A DNA stretch of 32,000 bases, taken from Candidatus Electrothrix yaqonensis (GTDB taxonomy: Bacteria > Desulfobacterota > Desulfobulbia > Desulfobulbales > Desulfobulbaceae). Where the stretch lies: the NCBI GenBank assembly GCA_047651235.1, contig CP178758.1, positions 3,540,001 through 3,572,000 on the forward strand. Direction: 5' to 3'. How positions within the stretch are numbered: position 1 is the first letter of the stretch; each line of letters begins with the position of its first letter. The position numbers and the translations under genes were made by a program. Of the stretch, positions 1-32,000 are shown in pieces. Below the pieces are notes generated by a model. The model worked only from the letters and a program-made list of their open reading frames with translations. It had not been told where the DNA came from and did not search any database.

Positions 1-153
1 TCTGCATCGATTACCTCTCTAGGCCGCAAGCACGGCCTCTGGCAGAGCACCTGCTTCGAGTGCTTTGTTGCAGCCGTCGGTTCGCCGCAAGACAGAGAGA
101 TCAACCTCTCGCCCTCCGGAGACTGGAATGTCTATACTGTTTCTATGCCTTGA
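1..153 (+). CDS. 3' end of an ORF entering from the left edge (hypothetical protein fragment)
   Basis: Frame 1 is open from base 1 to TGA at 151-153 (...GLWQSTCFECFVAAVGSPQDREINLSPSGDWNVYTVSMP*). No family assignment possible by eye. Confidence 0.3.
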   Translation, partial: SASITSLGRKHGLWQSTCFECFVAAVGSPQDREINLSPSGDWNVYTVSMP

Positions 154-300
154 GCCATTGCAGTTCCCGGCCGGATTTTCACCAACGGGAGAGTTTTCTG
201 ATCAAGCTCTGACAGCCAAGTATCACGGCTAAGAAGGGGCAAGTAATACCATTATCGAAAACTATAGCCCCTTGTTGTCGGTCGAGGTATAACTCTGGTC

Positions 301-1120
301 ATGACACCTTATAAATACCCGCTTGAAGAGTTTGACTTCGTAGCGCTCGCGAAACAAAGTCGGGACTCAAAAGAAAAAGCGCGCCTTCTGATTCTCGCCA
401 ATCTGCAGGATGGAAAAGGGCAAGAGGTGATCGCCGACATGTTCAAAATCGACGTGTCCACGGTCAAGCGGACGTTGAGAAATTTTAAAATATCAGGAAT
501 TGGCGACTTATGTGATCGCTATCGTTCTGGTGCTCCGCGAAAATTAGCCAAGTCCGAGCATCCTGCGGTGAAAGAATACATCATACAAATGCAGGAGAAT
601 TTACCTGGAGGCCGCATAACTGGTTATGACGTTCAGCAAGTACTGCTGGAAAAATGGGGTGTAGTTTATTCCTTGACCACGGTCTATGGGCTTATGCACA
701 GCATGAATTTATCCTGGATAACCTCTCGTTCTCGCCACCCCAAACAGGACAAAGAGGTCCAGGAATCTTTTAAAAAAACTTCAGTGAACAGGCCCTAAAG
801 GCTCTGCCCGAGGATGTTGATCCGTCCGATGTCGATATATGGTTCCAGGACGAGACGCGGGTTGGCCAGCAAGGCAGCATCACCCGTAGATGGGCGGAAA
901 AAGGAACCCGTCCAAGGGTCATTCGACAGCGGCAGTTCAAGTACCACAAGTTTGGCAATGGCTTAAGCAAAAGTCTTTGTCCAACCGTTGTTACGAGACC
1001 TATGATGCCATCGTCGATGCCTGCTGCGAGGCATGGAACCGCTTTGTAGAGAGCACCCAAAGGATATCTCAAATCTGCACCCGTCAATGGGCAGATATAA
1101 AGAGGCAAAACTTGTTGTGA
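301..1120 (+). pseudogene. IS630-family transposase, frameshifted and internally deleted (IS relic)
   Basis: The N-terminal HTH part is intact (301-798). After the run TTTTAAAAAAAC (768-779) the -1 frame continues with the IS630 DDE start motif DIWFQDETRVGQQG. The conserved C-terminal tail (YETYDAIVDACCEAWNRF...QWA) is in a third frame (to 1120). The roughly 150 aa normally between them, carrying the second D and the E, are missing. Confidence 0.8.
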
Positions 1121-1153
1121 TTGGTATAAATCAGAAGAAGCGCGGTTCAATGG

Positions 1154-1193
1154 CAAAAAAAAGTACCCCCGCCGCAATACTGCGACAGGGGTA
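1154..1193 (-). terminator. Rho-independent terminator downstream of trkA
   Basis: On the minus strand, GTACCCC (rc of 1187-1193) pairs with GGGGTAC (rc of 1162-1168), followed by T8 (A-run 1154-1161 on plus). It lies about 25 nt after the trkA stop. Confidence 0.7.
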
Positions 1194-1218
1194 CGGGTAC
1201 CTTCAGTCCGCCATCACC

Positions 1219-1872
1219 TCACGGCTCAACCCGGCTCAACCGCGATACCTCGCCGATAGCGACAAAATTATCTCCTTCGTGAAACGCCTCAGTGGCTTTG
1301 GGGATGTAATGGTACCCTGTATCGCCACTTCTGCGTACAGCGATCACCTGAATGCCGAAGGTATTGGTCAGGTTCAGCTCCTGCAGGTTTTTTCCTTCCC
1401 ATGCTTTGATGGTAAATTCCTTGACCGCCATTGATTCGTCAAACGGCAGATAATCCATAAAACCCGGCATGGCGATCTGTCCGGCAATCTGTTTTGCAGC
1501 CATGTACTCCGGGATCACCACCTCATCAACGCCGATTTTGTAGAGCAGCTTTTCATGATCTTTATTGATGGCTTTGGCCCAGACTTTGGCTACGCCCAGC
1601 TCCTTGAGGTACATGGAGATCATGATGCTGGCGGCAATGGAATCCCCCACACTGATCAGCACATGCTCCAGATCCTGCAGGCGGATCTGTTCCAGCGCCT
1701 CCTGGCTCATGGCGTCCACCTGATATACCTGGGTCAGGACATGCTGAGCATTTCTCACCTTTTCCGGATCGCTTTCCACACCGAGCACCTCATGACCGAG
1801 ATCAATCAGGGTCCGGCCGAATTTGAGACCGAATTTTCCTAAGCCGATAATACCTATCTGTAACTTCATCAC
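1219..1872 (-). CDS. trkA: K+ uptake system NAD-binding (RCK) subunit TrkA/KtrA
   Basis: 217 aa. N-terminal Rossmann motif IGIIGLGKFG, RCK_N plus RCK_C layout, immediately downstream of trkH (10-nt gap). Confidence 0.85.
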   Translation of the reverse strand: MMKLQIGIIGLGKFGLKFGRTLIDLGHEVLGVESDPEKVRNAQHVLTQVYQVDAMSQEALEQIRLQDLEHVLISVGDSIAASIMISMYLKELGVAKVWAKAINKDHEKLLYKIGVDEVVIPEYMAAKQIAGQIAMPGFMDYLPFDESMAVKEFTIKAWEGKNLQELNLTNTFGIQVIAVRRSGDTGYHYIPKATEAFHEGDNFVAIGEVSRLSRVEP

Positions 1873-1881
1873 TGCTCCGAA

Positions 1882-3270
1882 TCAGCCGACCGAAAGTTTT
1901 TCTTCCGGTCTGGAAAAGAGAATTGTCGTGCGCAGGGACTGCATTGAACTGAGCAGGACAAGGGGGCCGAGCCGACCGACAAACATGAGCAACATGATAA
2001 TAATTTTGCCTGCCGGAGACAAGGTAGACGTCAGGCCGGTGGTCAGGCCGACTGTGCCCAGGGCCGAGACCGCCTCGAATAAAAGTTCCAGAAACTGGCC
2101 GCGGATCTGAGTATGAGGAATGTTGCCGCCTTCGGTGAAATCCAGCGCAATAACACAGATAAACAGCAGGGATAGAGAAAAAAACAGTAGAGTCAGAGCC
2201 TTATTCACCGAATCCCTGCCCACAGCATATCTGCCGATGACCACCTGCTCTCTGCCGGTGATCCGGGCGCGGGTAAAGGCGGCAAGGATGCGGAAGGTCG
2301 TTACCTTGGCCCCGCCTGCACAGGAGCCCGGAGCACCGCCGATGAACATCAGGAAAATCATGAACACCAGCGAAGCATTGGTCATACCGGCAATATCCAG
2401 ACTGTTGAACCCGGCAGTCCGGCAGGTCACCGACTGAAAGAGCGAGGTCAGTACCGCCTCATGCCAGGGTATCTGCTGATGAATACCGATAAATTCGGCA
2501 CAGAAGATATACAACCAGCCAGCTGCTATCAGAAAAAAAGAGGTTCTGACGACAATGCTGAAATGCCAGCTCGGCTGTATCTGTTGCCTTATTTTTTTTA
2601 CCCGGTCCAGTACCAGATTTTTTCCTTCAACAAGCACGGCAAATCCAATACCGCCGAGCACGATCAGGAGCATGATGATCAGGTTGACTGACCAGTTGCC
2701 CTGATACCCCATCAGGCTGTCGCTGTTCAGAGAAAAACCTGCATTGCAGAAAGCGGAGATTGCGTGGAACAAGGCGGAAAAGGGCACAAAACCCTGCGGG
2801 TCGGCGCAGAACAGGAGGACAGCGCCGCTCAGTTCTATCACCAGCGTCACGGTTACGATCTGGACCAGAAAGGTACCGAGATGAAACCCGGAATGATGGA
2901 GCAGGCTCTGGCCCACAGCAATTCTGTCGGTCAGGGAGACCTTTTTTTTCCAAAGGTAGAACGCCAGGCTGGAAAAAGACATGATGCCCAGACCGCCCAT
3001 CTGAATGAGCAGCAGAATAACCGTCTGTCCTGTGCGGGTGAATTCCTGCCCGGTGTCGGCCACAGCCAGTCCGGTCACGCAGACCGCAGAAGTCGCGGTA
3101 AACAGGGCATCCAGCCAGGAAAGCGTTCTGCCTTGGCAGCTGAAAGGAGCGTGCAGCAGCACTGCTCCGAGCAGGATCGCACCCAAAAAAAAGAAAATTG
3201 GCAGGGATATCGGGGCAAAAATCTTCTTTATTCTACGATGTAAGTTTCTGTTCATACCGCAGTCAGGCAT
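1882..3270 (-). CDS. trkH: K+ transporter membrane subunit TrkH/KtrB family
   Basis: 462 aa polytopic membrane protein with repeated pore-loop-like segments (TAVCVTGL, CNAGFS, RTAGFN, LGTVGLT) typical of the TrkH/KtrB family. In an operon with trkA. Confidence 0.88.
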   Translation of the reverse strand: MPDCGMNRNLHRRIKKIFAPISLPIFFFLGAILLGAVLLHAPFSCQGRTLSWLDALFTATSAVCVTGLAVADTGQEFTRTGQTVILLLIQMGGLGIMSFSSLAFYLWKKKVSLTDRIAVGQSLLHHSGFHLGTFLVQIVTVTLVIELSGAVLLFCADPQGFVPFSALFHAISAFCNAGFSLNSDSLMGYQGNWSVNLIIMLLIVLGGIGFAVLVEGKNLVLDRVKKIRQQIQPSWHFSIVVRTSFFLIAAGWLYIFCAEFIGIHQQIPWHEAVLTSLFQSVTCRTAGFNSLDIAGMTNASLVFMIFLMFIGGAPGSCAGGAKVTTFRILAAFTRARITGREQVVIGRYAVGRDSVNKALTLLFFSLSLLFICVIALDFTEGGNIPHTQIRGQFLELLFEAVSALGTVGLTTGLTSTLSPAGKIIIMLLMFVGRLGPLVLLSSMQSLRTTILFSRPEEKLSVG

Positions 3271-3650
3271 GTCGTTTGCGTCTGTGCTGATTGCTGAGTC
3301 TCCGCCTGCGGAGAAAATGGACAGGCTGTTTATTCAGGCCAGAATACCCCGGAATAGCCGGACCTGCAAGCTGAACCGGTTGTTCGACTGAGATCAGACT
3401 CAGGCTGCTCATTGCTTACGTTCGGACAGCTCTGAGCGCTGAATCTCCCGGCGCACAACCGGAGCAATCCGCGCTTTTTTATGCAGTGTGATATTCATAA
3501 TGAAAAACCGGGCAGTTTATGCTCTGATAAGAGAATGCTTATCCGTTCGCGCGCCTGAAACAAAGACTGGCTTTTCATGGGTATATTATCACACGGGACG
3601 CGACACGTAACTCCTGTTTTTTTCCTGAAAGGAGAGCTGAGGCGATCAGT

Positions 3651-4229
3651 ATGAAGAAAGATGCTCGGCAGATGGAGCAAAAGAACAGAGACAGCAGAGT
3701 AAGCCCCCCCGGATCGGGAATCTGGAAAATTGTGGATGATTCTGGCGAATTTCCGGAGCTCAGAGAATTTATTGAGAACGTCGCCGGGACAGAGCCTCGA
3801 CATCCTTCCCGAGAAGTGATCAATGAAAACCTGCTTGCAAAATTTTCCTTTCCTCCTCTTCATGCCCCGAATCTGAGGCGACTCAAGGGACAGAAGCGGC
3901 AGAGCGAAGATGAAGATATTTTTCCGCAGTCTGCCGCAGCTGAGCTGCCAACACAGAAACAACCGGCAGGGAAGTATCTGCGAATTTTTCTGTTTGTTTT
4001 CCTGCTGATTTTTCTGCTCGGTCTTCTTGCATGGAATATAGCTTTTCTGGGCTGGCAGCCGCCATCGGGAAAAGTGGTGGAGTCTGGTACGGAAAATTCT
4101 TCAGAGGTTGTCATGTCGCAAAAAAACGACATACTCAGTCCGGGAACCGTTGCCGTCCGGCTCATCCGGTTGCCCAACCCGGCATGGTCTTGCAGGCGCT
4201 CTGTTTTTCCTGACCTGACTCACTCCTGA
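3651..4229 (+). CDS. Hypothetical single-pass membrane protein
   Basis: 192-aa ORF with one clear TM helix (YLRIFLFVFLLIFLLGLLAWNIAFLGW). The RBS is poorly placed and no family was recognised. Confidence 0.3.
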   Translation: MKKDARQMEQKNRDSRVSPPGSGIWKIVDDSGEFPELREFIENVAGTEPRHPSREVINENLLAKFSFPPLHAPNLRRLKGQKRQSEDEDIFPQSAAAELPTQKQPAGKYLRIFLFVFLLIFLLGLLAWNIAFLGWQPPSGKVVESGTENSSEVVMSQKNDILSPGTVAVRLIRLPNPAWSCRRSVFPDLTHS

Positions 4230-4416
4230 ATTCGGGCACAGCGGAAGCCGAGAGAGACGTTACGGTGGACAGGCTCATGAACAAGTGCAGAAGGGCAATA
4301 TTACCAGTGAGGTTAAATAGGTCGGAGTGTTTTCCTCACATTGAATTTAAATTACTTGCTGTCGATAATTGACAAACTGTTTATAACGGTATAAAAAAGA
4401 TAGGCTTGATTTATTT

Positions 4417-4504
4417 GCCCGGATGGCGGAACTGGTAGACGCAAGGGACTTAAAATCCCTCGGTTCTTGTAACTGTGCGAGTTCGACTCTCGCTCCGGGC
4501 ACCA
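4417..4504 (+). tRNA. tRNA-Leu (anticodon UAA), type II with long variable arm, CCA encoded
   Basis: Acceptor GCCCGGA/TCCGGGC. Anticodon stem AGGGA/TCCCT with loop CTTAAAA. T arm GCGAG-TTCGACT-CTCGC. Long variable arm. Terminal ACCA. Confidence 0.93.
4448..4497 (+). repeat. Direct repeat 1 (attL-like): 3' half of tRNA-Leu
   Basis: 50 nt (ACTTAAAATCCC...CTCGCTCCG) repeated at 9216-9265 with one mismatch (C4487 vs T9255). Confidence 0.9.
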
Positions 4505-4512
4505 GAGATTTC

Positions 4513-4550
4513 AAGGGGTTACAGTTTATTAACTGTAACCCCTTTTTCTT
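4513..4550 (+). terminator. Rho-independent terminator after tRNA-Leu
   Basis: GGGGTTACAG (4515-4524) pairs with CTGTAACCCC (4533-4542), followed by TTTTTCTTT. Confidence 0.8.
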
Positions 4551-4784
4551 TGCATACCCTCTGTGCGTACTTTCAGTGTAATTGTGTCGGGAAAAACCCT
4601 TCTTTTTTCGAGTACGTCTGTCCTTCTTTACCTGTATAGTTTTCCATGACAAAGCAGAATTCTTGTCATATACTGTGAATCTGCCGAATATAAGCAAGGA
4701 AATAAAACCGTTCCCTGCTAGCCCTGTTAAGAATGTGTAGACTCAGAACTGTTCCTTCATACAACTGCCGCAAAGGTTATCGAA

Positions 4785-7577
4785 ATGAAAAAATCTATCC
4801 CTGTTGCCTTGATTATTAGCTTAATCACACAGCTTTTTGTTTTTCAAACCAACGCATTAAGCAGCTCGTTATTACTACAACTTCCCCCTATCTTGGCAGC
4901 ATCTCATCGTAGCGGTTCATCGTCTTCTGTGGTCAATGATAATGTAATTATTATCGGTGAAAATAGTGCTGCTGACATCATTAGTACGAGCCCGAATACA
5001 GGAATAAATGGTGAAATAGCGGTTTTGGTTTCAGGCGAGACGGCAACTATATTAGAAAATGGATATATTTTTTCTCTATTACCAGGAGCTGATAATCGTT
5101 TCCCATTTGGAATAACGGGAGAAATAGTAGGATTACTGGACAATGACCAAGGGCGAAAGATTGTTATTCTGCAAAATTCATCATATGCGGATGTGATCAA
5201 AGAGGCACATGTTGATCTCGATAATATAACATTAGATGCAAGTAACTTTGTTGGCGTTATTGCGCCGTCAGCGGTTCAGTCTGCATCTGAGGCACCTGTA
5301 GCAATGGCAGCAAAAAATGTATCAGGGGGAAATTTCTATTCATTCAGAAACGGTGCTGTTGTCGTAGGAGCCTCTAATGAAAAAATGAAAATAAATTCGA
5401 CTGTAGAGGATGCTGATATAAAACTTGATGATGTATCATTGAACATGAAAATTGATCTTGCTGAAATGGGAGTTGATGCGAGTAAAATGTTCCCAATTGA
5501 TGCTGAAACTTCTGTTGGTTTTGTAGTCTCAGGTTCGCTTAAAAACATTAATATATCCCAAAAAATGACTTTCAATACAAATATAGATGTCGATTCTCCT
5601 GTCGATCTTATATTTGATGCCAATATTGATAGTGAATTGGAAGCTGATGTAAAATTCAATGGTAAAGGGGCTGTGAAATTCGGCTATTTCTCACAAGCAT
5701 GGAAGGAAGTTGAAGATCTTTCCTTTTCAAAGTTAACAATTACAGGATTGTCATCAAGTGACAAGACTGGAAAATTTCCTCTTGTCGGTTTAGTATGGTC
5801 TATTCCGTGCCCAGAAGGGTGTCTTATGACAACTGGTAAGACTCAAACACCGCTGAGATTGGCTAAGGAGTTAGGCATTATTATTTGGGTTTCTTTAAGG
5901 CTTGATGGTGAATTTTCAATTGATGGGGCTCTGAAATTTGCGCATATAAATCCAGCAAAATTATCGCTTGGTATAGGTGGAACTATCCCGGATAGTGATT
6001 TTTATATAAACTCGTCATTGGAACGAATCAACAATGCAGATCGATTGTTAGAATTGATGCAGTTGGATGGTACCTTTAATGCAAATTCAAATATTGGAAT
6101 CGCTATAGATGCAGATATTTTTATAGGTACTATACGTATCGCGAATGCTGGAATTGATTTGGTTGCTCGCCCAGAGATACAGGTGACAGGAAACATAGGT
6201 TATGGAACTGATACTCTTGACTCGCTGTGGAGCTGGAATGGAAATGCTTGTTTTAGAAGCACCATAGGCGCCGGGGCCATATTGCGCGGTGCTGTAAAAT
6301 TTGGCTTTGAGATTGATGCTACCTCTTGGTTAACTATATCTGATGAATATGAATATCGAACTCAGATTCCCAAAGAGGAGGATATGAGTAAATCAGGTTG
6401 GCATGGAGCTTGGTATACTGTCGTAGGAGAGGATATCTGTACGGCAAACCCGGCAATTACGCAGACTCCGATGTCTGGTCCTCCGGGTACAACATTTACT
6501 CAATCAGGAATAGGCTTTACACCTGAAAGTACGGGCGTAATGTATATACGTAAACCTGATGGCACTGAATATGATCCCGTACTGTGCCCAATGGACGAAT
6601 GGGGAAATTTCAGTACCGATTACATTGCTCCTTCTGACAAAGCCCCTGGTAATTATACATGGAGGGTTATTGACGGACCTACCGGTGTTTCGAGCAACGA
6701 GGTCACCTACATCATTGAAGGAACAGAAGTAGACCCCACGATTGCTCAGACACCTATGTCCGGTCCTCCGGGAACAACGTTTACCCAATGGGGCACGGGC
6801 TTCACGCCCAATAGTACAGGCACGATGCATTTTCAGAAGCCGGATGGTACTGAATACGAGCCTCTCCAACAGGTGATGGACGACACAGGTCATTTTGAGA
6901 TTCCCTACCCTTCACCGACTGACAAAGAACCCGGAAATTATACCTGGTGGGTTATCGACGGCCCGACTGGTATTTCAAGCAATCAGGTCACATACACTAT
7001 TCAATCCCCGGAGGTCAATCCTACAATTGCCCAAACGCCAATGTCTGCCCCGGCAGGGACGACATTTGCTCAATGGGGAACGGGCTTCACTCCCAACAGC
7101 ACAGGCACGATGCATTTTCGGAAGCCGGATGGAACAGAATATCCGACCAAACAACAGGCTATGGATAGCACAGGACATTTTGACATTCCTTATCCTTCAC
7201 CCGTAGATAAAGAGCCTGGAAATTATACATGGTGGGTTATCGATGGCCCGACTGGTATTTCAAGCAATCAGGTCACATACACTATTCAATCCCCGGAGGT
7301 CAATCCTACAATTGCCCAAACGCCAATGTCTGCTCCGGCAGGAACAACGTTTGCTCAATGGGGTACAGGCTTCACACCTAACAGTACTGGAACAATGCAT
7401 TTCCGAAAACCGGATGGCACTGAATATGAACCTCTTCAGCAGGTGATGGACGGTATAGGACACTTTGATATTTCATATCCGTCACCGACCAATAAAGAAC
7501 CTGGAAATTATACGTGGTGGGTTATCGACGGCCCGACTGGTATTTCAAGTAACCAAGTGACATACACTATAGAATAG
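4785..7577 (+). CDS. Secreted large repeat protein: N-terminal signal peptide, ~550-aa unique region, four 95-aa tandem repeats
   Basis: 930-aa ORF. Signal-peptide-like N-terminus MKKSIPVALIISLITQLFVFQTNALS. The C-terminal half is 4 copies of NP(A/T)I(T/A)QTPMS.P.GTTF.Q.G.GFTP.STG.M...KPDGTEY...PGNYTW.VIDGPTG.SSN.VTY.I. AT-rich relative to flanks. Confidence 0.85.
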   Translation: MKKSIPVALIISLITQLFVFQTNALSSSLLLQLPPILAASHRSGSSSSVVNDNVIIIGENSAADIISTSPNTGINGEIAVLVSGETATILENGYIFSLLPGADNRFPFGITGEIVGLLDNDQGRKIVILQNSSYADVIKEAHVDLDNITLDASNFVGVIAPSAVQSASEAPVAMAAKNVSGGNFYSFRNGAVVVGASNEKMKINSTVEDADIKLDDVSLNMKIDLAEMGVDASKMFPIDAETSVGFVVSGSLKNINISQKMTFNTNIDVDSPVDLIFDANIDSELEADVKFNGKGAVKFGYFSQAWKEVEDLSFSKLTITGLSSSDKTGKFPLVGLVWSIPCPEGCLMTTGKTQTPLRLAKELGIIIWVSLRLDGEFSIDGALKFAHINPAKLSLGIGGTIPDSDFYINSSLERINNADRLLELMQLDGTFNANSNIGIAIDADIFIGTIRIANAGIDLVARPEIQVTGNIGYGTDTLDSLWSWNGNACFRSTIGAGAILRGAVKFGFEIDATSWLTISDEYEYRTQIPKEEDMSKSGWHGAWYTVVGEDICTANPAITQTPMSGPPGTTFTQSGIGFTPESTGVMYIRKPDGTEYDPVLCPMDEWGNFSTDYIAPSDKAPGNYTWRVIDGPTGVSSNEVTYIIEGTEVDPTIAQTPMSGPPGTTFTQWGTGFTPNSTGTMHFQKPDGTEYEPLQQVMDDTGHFEIPYPSPTDKEPGNYTWWVIDGPTGISSNQVTYTIQSPEVNPTIAQTPMSAPAGTTFAQWGTGFTPNSTGTMHFRKPDGTEYPTKQQAMDSTGHFDIPYPSPVDKEPGNYTWWVIDGPTGISSNQVTYTIQSPEVNPTIAQTPMSAPAGTTFAQWGTGFTPNSTGTMHFRKPDGTEYEPLQQVMDGIGHFDISYPSPTNKEPGNYTWWVIDGPTGISSNQVTYTIE
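6447..7574 (+). repeat. Four in-frame 285-nt tandem repeats inside the secreted protein gene
   Basis: Units start at 6447, 6732, 7017 and 7302. Units 3 and 4 are nearly identical at the nucleotide level. Confidence 0.9.
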
Positions 7578-7703
7578 CAAGTATTTCGGTATGACTCACC
7601 ATCATGCAGAAGGGATAATTGATAACCTATATACAGCACGATACAATAATCATACTGAAACAACTGCATTCCTACAATCCTGAGCAACAAGCTATTCCCC
7701 ATT

Positions 7704-8324
7704 ATGCAACAGCTCAACGCCGCCACACTCGCTGAATTCATCCTGACTTCTTACCCTGATAAGAATATCACTCCGATGAAATTGCAGAAACTTGCGTATT
7801 ACGCAAAGGTATGGTCACTTGTTGCGGGCAGGCCCTGTACTGATGCTCTGTTCAAACGATGGGATTACGGCCCGGTGAACCGGCCTATCTATAACACCTA
7901 TAGGGAGTTCAGCAAGCAGCCTATTCCAGCCCCTGCAAACCCTTCACAGCAGCACATAGCGGATGAAGATGCAGAGCTGTTGAAATTCATCCTTGATCAT
8001 TATGTGCATCATTCCGCTGTGGCCCTGAGTGCGATGACGCATAAAGAAACACCCTGGAAAGATACACCGCCCGATCAGGTTATTTCCGACCAGGTTATCT
8101 ATGATTACTATTCCACATTCTCCTTTGCAAAAAACTTTCAGGGGAAACCCTGGAAAGAAGGAACATACTACGTTTTGAAAACCAATTCCTGGTATTCATT
8201 CACAATGGATATGAGCGATGAAGAGGCGGAAACCTATGTATCATACCCCTCTTATGCGAACTATCTGGAGCGGCGGAAAAAATCCGATCTGTCGGTACAA
8301 CGCTTCATGCAAAAAATCTTCTGA
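7704..8324 (+). CDS. Panacea/DUF4065 (SocA-like) domain protein, putative antitoxin
   Basis: 206 aa. Hallmark stretch ITPMKLQKLAYYAKVWSLV...WDYGPVNRPIYNTYREF. It ends 5 nt before the Fic ORF. Confidence 0.75.
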   Translation: MQQLNAATLAEFILTSYPDKNITPMKLQKLAYYAKVWSLVAGRPCTDALFKRWDYGPVNRPIYNTYREFSKQPIPAPANPSQQHIADEDAELLKFILDHYVHHSAVALSAMTHKETPWKDTPPDQVISDQVIYDYYSTFSFAKNFQGKPWKEGTYYVLKTNSWYSFTMDMSDEEAETYVSYPSYANYLERRKKSDLSVQRFMQKIF

Positions 8325-8329
8325 TTCAC

Positions 8330-8946
8330 TTGTTTCACTCGCATGATGATAAACACGAAAGGGAATACCTTGCAGAGCTTATGCAACTTTTCCCTGTTTA
8401 TCCGCAGCTCCCTCTTGATGAGGCGGATGAACAAATTAAAGATTTCTGGAATAATTTAGCAAGTGCGGAAGAATTTGCCGAAGAGCTGAAAGAACTATCG
8501 AATCAAGCTGTTTATGCCTTCTTTCAGAAAATCCCGAAGGAACTCCATAAACAACTTTTTGGCGGTATCCTGAACAATGCCGGAGAGTATCGCAAAGCGA
8601 CTGATCCGAACAACGGAGAAGTATTCTTTGGCCCGTCAACCAATCAGTTTGCTGGAGCCGATCCGCTCATGATCGACAGTATGTTGCGGAAGAATATTTC
8701 CTCACTCACACTTTCTCCAGATGATCCGGTATATGTTGCCGCCAGATTTTACCAACGCTTCGTTTATTTTATATCCACCCCTTTAACGACGGAAACGGAC
8801 GGATATCCCGATTCATGGTTGAAGTCTACCTGATCTATCATCAGTACCGGATTGACTTTGAGCAGCTGAGAAAAGCAACACGGTGGCTGAAGCAACTGAA
8901 CTACTGCCACCGAAAATCCAATGTGCCGCTGGCCCTCATAGCCTGA
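8330..8946 (+). pseudogene. Fic/Doc-family protein (putative toxin), frameshifted immediately upstream of the catalytic motif
   Basis: The ORF from the TTG at 8330 runs to 8833. From about 8770-8773 the adjacent frame reads (Y)IHPFNDGNGRISRFMVEVYLIYHQYRIDFEQL... to TGA 8944-8946. This gives the canonical HxFx(D/E)GNGRxxR motif only after a 1-nt frame correction in the T-run GTTTATTTTATATCC. Confidence 0.8.
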
Positions 8947-9215
8947 AATGGTGGGTGCATCATTTCAGAAAGTTCGTTGTCCATGAAAATGAACTGAATA
9001 ATTTCTGAGTAAATGGATGAAGTCTTTTCATGATGAAGAGTTACACATTTTGATCCTGTGTAATAGCGTGTGTAATTCCTGTGTAATCGTGCCAAGAAAA
9101 ACAGGGAATTTTCCAGAAAACGCCAGCATTCTACAGTATGGCGAAACCTAAAAATTCCCTGCAATATCAAACTAATCAGAACAAAAGAGAAGTTCACGGA
9201 AAAGGCGATTGATTT

Positions 9216-9265
9216 ACTTAAAATCCCTCGGTTCTTGTAACTGTGCGAGTTCGATTCTCGCTCCG
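9216..9265 (+). repeat. Direct repeat 2 (attR-like): partial copy of tRNA-Leu 3' half
   Basis: 49/50 identity to 4448-4497. It lacks the 5' half of the tRNA and the final GGGCACCA, so it is not a functional tRNA. Confidence 0.9.
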
Positions 9266-9689
9266 ATTTCATCTGCTTCTGCGGATATCTATTTAGCTTG
9301 CTTACTCAACCAGTTAGCGGATTGCTTTTTGTCTTCCCCCCCGCTTATAGTCCATTACTTCAGCCGCTTGATGATCCGCTATAGGCATTCCTTGATGGCT
9401 CAGTCTTGGCCTGGGATGTTGCTCTCTTCAGGAACTGTCCTGATAATTCCTCTCAACTCGGCCAGATCATCTTCTTTCCCAATGTATTCCAAATTCCACA
9501 GGGCAAGATCAATGGCCTGGAAGGTGGCGTAGGGGAAGGACGAGGGGCTAAAGACTCTTCAACCTTCCGTAAATAGGGCTGGAAGGTCTTCATTTCACTG
9601 CGTGATCTTCTCTCGGACAGACCTGTCGCTGTTGCCTGATGGAGGCAGGTAGTTCTTTCAGTCTTTTCGATCTGTAAGGAGTTCCTTCA

Positions 9690-9959
9690 ATGACATGGCA
9701 GAAAATAAGTTCCTTTATCGTTGAGCGAGTTGTTGCAACCATTACAGGTTTGGTTATAATCGCAATCATTCTGCCGAGCATATTGCCGCCTGAAATGCTC
9801 CCTGCAGATGCCGGGTGGCTCCAGCAGCATGCAAAAGTATTCTGCTTTTCTGTGGTCGGATGCGAAGTTGCGTTTGTGTTTCAGTATTGGTCCAAAAAAA
9901 TGAGGGTATTAGGATGGGTACTGCTGGCAGTGACTTTCGCTTTGGTCGCTTTCGGTTAA
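9690..9959 (+). CDS. Small hypothetical membrane protein (about 3 TM)
   Basis: 89-aa ORF with a good RBS (TAAGGAG 8 nt upstream of ATG) and hydrophobic segments. Confidence 0.5.
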   Translation: MTWQKISSFIVERVVATITGLVIIAIILPSILPPEMLPADAGWLQQHAKVFCFSVVGCEVAFVFQYWSKKMRVLGWVLLAVTFALVAFG

Positions 9960-10014
9960 ATATTGAATCAATTCAAAACAGAAAACATGCGGGAAGGCCC
10001 GCCTCCACAATCTT

Positions 10015-11973
10015 ATGACCACCTACATCACCACCCCGATCTACTACGTCAATGCCATGCCTCACATCGGGCATGCCTACAGCACCATTATCGCCGACAC
10101 CTATGCCCGTTTCCGCCGACTCTGCGGCGACGATGTCCGGTTTCAGACCGGCACGGATGAACACGGTGAAAAAATCGTTCAGGCAGCAGAAGGGAAGGGC
10201 GTCAGTCCACGGGAGTATGTGGACCGAATCTCCTCGATCTTCCGGCAGACATGGCCTAGCTTGGACATTGAGCAGGATCATTTTATCCGCACTACTGACC
10301 CGGAGCATATCAAGGTGGTCCAGGATATTCTGCAGCAGGTCTACGATGCCGGGGATATCTATTTTTCTGAATATTCCGGCCATTACTGCAAAGGCTGCGA
10401 ACGCTTCCTCACCGAAAAAGAACTGAAGGACGGCAAATGCCCGGATCATCAGACCGTGCCGGAGGAGATCAGCGAGCAGAATTATTTTTTCCGCATGTCC
10501 AAGTATCAGGACTGGCTGATCGAGCATATCAAGAATAACCCGGAATACATCACCCCGGAACGCTACCGCAACGAGGTGCTGTCCTTTCTCAGCGAGCCGC
10601 TGGAAGACCTGTGTATTTCCCGGCCATGCTCCCGCCTGACCTGGGGCATCCCGCTGCCCTTTGATGAGAAATTTGTCACCTATGTCTGGTTTGATGCCCT
10701 GATCAACTATCTGACCGGCATCGGCTGGCCGGACGGGCCGGATTTTGCAAAATACTGGTCTGCGACCGAGCATGTGATTGCCAAGGATATTCTCAAACCC
10801 CATGCGATTTACTGGCCCACCATGCTGCAGTCTATGGGCCTACCCCCGTATAAGCGGCTGCATGTGCACGGCTACTGGAATGTGGACGAGACCAAGATGT
10901 CCAAGTCCCTGGGCAATGTAATTCGGCCAGGTGAACTGGTAGAGGAATACGGGGTGGATACGGTACGCTATTTTCTCCTCCGGGAAATGAGTTTCGGTCG
11001 GGACTCCTCCTTTTCCACCGAGGCGCTGGTGGACCGCCGTAATTCCGATCTGGCCAATGACGTGGGCAATCTTTTCTCCCGCGCCCTGACCATGCTGGCC
11101 AAATATGCTGACTCTATTGTGCCGGAAATCGATAAGGCCACAGTGACCGAGGAAGACCGGCTGCTGGTCGATGCTCTGGAAAAAATGGTTGCCGACTACA
11201 CGGTATATATGAACGGATTCGAGTTTCACCGGGCCCTGCAGACTGTCTGGGAAGTGATCGGGATGCTCAACCGGTTCATTGTCACCAATGCGCCGTGGGA
11301 ACTGGCCAAGGAGCCGGAGCAGGCCGGACGACTGAACACGGTGCTCTATTTCCTGGCGGACAGCCTACGCCTGCTCGCACTGGTGCTGCGTCCGGTCATG
11401 CCCACGGCAGCAGGAAAAATGGCAGCAGCCTTGGGACTGGAGGAGGGACTGGCCAGGGCTGTGCTGGCGGAAGAGGGCTGCTGGGGCAGAATGCAGGCCG
11501 GTACGATGTTGAATAAATGCGAAACCCTGTTTCCCCGTCTTGCCAAGAAAAAGCCGCAGCAGCCGGAAAAGTCTGCGCAGAAGCAGGATAAGAATAAAGC
11601 CGAGAAGAAAGACGCCGCTCCGCAGGCAGATATGGAAGGGCTGGTCACTTTTGATCAGTTCGGTAAGGTGGAACTGCGGGTGGCGGAGATCGTCACGGCA
11701 GAGAAGATAAAAAAGGCCAAAAAGTTACTCAAACTGACGGTCAAAGCGCCGGAAGAACGCACCTTGGTTGCAGGTATTGCCAAGCATTACACCCCGGAAG
11801 AACTGGTGGGCAAAAAGGTGATCATCGTGGCCAACCTGAAACCGGCCAAGCTGATGGGCATAACCTCCCAAGGCATGGTGCTGGCCGCCAAAGAAACCGA
11901 CGCGGACGGCAATGAACGGTTGGTGCTCTCCACCGTGGCCGGGGATATTGCGGTCGGGTCACGGGTGGCGTGA
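10015..11973 (+). CDS. metG: Methionyl-tRNA synthetase with C-terminal tRNA-binding (EMAP/Trbp111-like) domain
   Basis: 652 aa. Class I signatures: a HIGH-type motif (MPHIGHAYS) and KMSKS (KMSKSLGN). C-terminal OB-fold tail (VELRVAEIV...LVLAAK). Confidence 0.97.
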   Translation: MTTYITTPIYYVNAMPHIGHAYSTIIADTYARFRRLCGDDVRFQTGTDEHGEKIVQAAEGKGVSPREYVDRISSIFRQTWPSLDIEQDHFIRTTDPEHIKVVQDILQQVYDAGDIYFSEYSGHYCKGCERFLTEKELKDGKCPDHQTVPEEISEQNYFFRMSKYQDWLIEHIKNNPEYITPERYRNEVLSFLSEPLEDLCISRPCSRLTWGIPLPFDEKFVTYVWFDALINYLTGIGWPDGPDFAKYWSATEHVIAKDILKPHAIYWPTMLQSMGLPPYKRLHVHGYWNVDETKMSKSLGNVIRPGELVEEYGVDTVRYFLLREMSFGRDSSFSTEALVDRRNSDLANDVGNLFSRALTMLAKYADSIVPEIDKATVTEEDRLLVDALEKMVADYTVYMNGFEFHRALQTVWEVIGMLNRFIVTNAPWELAKEPEQAGRLNTVLYFLADSLRLLALVLRPVMPTAAGKMAAALGLEEGLARAVLAEEGCWGRMQAGTMLNKCETLFPRLAKKKPQQPEKSAQKQDKNKAEKKDAAPQADMEGLVTFDQFGKVELRVAEIVTAEKIKKAKKLLKLTVKAPEERTLVAGIAKHYTPEELVGKKVIIVANLKPAKLMGITSQGMVLAAKETDADGNERLVLSTVAGDIAVGSRVA

Positions 11974-12169
11974 GCAGCGCGGAAAGGGGAAGTATTGTCC
12001 CTGAATTGGATGAACAGTCGGCCTGAATGAGCGATAAACGGAATCTGCCACCCTCCGGACAGATCAGTATAATTTTTTTGACTCTGTAAAAACAATATGT
12101 TATTTTCTGTCCTACTTTGGGGCAGGAACTAACATTTTTTTATGCTGTTTTAATTCGGGAGGAGACCCT

Positions 12170-15100
12170 ATGCGTGTCACCAGCTTGCTCAAGCGCCACT
12201 GGCGTATTTTTTTCGTTGAAGCAATTCTGCTTCTTATTACTGTCGGCGCATTAATTGCATTGAATTTAGACTCAAACAAGATATATATAGCAGTTGTCTT
12301 TGATCAGGAAAGTTCCCGGGAGACAGTCAAGAAGGCTCTGGAGATTTATGCTGACCGAATAAATAAATACGGCGGAATTAAAAGTAAGGATGCAGAGGGT
12401 GGGAGTGACGGAAAACATCTTGAGTTTATTTATCGTGAAGATGGTGGCTCCCCGGAAAAAGCGAAACAGATAGCCCAGGAGCTTGTTCAGAATAAACATG
12501 ACATTGCTGCTGTCATAGGTCATTTTAACAATGAGACAACAGCGGCTGCGGCAGAGATTTACGGCAACGCAAAGAAACCGCTGCTTGTTCCTCTCTCAGC
12601 TGTTGATATCGACAGTCAATGGGTCTTTCAGGTATCTCCGTCACCCGGTGACTACGGATTGTATGCTGCTCATTATATCAGGCAGGTATTGGACAAACAA
12701 CTTGTTACAATCGTTCATTCGGAGAATAAAAACGATCTTGATGTTGTTGCATCATTTGAAAAGGCCTTTACAGCCCTTGGCGGACAGATCGAAAGAAAGG
12801 TGTCTGTGGGCAGTACGGAGGAAGCCGGTGAGGATGACGGTAAGGATGAGGAACTTTCTGAAGAGCAGGCTGATAAAATTATAGCCGGTCTGCAGGGCAG
12901 GGAGAACAATATGCTTTTGCTGGCAACACAGCCGGAGCAGACTGTATCCTTGGTTGTTGCTCTGAAAAGGGATGGTATCAATATACCTGTTATGTCGATG
13001 AATCAGAATCTCGGCAATGCTTTTGAAAAATATAATGAGAAATATCCCGGATATTTCTCAGACGATATCTATGCTCCGGCCGTGCTGTTGTTCGACAACC
13101 TGCAGAAAGAGCTTGCTCTGGTCAGAAAAGATTATGAACAGGGAGACCATGCGGAGAGGATCAGTCTGGAAGCTATGAAGACCGTTTTGTCGGCAGTCTT
13201 CATAAAAAATGCACTGGAGGCAATACCTCTTAATGAAAACAGGGAAGTGTCCCTGCATAAATTGGCCTCCTTTGTCGAGGCTTCCGACTGGTTCACTAAA
13301 GAACATCGGGTCCGGTCAACAAAACTTATTATCGGTATGTACCGTCATCGGCATCTTATTAAAGCGCCGATTAATCCGATGACCGTCAGGGAAGGTGATC
13401 TTTCGGAAGAATCTGACGACAAATTATTGAAAATTGATAATCGACTGCTCTATCCGGCTGATGTTGTTTATTCCGGGGTTGCTGTAAATAAAATCAGCAA
13501 TATTGATATGGTAAGTTTAACATATGATCTGGATTTCTTTGTCTGGTTCCGGTATCGGCATGGGGTTGAACATGCTGATGATATTGAGTTCCTGAATTCT
13601 CTGGAGGCTGTGCGGCTGCTTGATATAGTAAAGGAAACGAAAAGGCGGAAAGAGGAGGATATAGAAACACCGGAAGGGGCCATGACAGCTTCTCTGGTCA
13701 GTGAAACATCATTTCCGGAAAAAGAGCCCCGCTGGAGTTACCGCTGTTATCGGGTTACAGGACTCTTCAGTACTGATGATATAAAGAATTACGCTCTGGG
13801 GCAGCAGAATTTATACGTTATGTTCAGAAATGTCCGGCTGAATAAATTCAAACTGAACTATGTTTCCGACTACCTGAATGATAATTGGGGAATGTACAGC
13901 AGAGACAAGGTTAAATATGCCGATCTTGAAGAACTGAAATTTGATGTTATCGATAATCCTCAATTGGAGCTCAAATATACATTCAGCTATCTTGCCGAAT
14001 CAGAAAAAACAATGCTCGGTGCTCCTGAAGGGATCTATGCATCGAGTGATTTCAGCAAGTTTATTGCTGAATACAGAGTGGAGCCTGTACTGCTGAGTTT
14101 TCGGGGACTGGTATCCCGGGTCAACAGCTTTCTTTCCAAGAAAGCAGGCAACAGTGAAGATCAGATAGATCTGCCGTTGATGCTGATATGTTTTGCTCTC
14201 AGTTTCGGGCTCTTTCTTTTTGCCATATATGGTGATCACACTTCTGCATCCAATAAGTATTCAACATGGTGGTGGATGCTGAAACTGTCACTTATCCTGT
14301 TTATGCTGCTCTTTGGTGAGCTGGTGGTCAGTCAGCTGCTCTATAATATAAAGAATTCAGACTGGGGGGGATCGCATCGGAGTACCATCGCCGCCATACT
14401 GCATTATTGGGGGATGGGCATCGGCATTGCGGGCTTTTTAATTCCGGCCTACTATATCGCTTCAGCCTTTGACCAGTTCTTATGGAATCCGATTGAGAAG
14501 AGGACAGGTGCAGAATCGCCAGCTGTACTGCGTCTGTTCGTTACGGTGATAATTTATACCCTGGCCGGATTGGGAATAATGTACTATGTCTTTGATGTGC
14601 GCTCAAACAGTCTGGTTGCAACCTCCGGTGCTGTTGCTGTCCTTTTTGCTGTTGCCAGTAAAATCGATCTGTCCAATATCTTGGCCGGACTGGGAATCAG
14701 CTTTGCAAAGATATTCAAACTTCGGGATTGGGTAAAAATAGACGGGATTGAGGGGAAAATTATTGAAATGACTCCCCGCTCCACAAAAATCCTGACCTTT
14801 GATTCCTCTGTCGTCAATATCCCCAATTCTAAAGTAGCCGGTTCTGTTATTGAGAATTTTAACCGTCCCGGACTTCCCTACCGGCTTATTATCCATATGG
14901 AACTCGTGCCTGTGTATCGTTTTGAACGGGTGGAAAAACTGCTTCTGGATGCGGTGAGGTCTACCGACGGGGTATTGGATCGGCCGAAACCTTTTGTTCT
15001 GTTTAAAGGCCAGGGTGATTCCTGTCAGATTTACGAAGTTGCATTTTTTATCAAAGATTATGCGCGGCGGGCTGCTTTGTGGCAGGCGGCATGGCGGCGT

Positions 15101-15529
15101 ATCTGGCGGCACCTGGAACAGGCGGGAATTGAAATGGCAACACCGCAGCGTGAAGTATTTCTGCCCAAGGCTTCGGACGAAGAGCTGCATTCGCCGTTGA
15201 CTGTTCTGCACAACTGCGGTGCATTCACAGGGCTTGCAGATGAACAGATGGATCAGCTGGCTGAAAAGGCGGAATGGCAGAGGTACAGGGCTGGAGAGAT
15301 GATTCTCTCTCAGGAGGAGGACAAGGAGAGAATCTCTGTCATCACAGAAGGGGTGGTCGCCCTGACCGGTTCTGACGGTCAGGAAAAAAGGCTGGGCGTG
15401 GCTGATGTATTTGGCATGGATGATTTGCCTGAACACACTACGGCCACTGCAGTAACTGATTCTGAAATGCTGACGGTAAGGAAGGAGGATTTCCGTGCTG
15501 TTACAGAAGCTGCCGGAGCACCAGTATAG
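12170..15529 (+). CDS. Fusion protein: periplasmic-binding-protein (LivK-like) domain + multi-TM MscS-family channel + C-terminal cyclic-nucleotide-binding domain
   Basis: 1119 aa. N-terminal TM, then a type-1 PBP-like region (IAAVIGHFNNETTAAAAEIYGNAKKPLLVPLSA). TM cluster at about aa 660-830. MscS beta-domain (FKLRDWVKIDGIEGKIIEMTPRSTKILTFDSSVVNIPNSKV). cNMP-binding-like C-terminus (FTGLADEQMDQLAEKAEWQRYRAGEMILSQEE...). Strong RBS GGGAGGAG. Confidence 0.85.
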   Translation: MRVTSLLKRHWRIFFVEAILLLITVGALIALNLDSNKIYIAVVFDQESSRETVKKALEIYADRINKYGGIKSKDAEGGSDGKHLEFIYREDGGSPEKAKQIAQELVQNKHDIAAVIGHFNNETTAAAAEIYGNAKKPLLVPLSAVDIDSQWVFQVSPSPGDYGLYAAHYIRQVLDKQLVTIVHSENKNDLDVVASFEKAFTALGGQIERKVSVGSTEEAGEDDGKDEELSEEQADKIIAGLQGRENNMLLLATQPEQTVSLVVALKRDGINIPVMSMNQNLGNAFEKYNEKYPGYFSDDIYAPAVLLFDNLQKELALVRKDYEQGDHAERISLEAMKTVLSAVFIKNALEAIPLNENREVSLHKLASFVEASDWFTKEHRVRSTKLIIGMYRHRHLIKAPINPMTVREGDLSEESDDKLLKIDNRLLYPADVVYSGVAVNKISNIDMVSLTYDLDFFVWFRYRHGVEHADDIEFLNSLEAVRLLDIVKETKRRKEEDIETPEGAMTASLVSETSFPEKEPRWSYRCYRVTGLFSTDDIKNYALGQQNLYVMFRNVRLNKFKLNYVSDYLNDNWGMYSRDKVKYADLEELKFDVIDNPQLELKYTFSYLAESEKTMLGAPEGIYASSDFSKFIAEYRVEPVLLSFRGLVSRVNSFLSKKAGNSEDQIDLPLMLICFALSFGLFLFAIYGDHTSASNKYSTWWWMLKLSLILFMLLFGELVVSQLLYNIKNSDWGGSHRSTIAAILHYWGMGIGIAGFLIPAYYIASAFDQFLWNPIEKRTGAESPAVLRLFVTVIIYTLAGLGIMYYVFDVRSNSLVATSGAVAVLFAVASKIDLSNILAGLGISFAKIFKLRDWVKIDGIEGKIIEMTPRSTKILTFDSSVVNIPNSKVAGSVIENFNRPGLPYRLIIHMELVPVYRFERVEKLLLDAVRSTDGVLDRPKPFVLFKGQGDSCQIYEVAFFIKDYARRAALWQAAWRRIWRHLEQAGIEMATPQREVFLPKASDEELHSPLTVLHNCGAFTGLADEQMDQLAEKAEWQRYRAGEMILSQEEDKERISVITEGVVALTGSDGQEKRLGVADVFGMDDLPEHTTATAVTDSEMLTVRKEDFRAVTEAAGAPV

Positions 15530-17614
<2,085 letters not shown>

Positions 17615-17624
17615 GAGGACTGCC

Positions 17625-17876
17625 ATGAAAGAGCAGAAAAAGCAGTATGTCACCGGCAGGTATTACGATCTGGGAGAAGGAGAGATCGGCAGGATGCTTG
17701 CCATAACCCTGCGTGCCAAGATTATCCCATTAGGCAATTTCGGTGGCGGAGCCCGGCTCAGGGGACTGCTGGTTCTGCTGCTCTCCCATTCCCTGGGTAG
17801 AATTCTCTTTCCCCGTATTGTTCCGGTGGAACATCATCTGCACCGTCTGTATCTCCTGCTGAAACGCAACAGGTGA
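17625..17876 (+). CDS. Small hypothetical protein
   Basis: 83-aa ORF. RBS AGGAGG 7 nt upstream of ATG, 10 nt after the preceding stop. No recognisable family. Confidence 0.4.
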   Translation: MKEQKKQYVTGRYYDLGEGEIGRMLAITLRAKIIPLGNFGGGARLRGLLVLLLSHSLGRILFPRIVPVEHHLHRLYLLLKRNR

Positions 17877-17892
17877 GTTGCGCAGGGAAAAA

Positions 17893-17990
17893 TGGCGGAA
17901 GTGCATGGGAATCGAACCCACCTGCCGGACTGTTCACCCGGCACACCGGATTTGAAGTCCGGGAGGGCCACCAGTGCCCTTTCCACTTCC
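17893..17990 (-). tRNA. selC: tRNA-Sec (anticodon UCA), selenocysteine tRNA
   Basis: Minus strand reads GGAAGTGG...CACTTCCGCCA. Anticodon stem CCGGA/TCCGG with loop CTTCAAA (UCA). Long variable arm GCCGG...CCGGC. T loop GGTTCGATTCC. Length ~98 nt, typical of selC. Confidence 0.85.
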
Positions 17991-18029
17991 GTAGATTTTC
18001 AGGAATTGAAAAAAATAATATAATAACTA

Positions 18030-18059
18030 TTGACCTGAAAAACAACTTATTATTATAAT
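18030..18059 (+). promoter_or_regulatory. Sigma70-like promoter candidate upstream of the 18176 ORF and recB
   Basis: TTGACC (18030-18035), 18-nt spacer, TATAAT (18054-18059), in an AT-rich intergenic region. Confidence 0.5.
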
Positions 18060-18175
18060 AATTGTTCTTTTGTCAGTCCGGAAAATGTATCCGACAGATA
18101 TGTGGACGGATTGCATACTGGATTAACTTTCGCTGTTAACTGACGAATAACTCTTATTATTTCCTAATTCTTTCC

Positions 18176-18481
18176 ATGCAGTGCAAGCAATTGATCCGCC
18201 TCGCCAAGGACTGGTATACGCATGTTAAGCAGGAGACCATGGCTCCGGCCCGTATGATGCAGTTTATTGATAACCATGTAAAAGAGTGTGCAACCTGTCA
18301 GGGTGACCCTGATCTGCCGGATGAGATCGAAAAGATCAGGGAACATGTTCTGCCGGATTCCAAGCTGCCCAGAGCATTCCGTGCACCTGACAGCACACTC
18401 ACTCCTGAAATTTCTCCGACGGTTGAAAAAACTGACGAAGCGTCTTCAGAGAATGATTCAACCGCAGACGGGCTGCTGTAA
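18176..18481 (+). CDS. Small hypothetical protein with HxxxCxxC (zinc-finger-like) motif
   Basis: 101-aa ORF. HVKECATCQ motif, acidic low-complexity tail. Start codon uncertain (alternative ATG at MAPARMM with AGGAG upstream). Confidence 0.4.
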   Translation: MQCKQLIRLAKDWYTHVKQETMAPARMMQFIDNHVKECATCQGDPDLPDEIEKIREHVLPDSKLPRAFRAPDSTLTPEISPTVEKTDEASSENDSTADGLL

Positions 18482-18609
18482 GGTATCAATCCGTCTCACC
18501 TTTCCTGTTTTTTATCCACACAACGGCTTGTGTTGTTTTCGGCCGAACAATTCTTTTTACCCTTTTGTCCGGTCCGGCAGGTAGAGCTTGACCGGGCCAT
18601 TGTGCCGTC

Positions 18610-21600
18610 ATGCATCCTCTGAACCCTCTGACTCTGAACCTGCACGGTCAGATTCTGATTGAGGCCAGTGCCGGGACCGGCAAGACCTATACCATTGCCC
18701 TCCTGTTTCTCCGCCTGCTTCTGGAAAAGGGACTGAGCGTTGATGAGATTCTGGTGGTCACCTTTACCCGGGCAGCCACCGAGGAATTGCGGGGCAGAAT
18801 ACGGCAGCGCATCCGGGATGCCCTGGATGTTCTGGAAGGGCAGGGGCCGGATGATCCGCTGCTCCGGGAACTGCTTGATCGTTCCGTTGAGGCGGTTGGG
18901 CCGGACCGGGCGGCTGTCCTGCTCGGCGATGCGCTGACCCGCATGGATGAGGCTGCGATTTATACCATCCACGGCTTCTGCCGGCTGATGCTGCAGGAGC
19001 ACGCCTTTGAATCCGGTGCGCCGTTTGCAATGGAGTTTCTGGAAACAGAACAGGTCCTGCGCAGACGGATTATTGAGGATTTCTGGCGCCTCCGCTTTTA
19101 TCCTGCCTCTGAAGAAGAAGCAGCCTGGGTTGCCTCGCTCTGGGAAACGCCGGAAAGCCTGCTTGCCGGTCTGGGCGGCCATTTGGGCCGTAAGGATGTG
19201 GAATGTATCCCGGCGGTCAGTGAGGCAGAGGTTGTTCGGCAGACCCAGGAGGCTGCTGCCCTGTTTGCCGAGGTGCGCTCCCGGTGGCAGCAGCATGGAG
19301 AGGAAATTACCGCGCTGCTGCGGGAAAACAAACGGCTTTCGCGAAATAACAGCACAGGATACGGTCTAACCCGCCTTGACACAGCCATAGACACCCTTGA
19401 AAACTTTCTTGCTGCTGAGCATATGCCTTGGTCGGCAGCCAAGGAACTGGATCTGTTCACCGCTGTCAAGGTGTGGTCTTGTTTAAAGAAGAAGAGTAAG
19501 GAGGAGCCGCCCGACCATCCTTTCTTTGCCCTGTTCGAGGCTTTTCACCAAGCCCATCAACAGCTTAATCAGGACCGCCGGGTTCTGGTCCTCCTCACAG
19601 CCCGGAGCTATCTGCAGAGCGAACTTGTCCGGCGCAAGCAGGAACAGGATCAGCTCTCTTTTGATGATCTGCTGACCCGGCTGGAAGCGGCCTTGCAAGG
19701 GGAGGGGGGGAAGCGGCTGGCCCGGCGGATCGGCAGACGCTTTCCGGTTATCCTGGTGGATGAGTTTCAGGACACGGATCCGCTCCAGTACCGTATTTTT
19801 GCTGCTGTGCATAAGACACATAAGACAATGCAGGAAGGGAAAGAGAGGTCGGATCTGAACGAAAGACCGGGCCTTTTTCTGATCGGTGACCCCAAGCAGG
19901 CTATCTACAGTTTTCGCGGGGCAGATATTTTTACTTATATTCAGGCCCGCCAGGACACTCTGCCGGAAAACCGGCTGACCATGACCACCAATTACCGGTC
20001 CGCTGCTGCGATGGTCAAGGCGGTCAACCGAATCTTCAGCCATGCAGCCCCGTTTCTTTTCAGCAAAGATGAAATTGACTTCCCGGTAGTTCAAGCAGCC
20101 GGTCTGGCAGACAGTACCCCGCTGCTGCAGGATAAACCGCCTGCCGCCCTGACCTGCCTGCTGCTCCCTGATGACAACAAAGGCAAACCCTTGGCCAAGG
20201 GCACTGCCGAAGAGCTGGCAGCCCGTTTCTGCGCCCATGAGATCGCTGACCTGCTGGCTGCCGGGCAGTCGGGCAGGGCACACATCGGGGACCAGCCTCT
20301 GTGTGCAGGCTATATCGCCGTGCTGGTCCGCACCCATGCCGAGGCTGATCTGATCCGCAAAGAGCTGAGCGTCCTTTCCATCACCAGTGTCGCATTCAGT
20401 CAGGACTCCGTGTTTGCCGGTAAAGAGGCCAGACAGCTGCTCACGCTCATGACCGCGCTCAATGACCTGTCTGACAGTGCCCTGATCCGCACTGCCCTAT
20501 CCACGGATCTGTTTGGTTACACAGCAGAAAAAATAGAGCATCTCCGCCTTGATGAACAGGCATGGGAAGAGGTGATGCAGCAGATGGCCGATTACCAGAG
20601 AATCTGGCACATCCAGGGCGTGATTCCCATGCTGCAGAAACTGCTCAAGGACCAGCAGACCGTAAGCCGCCTCTGCGCTCTTCCCGGAGGGGAGCGGATG
20701 CTGACCAATTTTCTCCATCTGGCCGAGCTGCTGCAGGAGGAGTCCCGCCAGCGTAAGGGGGCGGATGCGCTGCTGCGCCGGTTCAGCGACCAGATCCATT
20801 CGCCGGAAAAGAACGCGGAAAACCAGCAGCTCAGGCTGGAGAGCGACGAAGATCTGGTGCAGATCGTCACGATTCACAAGTCCAAAGGCATGGAGTATCC
20901 GGTGGTCTTTCTCCCCTTTCTCTGGGCAGCTCGGCCCTGTTCACCGGACCGTCCGCTGGCCTTTCATCGGCCGGAACAGCCGGACCGCCTCTGTATCGAT
21001 TTCAGAACAGGCAGGGAAGAGAGTGATGAGCATTTCCGGCTGGCGGAAAAGGAGCGGCTGGCCGAAGACCTGCGTCTGCTCTATGTTGCCCTGACCAGAG
21101 CCAGATACTGCTGCTTTTTCTGCTGGGGCAGAATAAACAAAATGGAGGAAAGTGCGCTCTGCTATCTGCTGCACGGGGGTATGTCGTCTCCGGAACAGCT
21201 TGCTGCTGATCTGCGGCAAGCTGGCAACGGAGCTGAAGAGATGGCAGTGAAGCCGTTTCCTGAGCGTTTTGTCCGGCCTGATTTGAGCAGGGCTGCTGCT
21301 GGTGTTTCCCTGAGCGCCAAGCCCTTCACAGGTCGGATCGACAGCCGCTGGCAGCTGTTCAGCTATTCCGGCCTGACGGCTCTGCACCGCTCCGATACCG
21401 GGCTGCAGCCGGAGCGGCCTGATTACGACGAAGAAGCGGGCAGAGACACGGTCGAAGAACCGGAAATGCCCGAGCCTGATGCGTTCAGCTTTCCCAAGGG
21501 AGCTGCTGCCGGAACCTGTCTTCATGCCATTCTGGAGCATATCAGCTTTCATGACCCGAACGGCCATGAGGCGGTGATCAGTGCCCAGCTGGCACGGGCC

Positions 21601-22185
21601 GGTTTTGCGGCAACCTGGCAGCCGGTGGTGAGCAGCTGGATGCAGGCGGTGCTCCATACCGGGCTGCAGGTGGGAGAGGGACAGGTGTTTTCCCTGTCCG
21701 AGCTGGAAGATACAGCGCGGGTCAATGAAATGGCGTTTTATTTTCCCCTTGTTTCAATGCAGGCGGGGAAATTCAATCGGGTGATGCGGGGATTTTCCTA
21801 CGCCCCCCTGCCGGAGCAATCCGGGGTGCTGGAAGGACTGATGGTCGGCTTTATCGATCTGGTTTTCCGCTGCAACGGCCGTTATTATCTGGCGGATTAC
21901 AAATCCAATTATCTCGGCAGCCGCCCTGAGGCGTACCAACAGGATCAGCTCCGGGCAGCCATGCTTGAACACCGCTACGACCTGCAGTACCTCATCTACA
22001 CCCTGGCTCTGCACCGCTTTCTGCAGCAGCGCATCAGGAATTATGACTACGCTGAACACTTCGGCGGCGTCCTCTATCTTTTCCTCCGAGGAATGCACCC
22101 TGATCATGAACCGGGAACCGGGGTTTTCTCCGCCCGCCCGCCCTTTGCCCTGATTGATGCGCTGAATCGGGTGGTGAAAAATTAA
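18610..22185 (+). CDS. recB: Exodeoxyribonuclease V beta subunit RecB (UvrD-like helicase + PD-(D/E)XK nuclease)
   Basis: 1191 aa. Walker A EASAGTGKT, VVTFTRAAT, DEFQDTD, TIHKSKGMEY. C-terminal nuclease motif GFIDLVF...YYLADYKSN. Confidence 0.93.
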   Translation: MHPLNPLTLNLHGQILIEASAGTGKTYTIALLFLRLLLEKGLSVDEILVVTFTRAATEELRGRIRQRIRDALDVLEGQGPDDPLLRELLDRSVEAVGPDRAAVLLGDALTRMDEAAIYTIHGFCRLMLQEHAFESGAPFAMEFLETEQVLRRRIIEDFWRLRFYPASEEEAAWVASLWETPESLLAGLGGHLGRKDVECIPAVSEAEVVRQTQEAAALFAEVRSRWQQHGEEITALLRENKRLSRNNSTGYGLTRLDTAIDTLENFLAAEHMPWSAAKELDLFTAVKVWSCLKKKSKEEPPDHPFFALFEAFHQAHQQLNQDRRVLVLLTARSYLQSELVRRKQEQDQLSFDDLLTRLEAALQGEGGKRLARRIGRRFPVILVDEFQDTDPLQYRIFAAVHKTHKTMQEGKERSDLNERPGLFLIGDPKQAIYSFRGADIFTYIQARQDTLPENRLTMTTNYRSAAAMVKAVNRIFSHAAPFLFSKDEIDFPVVQAAGLADSTPLLQDKPPAALTCLLLPDDNKGKPLAKGTAEELAARFCAHEIADLLAAGQSGRAHIGDQPLCAGYIAVLVRTHAEADLIRKELSVLSITSVAFSQDSVFAGKEARQLLTLMTALNDLSDSALIRTALSTDLFGYTAEKIEHLRLDEQAWEEVMQQMADYQRIWHIQGVIPMLQKLLKDQQTVSRLCALPGGERMLTNFLHLAELLQEESRQRKGADALLRRFSDQIHSPEKNAENQQLRLESDEDLVQIVTIHKSKGMEYPVVFLPFLWAARPCSPDRPLAFHRPEQPDRLCIDFRTGREESDEHFRLAEKERLAEDLRLLYVALTRARYCCFFCWGRINKMEESALCYLLHGGMSSPEQLAADLRQAGNGAEEMAVKPFPERFVRPDLSRAAAGVSLSAKPFTGRIDSRWQLFSYSGLTALHRSDTGLQPERPDYDEEAGRDTVEEPEMPEPDAFSFPKGAAAGTCLHAILEHISFHDPNGHEAVISAQLARAGFAATWQPVVSSWMQAVLHTGLQVGEGQVFSLSELEDTARVNEMAFYFPLVSMQAGKFNRVMRGFSYAPLPEQSGVLEGLMVGFIDLVFRCNGRYYLADYKSNYLGSRPEAYQQDQLRAAMLEHRYDLQYLIYTLALHRFLQQRIRNYDYAEHFGGVLYLFLRGMHPDHEPGTGVFSARPPFALIDALNRVVKN

Positions 22186-22292
22186 TGCCCCTTTCGGGGA
22201 TGGCTGAAAGAATGGTGAAAATTTTACATCTGTCGCTAATGCAACGTTATAGAGTTGGAGACTACACCGGAACGGACTTGAAAATAGAGTGT

Positions 22293-23291
22293 TCAGACAT
22301 CAAAAAGATCGAGGTCATCCAGCGGGCTTTTCACGCCGTGGCCTCCCTGCTGCAGAACATGGGTGTAGATCATGGTGGTGGCCACGTCCTGATGACCGAG
22401 CAGGGCCTGTACTGTCCGGATATCTGTTCCCCGCTGGAGAAGATGGGTGGCAAAACTGTGCCGGAAGGTATGCGCGCTGACTTTTTTATCCACCCCGGCC
22501 TTTTTTACAGCTGTTTTTATTGCCTTGTTGACGGAGGAGGGATCAAGATGATGCCTGCGGATGACTCCCGTCCTCGGATCCGTTGATATCTTTGCCGCCG
22601 GAAACACATACTGCCAGTGCCATTCCTTTGCCGCTCCGGGATATTTGCGCTCCAGCGCATACGGCAGGTAGACTTCACCATACCCCTGCGCCAGATCCCG
22701 CCCGTGGAGCAGCTTTACCCCTGCGAGATGATGCTGCAGAAACAGTGCCGCAGACTCGGGAAAAGTGGTTGCCCGGTCCTTATCCCCCTTGCCTGACCGG
22801 ACGGTGATCTCCTTGAGATCGAAATCAATATCATGCACCCGCAGCCGGAGCGCCTCGCTGATCCGCAGGCCGCTTCCGTACAGCAGCTTGACCACGAGTT
22901 GCGGCACTCCCCGCATCAAAGCAAGTACACGGCCGACCTCTTTGCGGCTCATCACCACGGGGATGTTTTTTTTCGGTCTTGCCCGGACGGCGTCGATCTT
23001 CCGGTCAAGCTGCTGCTGAAGTACCTTTCTGTAGAAAAAGACCAGCGCGTTCATGGCCTGATTCTGCGTTGACGGAGAAACATGTTCATGTACGGCAAGA
23101 TGGGTGAGAAAGGCTTCGATTTTCTGCTCTCCATTGCTCAGATCGCCCCGCGAGCGCATGTTGTGGAACATGATAAACCGTGTGATCCAGCCGCAATACG
23201 ACCGCTCCGTATGTATGGAATAATGCTGAAGCCGCATGGTTTCATGCACTTCATCCATTATTCTTCTTTCCCTTGAGTTTTCTCTTGACAT
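22293..23291 (-). CDS. intI: Integron integrase IntI (tyrosine recombinase with IntI-specific insertion)
   Basis: 332 aa. Box [13 protein letters not shown], box [14 protein letters not shown], catalytic Tyr in [15 protein letters not shown]. It also has the IntI-diagnostic extra segment [22 protein letters not shown]. It is divergent from an array of attC-bounded cassettes. Confidence 0.92.
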
Positions 23292-23480
23292 ATCTGAAAG
23301 ATGTGTTTAAAGACAAAAGAGGTTGCTTTGATAATAGATTATTCGGGAATATATTATCCGATAATAATAGAGAATTCAAGTTATCTGAGAAAATATACTG
23401 ATAAGTAGCTTGTCAGGTATTTTTCCCTGAGAATATCAGTTTTCGGTGACTATCAGGACTGATTCTCTGATAATCAATGG
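23292..23480 (+). other. attI region (between intI start and first G|TT crossover at 23480|23481)
   Basis: AT-rich, non-coding, abuts intI. It ends in ...CAATGG|TT, where the first repeated junction element begins. It contains TATCAG/CTGATA repeats. Confidence 0.6.
23410..23439 (+). promoter_or_regulatory. Candidate cassette-directed promoter (Pc-like)
   Basis: TTGTCA (23410-23415), 17-18 nt spacer, ATATCA/TATCAG (23433-23439). Weak -10. Confidence 0.3.
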
Positions 23481-23659
23481 TTCCAAAGGCGCGCCCCTTC
23501 GGGCCACGCCTTTGGAATGCCGAGTTGACCGTACCGGCCCAACATTTGATTCCTGCGGCGCTGCGCGCCTTCGGAACCAAACGTTGGACTCGAAATTTTC
23601 CCGCAATAATCAACCGCAAGCGGCCATTATACCAGGAAAATTCCGGTCAACTCGGCATT
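23481..23659 (+). repeat. Junction element copy A (179 nt) at attI|cassette 1
   Basis: TTCCAAAGGCGCGCCCCTTCGGGCC...CCGGTCAACTCGGCATT. Identical by eye to copies C and D. Starts right after the attI terminal G. Confidence 0.95.
23626..23634 (-). promoter_or_regulatory. Consensus extended -10 (TGGTATAAT) on the minus strand, present in all four junction elements
   Basis: The rc of ATTATACCA is TGGTATAAT. In copy A it points toward attI and intI. TTGACC lies upstream on that strand but only 13 nt away. Confidence 0.35.
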
Positions 23660-23761
23660 ATGTTCCTGTAACAAAGAAAGGAAGTGATGAATGTACACAT
23701 AAGGCGCATGAGCGACTTTTAACGGTACTTGTAGCAATAATTTTAAGTAAGGAGGCTGTGT

Positions 23762-24763
23762 ATGAAATTTGTAGAATTGAGTCTCGCGGTTTTGGCTGTA
23801 ATCGTTTTCGTTGGTACGTCCTTCGCTGGCAGTACGGAAATCAAAGAAATAAAACCGGGCATTGTTGTATCGCTACGTTCAACGAATTATCCCAAGAGAT
23901 ACGTGCGTCATCGCAATTACTTGGGCGAATTGACCGAAGTGAGCAGTGAACTCGACCGCAAGGATTCGTCTTTCATTATTCGCCCCGGCCTTGCTGGCGG
24001 AGACAGCGTCTCTTTCGAGTCGGTGAATTATCCGGGCTATTTTCTGCGCCACCAGAACTTCATGATCAAACTCAATGAGCGGAAAAACAAGGATCTGTAT
24101 CGCAAAGACGTCTCGTTTAACGTTCGGCCTGGTGTCAACGGCCAAGGGTTTTCCTTCGAGTCGGTAAATTATCCGGGGCACTTTCTGCGCCATTGCAGTT
24201 TTAAAATGTTTATAGACAATAACAAGCGCGGCAACAATAAATGTAACGCAGACGTTGCGGTCTATAAGGGAGATGTGAGTTTCTTTGTTGATCTCGCCAA
24301 TTATTCTGTTGTATCGTTACGTTCAACGAATTATCCCAAAAGATACGTGCGTCATCGTAATTACTTGGGCGAATTGACCGAAGTGAGCAGTGAACTCGAC
24401 CGTAAAGATTCGTCTTTCATTATTCGCCCCGGCCTTGCTGGCGGAGACAGCGTCTCTTTCGAGTCGGTGAATTATCCGGGCTATTTCCTGCGCCACCAGA
24501 ACTTCATGATCAAACTCAATGAGCGGAAAAACGAGGATCTGTATCGCAAAGACGCCTCGTTTAACATTCGGCCCGGTGTCAACGGCCAGGGGTTTTCCTT
24601 CGAGTCGGTAAATTATCCGGGACATTTTCTGCGCCATTGCAGTTTTAAAATGTTTATAGACAATAACAATCGCGGCAACAACAAATGTAACGCAGACGTC
24701 GCGGTCTATAAGGGGGATGTAAGTTTCTCGATTGATCTAGCCAACCATGCAAGTGTAAATTGA
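23762..24763 (+). CDS. Cassette 1: secreted tandem AbfB-like (beta-trefoil, arabinose-binding-type) lectin-like protein
   Basis: 333 aa. Strong RBS TAAGGAGG. Signal peptide MKFVELSLAVLAVIVFVGTSFAG. Two 148-aa copies containing repeated SFESVNYPG(Y/H)FLRH motifs, characteristic of AbfB-type carbohydrate-binding domains. Confidence 0.8.
   Translation: MKFVELSLAVLAVIVFVGTSFAGSTEIKEIKPGIVVSLRSTNYPKRYVRHRNYLGELTEVSSELDRKDSSFIIRPGLAGGDSVSFESVNYPGYFLRHQNFMIKLNERKNKDLYRKDVSFNVRPGVNGQGFSFESVNYPGHFLRHCSFKMFIDNNKRGNNKCNADVAVYKGDVSFFVDLANYSVVSLRSTNYPKRYVRHRNYLGELTEVSSELDRKDSSFIIRPGLAGGDSVSFESVNYPGYFLRHQNFMIKLNERKNEDLYRKDASFNIRPGVNGQGFSFESVNYPGHFLRHCSFKMFIDNNNRGNNKCNADVAVYKGDVSFSIDLANHASVN
23864..24751 (+). 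repeat. In-frame 444-nt tandem duplication inside the cassette 1 gene
   Basis: Unit 1 is 23864-24307 and unit 2 is 24308-24751. Highly similar, with differences mostly at third codon positions. Confidence 0.9.
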
Positions 24764-24830
24764 GTTTTTTTTCGCCTGTCCGGGTTGTGGTGCGGCTTCG
24801 GCACAGATATCTGAGCTTCAGATTTCGTTT

Positions 24831-24946
24831 CAATAACCAGTCGCTGCACACGACCCGCAAACAGCGGCGGAATTCGGAATTTAATTCAGGCTCCCGTGCC
24901 GTAACGGTCATCTCGGCGATGCGACGGCGGGCGGGTGAGCTTTATG
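24831..24946 (+). other. attC of cassette 1 (116 nt)
   Basis: R''-like CAATAAC (24831-24837). Imperfect inverted repeats CAGTCGCTGCACACGACCCGC / GCGGGCGGGTGAGCT with unpaired bases. Terminal G at 24946 followed by TT. Confidence 0.75.
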
Positions 24947-25125
24947 TTCCAAAGGCGCGCCCCTTCGGGCCACGCCTTTGGAATGCCGAGTTGACCGTAC
25001 CGGCCCAACATTTGATTCCTGCGGCGCTGCGCGCCTTCGGAACCAAACGTTGGACTCGAAATTTTCCTGGTATAATCAACCGCAAGCGGCCATTATACCA
25101 GGAAAATTACGGTCAACTCGGCATT
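24947..25125 (+). repeat. Junction element copy B (179 nt, 4 substitutions) at cassette 1|cassette 2
   Basis: Same sequence as copy A, except CCCGCAATAAT becomes CCTGGTATAAT (25066-25076) and ATTCCGG becomes ATTACGG (C to A at 25109). Confidence 0.95.
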
Positions 25126-25213
25126 ATACCTGAAAAATTCCGTTCAACTCGGCAATTAGGCGCAAGAAATCTTGCTTAATTTCACAACTTTTTTAATTCG
25201 GGAGGATGTCGGT

Positions 25214-28200
25214 ATGAAAAATTCTAAGGTGTACGAAATTAAAGGACGTTTAATAGATATAAAATCAAATCGCCCTCTACTTGGGCTACAGATTCGTGCT
25301 TATGACAAAGATATTATCTTTGATGATTGTCTTGGGAGTGACAAGACCAATGAACAAGGAGATTTTGAGATTTCTTTTTTTGAGCATGACTTTAAAGAAC
25401 CTTTTGAAGAGCAACCAGAAGTCTATGTGGTAATTTACGGACCAGACATGGAACAGTTGCATTGCACAAAACCAATTCGTCTGGAACCTGGTCAATATGA
25501 AGTCTATCTTAATATCCTCATTGATGCAGGTCCACTCCTTACCGACCCACGCGTTAGCGAAGTAATCCCGAGCATCGTGCTTCCAGGCACATTTGTTGAT
25601 ATTTACGGAGATAATTTTGGAGATATCTATAAGAATGTTATGGTTTCCATTGGTGGACGCGAAGCTGTCGTATTGAGTGTCAATCCTCAAAAAATTAAGA
25701 TAAGAATTCCAGCTGAACCCGGCTCTCTAAATCCACTGGTTATCTCTATTGCCGGGAAAACTATTGAACTCAACGATGTATTCACTGCGGACACTCAACC
25801 CGATGAAGGAACCGTAGGACATCTCGGTGCACCGACAACTTTTTCCGGTAGCGCTGAAGGAGGTGCCGGACTGGACAGCGTTGGTGAAAATCAACGTGTG
25901 TTAATCGTCATGTGTTATCCCAGTGATAAAAATCCAACCGATGGCGGAGAAACAGCCGCAGATGAAAGGCAAAGACAAATTGACACCTTTGAAAACCTCG
26001 TTAATCCTGGTTTTCGGCAAATGTCCTATGGATGCACCGATTTTGATTTTGACTATACCGATTGGCTGGCATTACCTGAAGATGATGATTTTTATTTCTG
26101 GCGCAACGCCGACATCGTTGCAGCACAGGATGACATTGATAACTTGCCAGCTGATGCCACTGAAGAAGAAATCGATGCAGCTAATGCAGCACTGGAAACT
26201 GCACAAAACGGCCAGAATCTGATGCAACGGGGTGTCGAACTTTATCACGATGCATTAAAAGCAGCACAAGATGGAGGAAGGAATCTGGCAGACTACAAAG
26301 GCATTATGCTTTGCATGGCAACAGACTGGCTGCGCGGTCAGGCATCAGGCACTTGGGACGAAGTCACCGATAGCGATGGTCATACCGTTACCCTTGCACC
26401 CAGCACCTACCTTTGGGTCATCGCATACAATGCACATTGGGGACGCCGAATCCATGAACTTTCACACGCTATCGCATCACCCGATCTTTATGGCAGAACC
26501 GGTTATATCTCCGATGGTTCTCGCTGGGACATGATGGGTAATCATAACCACATGCCACTATTCTCCGGTTATAACATGCTTGACCGCCTTGACTGGTATG
26601 ATAATCCCAACGTTCAATTCTTAGACTGGACCAGCACACCCCATCATGACCAAGTATATACCTTACGTGCACATGATGCATCGAAAGATACTCTGGCAAC
26701 CACCTATCACATCATCAAGATAGACATCTTTCCAGGTCTGACTTACTACGTCGAGGTTCGACAGGAACCGGATGCATTACCCGCAGACCTGGATACAACC
26801 AGCGATAGCCTGGCAGTACTTGCACCTGCGGCAGCCGCATCATCAGCCGATCCAACACAGATATTATTTGATACTAATATTGATTTCCCAGCGGCAGCAC
26901 CCGCACATAAAGGTGGTGTGATAGTAACAAAAGTCGTTGATGACGATAGCCAGCTCAATCAAAACTTTCGCTATATAACATTACTGTCACCCGAACTCAT
27001 GCAGGCCGGTGAAGAAGTTGTGGATGCAGCCCGGAGGCTAACCATTCGCGTCGAATCAAAAACCAACGACCGCCCGCTCACCTATCAAGTGCGTGTCAAA
27101 TGGGTTGAAGTTGCCACGGCAGACCCAAGTGGTCTGTTAAACCTTCGCGTACGCCCGTGGGATTCATCCTATCAAACCAATGATATTTGGGTTGACAGTG
27201 AGGCCAACGGTTGGGGTACCTATGAAACTGCACTGGAACCAGCAACCGGTAATCCGTTAGGTAATGGTGACCGACCTTGGGTTAACCATAGCAATCGGTT
27301 ATACACGCGTGTACATAATTTTGGTGTAGTTGAAGCGACGGATGTACAGGTAACATTTTATGTGAATAGTCCTCCTGCGGTTGGCGACAGTGGTACATGG
27401 GTACCCATGACTGTAAAGACCATTCCAAGCATTGCTCCCGGCAGTTCTGAAGCTATCTATACCCCATGGACTCCTGCTGAAGGAGAACATACCTGTCTCA
27501 AAGTTGCTGTCGAAACGCAACTGGGCGAAACGGATGTTAATGATAATAGTGCCCAGGAAAACGTTTTTAATTTTGACACGTCAGGTGCCAGTCCTCATGA
27601 GCCAATCCTGCTCGAAGTGAATTTGCAGAATCCAAAAAATGAATGGACCCATATACAAATGCATCCTCAGGGGATTCCCGCCGGCTGGGAAGTTACCGTT
27701 GAACACGGTTGGGTGTGGTTACCTCCGCTCGGCACTAAAAAAATGCAACTGGCATTATTCACCGATAAAGGTCGAGAAAGACCACTCACCCGTTACTTTA
27801 AAAACAAGGATGATAACAAAAGAATACCCAATGAACTTAAATTCAAATTGGAAGGCGCAACCTATACATGGTACGGCAAGGGTAAGAATGTCCACGGCCA
27901 AGCAGAGCACCTTGCGTCAACCGGTGGCATATCAATAAATGCCCGTGCCCGTAGAAAGGTAGATATTGCACTGAAAATTGATCGCGAAGTGGCGAAAGTC
28001 GGCATTCTCCGCGTTCAAGGTGCGGTCGAGCCAGAACTGGGCGATGTTCAGATTACACTGGAAATTGCTCATGAAAAAGGCCGACACAAAGTGGTTCAAT
28101 TGAAAACAAACCAGAACGGTCGATTTGACTATGACTCTGGTCGATACGAACACTACCTAACCCCAGGACTCTATAGCATACAGGCATTTACTATTAACGA

Positions 28201-28267
28201 CCCAGTAGTAGCCGATACAAAATCGGAAATTGTTAGCGTGGAACTAGAGAGAGTCATTATAAGATGA
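25214..28267 (+). CDS. Cassette 2: large M6/InhA-like zinc metallopeptidase-domain protein with IPT/TIG-like and CARDB-like domains
   Basis: Open from 25172; the likely start is ATG 25214 (RBS GGGAGGA 7 nt upstream), giving ~1017 aa. HExxH with downstream PDLY (RIHELSHAIASPDLYG). IPT/TIG-like segment (VSEVIPSIVLPGTFVDIYGDNFG...). CARDB-like segment (NFGVVEATDVQVTFYVN...DVNDNSAQENV). No obvious signal peptide. Confidence 0.75.
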   Translation: MKNSKVYEIKGRLIDIKSNRPLLGLQIRAYDKDIIFDDCLGSDKTNEQGDFEISFFEHDFKEPFEEQPEVYVVIYGPDMEQLHCTKPIRLEPGQYEVYLNILIDAGPLLTDPRVSEVIPSIVLPGTFVDIYGDNFGDIYKNVMVSIGGREAVVLSVNPQKIKIRIPAEPGSLNPLVISIAGKTIELNDVFTADTQPDEGTVGHLGAPTTFSGSAEGGAGLDSVGENQRVLIVMCYPSDKNPTDGGETAADERQRQIDTFENLVNPGFRQMSYGCTDFDFDYTDWLALPEDDDFYFWRNADIVAAQDDIDNLPADATEEEIDAANAALETAQNGQNLMQRGVELYHDALKAAQDGGRNLADYKGIMLCMATDWLRGQASGTWDEVTDSDGHTVTLAPSTYLWVIAYNAHWGRRIHELSHAIASPDLYGRTGYISDGSRWDMMGNHNHMPLFSGYNMLDRLDWYDNPNVQFLDWTSTPHHDQVYTLRAHDASKDTLATTYHIIKIDIFPGLTYYVEVRQEPDALPADLDTTSDSLAVLAPAAAASSADPTQILFDTNIDFPAAAPAHKGGVIVTKVVDDDSQLNQNFRYITLLSPELMQAGEEVVDAARRLTIRVESKTNDRPLTYQVRVKWVEVATADPSGLLNLRVRPWDSSYQTNDIWVDSEANGWGTYETALEPATGNPLGNGDRPWVNHSNRLYTRVHNFGVVEATDVQVTFYVNSPPAVGDSGTWVPMTVKTIPSIAPGSSEAIYTPWTPAEGEHTCLKVAVETQLGETDVNDNSAQENVFNFDTSGASPHEPILLEVNLQNPKNEWTHIQMHPQGIPAGWEVTVEHGWVWLPPLGTKKMQLALFTDKGRERPLTRYFKNKDDNKRIPNELKFKLEGATYTWYGKGKNVHGQAEHLASTGGISINARARRKVDIALKIDREVAKVGILRVQGAVEPELGDVQITLEIAHEKGRHKVVQLKTNQNGRFDYDSGRYEHYLTPGLYSIQAFTINDPVVADTKSEIVSVELERVIIR

Positions 28268-28299
28268 TCCACAGGATCAGGCATAGTTTAAAGTTTTGT

Positions 28300-28415
28300 G
28301 TATAACCAGCCGCTGCACCCGACCCGCAAGCACGCGCGTTTTTTTGAAGTTAATTCAGGCTCCCGGCCCGCTTCAGTCATCGCGGCGATGCGGCGGCGGG
28401 CGGGTGAGCTTGTTG
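28300..28415 (+). other. attC of cassette 2 (116 nt), paralogous to the attC of cassette 1
   Basis: R'' GTATAAC (28300-28306) is the exact reverse complement of G+TTATAC at the cassette start (25124-25129). Shares CAG(Y)CGCTGCAC(M)CGACCCGC...TTAATTCAGGCTCCCG...GGCGGGCGGGTGAGCTT with 24831-24946. Terminal G at 28415. Confidence 0.8.
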
Positions 28416-28594
28416 TTCCAAAGGCGCGCCCCTTCGGGCCACGCCTTTGGAATGCCGAGTTGACCGTACCGGCCCAACATTTGATTCCTGCGGCGCTGCG
28501 CGCCTTCGGAACCAAACGTTGGACTCGAAATTTTCCCGCAATAATCAACCGCAAGCGGCCATTATACCAGGAAAATTCCGGTCAACTCGGCATT
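28416..28594 (+). repeat. Junction element copy C (179 nt) at cassette 2|cassette 3
   Basis: Identical by eye to copies A and D. Confidence 0.95.
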
Positions 28595-28687
28595 AGCTGT
28601 AAAATTAAGTTCTAAAAACACACATTAGTATCAACTGGAAATTACCTATGTGTGTTTTCTTTAACGTATCAACCAAGGAGAATGGCC

Positions 28688-31036
28688 ATGACTGATAACA
28701 ATTCTCATGAACACAATGAAGTTGTACCCCACCGCATAATTCTACAAGTTAGCGAACGAATTAAAAGCGAGGATCCGAAACAGATTGTCAAGTTGATGAT
28801 GAGCGACAAACTAGGCCCATGGTCAAGGCTCATCAAGGATTTTCCAGAGTTGAAAGTGCGGACACGTTGGCGAGCCAAAAAATCAGGTGAAATTAGAGAG
28901 CTAATCGCCAAGGCGCGAGAACTTGATCCAAACTATCAGCCTGGACCAATCCTGAAGTACTTGGAGGTCGTATGCCCGAATGAGTATGATGTTGATAAAG
29001 TGCTGGAGTCGCTTATGGTGTGGGCGACAATTCACACAGCTTGGGTAGCCCCTGAACCACAAGCACCACCGGTGGTAACTCCAGCTGATGATCCCCGTTC
29101 ACCCAATCAGGGGTATCTTGATCCTGCACCCGATGGTATCGATGCGGAATTTGCCTGGACCATTCCTGGTGGCGATGGTGCCAATCAGAGCTTTGTCGAT
29201 ATTGAATGGGGATGGACACTCAACCATGAAGATCTTACAGCACACAGCATTACCCTTCTCTCCGGATTAAACAATGGTTATGAGGGACATGGAACCGCTG
29301 TTTTGGGTGAAGTCGCCGCAGTGGACAATACAGTTGGCTGTGTCGGAATTACACCGGAGCTTGATTCAGTGAGCGTAATCGGTCAATGGCGCACTGCAAC
29401 AAATTATGACATTGCTGATGCCATACTGGATGCCTGTGACCGCATGGATTTTGGTGAAGTTTTACTCCTTGAGGCGCACAGTGATTACAACGGATTTCGT
29501 CTTGTTCCTGTTGAGGCCCATGATGACACCTTTGAGATGATCCGCCTAGCCACTGCATTGGGTATTATCGTGGTGGAGGCTGGTGGAAATGGCGGTGAAG
29601 ACCTAGATCTTGTAACCAATCCTGCCGGCGATAACTTTTTTGATCCTTCAGACGCCTCTTTTCGTGACTCCGGTGCAATTATCGTCGGTGCTGCATCCTC
29701 AGCCGCACCCCATACACGTATGGGATTCAGTAGCCATGGTGCACGTATCGATTGCTATGGCTGGGGTCAGAATGTGAATTCAACCGGAGATGGTTGGACT
29801 GGCACCTCAACCACTGTCTACACGGGGACATTCAGTGGTACTTCCAGCGCTTCTCCCATCATTGCAGGTGCTGCACTTTCCGTTCAGGGCGTTGCTGAGG
29901 CGGGATTTGGGTTACGTTTTTCACCGATGCAGATGCGGGAAATACTGACCAATCCGGCGACATCCACAGCATCAAACGATCCTGCGGTTGATCGTATTGG
30001 TGTAATGCCAAACCTACGAGCTATCATAGAGGATGGCGAGATCAATCTGAGGCCAGATGTGTATATACGTGACTACATCGGTGATGATGGTGATGCGCAT
30101 AGTAGCAGTATTTCGGCTAGCCCTGATGTCATACTCGTTCCTGCAACGGTTGGTGATCCCAATGCAGCCTTTGGTCACGGTAGCGGCACAGAGAACGACA
30201 ATACTCTGGGCCATGAGGCTACAGGTGGACAGGATAATTATATCTATGTCCGATGCCTTAACCGTGGTGGTGGAGACGGCACTAACACGACAGCTCGTAT
30301 ATTCTGGTCACCGCCTTCAACACTGGTTACTCCCGATCTGTGGACACCAGTCGGCAACGTAACATTGTCAAATGTACCGATTGGGGAAATCCTTACCGTG
30401 AGTGACGCCCTAACATGGCCAAACGCTGATATCCCAGCGCCCGGACACTATTGCTTTGTTGCGATCCTTGATCAGGCTCAGGACCCAGGTCCTACACCTG
30501 TCGATTTCCTCGATTGGGACAATTTCCGATCATTTATCCGGGAAAACAATAATGTGACATGGCGTAACTTTAATGTGGTACCTAGCTCACCACCACCAGG
30601 CAATAAAATGATACGTCAGCCATTCCTGATGGCCGGTGCTTTCGACAAAGCACGCAAAATGCGTCTAGAAGTCACAATGCGTCTGCCCAAAGATGCTAAG
30701 GTGCAATTGAGAATACCTGAACACCTTGCTGAATGTATCCAACGCATACGCTCACCATTTACGAAGCAGGAGCGCAAAAAACGCACTGTTCTTGTGCCCC
30801 TCAATCCACATGGGCGTACGAGATTTTGCGATGTCATTTTACCTGCAAAAGGAAGGTATGAGTTGGAGCTTCTGGTGAGCATTCCTAAAGAAGCAAGAAA
30901 CCACTCCTACCTTGGTTGGGCCGCTCAGTTTGAGGAAGAGCAAGAGCTTGGTCGCGTTACCTGGCAATTTGCTTCAGAAGATGTGTTTGAAAAACGTGAT
31001 GCCCACCTTAAACGGTTTATGAAACGTAAATGCTGA
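28688..31036 (+). CDS. Cassette 3: S8 (subtilisin-like) serine peptidase with extended N- and C-terminal regions
   Basis: Open from 28652. ATG 28688 is best spaced from RBS AAGGAG (ATG 28682 is also possible). Catalytic triad contexts FVDIEWGW (Asp), GHGTAVLGEV (His) and GTFSGTSSASPIIAGAA (Ser). No obvious signal peptide. Confidence 0.85.
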   Translation: MTDNNSHEHNEVVPHRIILQVSERIKSEDPKQIVKLMMSDKLGPWSRLIKDFPELKVRTRWRAKKSGEIRELIAKARELDPNYQPGPILKYLEVVCPNEYDVDKVLESLMVWATIHTAWVAPEPQAPPVVTPADDPRSPNQGYLDPAPDGIDAEFAWTIPGGDGANQSFVDIEWGWTLNHEDLTAHSITLLSGLNNGYEGHGTAVLGEVAAVDNTVGCVGITPELDSVSVIGQWRTATNYDIADAILDACDRMDFGEVLLLEAHSDYNGFRLVPVEAHDDTFEMIRLATALGIIVVEAGGNGGEDLDLVTNPAGDNFFDPSDASFRDSGAIIVGAASSAAPHTRMGFSSHGARIDCYGWGQNVNSTGDGWTGTSTTVYTGTFSGTSSASPIIAGAALSVQGVAEAGFGLRFSPMQMREILTNPATSTASNDPAVDRIGVMPNLRAIIEDGEINLRPDVYIRDYIGDDGDAHSSSISASPDVILVPATVGDPNAAFGHGSGTENDNTLGHEATGGQDNYIYVRCLNRGGGDGTNTTARIFWSPPSTLVTPDLWTPVGNVTLSNVPIGEILTVSDALTWPNADIPAPGHYCFVAILDQAQDPGPTPVDFLDWDNFRSFIRENNNVTWRNFNVVPSSPPPGNKMIRQPFLMAGAFDKARKMRLEVTMRLPKDAKVQLRIPEHLAECIQRIRSPFTKQERKKRTVLVPLNPHGRTRFCDVILPAKGRYELELLVSIPKEARNHSYLGWAAQFEEEQELGRVTWQFASEDVFEKRDAHLKRFMKRKC

Positions 31037-31038
31037 AA

Positions 31039-31120
31039 AGCTAACAAGGCAAATGCACTCGGACGCCAAAAAGCGCCGCTCCTTCGTCGCTCTGCTTTTT
31101 GGCGTCGGTGATTTGCGGCG
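31039..31120 (+). other. attC of cassette 3 (82 nt)
   Basis: R'' AGCTAAC (31039-31045) is the exact reverse complement of G+TTAGCT at the cassette start (28593-28598). Inverted repeats CAAATGCACTCGGACGCCAAAAAGC / GCTTTTTGGCGTCGGTGATTTG with unpaired bases. Terminal G at 31120. Confidence 0.85.
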
Positions 31121-31299
31121 TTCCAAAGGCGCGCCCCTTCGGGCCACGCCTTTGGAATGCCGAGTTGACCGTACCGGCCCAACATTTGATTCCTGCGGCG
31201 CTGCGCGCCTTCGGAACCAAACGTTGGACTCGAAATTTTCCCGCAATAATCAACCGCAAGCGGCCATTATACCAGGAAAATTCCGGTCAACTCGGCATT
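31121..31299 (+). repeat. Junction element copy D (179 nt) at cassette 3|cassette 4
   Basis: Identical by eye to copies A and C. Followed by TTGGGC. Confidence 0.95.
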
Positions 31300-31368
31300 G
31301 GGCGACGTGAAAAAGCACAGCATAGGAAGCTAAAGCTATCCACCTTAAAGTTATGGCAATATTAAAAT

Positions 31369-32000
31369 ATGAGAACTGCAATGCTGGAAAATCCCAAAGT
31401 ACTTGATTTTGAGTCAGTACAAAATAGAAATAAAATTGAACCATTAGCATCTCATCGGGTTGTCCAATTCATACGAGACGGCGCCACAATTTGTTTAGGT
31501 GATTCATTGAAAATGTATAAACATTGGCTACCACCTACAGTCATTATTTCTGATGGTCCATACGGTCTTGGTTCATATGAAGGAGACCCACATACACCTG
31601 AAAACCTTGCAGATTTTTACGCTGCTCACCTATCCGAATGGAGCAAATACTCCAAACCGAATACTACTTTATGGTTTTGGAACTCCGAACTTGGTTGGGC
31701 AAATGTGCATAATTCAATCCAACAAAACGGTTGGGAATTTCGAAATTGTCACATCTGGAATAAGGGTATTGGCCATATAGCCGGGAACGCAAATACTAAA
31801 ACTTTAAGAAAATTTCCGGTTATTACAGAAGTATGCGTACAGTATGTAAGGAAAGTTGAATTCTCTGTTAATGATCAATTTCTATCCATTAAGGATTGGC
31901 TTCGCCATGAGTGGCAAAGAACAGGTTTGCCTTTTTGTAAAACAAATGAAGCTTGTGGAGTGAAAAATGCTGCTACGAGGAAATATTTTACAAAATGTCA
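31369..32000 (+). CDS. Cassette 4 (partial, runs off window): N6/N4 DNA methyltransferase (beta-class-like)
   Basis: Frame 1 is open from ATG 31369 (or 31381) to the window end; it is not in the ORF track because there is no stop. Motifs VIISDGPYG ((D/S)PPY-type) and TLWFW are typical of N-4/N-6 DNA methylases. Confidence 0.7.
   Translation, partial: MRTAMLENPKVLDFESVQNRNKIEPLASHRVVQFIRDGATICLGDSLKMYKHWLPPTVIISDGPYGLGSYEGDPHTPENLADFYAAHLSEWSKYSKPNTTLWFWNSELGWANVHNSIQQNGWEFRNCHIWNKGIGHIAGNANTKTLRKFPVITEVCVQYVRKVEFSVNDQFLSIKDWLRHEWQRTGLPFCKTNEACGVKNAATRKYFTKC

Follow-up and report, generated by a model that had tools for sequence, protein, structure and literature searches.

What kind of genetic unit can stand at every junction of an integron cassette array while encoding nothing? 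The question is raised by a 32,000-nucleotide stretch of Candidatus Electrothrix yaqonensis (contig CP178758.1, positions 3,540,001 to 3,572,000; hereafter the window), in which an integron integrase gene (intI) and its attI site adjoin an array of cassettes separated by copies of a short element (Table 1). The integrase gene beside these copies is intact, and its product scored 445.5 bits against TIGR02249 (cut-off 265), covered the full model (1-315) and was 100% identical to the integron integrase of the MAG Ca. Electrothrix sp. YB6.

Copies of the element in the window

An earlier inspection of the letters alone (the sequence-only reading) had described a 179-nt non-coding string in four direct copies. 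Repeat search and alignment placed them at 23481-23659, 24947-25125, 28416-28594 and 31121-31299, as had been claimed, with copies A, C and D identical in sequence and set between different flanks. Copy B differs from these at four positions (CCCGCAATAAT to CCTGGTATAAT and TTCCGG to TTACGG), and the four substitutions produce a perfect hairpin 3 and a new TGGTATAAT on the plus strand. An exact search with hairpin 1 returned four matches in the window against none expected, and the other 23 kb of the window held no homologue of the element.

Directly to the left of 4/4 window copies lies the G that ends attI or a canonical attC, which agrees with the sequence-only reading, and TT with an RRRY-like tetramer lies to the right. 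Both sides of all four copies are the IntI crossover G|TT, and the copies are co-oriented with the array. The 179-nt repeat is real, but the TTRRRY hexamers that had been assigned to the following cassettes share the last two bases of that string, and thus the inserted unit is 177 nt (TTCC...GGCA), followed by the TT of the next cassette. With this change of length, a discrete non-coding unit is inserted precisely at the crossover, including the junction of attI and cassette 1, as had been proposed. The R'' boxes were found where they had been placed, and their complementarity to the cassette starts was correctly given as 5/7, 7/7 and 7/7 for cassettes 1, 2 and 3. For cassette 2 the score stands but its assignment is ambiguous, given that a 31-nt partial copy of the element's 3' end also opens with TTATAC.

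The attC of cassette 1 is 91% similar to that of cassette 2, and the attC of cassette 3 forms a canonical bottom-strand hairpin with bulged bases (z=-3.5). The possibility that the element is part of a compound attC was rejected, as the upstream attCs are complete and mutually different, and one copy stands after attI.

Table 1. Features of the integron locus, with coordinates in the window
Feature	Position	Strand	Details
intI, integron integrase, 332 aa	22293..23291	-	TIGR02249 match; Pfam Phage_integrase and SAM_4
attI crossover-proximal box	23469..23480	+	GATAATCAATGG then TT; crossover between 23480 and 23481
Element copy A, 177 nt	23481..23657	+	First cassette after attI; nhmmer E=2.5e-32
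Hairpin 1 (copy A)	23481..23517	+	Cassette start TTCCAAAGGCG paired with CGCCTTTGGAA (holds R''-alpha)
Alpha module (copy A)	23512..23549	+	R''a TTGGAAT (23512-18), GCCGA, L''a GTTGACC (23524-30), linker, CCCAAC, ATTTG, A| (23549)
Beta module, canonical attC (copy A)	23550..23657	+	R''b TCGGAAC (23571-77), CAAAC, L''b GTT[G]GAC (23583-89)
Beta module, 3' part (copy A)	23593..23657	+	Hairpin 3 as VTS (23593-23643), L'b GGTCAAC (23645-51), TCGGC, A (23657) then TT
Cassette 1 ORF, AbfB-domain protein, 333 aa	23762..24763	+	
attC of cassette 1	24831..24946	+	R'' CAATAAC (24831-24837) ... L' GGTGAGC, TTTAT, G
Element copy B	24947..25123	+	Repeat search, alignment
Partial copy of the element's 3' end, 31 nt	25124..25154	+	28/31 identical; begins at internal A|TTATACC position
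Cassette 2 ORF, TIG/CARDB domains	25172..28267	+	Likely ATG start 25214
attC of cassette 2	28300..28415	+	R'' GTATAAC (28300-28306)
Element copy C	28416..28592	+	Identical to A
Cassette 3 ORF, subtilase S8	28652..31036	+	Likely ATG start 28682
attC of cassette 3	31039..31120	+	R'' AGCTAAC (31039-31045)
Element copy D	31121..31297	+	Identical to A; then TTGGGC and cassette 4
Cassette 4 ORF	from 31369	+	Continues beyond window edge

Anatomy and predicted folding of the element

The element has two parts, alpha and beta. Beta, the 3' 108 nt, comprises an R'' with AAC at its end, a spacer of 5 nt, an L'' with a single extra base, a VTS hairpin, an L', a 5-nt non-complementary spacer and an R' ([A/G]|TT), and by itself it gives an attC-like hairpin when the bottom strand is folded. 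Alpha, the 5' 69 nt, contributes one more arm of each kind (R''–spacer–L'' and L'–spacer–R'), and these are inverted copies (reverse complements) of the beta arms and pair with them perfectly in the MFE fold. Non-attC sequence amounts to 5-15 nt, and in copy A the sole 'cargo' is the 15-nt loop of hairpin 1, a loop that measures 1 to 75 nt in the family as a whole and whose stem (helix 6) covaries. The fold of copy A has z=-10.5 as bottom-strand DNA and z=-11.9 as RNA.

The first 11 nt of the element (TTCCAAAGGCG) are complementary to its R'', a match that would be expected of a circle closed at R'. Such a complementary start (11 nt with at most two mismatches) was present in 67/69 copies. In the linear array the element's R' retains only 3 bp of complementarity to R'', and excision may consequently be inefficient.

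Since the alpha arms are reverse complements of the beta arms, the four arms have two pairing modes in single-stranded DNA: (i) two attC-like hairpins, or (ii) a three-way junction of perfect duplexes, which is ~20 kcal/mol more stable in predicted folds. The beta spacers CAAAC and TCGGC cannot pair with one another, while in the long form alpha offers the perfect complement GCCGA, and in the most stable predicted fold alpha masks both the spacer bubble and the bulged base. These two unpaired features are reported to guide IntI and the choice of strand.

Relatives in other integrons

An iterated nhmmer search for the family converged, with at least 94 homologous copies on 63 contigs and hosts among Desulfobacterota, Terriglobia and Acidimicrobiia MAGs. 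More than one copy was carried by 21 contigs, with mixed orientation in 0/21, and the gap between copies on one contig had a median of 1.5 kb, or about one cassette. The regular interleaving pointed out by the sequence-only reading is therefore real but not unique to this genome, as one array (L023) holds six copies in 10 kb, the first of which adjoins attI, and many metagenome contigs hold 2-4. One element variant was found next to many different cassettes. Every copy found beyond the window sits in a cassette array, so that the pattern which the sequence-only reading had named as refuting, that of a generic REP or MITE repeat, was not encountered. No element match was obtained from plasmids by blastn, and two scans of viral contigs gave 0 matches. 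The exact closing-stem pattern GCCGAGTTGACCG-N95-125-CGGTCAACTCGGC had 0 matches in GTDB representative genomes and JGI metagenomes, because the stems covary, and no contig pair among 141 loci presented one junction both occupied by the element and free of it.

The boundaries seen in the window recur in the relatives. Hairpin 1 is present in 67/69 full-length relatives, and in these 67 copies the left base before TT is G in nearly all (A in 4), after an attC-type L'/spacer or an attI box. The right end reads [A/G]|TT, followed by cassette-start-like tetramers, and the element's own crossover base is A in 53/67 unique copies and G in 14/67 (ATT vs GTT). The R'' is GGGAAY-like and purine-rich and does not match the RYYYAAC consensus, and the AAT/ATT and AAC/GTT combinations covary in part. 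Upstream of intI, most related integrons carry the attI motif ..TGATAATCAATGG|TT, with either the element or the start of an ordinary cassette behind it; the slot after attI was held by an ordinary cassette in 45/53 related genome loci and by the element in 8/53. Some relatives are beta-only forms, which start precisely at the alpha|beta junction and were found directly after attI (L068, L086, L106) or after ordinary attCs (L087, L104/L115, L107).

The structure of the element is under selection. The share of paired cells was 93.9% versus 34-42% for slid controls, compensatory changes occurred at 23/37 pairs, and the observed values were reached by 0/500 shuffles. The metagenome sample was drawn with a hairpin 2 pattern, and the conservation of sequence in that hairpin is partly ascertainment. 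The layout AAC–5 nt–L'' (one bulge)–VTS–L'–5 nt–[A/G] is exact in 44/66 unique copies. The L-box pairs covary and are of four types (GTT[C]GAC/GTCAAC, GCT[C]GAG/CTCAGC, GCT[C]GAC/GTCAGC and GTT[C]GAG/CTCAAC), with the single bulge at the same position. Furthermore, the bottom strand was the more stable in 44/44 unique variants, by a mean of 8.1 kcal/mol (DNA parameters), and it is the same strand as in the neighbouring attCs; use of the bottom strand is the rule for attC sites (PMC5027507).

Nature and mobility of the element

The sequence-only reading had taken the repeat for an attC-targeting element foreign to the integron. This view was abandoned, as the ends and internal boxes instead mark a cassette that is little more than an attC. 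The element is most likely an integron cassette without a gene, pared down to the recombination site (a 'bare attC'), which is non-autonomous and would be moved and amplified by IntI. If the element is itself a cassette, the integrase is the obvious mobilising enzyme. IntI would act on the element's folded bottom strand and recombine it at G|TT with either attI or a further attC, which would place the element exactly at cassette junctions. Excision would take one strand and replication would restore the donor, so that each re-insertion at attI could add a copy, and element insertion alternating with cassette capture may then fill the first position and every junction. The element encodes nothing and would need IntI in trans; by analogy, it would be to the integron roughly what a MITE is to a transposon. 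Against the bare attC stands the A at its own crossover in 53/67 unique copies, where G is normally invariant. The purine-rich R box, the masking of the spacer bubble and bulged base by alpha, the short complementarity between R' and R'' in the linear array and the failure to find filled and empty versions of one junction also count against it. A purely selfish model does not account for a three-way junction that is strongly conserved from one phylum to another.

A more specific proposal, which is tentative and rather doubtful, casts the long form as a dedicated integron parasite, a double attC that is both self-masking and self-synapsing. In the folded bottom strand, alpha would pair with the beta L'-spacer arm and hairpin 1 would stack on that helix, and the result would be the duplex of a circular cassette, with both element boundaries at one point. 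If true, the element would spread by copy-and-paste to attI and every junction, and the attC upstream would have its outer R' bases replaced (TTRRRY to TTCC..). The excisability of neighbouring cassettes would be altered and the array locked or gated, with two hairpins versus a three-way junction acting as a DNA-level switch of recombination competence.

Gene-less cassettes are already known as a category. Those of Vibrionaceae superintegrons and oral Treponema resemble the element in having an attC without a protein gene and IntI crossovers as bounds; they can occupy the first position, and some have promoters on either strand (PMC11014356; PMC8876359). However, described gene-less cassettes measure 491-666 bp, of which 335-515 bp is non-attC sequence, against 177 nt and 5-15 nt for the element, which in addition is a conserved multi-copy family over many taxa, interleaved with cassettes and equipped with a second, inverted set of its attC arms. 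With canonical attCs, including long ones with a branched VTS (e.g., VCRs), the element shares the R''-5-L''...L'-5-R' layout, the bulged L base, the crossover before TT, non-complementary spacers (in the beta fold) and the bottom-strand bias. It differs from them in several respects: the crossover is ATT in ~80% of variants, R'' is purine-rich, the start is complementary to R'' over 11-14 bp rather than 7, and the extra alpha arms mask the unpaired features in the three-way junction. Furthermore, its sequence has been kept from phylum to phylum, whereas conservation among attCs normally extends to structure alone.

Among the alternatives to selfish spread, a regulatory module selected by the host or integron, such as a mobile promoter or insulator that drives the downstream cassette, or intI from the first position, is unlikely, though its function-driven spread would be compatible with mobilisation by IntI. 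Promoters in sense and antisense have been described in gene-less cassettes, and cassettes of this kind in first position have been proposed to raise intI expression (PMC11014356; PMC8876359). The element is first after attI in 8/53 related integrons, an antisense TGGTATAAT is present in all window copies and is directed at intI in copy A, and copy B gained a sense-strand TGGTATAAT 36 nt before cassette 2. However, most relatives have only weak -35/-10-like hexamers or none, the conserved positions are recombination boxes and stems, and attI-directed insertion equally predicts a first-position bias. A structured non-coding RNA gene (sRNA or cis-regulatory), transcribed in antisense to the cassettes (minus strand) and carried as mere cargo, would make the three-way junction an RNA structure, and integron-borne sRNA cassettes are documented (PMC8876359). 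The minus-strand RNA fold (-115.7 kcal/mol, z=-11.9), which is better than the plus-strand fold in 44/44 variants, the strong covariation and the minus-strand TGGTATAAT of 4/4 window copies, which is a perfect extended -10, all fit such a gene. It is nevertheless improbable, given that Rfam 15, which has no attC family, gave no match in or near the element at the gathering threshold or even at E<=1, a sigma-70 scan found no consensus promoter inside the element, and the -10-like box varies in relatives (GATAAC, GATAGC, TCTAAT). The attC boxes and their inverted copy fill nearly the whole element and leave a cargo of 5-15 nt, and the mutually exclusive pairing (beta L''/L' with bulge) also covaries, as predicted by an attC and not by a single RNA fold. 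A coding element was rejected as well: the absence of a consistent ORF, noted at the outset, was borne out by the relatives, with any one frame open in at most 16/38 family members, and stem substitutions are compensatory.

Mobile elements that target attC sites were also weighed. IS1111-attC insertion sequences (ISPa21, ISPst6, ISKpn4) likewise recur in arrays, at several attCs per array and in fixed orientation, but they are kb-sized, with a DEDD transposase and a seekRNA, and lie antisense near R'', whereas the element is gene-less, in sense orientation, and found at G|TT and attI. Group IIC-attC introns target folded attC bottom strands in arrays, but are ~2 kb retroelements with an IEP that lie antisense near the attC 5' end (PMC3001079), and Rfam found no intron domains in the element. 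The statement of the sequence-only reading that the repeat is neither of these was correct, as both insert antisense near R'' (PMC3001079). Very little weight is given to a MITE of an IS110/IS1111-attC insertion sequence that kept its ends and guide (seek/bridge) RNA, used a DEDD transposase in trans and had TT as core dinucleotide. Its ~177 nt resembles the size of a bridge/seek RNA, TT is present at both ends, IS1111 members find attC via a seekRNA (PMC11187229), and the element-rich array L023 has an IS110-family transposase twice. L023 thus holds the element and a genuine IS110/IS1111-family insertion sequence side by side, but the latter occupies the other (R'') position, adjoining GTTAGATGC/R'' and not G|TT, consistent with antisense insertion near the 5' (R'') end of attC (PMC3001079). 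The element's flanks have only G|TT in common and so offer no guide-complementary target, the element is also found at attI, which is not a folded attC, and its near-perfect helices have no internal guide loops of the bridge RNA kind. In addition, there is no IS110-family gene among the large annotated ORFs of the window. An IS200/IS605-type element (PATE) was dropped, as the sole shared target is the integrase crossover, including the double-stranded attI. MITEs and REP repeats resemble the element in being short, structured, non-coding and multi-copy, with the enzyme in trans; in contrast, the element appears to be mobilised by a tyrosine recombinase at a defined crossover, has no terminal inverted repeats or target duplication, and is confined to integron arrays. 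An assembly or repeat-collapse artefact, or a generic REP-like repeat, can practically be dismissed. A short-read Logan contig of the locus, the only contig found for it, does end within a few bases of the element start, which indicates that the repeat confuses assemblers. However, copy B has its four differences and a partial copy behind it, the flanks of every copy are unique and plausible as cassette ends, the window's other 23 kb are free of copies, and dozens of independent assemblies contain homologues that carry compensatory changes and lie without exception in arrays.

Integron cassettes are usually viewed as carriers of genes. The bare attC would mean that a recombination site alone can persist, diversify and multiply, to the extent that the element takes the attI-proximal slot in about 15% of one large environmental integron clade. 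It would also serve as a natural minimal substrate for asking what IntI requires, as an ATT crossover seems to be tolerated and the built-in complement should hide unpaired features that are thought essential for IntI. For genome and metagenome work, the element's repeats break short-read integron assemblies and will inflate the counts of 'empty' cassettes in metagenomic surveys. Sediment bacteria, cable bacteria among them, would have in the element a hidden regulator of their cassette arrays, provided that it supplies promoters or affects how neighbouring cassettes are excised.

The integron platform and its four repeat copies

The integron integrase gene (intI) of the window matches its model over the full length, and the enzyme is 100% identical to that of the MAG Candidatus Electrothrix sp. 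YB6, a cable bacterium. To its right, co-oriented ORFs are each followed by a canonical attC. The attCs of cassettes 1 and 2 are paralogues of ~91% identity (24833-24946 vs. 28302-28415), the genes of these cassettes are unrelated, and the attC of cassette 3 is related to neither. The ORF of cassette 1 carries an internal 444-nt tandem duplication (96% identical) of an AbfB-type domain (23863-24162, 24307-24606). A selenocysteine tRNA (74.7 bits; 17897-17990, minus strand) lies ~4 kb upstream of the platform, and the window also holds a long-arm tRNA (4417-4501, plus strand).

The sequence-only reading had proposed four direct copies of a 179-nt string, with A, C and D identical and B differing at four positions. 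Repeat search, exact-pattern search and four-way alignment confirmed the copies, and the alignment confirmed the differences; hairpin 1 of the element alone gave four exact-pattern matches in the window against none expected. All four copies start directly after the terminal G of attI or an attC, as claimed. The TTRRRY hexamers said to follow each copy are present, but they share the last TT of the string, which reduces the true unit to 177 nt (TTCC...GGCA), with the TT of the next cassette after it. The element is non-coding: no reading frame is conserved across relatives, in agreement with the earlier view that it has no consistent ORF. Rfam gave no match to the element at the gathering threshold or at E<=1.

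Features of the integron platform and anatomy of the element (alpha, 5' third; beta, 3' two-thirds; anatomical coordinates refer to copy A)
Feature	Position	Strand	Remark
Integron integrase gene	22293-23291	(-)	TIGR02249, 445 bits vs. cut-off 265
attI box	23469-23480		GATAATCAATGG; copy A begins right after its terminal G
Copy A, 179-nt string	23481-23659
Copy B, 179-nt string	24947-25125
Copy C, 179-nt string	28416-28594
Copy D, 179-nt string	31121-31299
attC of cassette 1	24831-24946		R''–5–L''...L'–5–G
attC of cassette 2	28300-28415		R''–5–L''...L'–5–G
attC of cassette 3	31039-31120		R''–5–L''...L'–5–G
alpha R''	23512-23518		TTGGAAT
alpha spacer	23519-23523		GCCGA
alpha L''	23524-23530		GTTGACC
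alpha short linker, then 3' boxes	to 23549|23550		CCCAAC–ATTTG–A|TT
beta module	23550-23657
beta R''	23571-23577		TCGGAAC
beta spacer	23578-23582		CAAAC
beta L''	23583-23589		GTT[G]GAC, one extra base
beta variable terminal structure	23593-23643		hairpin 3
beta L'	23645-23651		GGTCAAC
beta spacer	23652-23656		TCGGC, no pairing possible with CAAAC
beta crossover	23657|23658		A|TT

Directly after copy B come 31 nt that repeat part of the element's 3' end (25124-25154, 28/31 identical). They begin at the point that corresponds to an internal CCA|TTATACC in hairpin 3; this site is similar to an R-box (GTATAAT/ATTATAC in copy B) and to the A|TT crossover of the element itself. The partial copy could be what is left of a tandem pair after trimming at a secondary crossover. 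The TTATAC earlier matched 7/7 to the R'' box of cassette 2 is indeed there, but it is the start of the partial copy, so the match is ambiguous.

attC architecture and fold of the element

The element has the architecture of an attC and the strand bias of an attC. The exact beta layout was found in 44 of 66 unique copies, and in the covarying L boxes the bulge is retained (GTT[C]GAC/GTCAAC, GCT[C]GAG/CTCAGC, GCT[C]GAC/GTCAGC, GTT[C]GAG/CTCAAC). The minus (bottom) strand is the more stable with both RNA (-115.7 vs. -86.5 kcal/mol) and DNA parameters (-65.7 vs. -53.8 kcal/mol), and in 44/44 unique variants. The arms of alpha are the reverse complements of those of beta, so that alpha repeats beta's arms in inverted form; the minimum-energy fold is therefore a three-way junction built of perfect helices, and separate folding of alpha and beta is ~20 kcal/mol less stable. 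In the whole, hairpin 1 lies at the 5' end and the junction, made of hairpins 2 and 3 and a closing stem of 14-15 bp, comes after it; the element folds far better than shuffled sequence (z-scores -10 to -12). Alpha thereby masks the bulge and spacer bubble of beta, features reported as guides of strand choice (PMC5027507).

Structural selection acts on the element. Across an alignment of 38 distinct copies, standard pairs occupy 93.9% of cells compared with 34-42% when partners are slid, compensatory changes occur in 23 of 37 pairs, and none of 500 shuffles reached the observed values. The cassette opens with 11 nt that pair with R''; in the circular cassette this extends the R box. The only cargo is the hairpin 1 loop (1 to 75 nt). 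One subfamily carries ~75 nt there instead of 5-15 nt (L035:5934-6030, L070:4130-4222, L070:238-330, L052:3103-3196, L095, L117; L numbers denote related loci or contigs), of similar length in distant hosts.

Beta-only elements start exactly at the alpha|beta junction, either right after attI (L068, L086, L106) or after ordinary attCs (L087, L104/L115, L107). Other truncated forms start at an internal G|TT.

Distribution and boundaries

Exact-stem patterns returned no matches in public genomes or metagenomes; 80 integron loci were therefore collected via the integrase and searched with the element as query. The search yielded 17 homologues, spread over 10 loci, from Desulfobacterota, Terriglobia and Acidimicrobiia MAGs and the complete genome of Desulfopila sp. 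IMCC35008. Pooled with 59 metagenome contigs fetched with the hairpin 2 pattern, the collection holds 94 copies whose 3' end is complete, in 63 sequences. More than one copy occurs in 21 sequences, never in mixed orientation, at a median gap of 1.5 kb (about one cassette), and L023 is a 10-kb array with six copies. The three-way junction is conserved across phyla. The element is restricted to arrays, where it is multi-copy, and it is mobile between contexts. Just one other public contig encodes exactly the window integrase (L001; Logan SRR31704081, 5588 nt), and it stops 193 nt past the intI start, a few bases from where the element begins; the repeat interrupts short-read assemblies.

The integrase crossover delimits the element as a discrete unit. 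Hairpin 1 is present in 67/69 full-length copies, and in nearly all of these 67 a G precedes the initial TT, with an attC-type L'/spacer or the attI box ..ATAATCAATGG upstream. The right end reads [A/G]|TT, followed by tetramers like cassette starts. The crossover triplet, normally an invariant GTT (its conservation is noted in PMC11014356), is ATT in ~80% of variants.

The attI box is conserved within the integrase clade of the window intI. Among 53 genome loci with sufficient flank, the attI G|TT is directly followed by an ordinary cassette start in 45 and by the element in eight, which provides an empty-site comparison and reveals a marked bias towards the first position. In several metagenome contigs, too, a first-position copy lies immediately beside intI. 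Weak or partial matches right after attI in two further integrons (L044:165-238, L053:4-67) may be degenerate or contig-truncated first-position copies.

Relation to known systems and possible roles

The insertion site of both IS1111-attC elements and group IIC-attC introns lies near R'', and their orientation is antisense (PMC3001079). L023 contains two identical ~1.66-kb IS110/IS1111-family IS (approx. 3540-5210 and 6775-8445; PF01548 + PF02371 transposase), antisense to the cassettes and adjoining the attC R'' box, the classic IS1111-attC position. Element copies sit nearby at G|TT, so the two phenomena are distinct. The sequence-only reading was right that the element is a discrete unit and not a known attC-targeting mobile element; its view of the element as foreign to the integron system did not hold, as it resolves into attC parts with crossover ends. 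Gene-less cassettes are already known, some with promoters, and a first-position effect on intI has been proposed as possible (PMC11014356; PMC8876359). The published ones measure 491-666 bp and include hundreds of bases outside the attC, whereas the family seen here is a double-attC unit that is cargo-less, conserved and amplifying.

A sigma-70 scan found nothing inside the element. TGGTATAAT occurs on the antisense strand of all four window copies, directed at intI in copy A. In copy B, three of the four substitutions (25066-25071 and 25102) render hairpin 3 perfectly paired, and the same three yield this consensus extended -10 on the sense strand too, 36 nt before cassette 2. The family as a whole does not conserve this box; judged by these motifs, a promoter role in the window genome is possible.

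Mechanistically, IntI would recombine the folded bottom strand of the element with attI or an attC, and single-strand excision, resolved by replication, would let copies build up. Element insertions alternating with cassette captures would then place the element in the first position and at every junction. It is conceivable, though rather doubtful, that the element is a self-masking parasitic attC that gates the dynamics of the array.

Follow-up and report, generated by a model that had tools for sequence, protein, structure and literature searches.

The integron and its junction element

The window analyzed here, a 32,000-nucleotide stretch of the Candidatus Electrothrix yaqonensis genome, holds the integron of a cable bacterium in which every gene-cassette junction carries a 177-nt, almost completely self-paired element. 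The product of the integrase gene matched NCBIfam model TIGR02249 over its full length (1-315/315) at 445.5 bits (cutoff, 265) and was 100% identical to "integron integrase [Candidatus Electrothrix sp. YB6]". The features of the array, in order, are as follows.

22293-23291, minus strand: intI, integron integrase of 332 aa (Pfam Phage_integrase and Phage_int_SAM_4)
23467-23482, plus strand: attI core CTGATAATCAATGG|TT, with L box TGATAAT, spacer, and crossover G|TT
23481-23659, minus strand: element copy A, the first "cassette" at attI; covariance-model match of 210 bits
23762-24763, plus strand: cassette 1 ORF, AbfB-domain protein
24831-24946, plus strand: attC of cassette 1, canonical type, R'' CAATAAC to the last G|
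24947-25125, minus strand: element copy B, 3' of the cassette 1 attC; covariance-model match
25124-25157, plus strand: leader of cassette 2, the tail of an older element copy, ending GGCAA|TT
25172-28267, plus strand: cassette 2 ORF, TIG/CARDB-domain protein
28300-28415, plus strand: attC of cassette 2, canonical type, R'' GTATAAC to the last G|
28416-28594, minus strand: element copy C, 3' of the cassette 2 attC; covariance-model match
28652-31036, plus strand: cassette 3 ORF, subtilase S8
31039-31120, plus strand: attC of cassette 3, canonical, R'' AGCTAAC, unpaired spacer, bulges on the '' arm, to the last G|
31121-31299, minus strand: element copy D, 3' of the cassette 3 attC; covariance-model match

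The attI core (bottom strand AA|CCATTGATTATCAGG) lies 94 to 306 nt upstream of intI in 42 related loci, and in all 42 the first cassette is joined to it at AA|C. The attC sites of cassettes 1 and 2 are paralogues with 91% identity, and the bottom strand of the cassette 3 attC folds with an internal loop and bulges (z = −3.8). The four copies of the element sit exactly at the crossover, one at attI and each of the other three right behind the final G of a canonical attC. They all face the same way, in the usual orientation of cassettes, beside this bona fide integron integrase. Each fills a cassette slot, with the G of attI or attC before it and the TT that opens the next cassette after it. The neighboring cassettes are complete without the element, as checked for cassettes 2 and 3: the former opens with TTATAC and the latter with TTAGCT, each complementary to the R'' of the same cassette (GTATAAC and AGCTAAC, respectively).

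The mobile unit of copy A comprises the 177 nt from 23481 to 23657, and positions 23658-23659 hold the shared TT. The sequences of copies A, C, and D are the same; copy B has four differences, three of which make its hairpin I perfectly paired. Within copy A, the following parts are distinguished.

23481-23517, minus strand: terminal hairpin H7, 11 bp with a CCCGAAGGG-capped tip on the bottom strand; folds
23516-23531, minus strand: arm of closing stem H1, 3' on the bottom strand, ending ATT (R''-like)
23539-23587, minus strand: inner hairpin II, bottom strand TCCAACGTTTGGTTCC...GCGCAGC loop...; folds
23594-23642, minus strand: inner hairpin I, bottom strand ..CCTGGTATAA|T, a GG stem-loop, G, and ATTAT..
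23644-23659, minus strand: arm of closing stem H1, 5' on the bottom strand, starting AA|T (R'-like)

An initial annotation of this DNA had described the ends of the element as complementary to an internal 25-mer, and the letters bear this out. The segment at 23481-23491 (TTCCAAAGGCG) is the reverse complement of 23507-23517, which gives the 11-bp 5' hairpin, and that at 23516-23531 (AATGCCGAGTTGACCG) is the reverse complement of 23644-23659, which gives the 16-bp closing stem. Since an AA/TT is common to both helices, joining the right end to the left end gives a sequence whose exact reverse complement is the 25-mer at 23507-23531. The 25-mer occurs four times in the window, against 0 expected from 100 shuffles. 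In H7, the start of the cassette is paired to the outer portion of the R'' of the element itself. The cargo amounts to 7 to 19 nt across the family, except in L040 and L075, where 70 to 80 nt are accommodated in the H7 loop.

Folding, strand preference, and a diverged family

Both strands of the element were folded as DNA and as RNA. The parts named in the initial annotation (5' hairpin, closing stem, and the pair of hairpins that it encloses) all reappeared in the predicted folds. The z-scores were −8.2 (plus strand) and −10.3 (minus strand) for DNA and −8.4 and −11.3 for RNA, and none of 200 shuffles folded as well. As DNA, the minus strand was predicted to be more stable than the plus strand (−65.8 versus −54.1 kcal/mol). 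When the bottom strand was folded as a circle, 150 of its 177 nt were paired, at −66.1 kcal/mol, compared with −54.5 for the top strand and −20.3 ± 3.4 for shuffles. Wobble pairs in the family, read on the bottom strand, comprised 81 G·T and 8 A·C, and GCGNAGC loops, the type that caps inner hairpin II, numbered 34 on the bottom strand against 1. The oligonucleotide d(GCGNAGC) forms an exceptionally stable DNA mini-hairpin. Judged by wobbles, loops, and the lower free energy, the folded strand is the integrase-sense (bottom, minus) strand, which is also the strand that folds in a canonical attC, and the folded form is most likely single-stranded DNA.

To identify relatives, a covariance model was run; it detected diverged homologues at 10 additional integron loci, which belong to other bacterial lineages. 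BLAST or inspection by eye added two family loci, L003 and L058. Approximately 12 of about 90 related integron loci carry the element. All 21 model matches outside the window were on the same side of intI as the array and in the intI sense, in a sample biased toward integron loci. The element is the first cassette at attI in the window and in L037, L028, L054, L053, L040, L075, L073, and L058, and L028 harbors six copies, each directly after a canonical attC or attI. A second, family-based covariance model added no loci, and seven extra loci reached through three closer IntI homologues contained no copy. Rfam, which has no attC family, gave no match to the element at the gathering threshold or at E ≤ 10. 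An exact 22-mer scan of the GTDB genome set, a BLASTN search of plasmids with the element, and a search of viral contigs with two degenerate family patterns likewise returned no match, and the sole match of a 21-base scan of a metagenome collection was the contig of L003.

The alignment of these relatives showed extensive covariation. Compensatory changes occurred at 61 of the 73 pairs of the family structure, 92.6% of paired cells were complementary compared with 34 to 41% when the partners were slid, and none of 500 shuffles reached the observed pairing and covariation values. H7 (helix 7) had compensatory changes at 12 of 15 pairs, H1 (helix 1) at 13 of 14, and inner hairpin II (helix 5) at 14 of 15. 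In hairpin I (helix 3), the TAAY/RTTA motif was invariant or covarying (T:A, 8; T:G, 4; C:G, 3), with T-A, T·G, and C-G variants seen among copy B, copies A, C, and D, and L003. The two enclosed hairpins are conserved in both sequence and structure across distant lineages. The end-to-internal complementarity on which the initial annotation had staked its reading was kept in diverged homologues at 21 to 23 of 24 positions in most members. Its proposal that the start of the element pairs with its own R'', as in an integron cassette, is likewise upheld: the pairing is embodied in the 11-bp H7 and the 16-bp H1, and compensatory changes preserve it in the family. The family, previously undescribed, is structurally conserved and widespread rather than a one-off.

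Crossover core and natural junctions

The left boundary was G|TT in all four window copies, and the right boundary was A|TT (23657|23658 in copy A). As the initial annotation had noted, this boundary and the R''/R' boxes, TTGGAAT/ATTCCAA, depart from the canonical RYYYAAC/GTTRRRY, so that the invariant AAC/GTT of canonical R boxes is missing from the window copies of the element. The relatives split into a canonical AA|C or G|TT type (L028, L017, L040, L075, and L076b) and an AA|T or A|TT type, and both types co-occur in a single Desulfopila array, L076. The existence of two types among relatives indicates that, at the crossover, the A of A|TT belongs to a base pair that covaries. The AAT/ATT core, which had been put forward with a question mark, is real and alternates with canonical AAC/GTT as a compensated base pair within the family; in relatives with AAC/GTT, the outer R-box bases are likewise off consensus. 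The window copies belong to a lineage in which the crossover pair is T:A (top strand A|TT) instead of C:G. The third departure from a canonical attC also stands, in that H1 of the window copies has no extrahelical bases on its '' arm; a single A·G mismatch is present in roughly half of the relatives. The unpaired central spacer of a canonical attC is replaced by a continuous 16-bp helix. The unpaired GGTA junction linker and the bulged G of hairpin I could possibly substitute for the extrahelical bases.

The A-type copies of the window are located at G-type attI and attC sites. For IntI1, the ATT × ATT pair recombined with wild-type efficiency (PMC2811028, Table 4), and an ATT site with a GTT partner recombined ~300-fold worse (PMC2811028). 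The integrase of this clade must therefore tolerate the mismatch, or the exchange must fall elsewhere within the shared TT. The GTT triplet has been described as conserved in every characterized integron (PMC2811028); a whole natural lineage with ATT at GTT partners would point to a relaxed docking rule in this integrase clade or to a different exchange point.

Two natural junctions bear on mobility. L002 and L003 encode the same IntI; the attI core is unoccupied by the element in L002 and occupied in L003. In L003, where the junction is seen on one metagenomic contig, the element has the reverse orientation and adjoins the L box of attI, TGATAA|T; the first nucleotide of that site is the same as in the element's AA|T. 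The other junction lies at the start of cassette 2 and involves inner hairpin I, which holds a nested AAY/RTT site with a bulged G (top-strand A|TT at 23626|23627). The cassette 2 leader opens exactly at the TT of this A|TT, and positions 25126-25154 match element positions 149-177 at 26 of 29 nt, with an alignment score of 46 against a maximum of 35 in 2,000 shuffles. From this alignment, the AAY/RTT of hairpin I appears to be a second site that has been used as a crossover at the start of cassette 2. Inner hairpin II (GTCCAAC...GTTGGGC) was also considered as a canonical attC core and rejected, as AAC/GTT is not kept there in relatives.

Origin and mobility of the element

Cassette position, the adjacent TIGR02249 integrase, self-complete neighbors, and the covarying core support the suggestion of the initial annotation that the element is an attC-only mini-cassette. 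We consider it probable that the element is a gene-less, attC-only mini-cassette of a conserved family and that it is moved by IntI. According to this model, the integron integrase would recognize the folded bottom (intI-sense) strand, on which H1 would bear the crossover triplet AA|Y paired to RTT, and IntI would cut after the second A, just before Y, as it does in every attC. Excision would yield the 177-nt unit, which as a single-stranded circle would have ~85% of its bases paired, with H1 and H7 fused into one 25-bp stem and the crossover within it. For reinsertion, the compact circle would use attI or the G|TT of another attC, which would explain the copies at attI and after every cassette. 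The second AAY/RTT box of hairpin I, together with its bulged G, would probably bind another IntI monomer and occasionally serve for crossover. Counting against the model are the off-consensus R boxes, the ~300-fold poorer recombination of ATT with GTT by IntI1, and the lack of an unpaired central spacer and of extrahelical bases in the window H1; in canonical attC sites, this spacer and these bases serve strand choice and synapsis. Moreover, a plain attC role leaves the sequence conservation of the inner hairpins unexplained, because the terminal structure of an attC is normally free to vary.

A more far-reaching version, which we hold to be rather improbable, would make the family a free-living mobile attC, that is, a single-stranded DNA minicircle parasite of integrons with several IntI boxes (H1, hairpin I, and H7). 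We likewise think it unlikely that the element is domesticated, an IntI-mobilized device that provides each cassette with a second, uniform, easily folding recombination site, of private A|TT specificity in the window; units of cassette, attC, and element could then be excised and efficiently reshuffled by element × element recombination, with the attI copy as a landing pad. The strict alternation of element and cassette in two unrelated arrays (the window and L028), the first position of the element in most carrier loci, and the conservation of the inner hairpins across distant lineages fit domestication. So does the behavior of IntI1 noted above, since efficient ATT × ATT and poor ATT × GTT recombination would lead identical A-type copies to recombine preferentially with one another. 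However, a hyperactive selfish cassette whose tandem copies collapse would give the same pattern, only ~12 of ~90 related integron loci carry the element, and L002 works without it. The location of many copies 100 to 210 nt upstream of intI raises the question of a structured noncoding RNA gene that is carried in the array, is transcribed in the same direction as intI, and might, for instance, control intI or the expression of cassettes. The G·U bias of the intI-sense strand is also compatible with RNA, the window copy has TGGTATAAT (an extended −10 box) on that strand inside hairpin I, and promoter-active gene-less cassettes are known (PMC11014356). Nevertheless, the −10 motif is not kept, relatives having GATAAC or TCTAAT, some copies are distant from intI, one is inverted, and Rfam found nothing even at the relaxed E value. 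Moreover, the loops are GCGNAGC DNA mini-hairpins, not RNA tetraloops, and the structure is built from the extreme ends of the mobile unit and the crossover triplets; we therefore give an RNA gene little credence. The element was also considered as a promoter and rejected, a promoter consensus scan inside it having found nothing and the −10 box of hairpin I not being conserved.

Other mobile elements could account for parts of the pattern. A nonautonomous IS110/IS1111-attC derivative would consist of the bridge or seek RNA alone, mobilized by a DEDD transposase in trans, with the internal 25-mer pairing with the joined ends for the transposase. A bridge RNA has about the length of the element, a TT dinucleotide is repeated at both ends, the internal sequence is complementary to the circle junction, and IS1111-attC-type elements inhabit such arrays, with two copies in L028. 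Yet the insertion point of IS1111-attC elements lies between L'' and R'', close to the attC 5' end (L028; PMC3001079), not at G|TT or attI, and the targets of the element share only GTT. A DEDD transposase or domain is absent from the window ORFs, the element is not similar to the noncoding region of the L028 IS, its complementarity is one continuous helix rather than split guide loops, and its loop motifs indicate DNA. We consider this origin very improbable. One element copy in L028 is followed by a DEDD transposase gene; the idea that the element is the 5' noncoding (bridge RNA) region of this gene was rejected, as the ends of the IS are located within the adjacent canonical attC and the left neighbors of the two IS copies differ. 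It is scarcely conceivable that the element is a hairpin-flanked miniature element (IS200/IS605 Y1 HUH or REP/RAYT) or a remnant of a group IIC-attC intron. Stable hairpins and single-strand signatures would suit either, and group II intron reverse transcriptases occur in the related arrays L087 and L089; but the left flanks (ATGG, TATG, GTTG, and GGCG) lack the 4- to 5-nt conserved target of IS200/IS605, and a Y1 transposase was not found in the window. Rfam detected no group II domains in the element, and a group IIC-attC intron sits on the 5' side of attC, whereas the element has only 177 nt and no ORF.

A probable attC-only mini-cassette, the element resembles canonical attC sites (59-base elements) in several respects: the cassette 3' end is an imperfect palindrome, the folded bottom strand would be the substrate, the crossover falls in an AAC/GTT-type triplet at the stem base, and the first cassette bases are complementary to its own R''. 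Its inward stem of 13 to 16 bp is close to the estimated span of the canonical R box, spacer, and L box. It differs in that the site is ~150 nt long and forms a three-way junction with both arms conserved in sequence, that the cassette-start complementarity extends over 10 to 13 bp and is itself under selection, and, as described above, in its R boxes, in the T:A crossover pair of the window's lineage, and in the lack of a spacer and extrahelical bases in the window copies. An attC is generally regarded as conserved in stem shape only, its terminal loop being free; the family departs from this picture through its conserved three-way junction, in which a second site is nested. The attP of CTX-type filamentous phages is comparable as a recombination site that exists only as the hairpin of one strand, is used by a host tyrosine recombinase (XerCD), and is resolved by replication; unlike the element, it depends on XerCD, targets dif, and is part of a full phage genome rather than of a 177-nt unit. 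IS1111-attC elements and group IIC-attC introns are likewise parasites specialized on integron recombination sites in the same kind of array; unlike the element, they bring their own enzyme, insert near the attC 5' end in antisense to the cassettes, and do not use the IntI crossover point or attI. The paralogous gene-less cassettes of Vibrio, proposed to be selfish or regulatory (Boucher et al. 2006, PMC1382264; Blanco et al. 2024, PMC11014356), are also ORF-less, present in multiple copies per array, and conserved between species. Homologues of these outside vibrios were reported to be absent (PMC1382264), and some were shown to carry promoters (PMC11014356), whereas the element is nearly all recombination structure, its family spans distant lineages, and its promoter motif is not conserved. 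The engineered G1→A1 mutants of attCaadA7 and attI1 (Frumerie et al. 2010, PMC2811028) have the same compensated ATT/AAT pair; in contrast, the element is natural, old, found in several hosts, and inserted at GTT partners.

The element is a clean candidate for a minimal selfish integron element, an array-saturating counterpart of miniature transposons. It also offers strongly folding, possibly orthogonal sites for synthetic integrons. If the family were a mobile attC able to land at GTT- or ATT-type sites, and if its copies recombined with one another, its effect would go beyond cluttering arrays. Recombination sites could then be supplied to sequences that lack them, the cargo variants and the element-derived leader of cassette 2 would be small steps that way, and a route to the long-unsolved origin of gene cassettes would be opened. 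The A|TT lineage would, in that case, constitute a natural second recombination channel, orthogonal to the canonical G|TT. The family gives a testable way to approach the question of how new DNA acquires recombination sites.

On the practical side, attC finders may miss or mis-split repeats of the element. The repeats also seem to break assemblies at attI: the L001 contig ends 4 nt into the element, and that of L058 starts inside an element copy.

Cassette slots occupied by the element

The integron integrase is encoded to the left of the array and is identical to one annotated for Candidatus Electrothrix sp. YB6:

22293-23291, minus strand: intI, integron integrase (TIGR02249 score 445 bits, cut-off 265)

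Cassette ORFs lie on the plus strand and run rightwards. Among them, a 179-nt block (the element, a 177-nt self-pairing unit plus a shared TT) occurs at 23481, 24947, 28416, and 31121 (copies A to D); three copies are identical, and one has four differing positions. Copy A directly follows CTGATAATCAATGG|TT, where | marks the cut point. Forty-two related loci carry the CTGATAATCAATGG core upstream of intI as well, with the first cassette always joined at AA|C on the bottom (intI-sense) strand, and by this comparison CTGATAATCAATGG|TT is the attI core of this integrase clade. Copies B, C, and D each follow the final G of an attC site, and the attC preceding copy D is canonical (R'' AGCTAAC, internal loop, bulges). 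The starts of cassette 3 (TTAGCT) and cassette 2 (TTATAC) complement their own R'' sequences, AGCTAAC and GTATAAC, respectively, and both cassettes are complete without the element. Thus, from its position after the attI or attC G and the completeness of its neighbors, the element fills four cassette slots, with G|TT at the left boundary and A|TT at the right in all four.

attI sites are usually called class-specific and dissimilar, unlike the core of this clade (bottom strand AACCATTGATTATCAGGTCAATTTGCCC), which is strikingly conserved in the 42 loci (among L002-L086); host annotations include Desulfobacterota, Verrucomicrobiota, Nitrospinota, and Acidobacteriota, among others.

In copy A, 23481-23491 (TTCCAAAGGCG) pairs with 23507-23517 as a terminal hairpin (H7), and 23516-23531 (AATGCCGAGTTGACCG) pairs with 23644-23659 as a closing stem (H1). 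Because AA/TT is common to both helices, an internal 25-mer exactly complements the element's right end followed by its left end, as the initial annotation had described, together with the split of this 25-bp helix into an 11-bp hairpin and a 16-bp stem. The 25-mer occurs four times in the window and not at all in 100 shuffles. The fold check proposed for both strands also bore out the structure: each folded far beyond shuffles (z from -8 to -11), the minus strand better than the plus, and the bottom strand as a 177-nt circle reached -66.1 kcal/mol with 150 of 177 nt paired.

Three of the four differences in copy B (24947-25125) fall on one arm of hairpin I (23594-23642 in copy A), where three Watson-Crick pairs replace one T·G wobble and two mismatches; the stem is a perfect palindrome, giving TGGTATAAT on both strands. 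This suggests either conversion of one arm templated by the other or the ancestral state.

A structured family in related integrons

A covariance model of the minus strand (R1) was run over 80 loci retrieved using the integrase, with one genome per species. Diverged homologues were found in L037, L028 (six copies), L076 (two), L017, L054, L053, L040 and L075 (two), with weaker matches in L073 and L057; homologue scores went down to 41 bits, the self score being 210 bits. A truncated copy was spotted by eye at the start of L058. A rebuilt model recovered no loci beyond those of R1, and seven further related loci held no copy; the element thus occurs in roughly 12 of some 90 related integron loci. 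Every model match shares the strand of intI and lies on its array side, and in L028 all six copies come after attI or a canonical attC, as in the window. In most element-bearing loci the element occupies the first cassette position at attI, an excess that is partly due to ascertainment, since the array side is cut short in many contigs. Short-read contigs with these integrases often end 0-300 nt upstream of intI (L001, L058, and many other loci); L001, a Logan contig, stops 4 nt into the element, and L058 begins within a copy. Repeats such as the element probably break assemblies and hide arrays.

In a model-guided alignment of 15 distinct sequences, paired cells amounted to 92.6%, versus 34-41% with partners slid; fitting to the model inflates these figures, and the slid controls carry equal bias. 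Sixty-one of 73 pairs changed on both sides, and none of 500 shuffles attained the observed values. Covariation was seen in both H1 and H7, which abut in most members, indicating that the end-to-internal complementarity is conserved; its retention in diverged homologues had been set beforehand as a test. The intI-sense strand carries 81 G·T against 8 A·C pairs, and from these patterns the structure is under selection, and on one strand.

The loops of H7 and of hairpin II (23539-23587, like hairpin I inside H1) are mostly GCGNAGC, 34 on the intI-sense strand and 1 on the other. According to Hirao and colleagues, d(GCGNAGC) reportedly forms an extraordinarily stable DNA mini-hairpin. These loops point to folded single-stranded DNA rather than RNA. 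That the element acts as RNA is disfavored by its DNA-type loops, by a -10 box that is not conserved, and by crossover triplets that serve as structural ends. The H7 arms are 70-80 nt apart in L040 and L075, versus 7-19 nt in the others; the gap between cassette start and R'' is the proper place of cassette cargo, so this variable spacing fits a cassette.

Crossover types and natural junctions

G-type members (L028, L017, L040, L075, L076b) read AA|C...G|TT on the bottom strand, with H1 AACNNCCGGGGTGACCGG, whereas A-type members (window, L037, L076a, L053, L054, L057, L058) read AA|T...A|TT, with H1 AATGSCGAGYTGASCGG. By this split, A|TT is a compensated C:G to T:A change beside the cut. The right boundary that the initial annotation had flagged as non-canonical is therefore present and shared with A-type relatives. 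Both types coexist in one array of Desulfopila sp. IMCC35008 (L076). With IntI1, attC-ATT × attI-ATT recombines at the wild-type level, ATT × GTT recombination is down about 300-fold, and GTT is said to be kept by all known integrons (Frumerie et al., PMC2811028). The A-type lineage is thus a natural version of the ATT mutant. The chief puzzle is the presence of A-type copies at G-type attI and attC sites. The TT is common to both partners, so exchange at either side of it is equally compatible with the sequence.

L002 and L003, loci from two metagenomes, carry the same integrase, 80% identical to that of the window. In L002, attI carries an ordinary cassette; in L003, an inverted element (96% identical over 99 nt) is joined as CCTGATAA|TGCCGAG at the attI L box (top strand TGATAA|T), a triplet that equals the element's own site. 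The joint overlap of 3 nt is, in our judgment, too short for an assembler artifact. Cassette 2 opens with 31 nt (TTATACCTGAAAAATTCCGTTCAACTCGGCA) that are the tail of an older copy (26/29 identities; 0/2000 shuffles reach the score), and this leader starts exactly at the TT of hairpin I's A|TT. Hairpin I is the family's most conserved part (..ATAAY, GG-stem-loop, bulged G, RTTAT..), and its Y:R pair covaries (T:A, T·G, C:G), oriented like an attC R box on the bottom strand. We infer that hairpin I binds integrase as a second box and is occasionally cut.

Assignment of the element and other observations

IS1111-attC elements, like group IIC-attC introns, insert near the attC 5' end, antisense to cassettes (PMC3001079). 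A 1667-bp IS that has subterminal repeats and encodes a DEDD transposase occurs twice in L028; each copy interrupts a canonical attC between L'' and R'', and neither lies in or at the element. No DEDD or Y1 transposase was found in the window. Altogether, the element is best classed among gene-less integron cassettes, its attC being non-canonical, and it is probably moved by IntI as a cassette, a reading drawn from sequence comparison. The initial proposal of an attC-only mini-cassette is supported and can be extended: the element slots at attI and attC, its start complements its own R'', and it belongs to a conserved family. It may be purely selfish, or it may have been co-opted to give every cassette a second, uniform recombination site. 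Paralogous cassettes of Vibrio arrays are likewise non-coding and possibly selfish (PMC1382264), and gene-less cassettes with promoters are known (PMC11014356; PMC6557892). In the open-access literature, we found no description of a cassette consisting solely of a branched, conserved recombination structure or of a natural ATT lineage, and no paper linking Electrothrix to integrons.

The L028 IS copies (3550-5216 and 6785-8451) are 99.9% identical, antisense to the cassettes, and encode an IS110-family transposase; with subterminal inverted repeats ATGGCCTTC/GAAGGCCAT, they represent an element of the IS1111-attC type, here in the integron of an uncultured deltaproteobacterium. In a related integron's cassette array, a group II intron reverse transcriptase (RVT_1 and GIIM; L087:85-1446 and L089:317-1678) lies on the cassettes' strand. 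Cassette 1, encoding an AbfB-domain protein, contains an internal 300-nt duplication (23863-24162 and 24307-24606; 96% identity, 444 nt apart).

Elsewhere in the window, the ORF at 301-798 has HTH_23, HTH_29, HTH_32, and HTH_33 domains, a combination resembling the N-terminal part of an IS630-type transposase; no DDE domain was found among the window ORFs checked. The last 50 nt of tRNA-Leu(TAA) (4417-4504) are repeated 4.8 kb downstream (9216-9265, 98% identity), a pair resembling the two ends of an integrated island. No integrase was seen within this interval, which holds a SocA/Panacea-domain antitoxin gene (7704-8324), a weak Fic/Doc-like ORF (8330-8833), and a 930-aa ORF (4785-7577) with no NCBIfam match and four tandem 285-nt (95-aa) repeats (6447-7575; 63-87% identical to the reference copy). 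A tRNA-Sec gene lies on the minus strand at 17893-17990, 4.3 kb from the integron.
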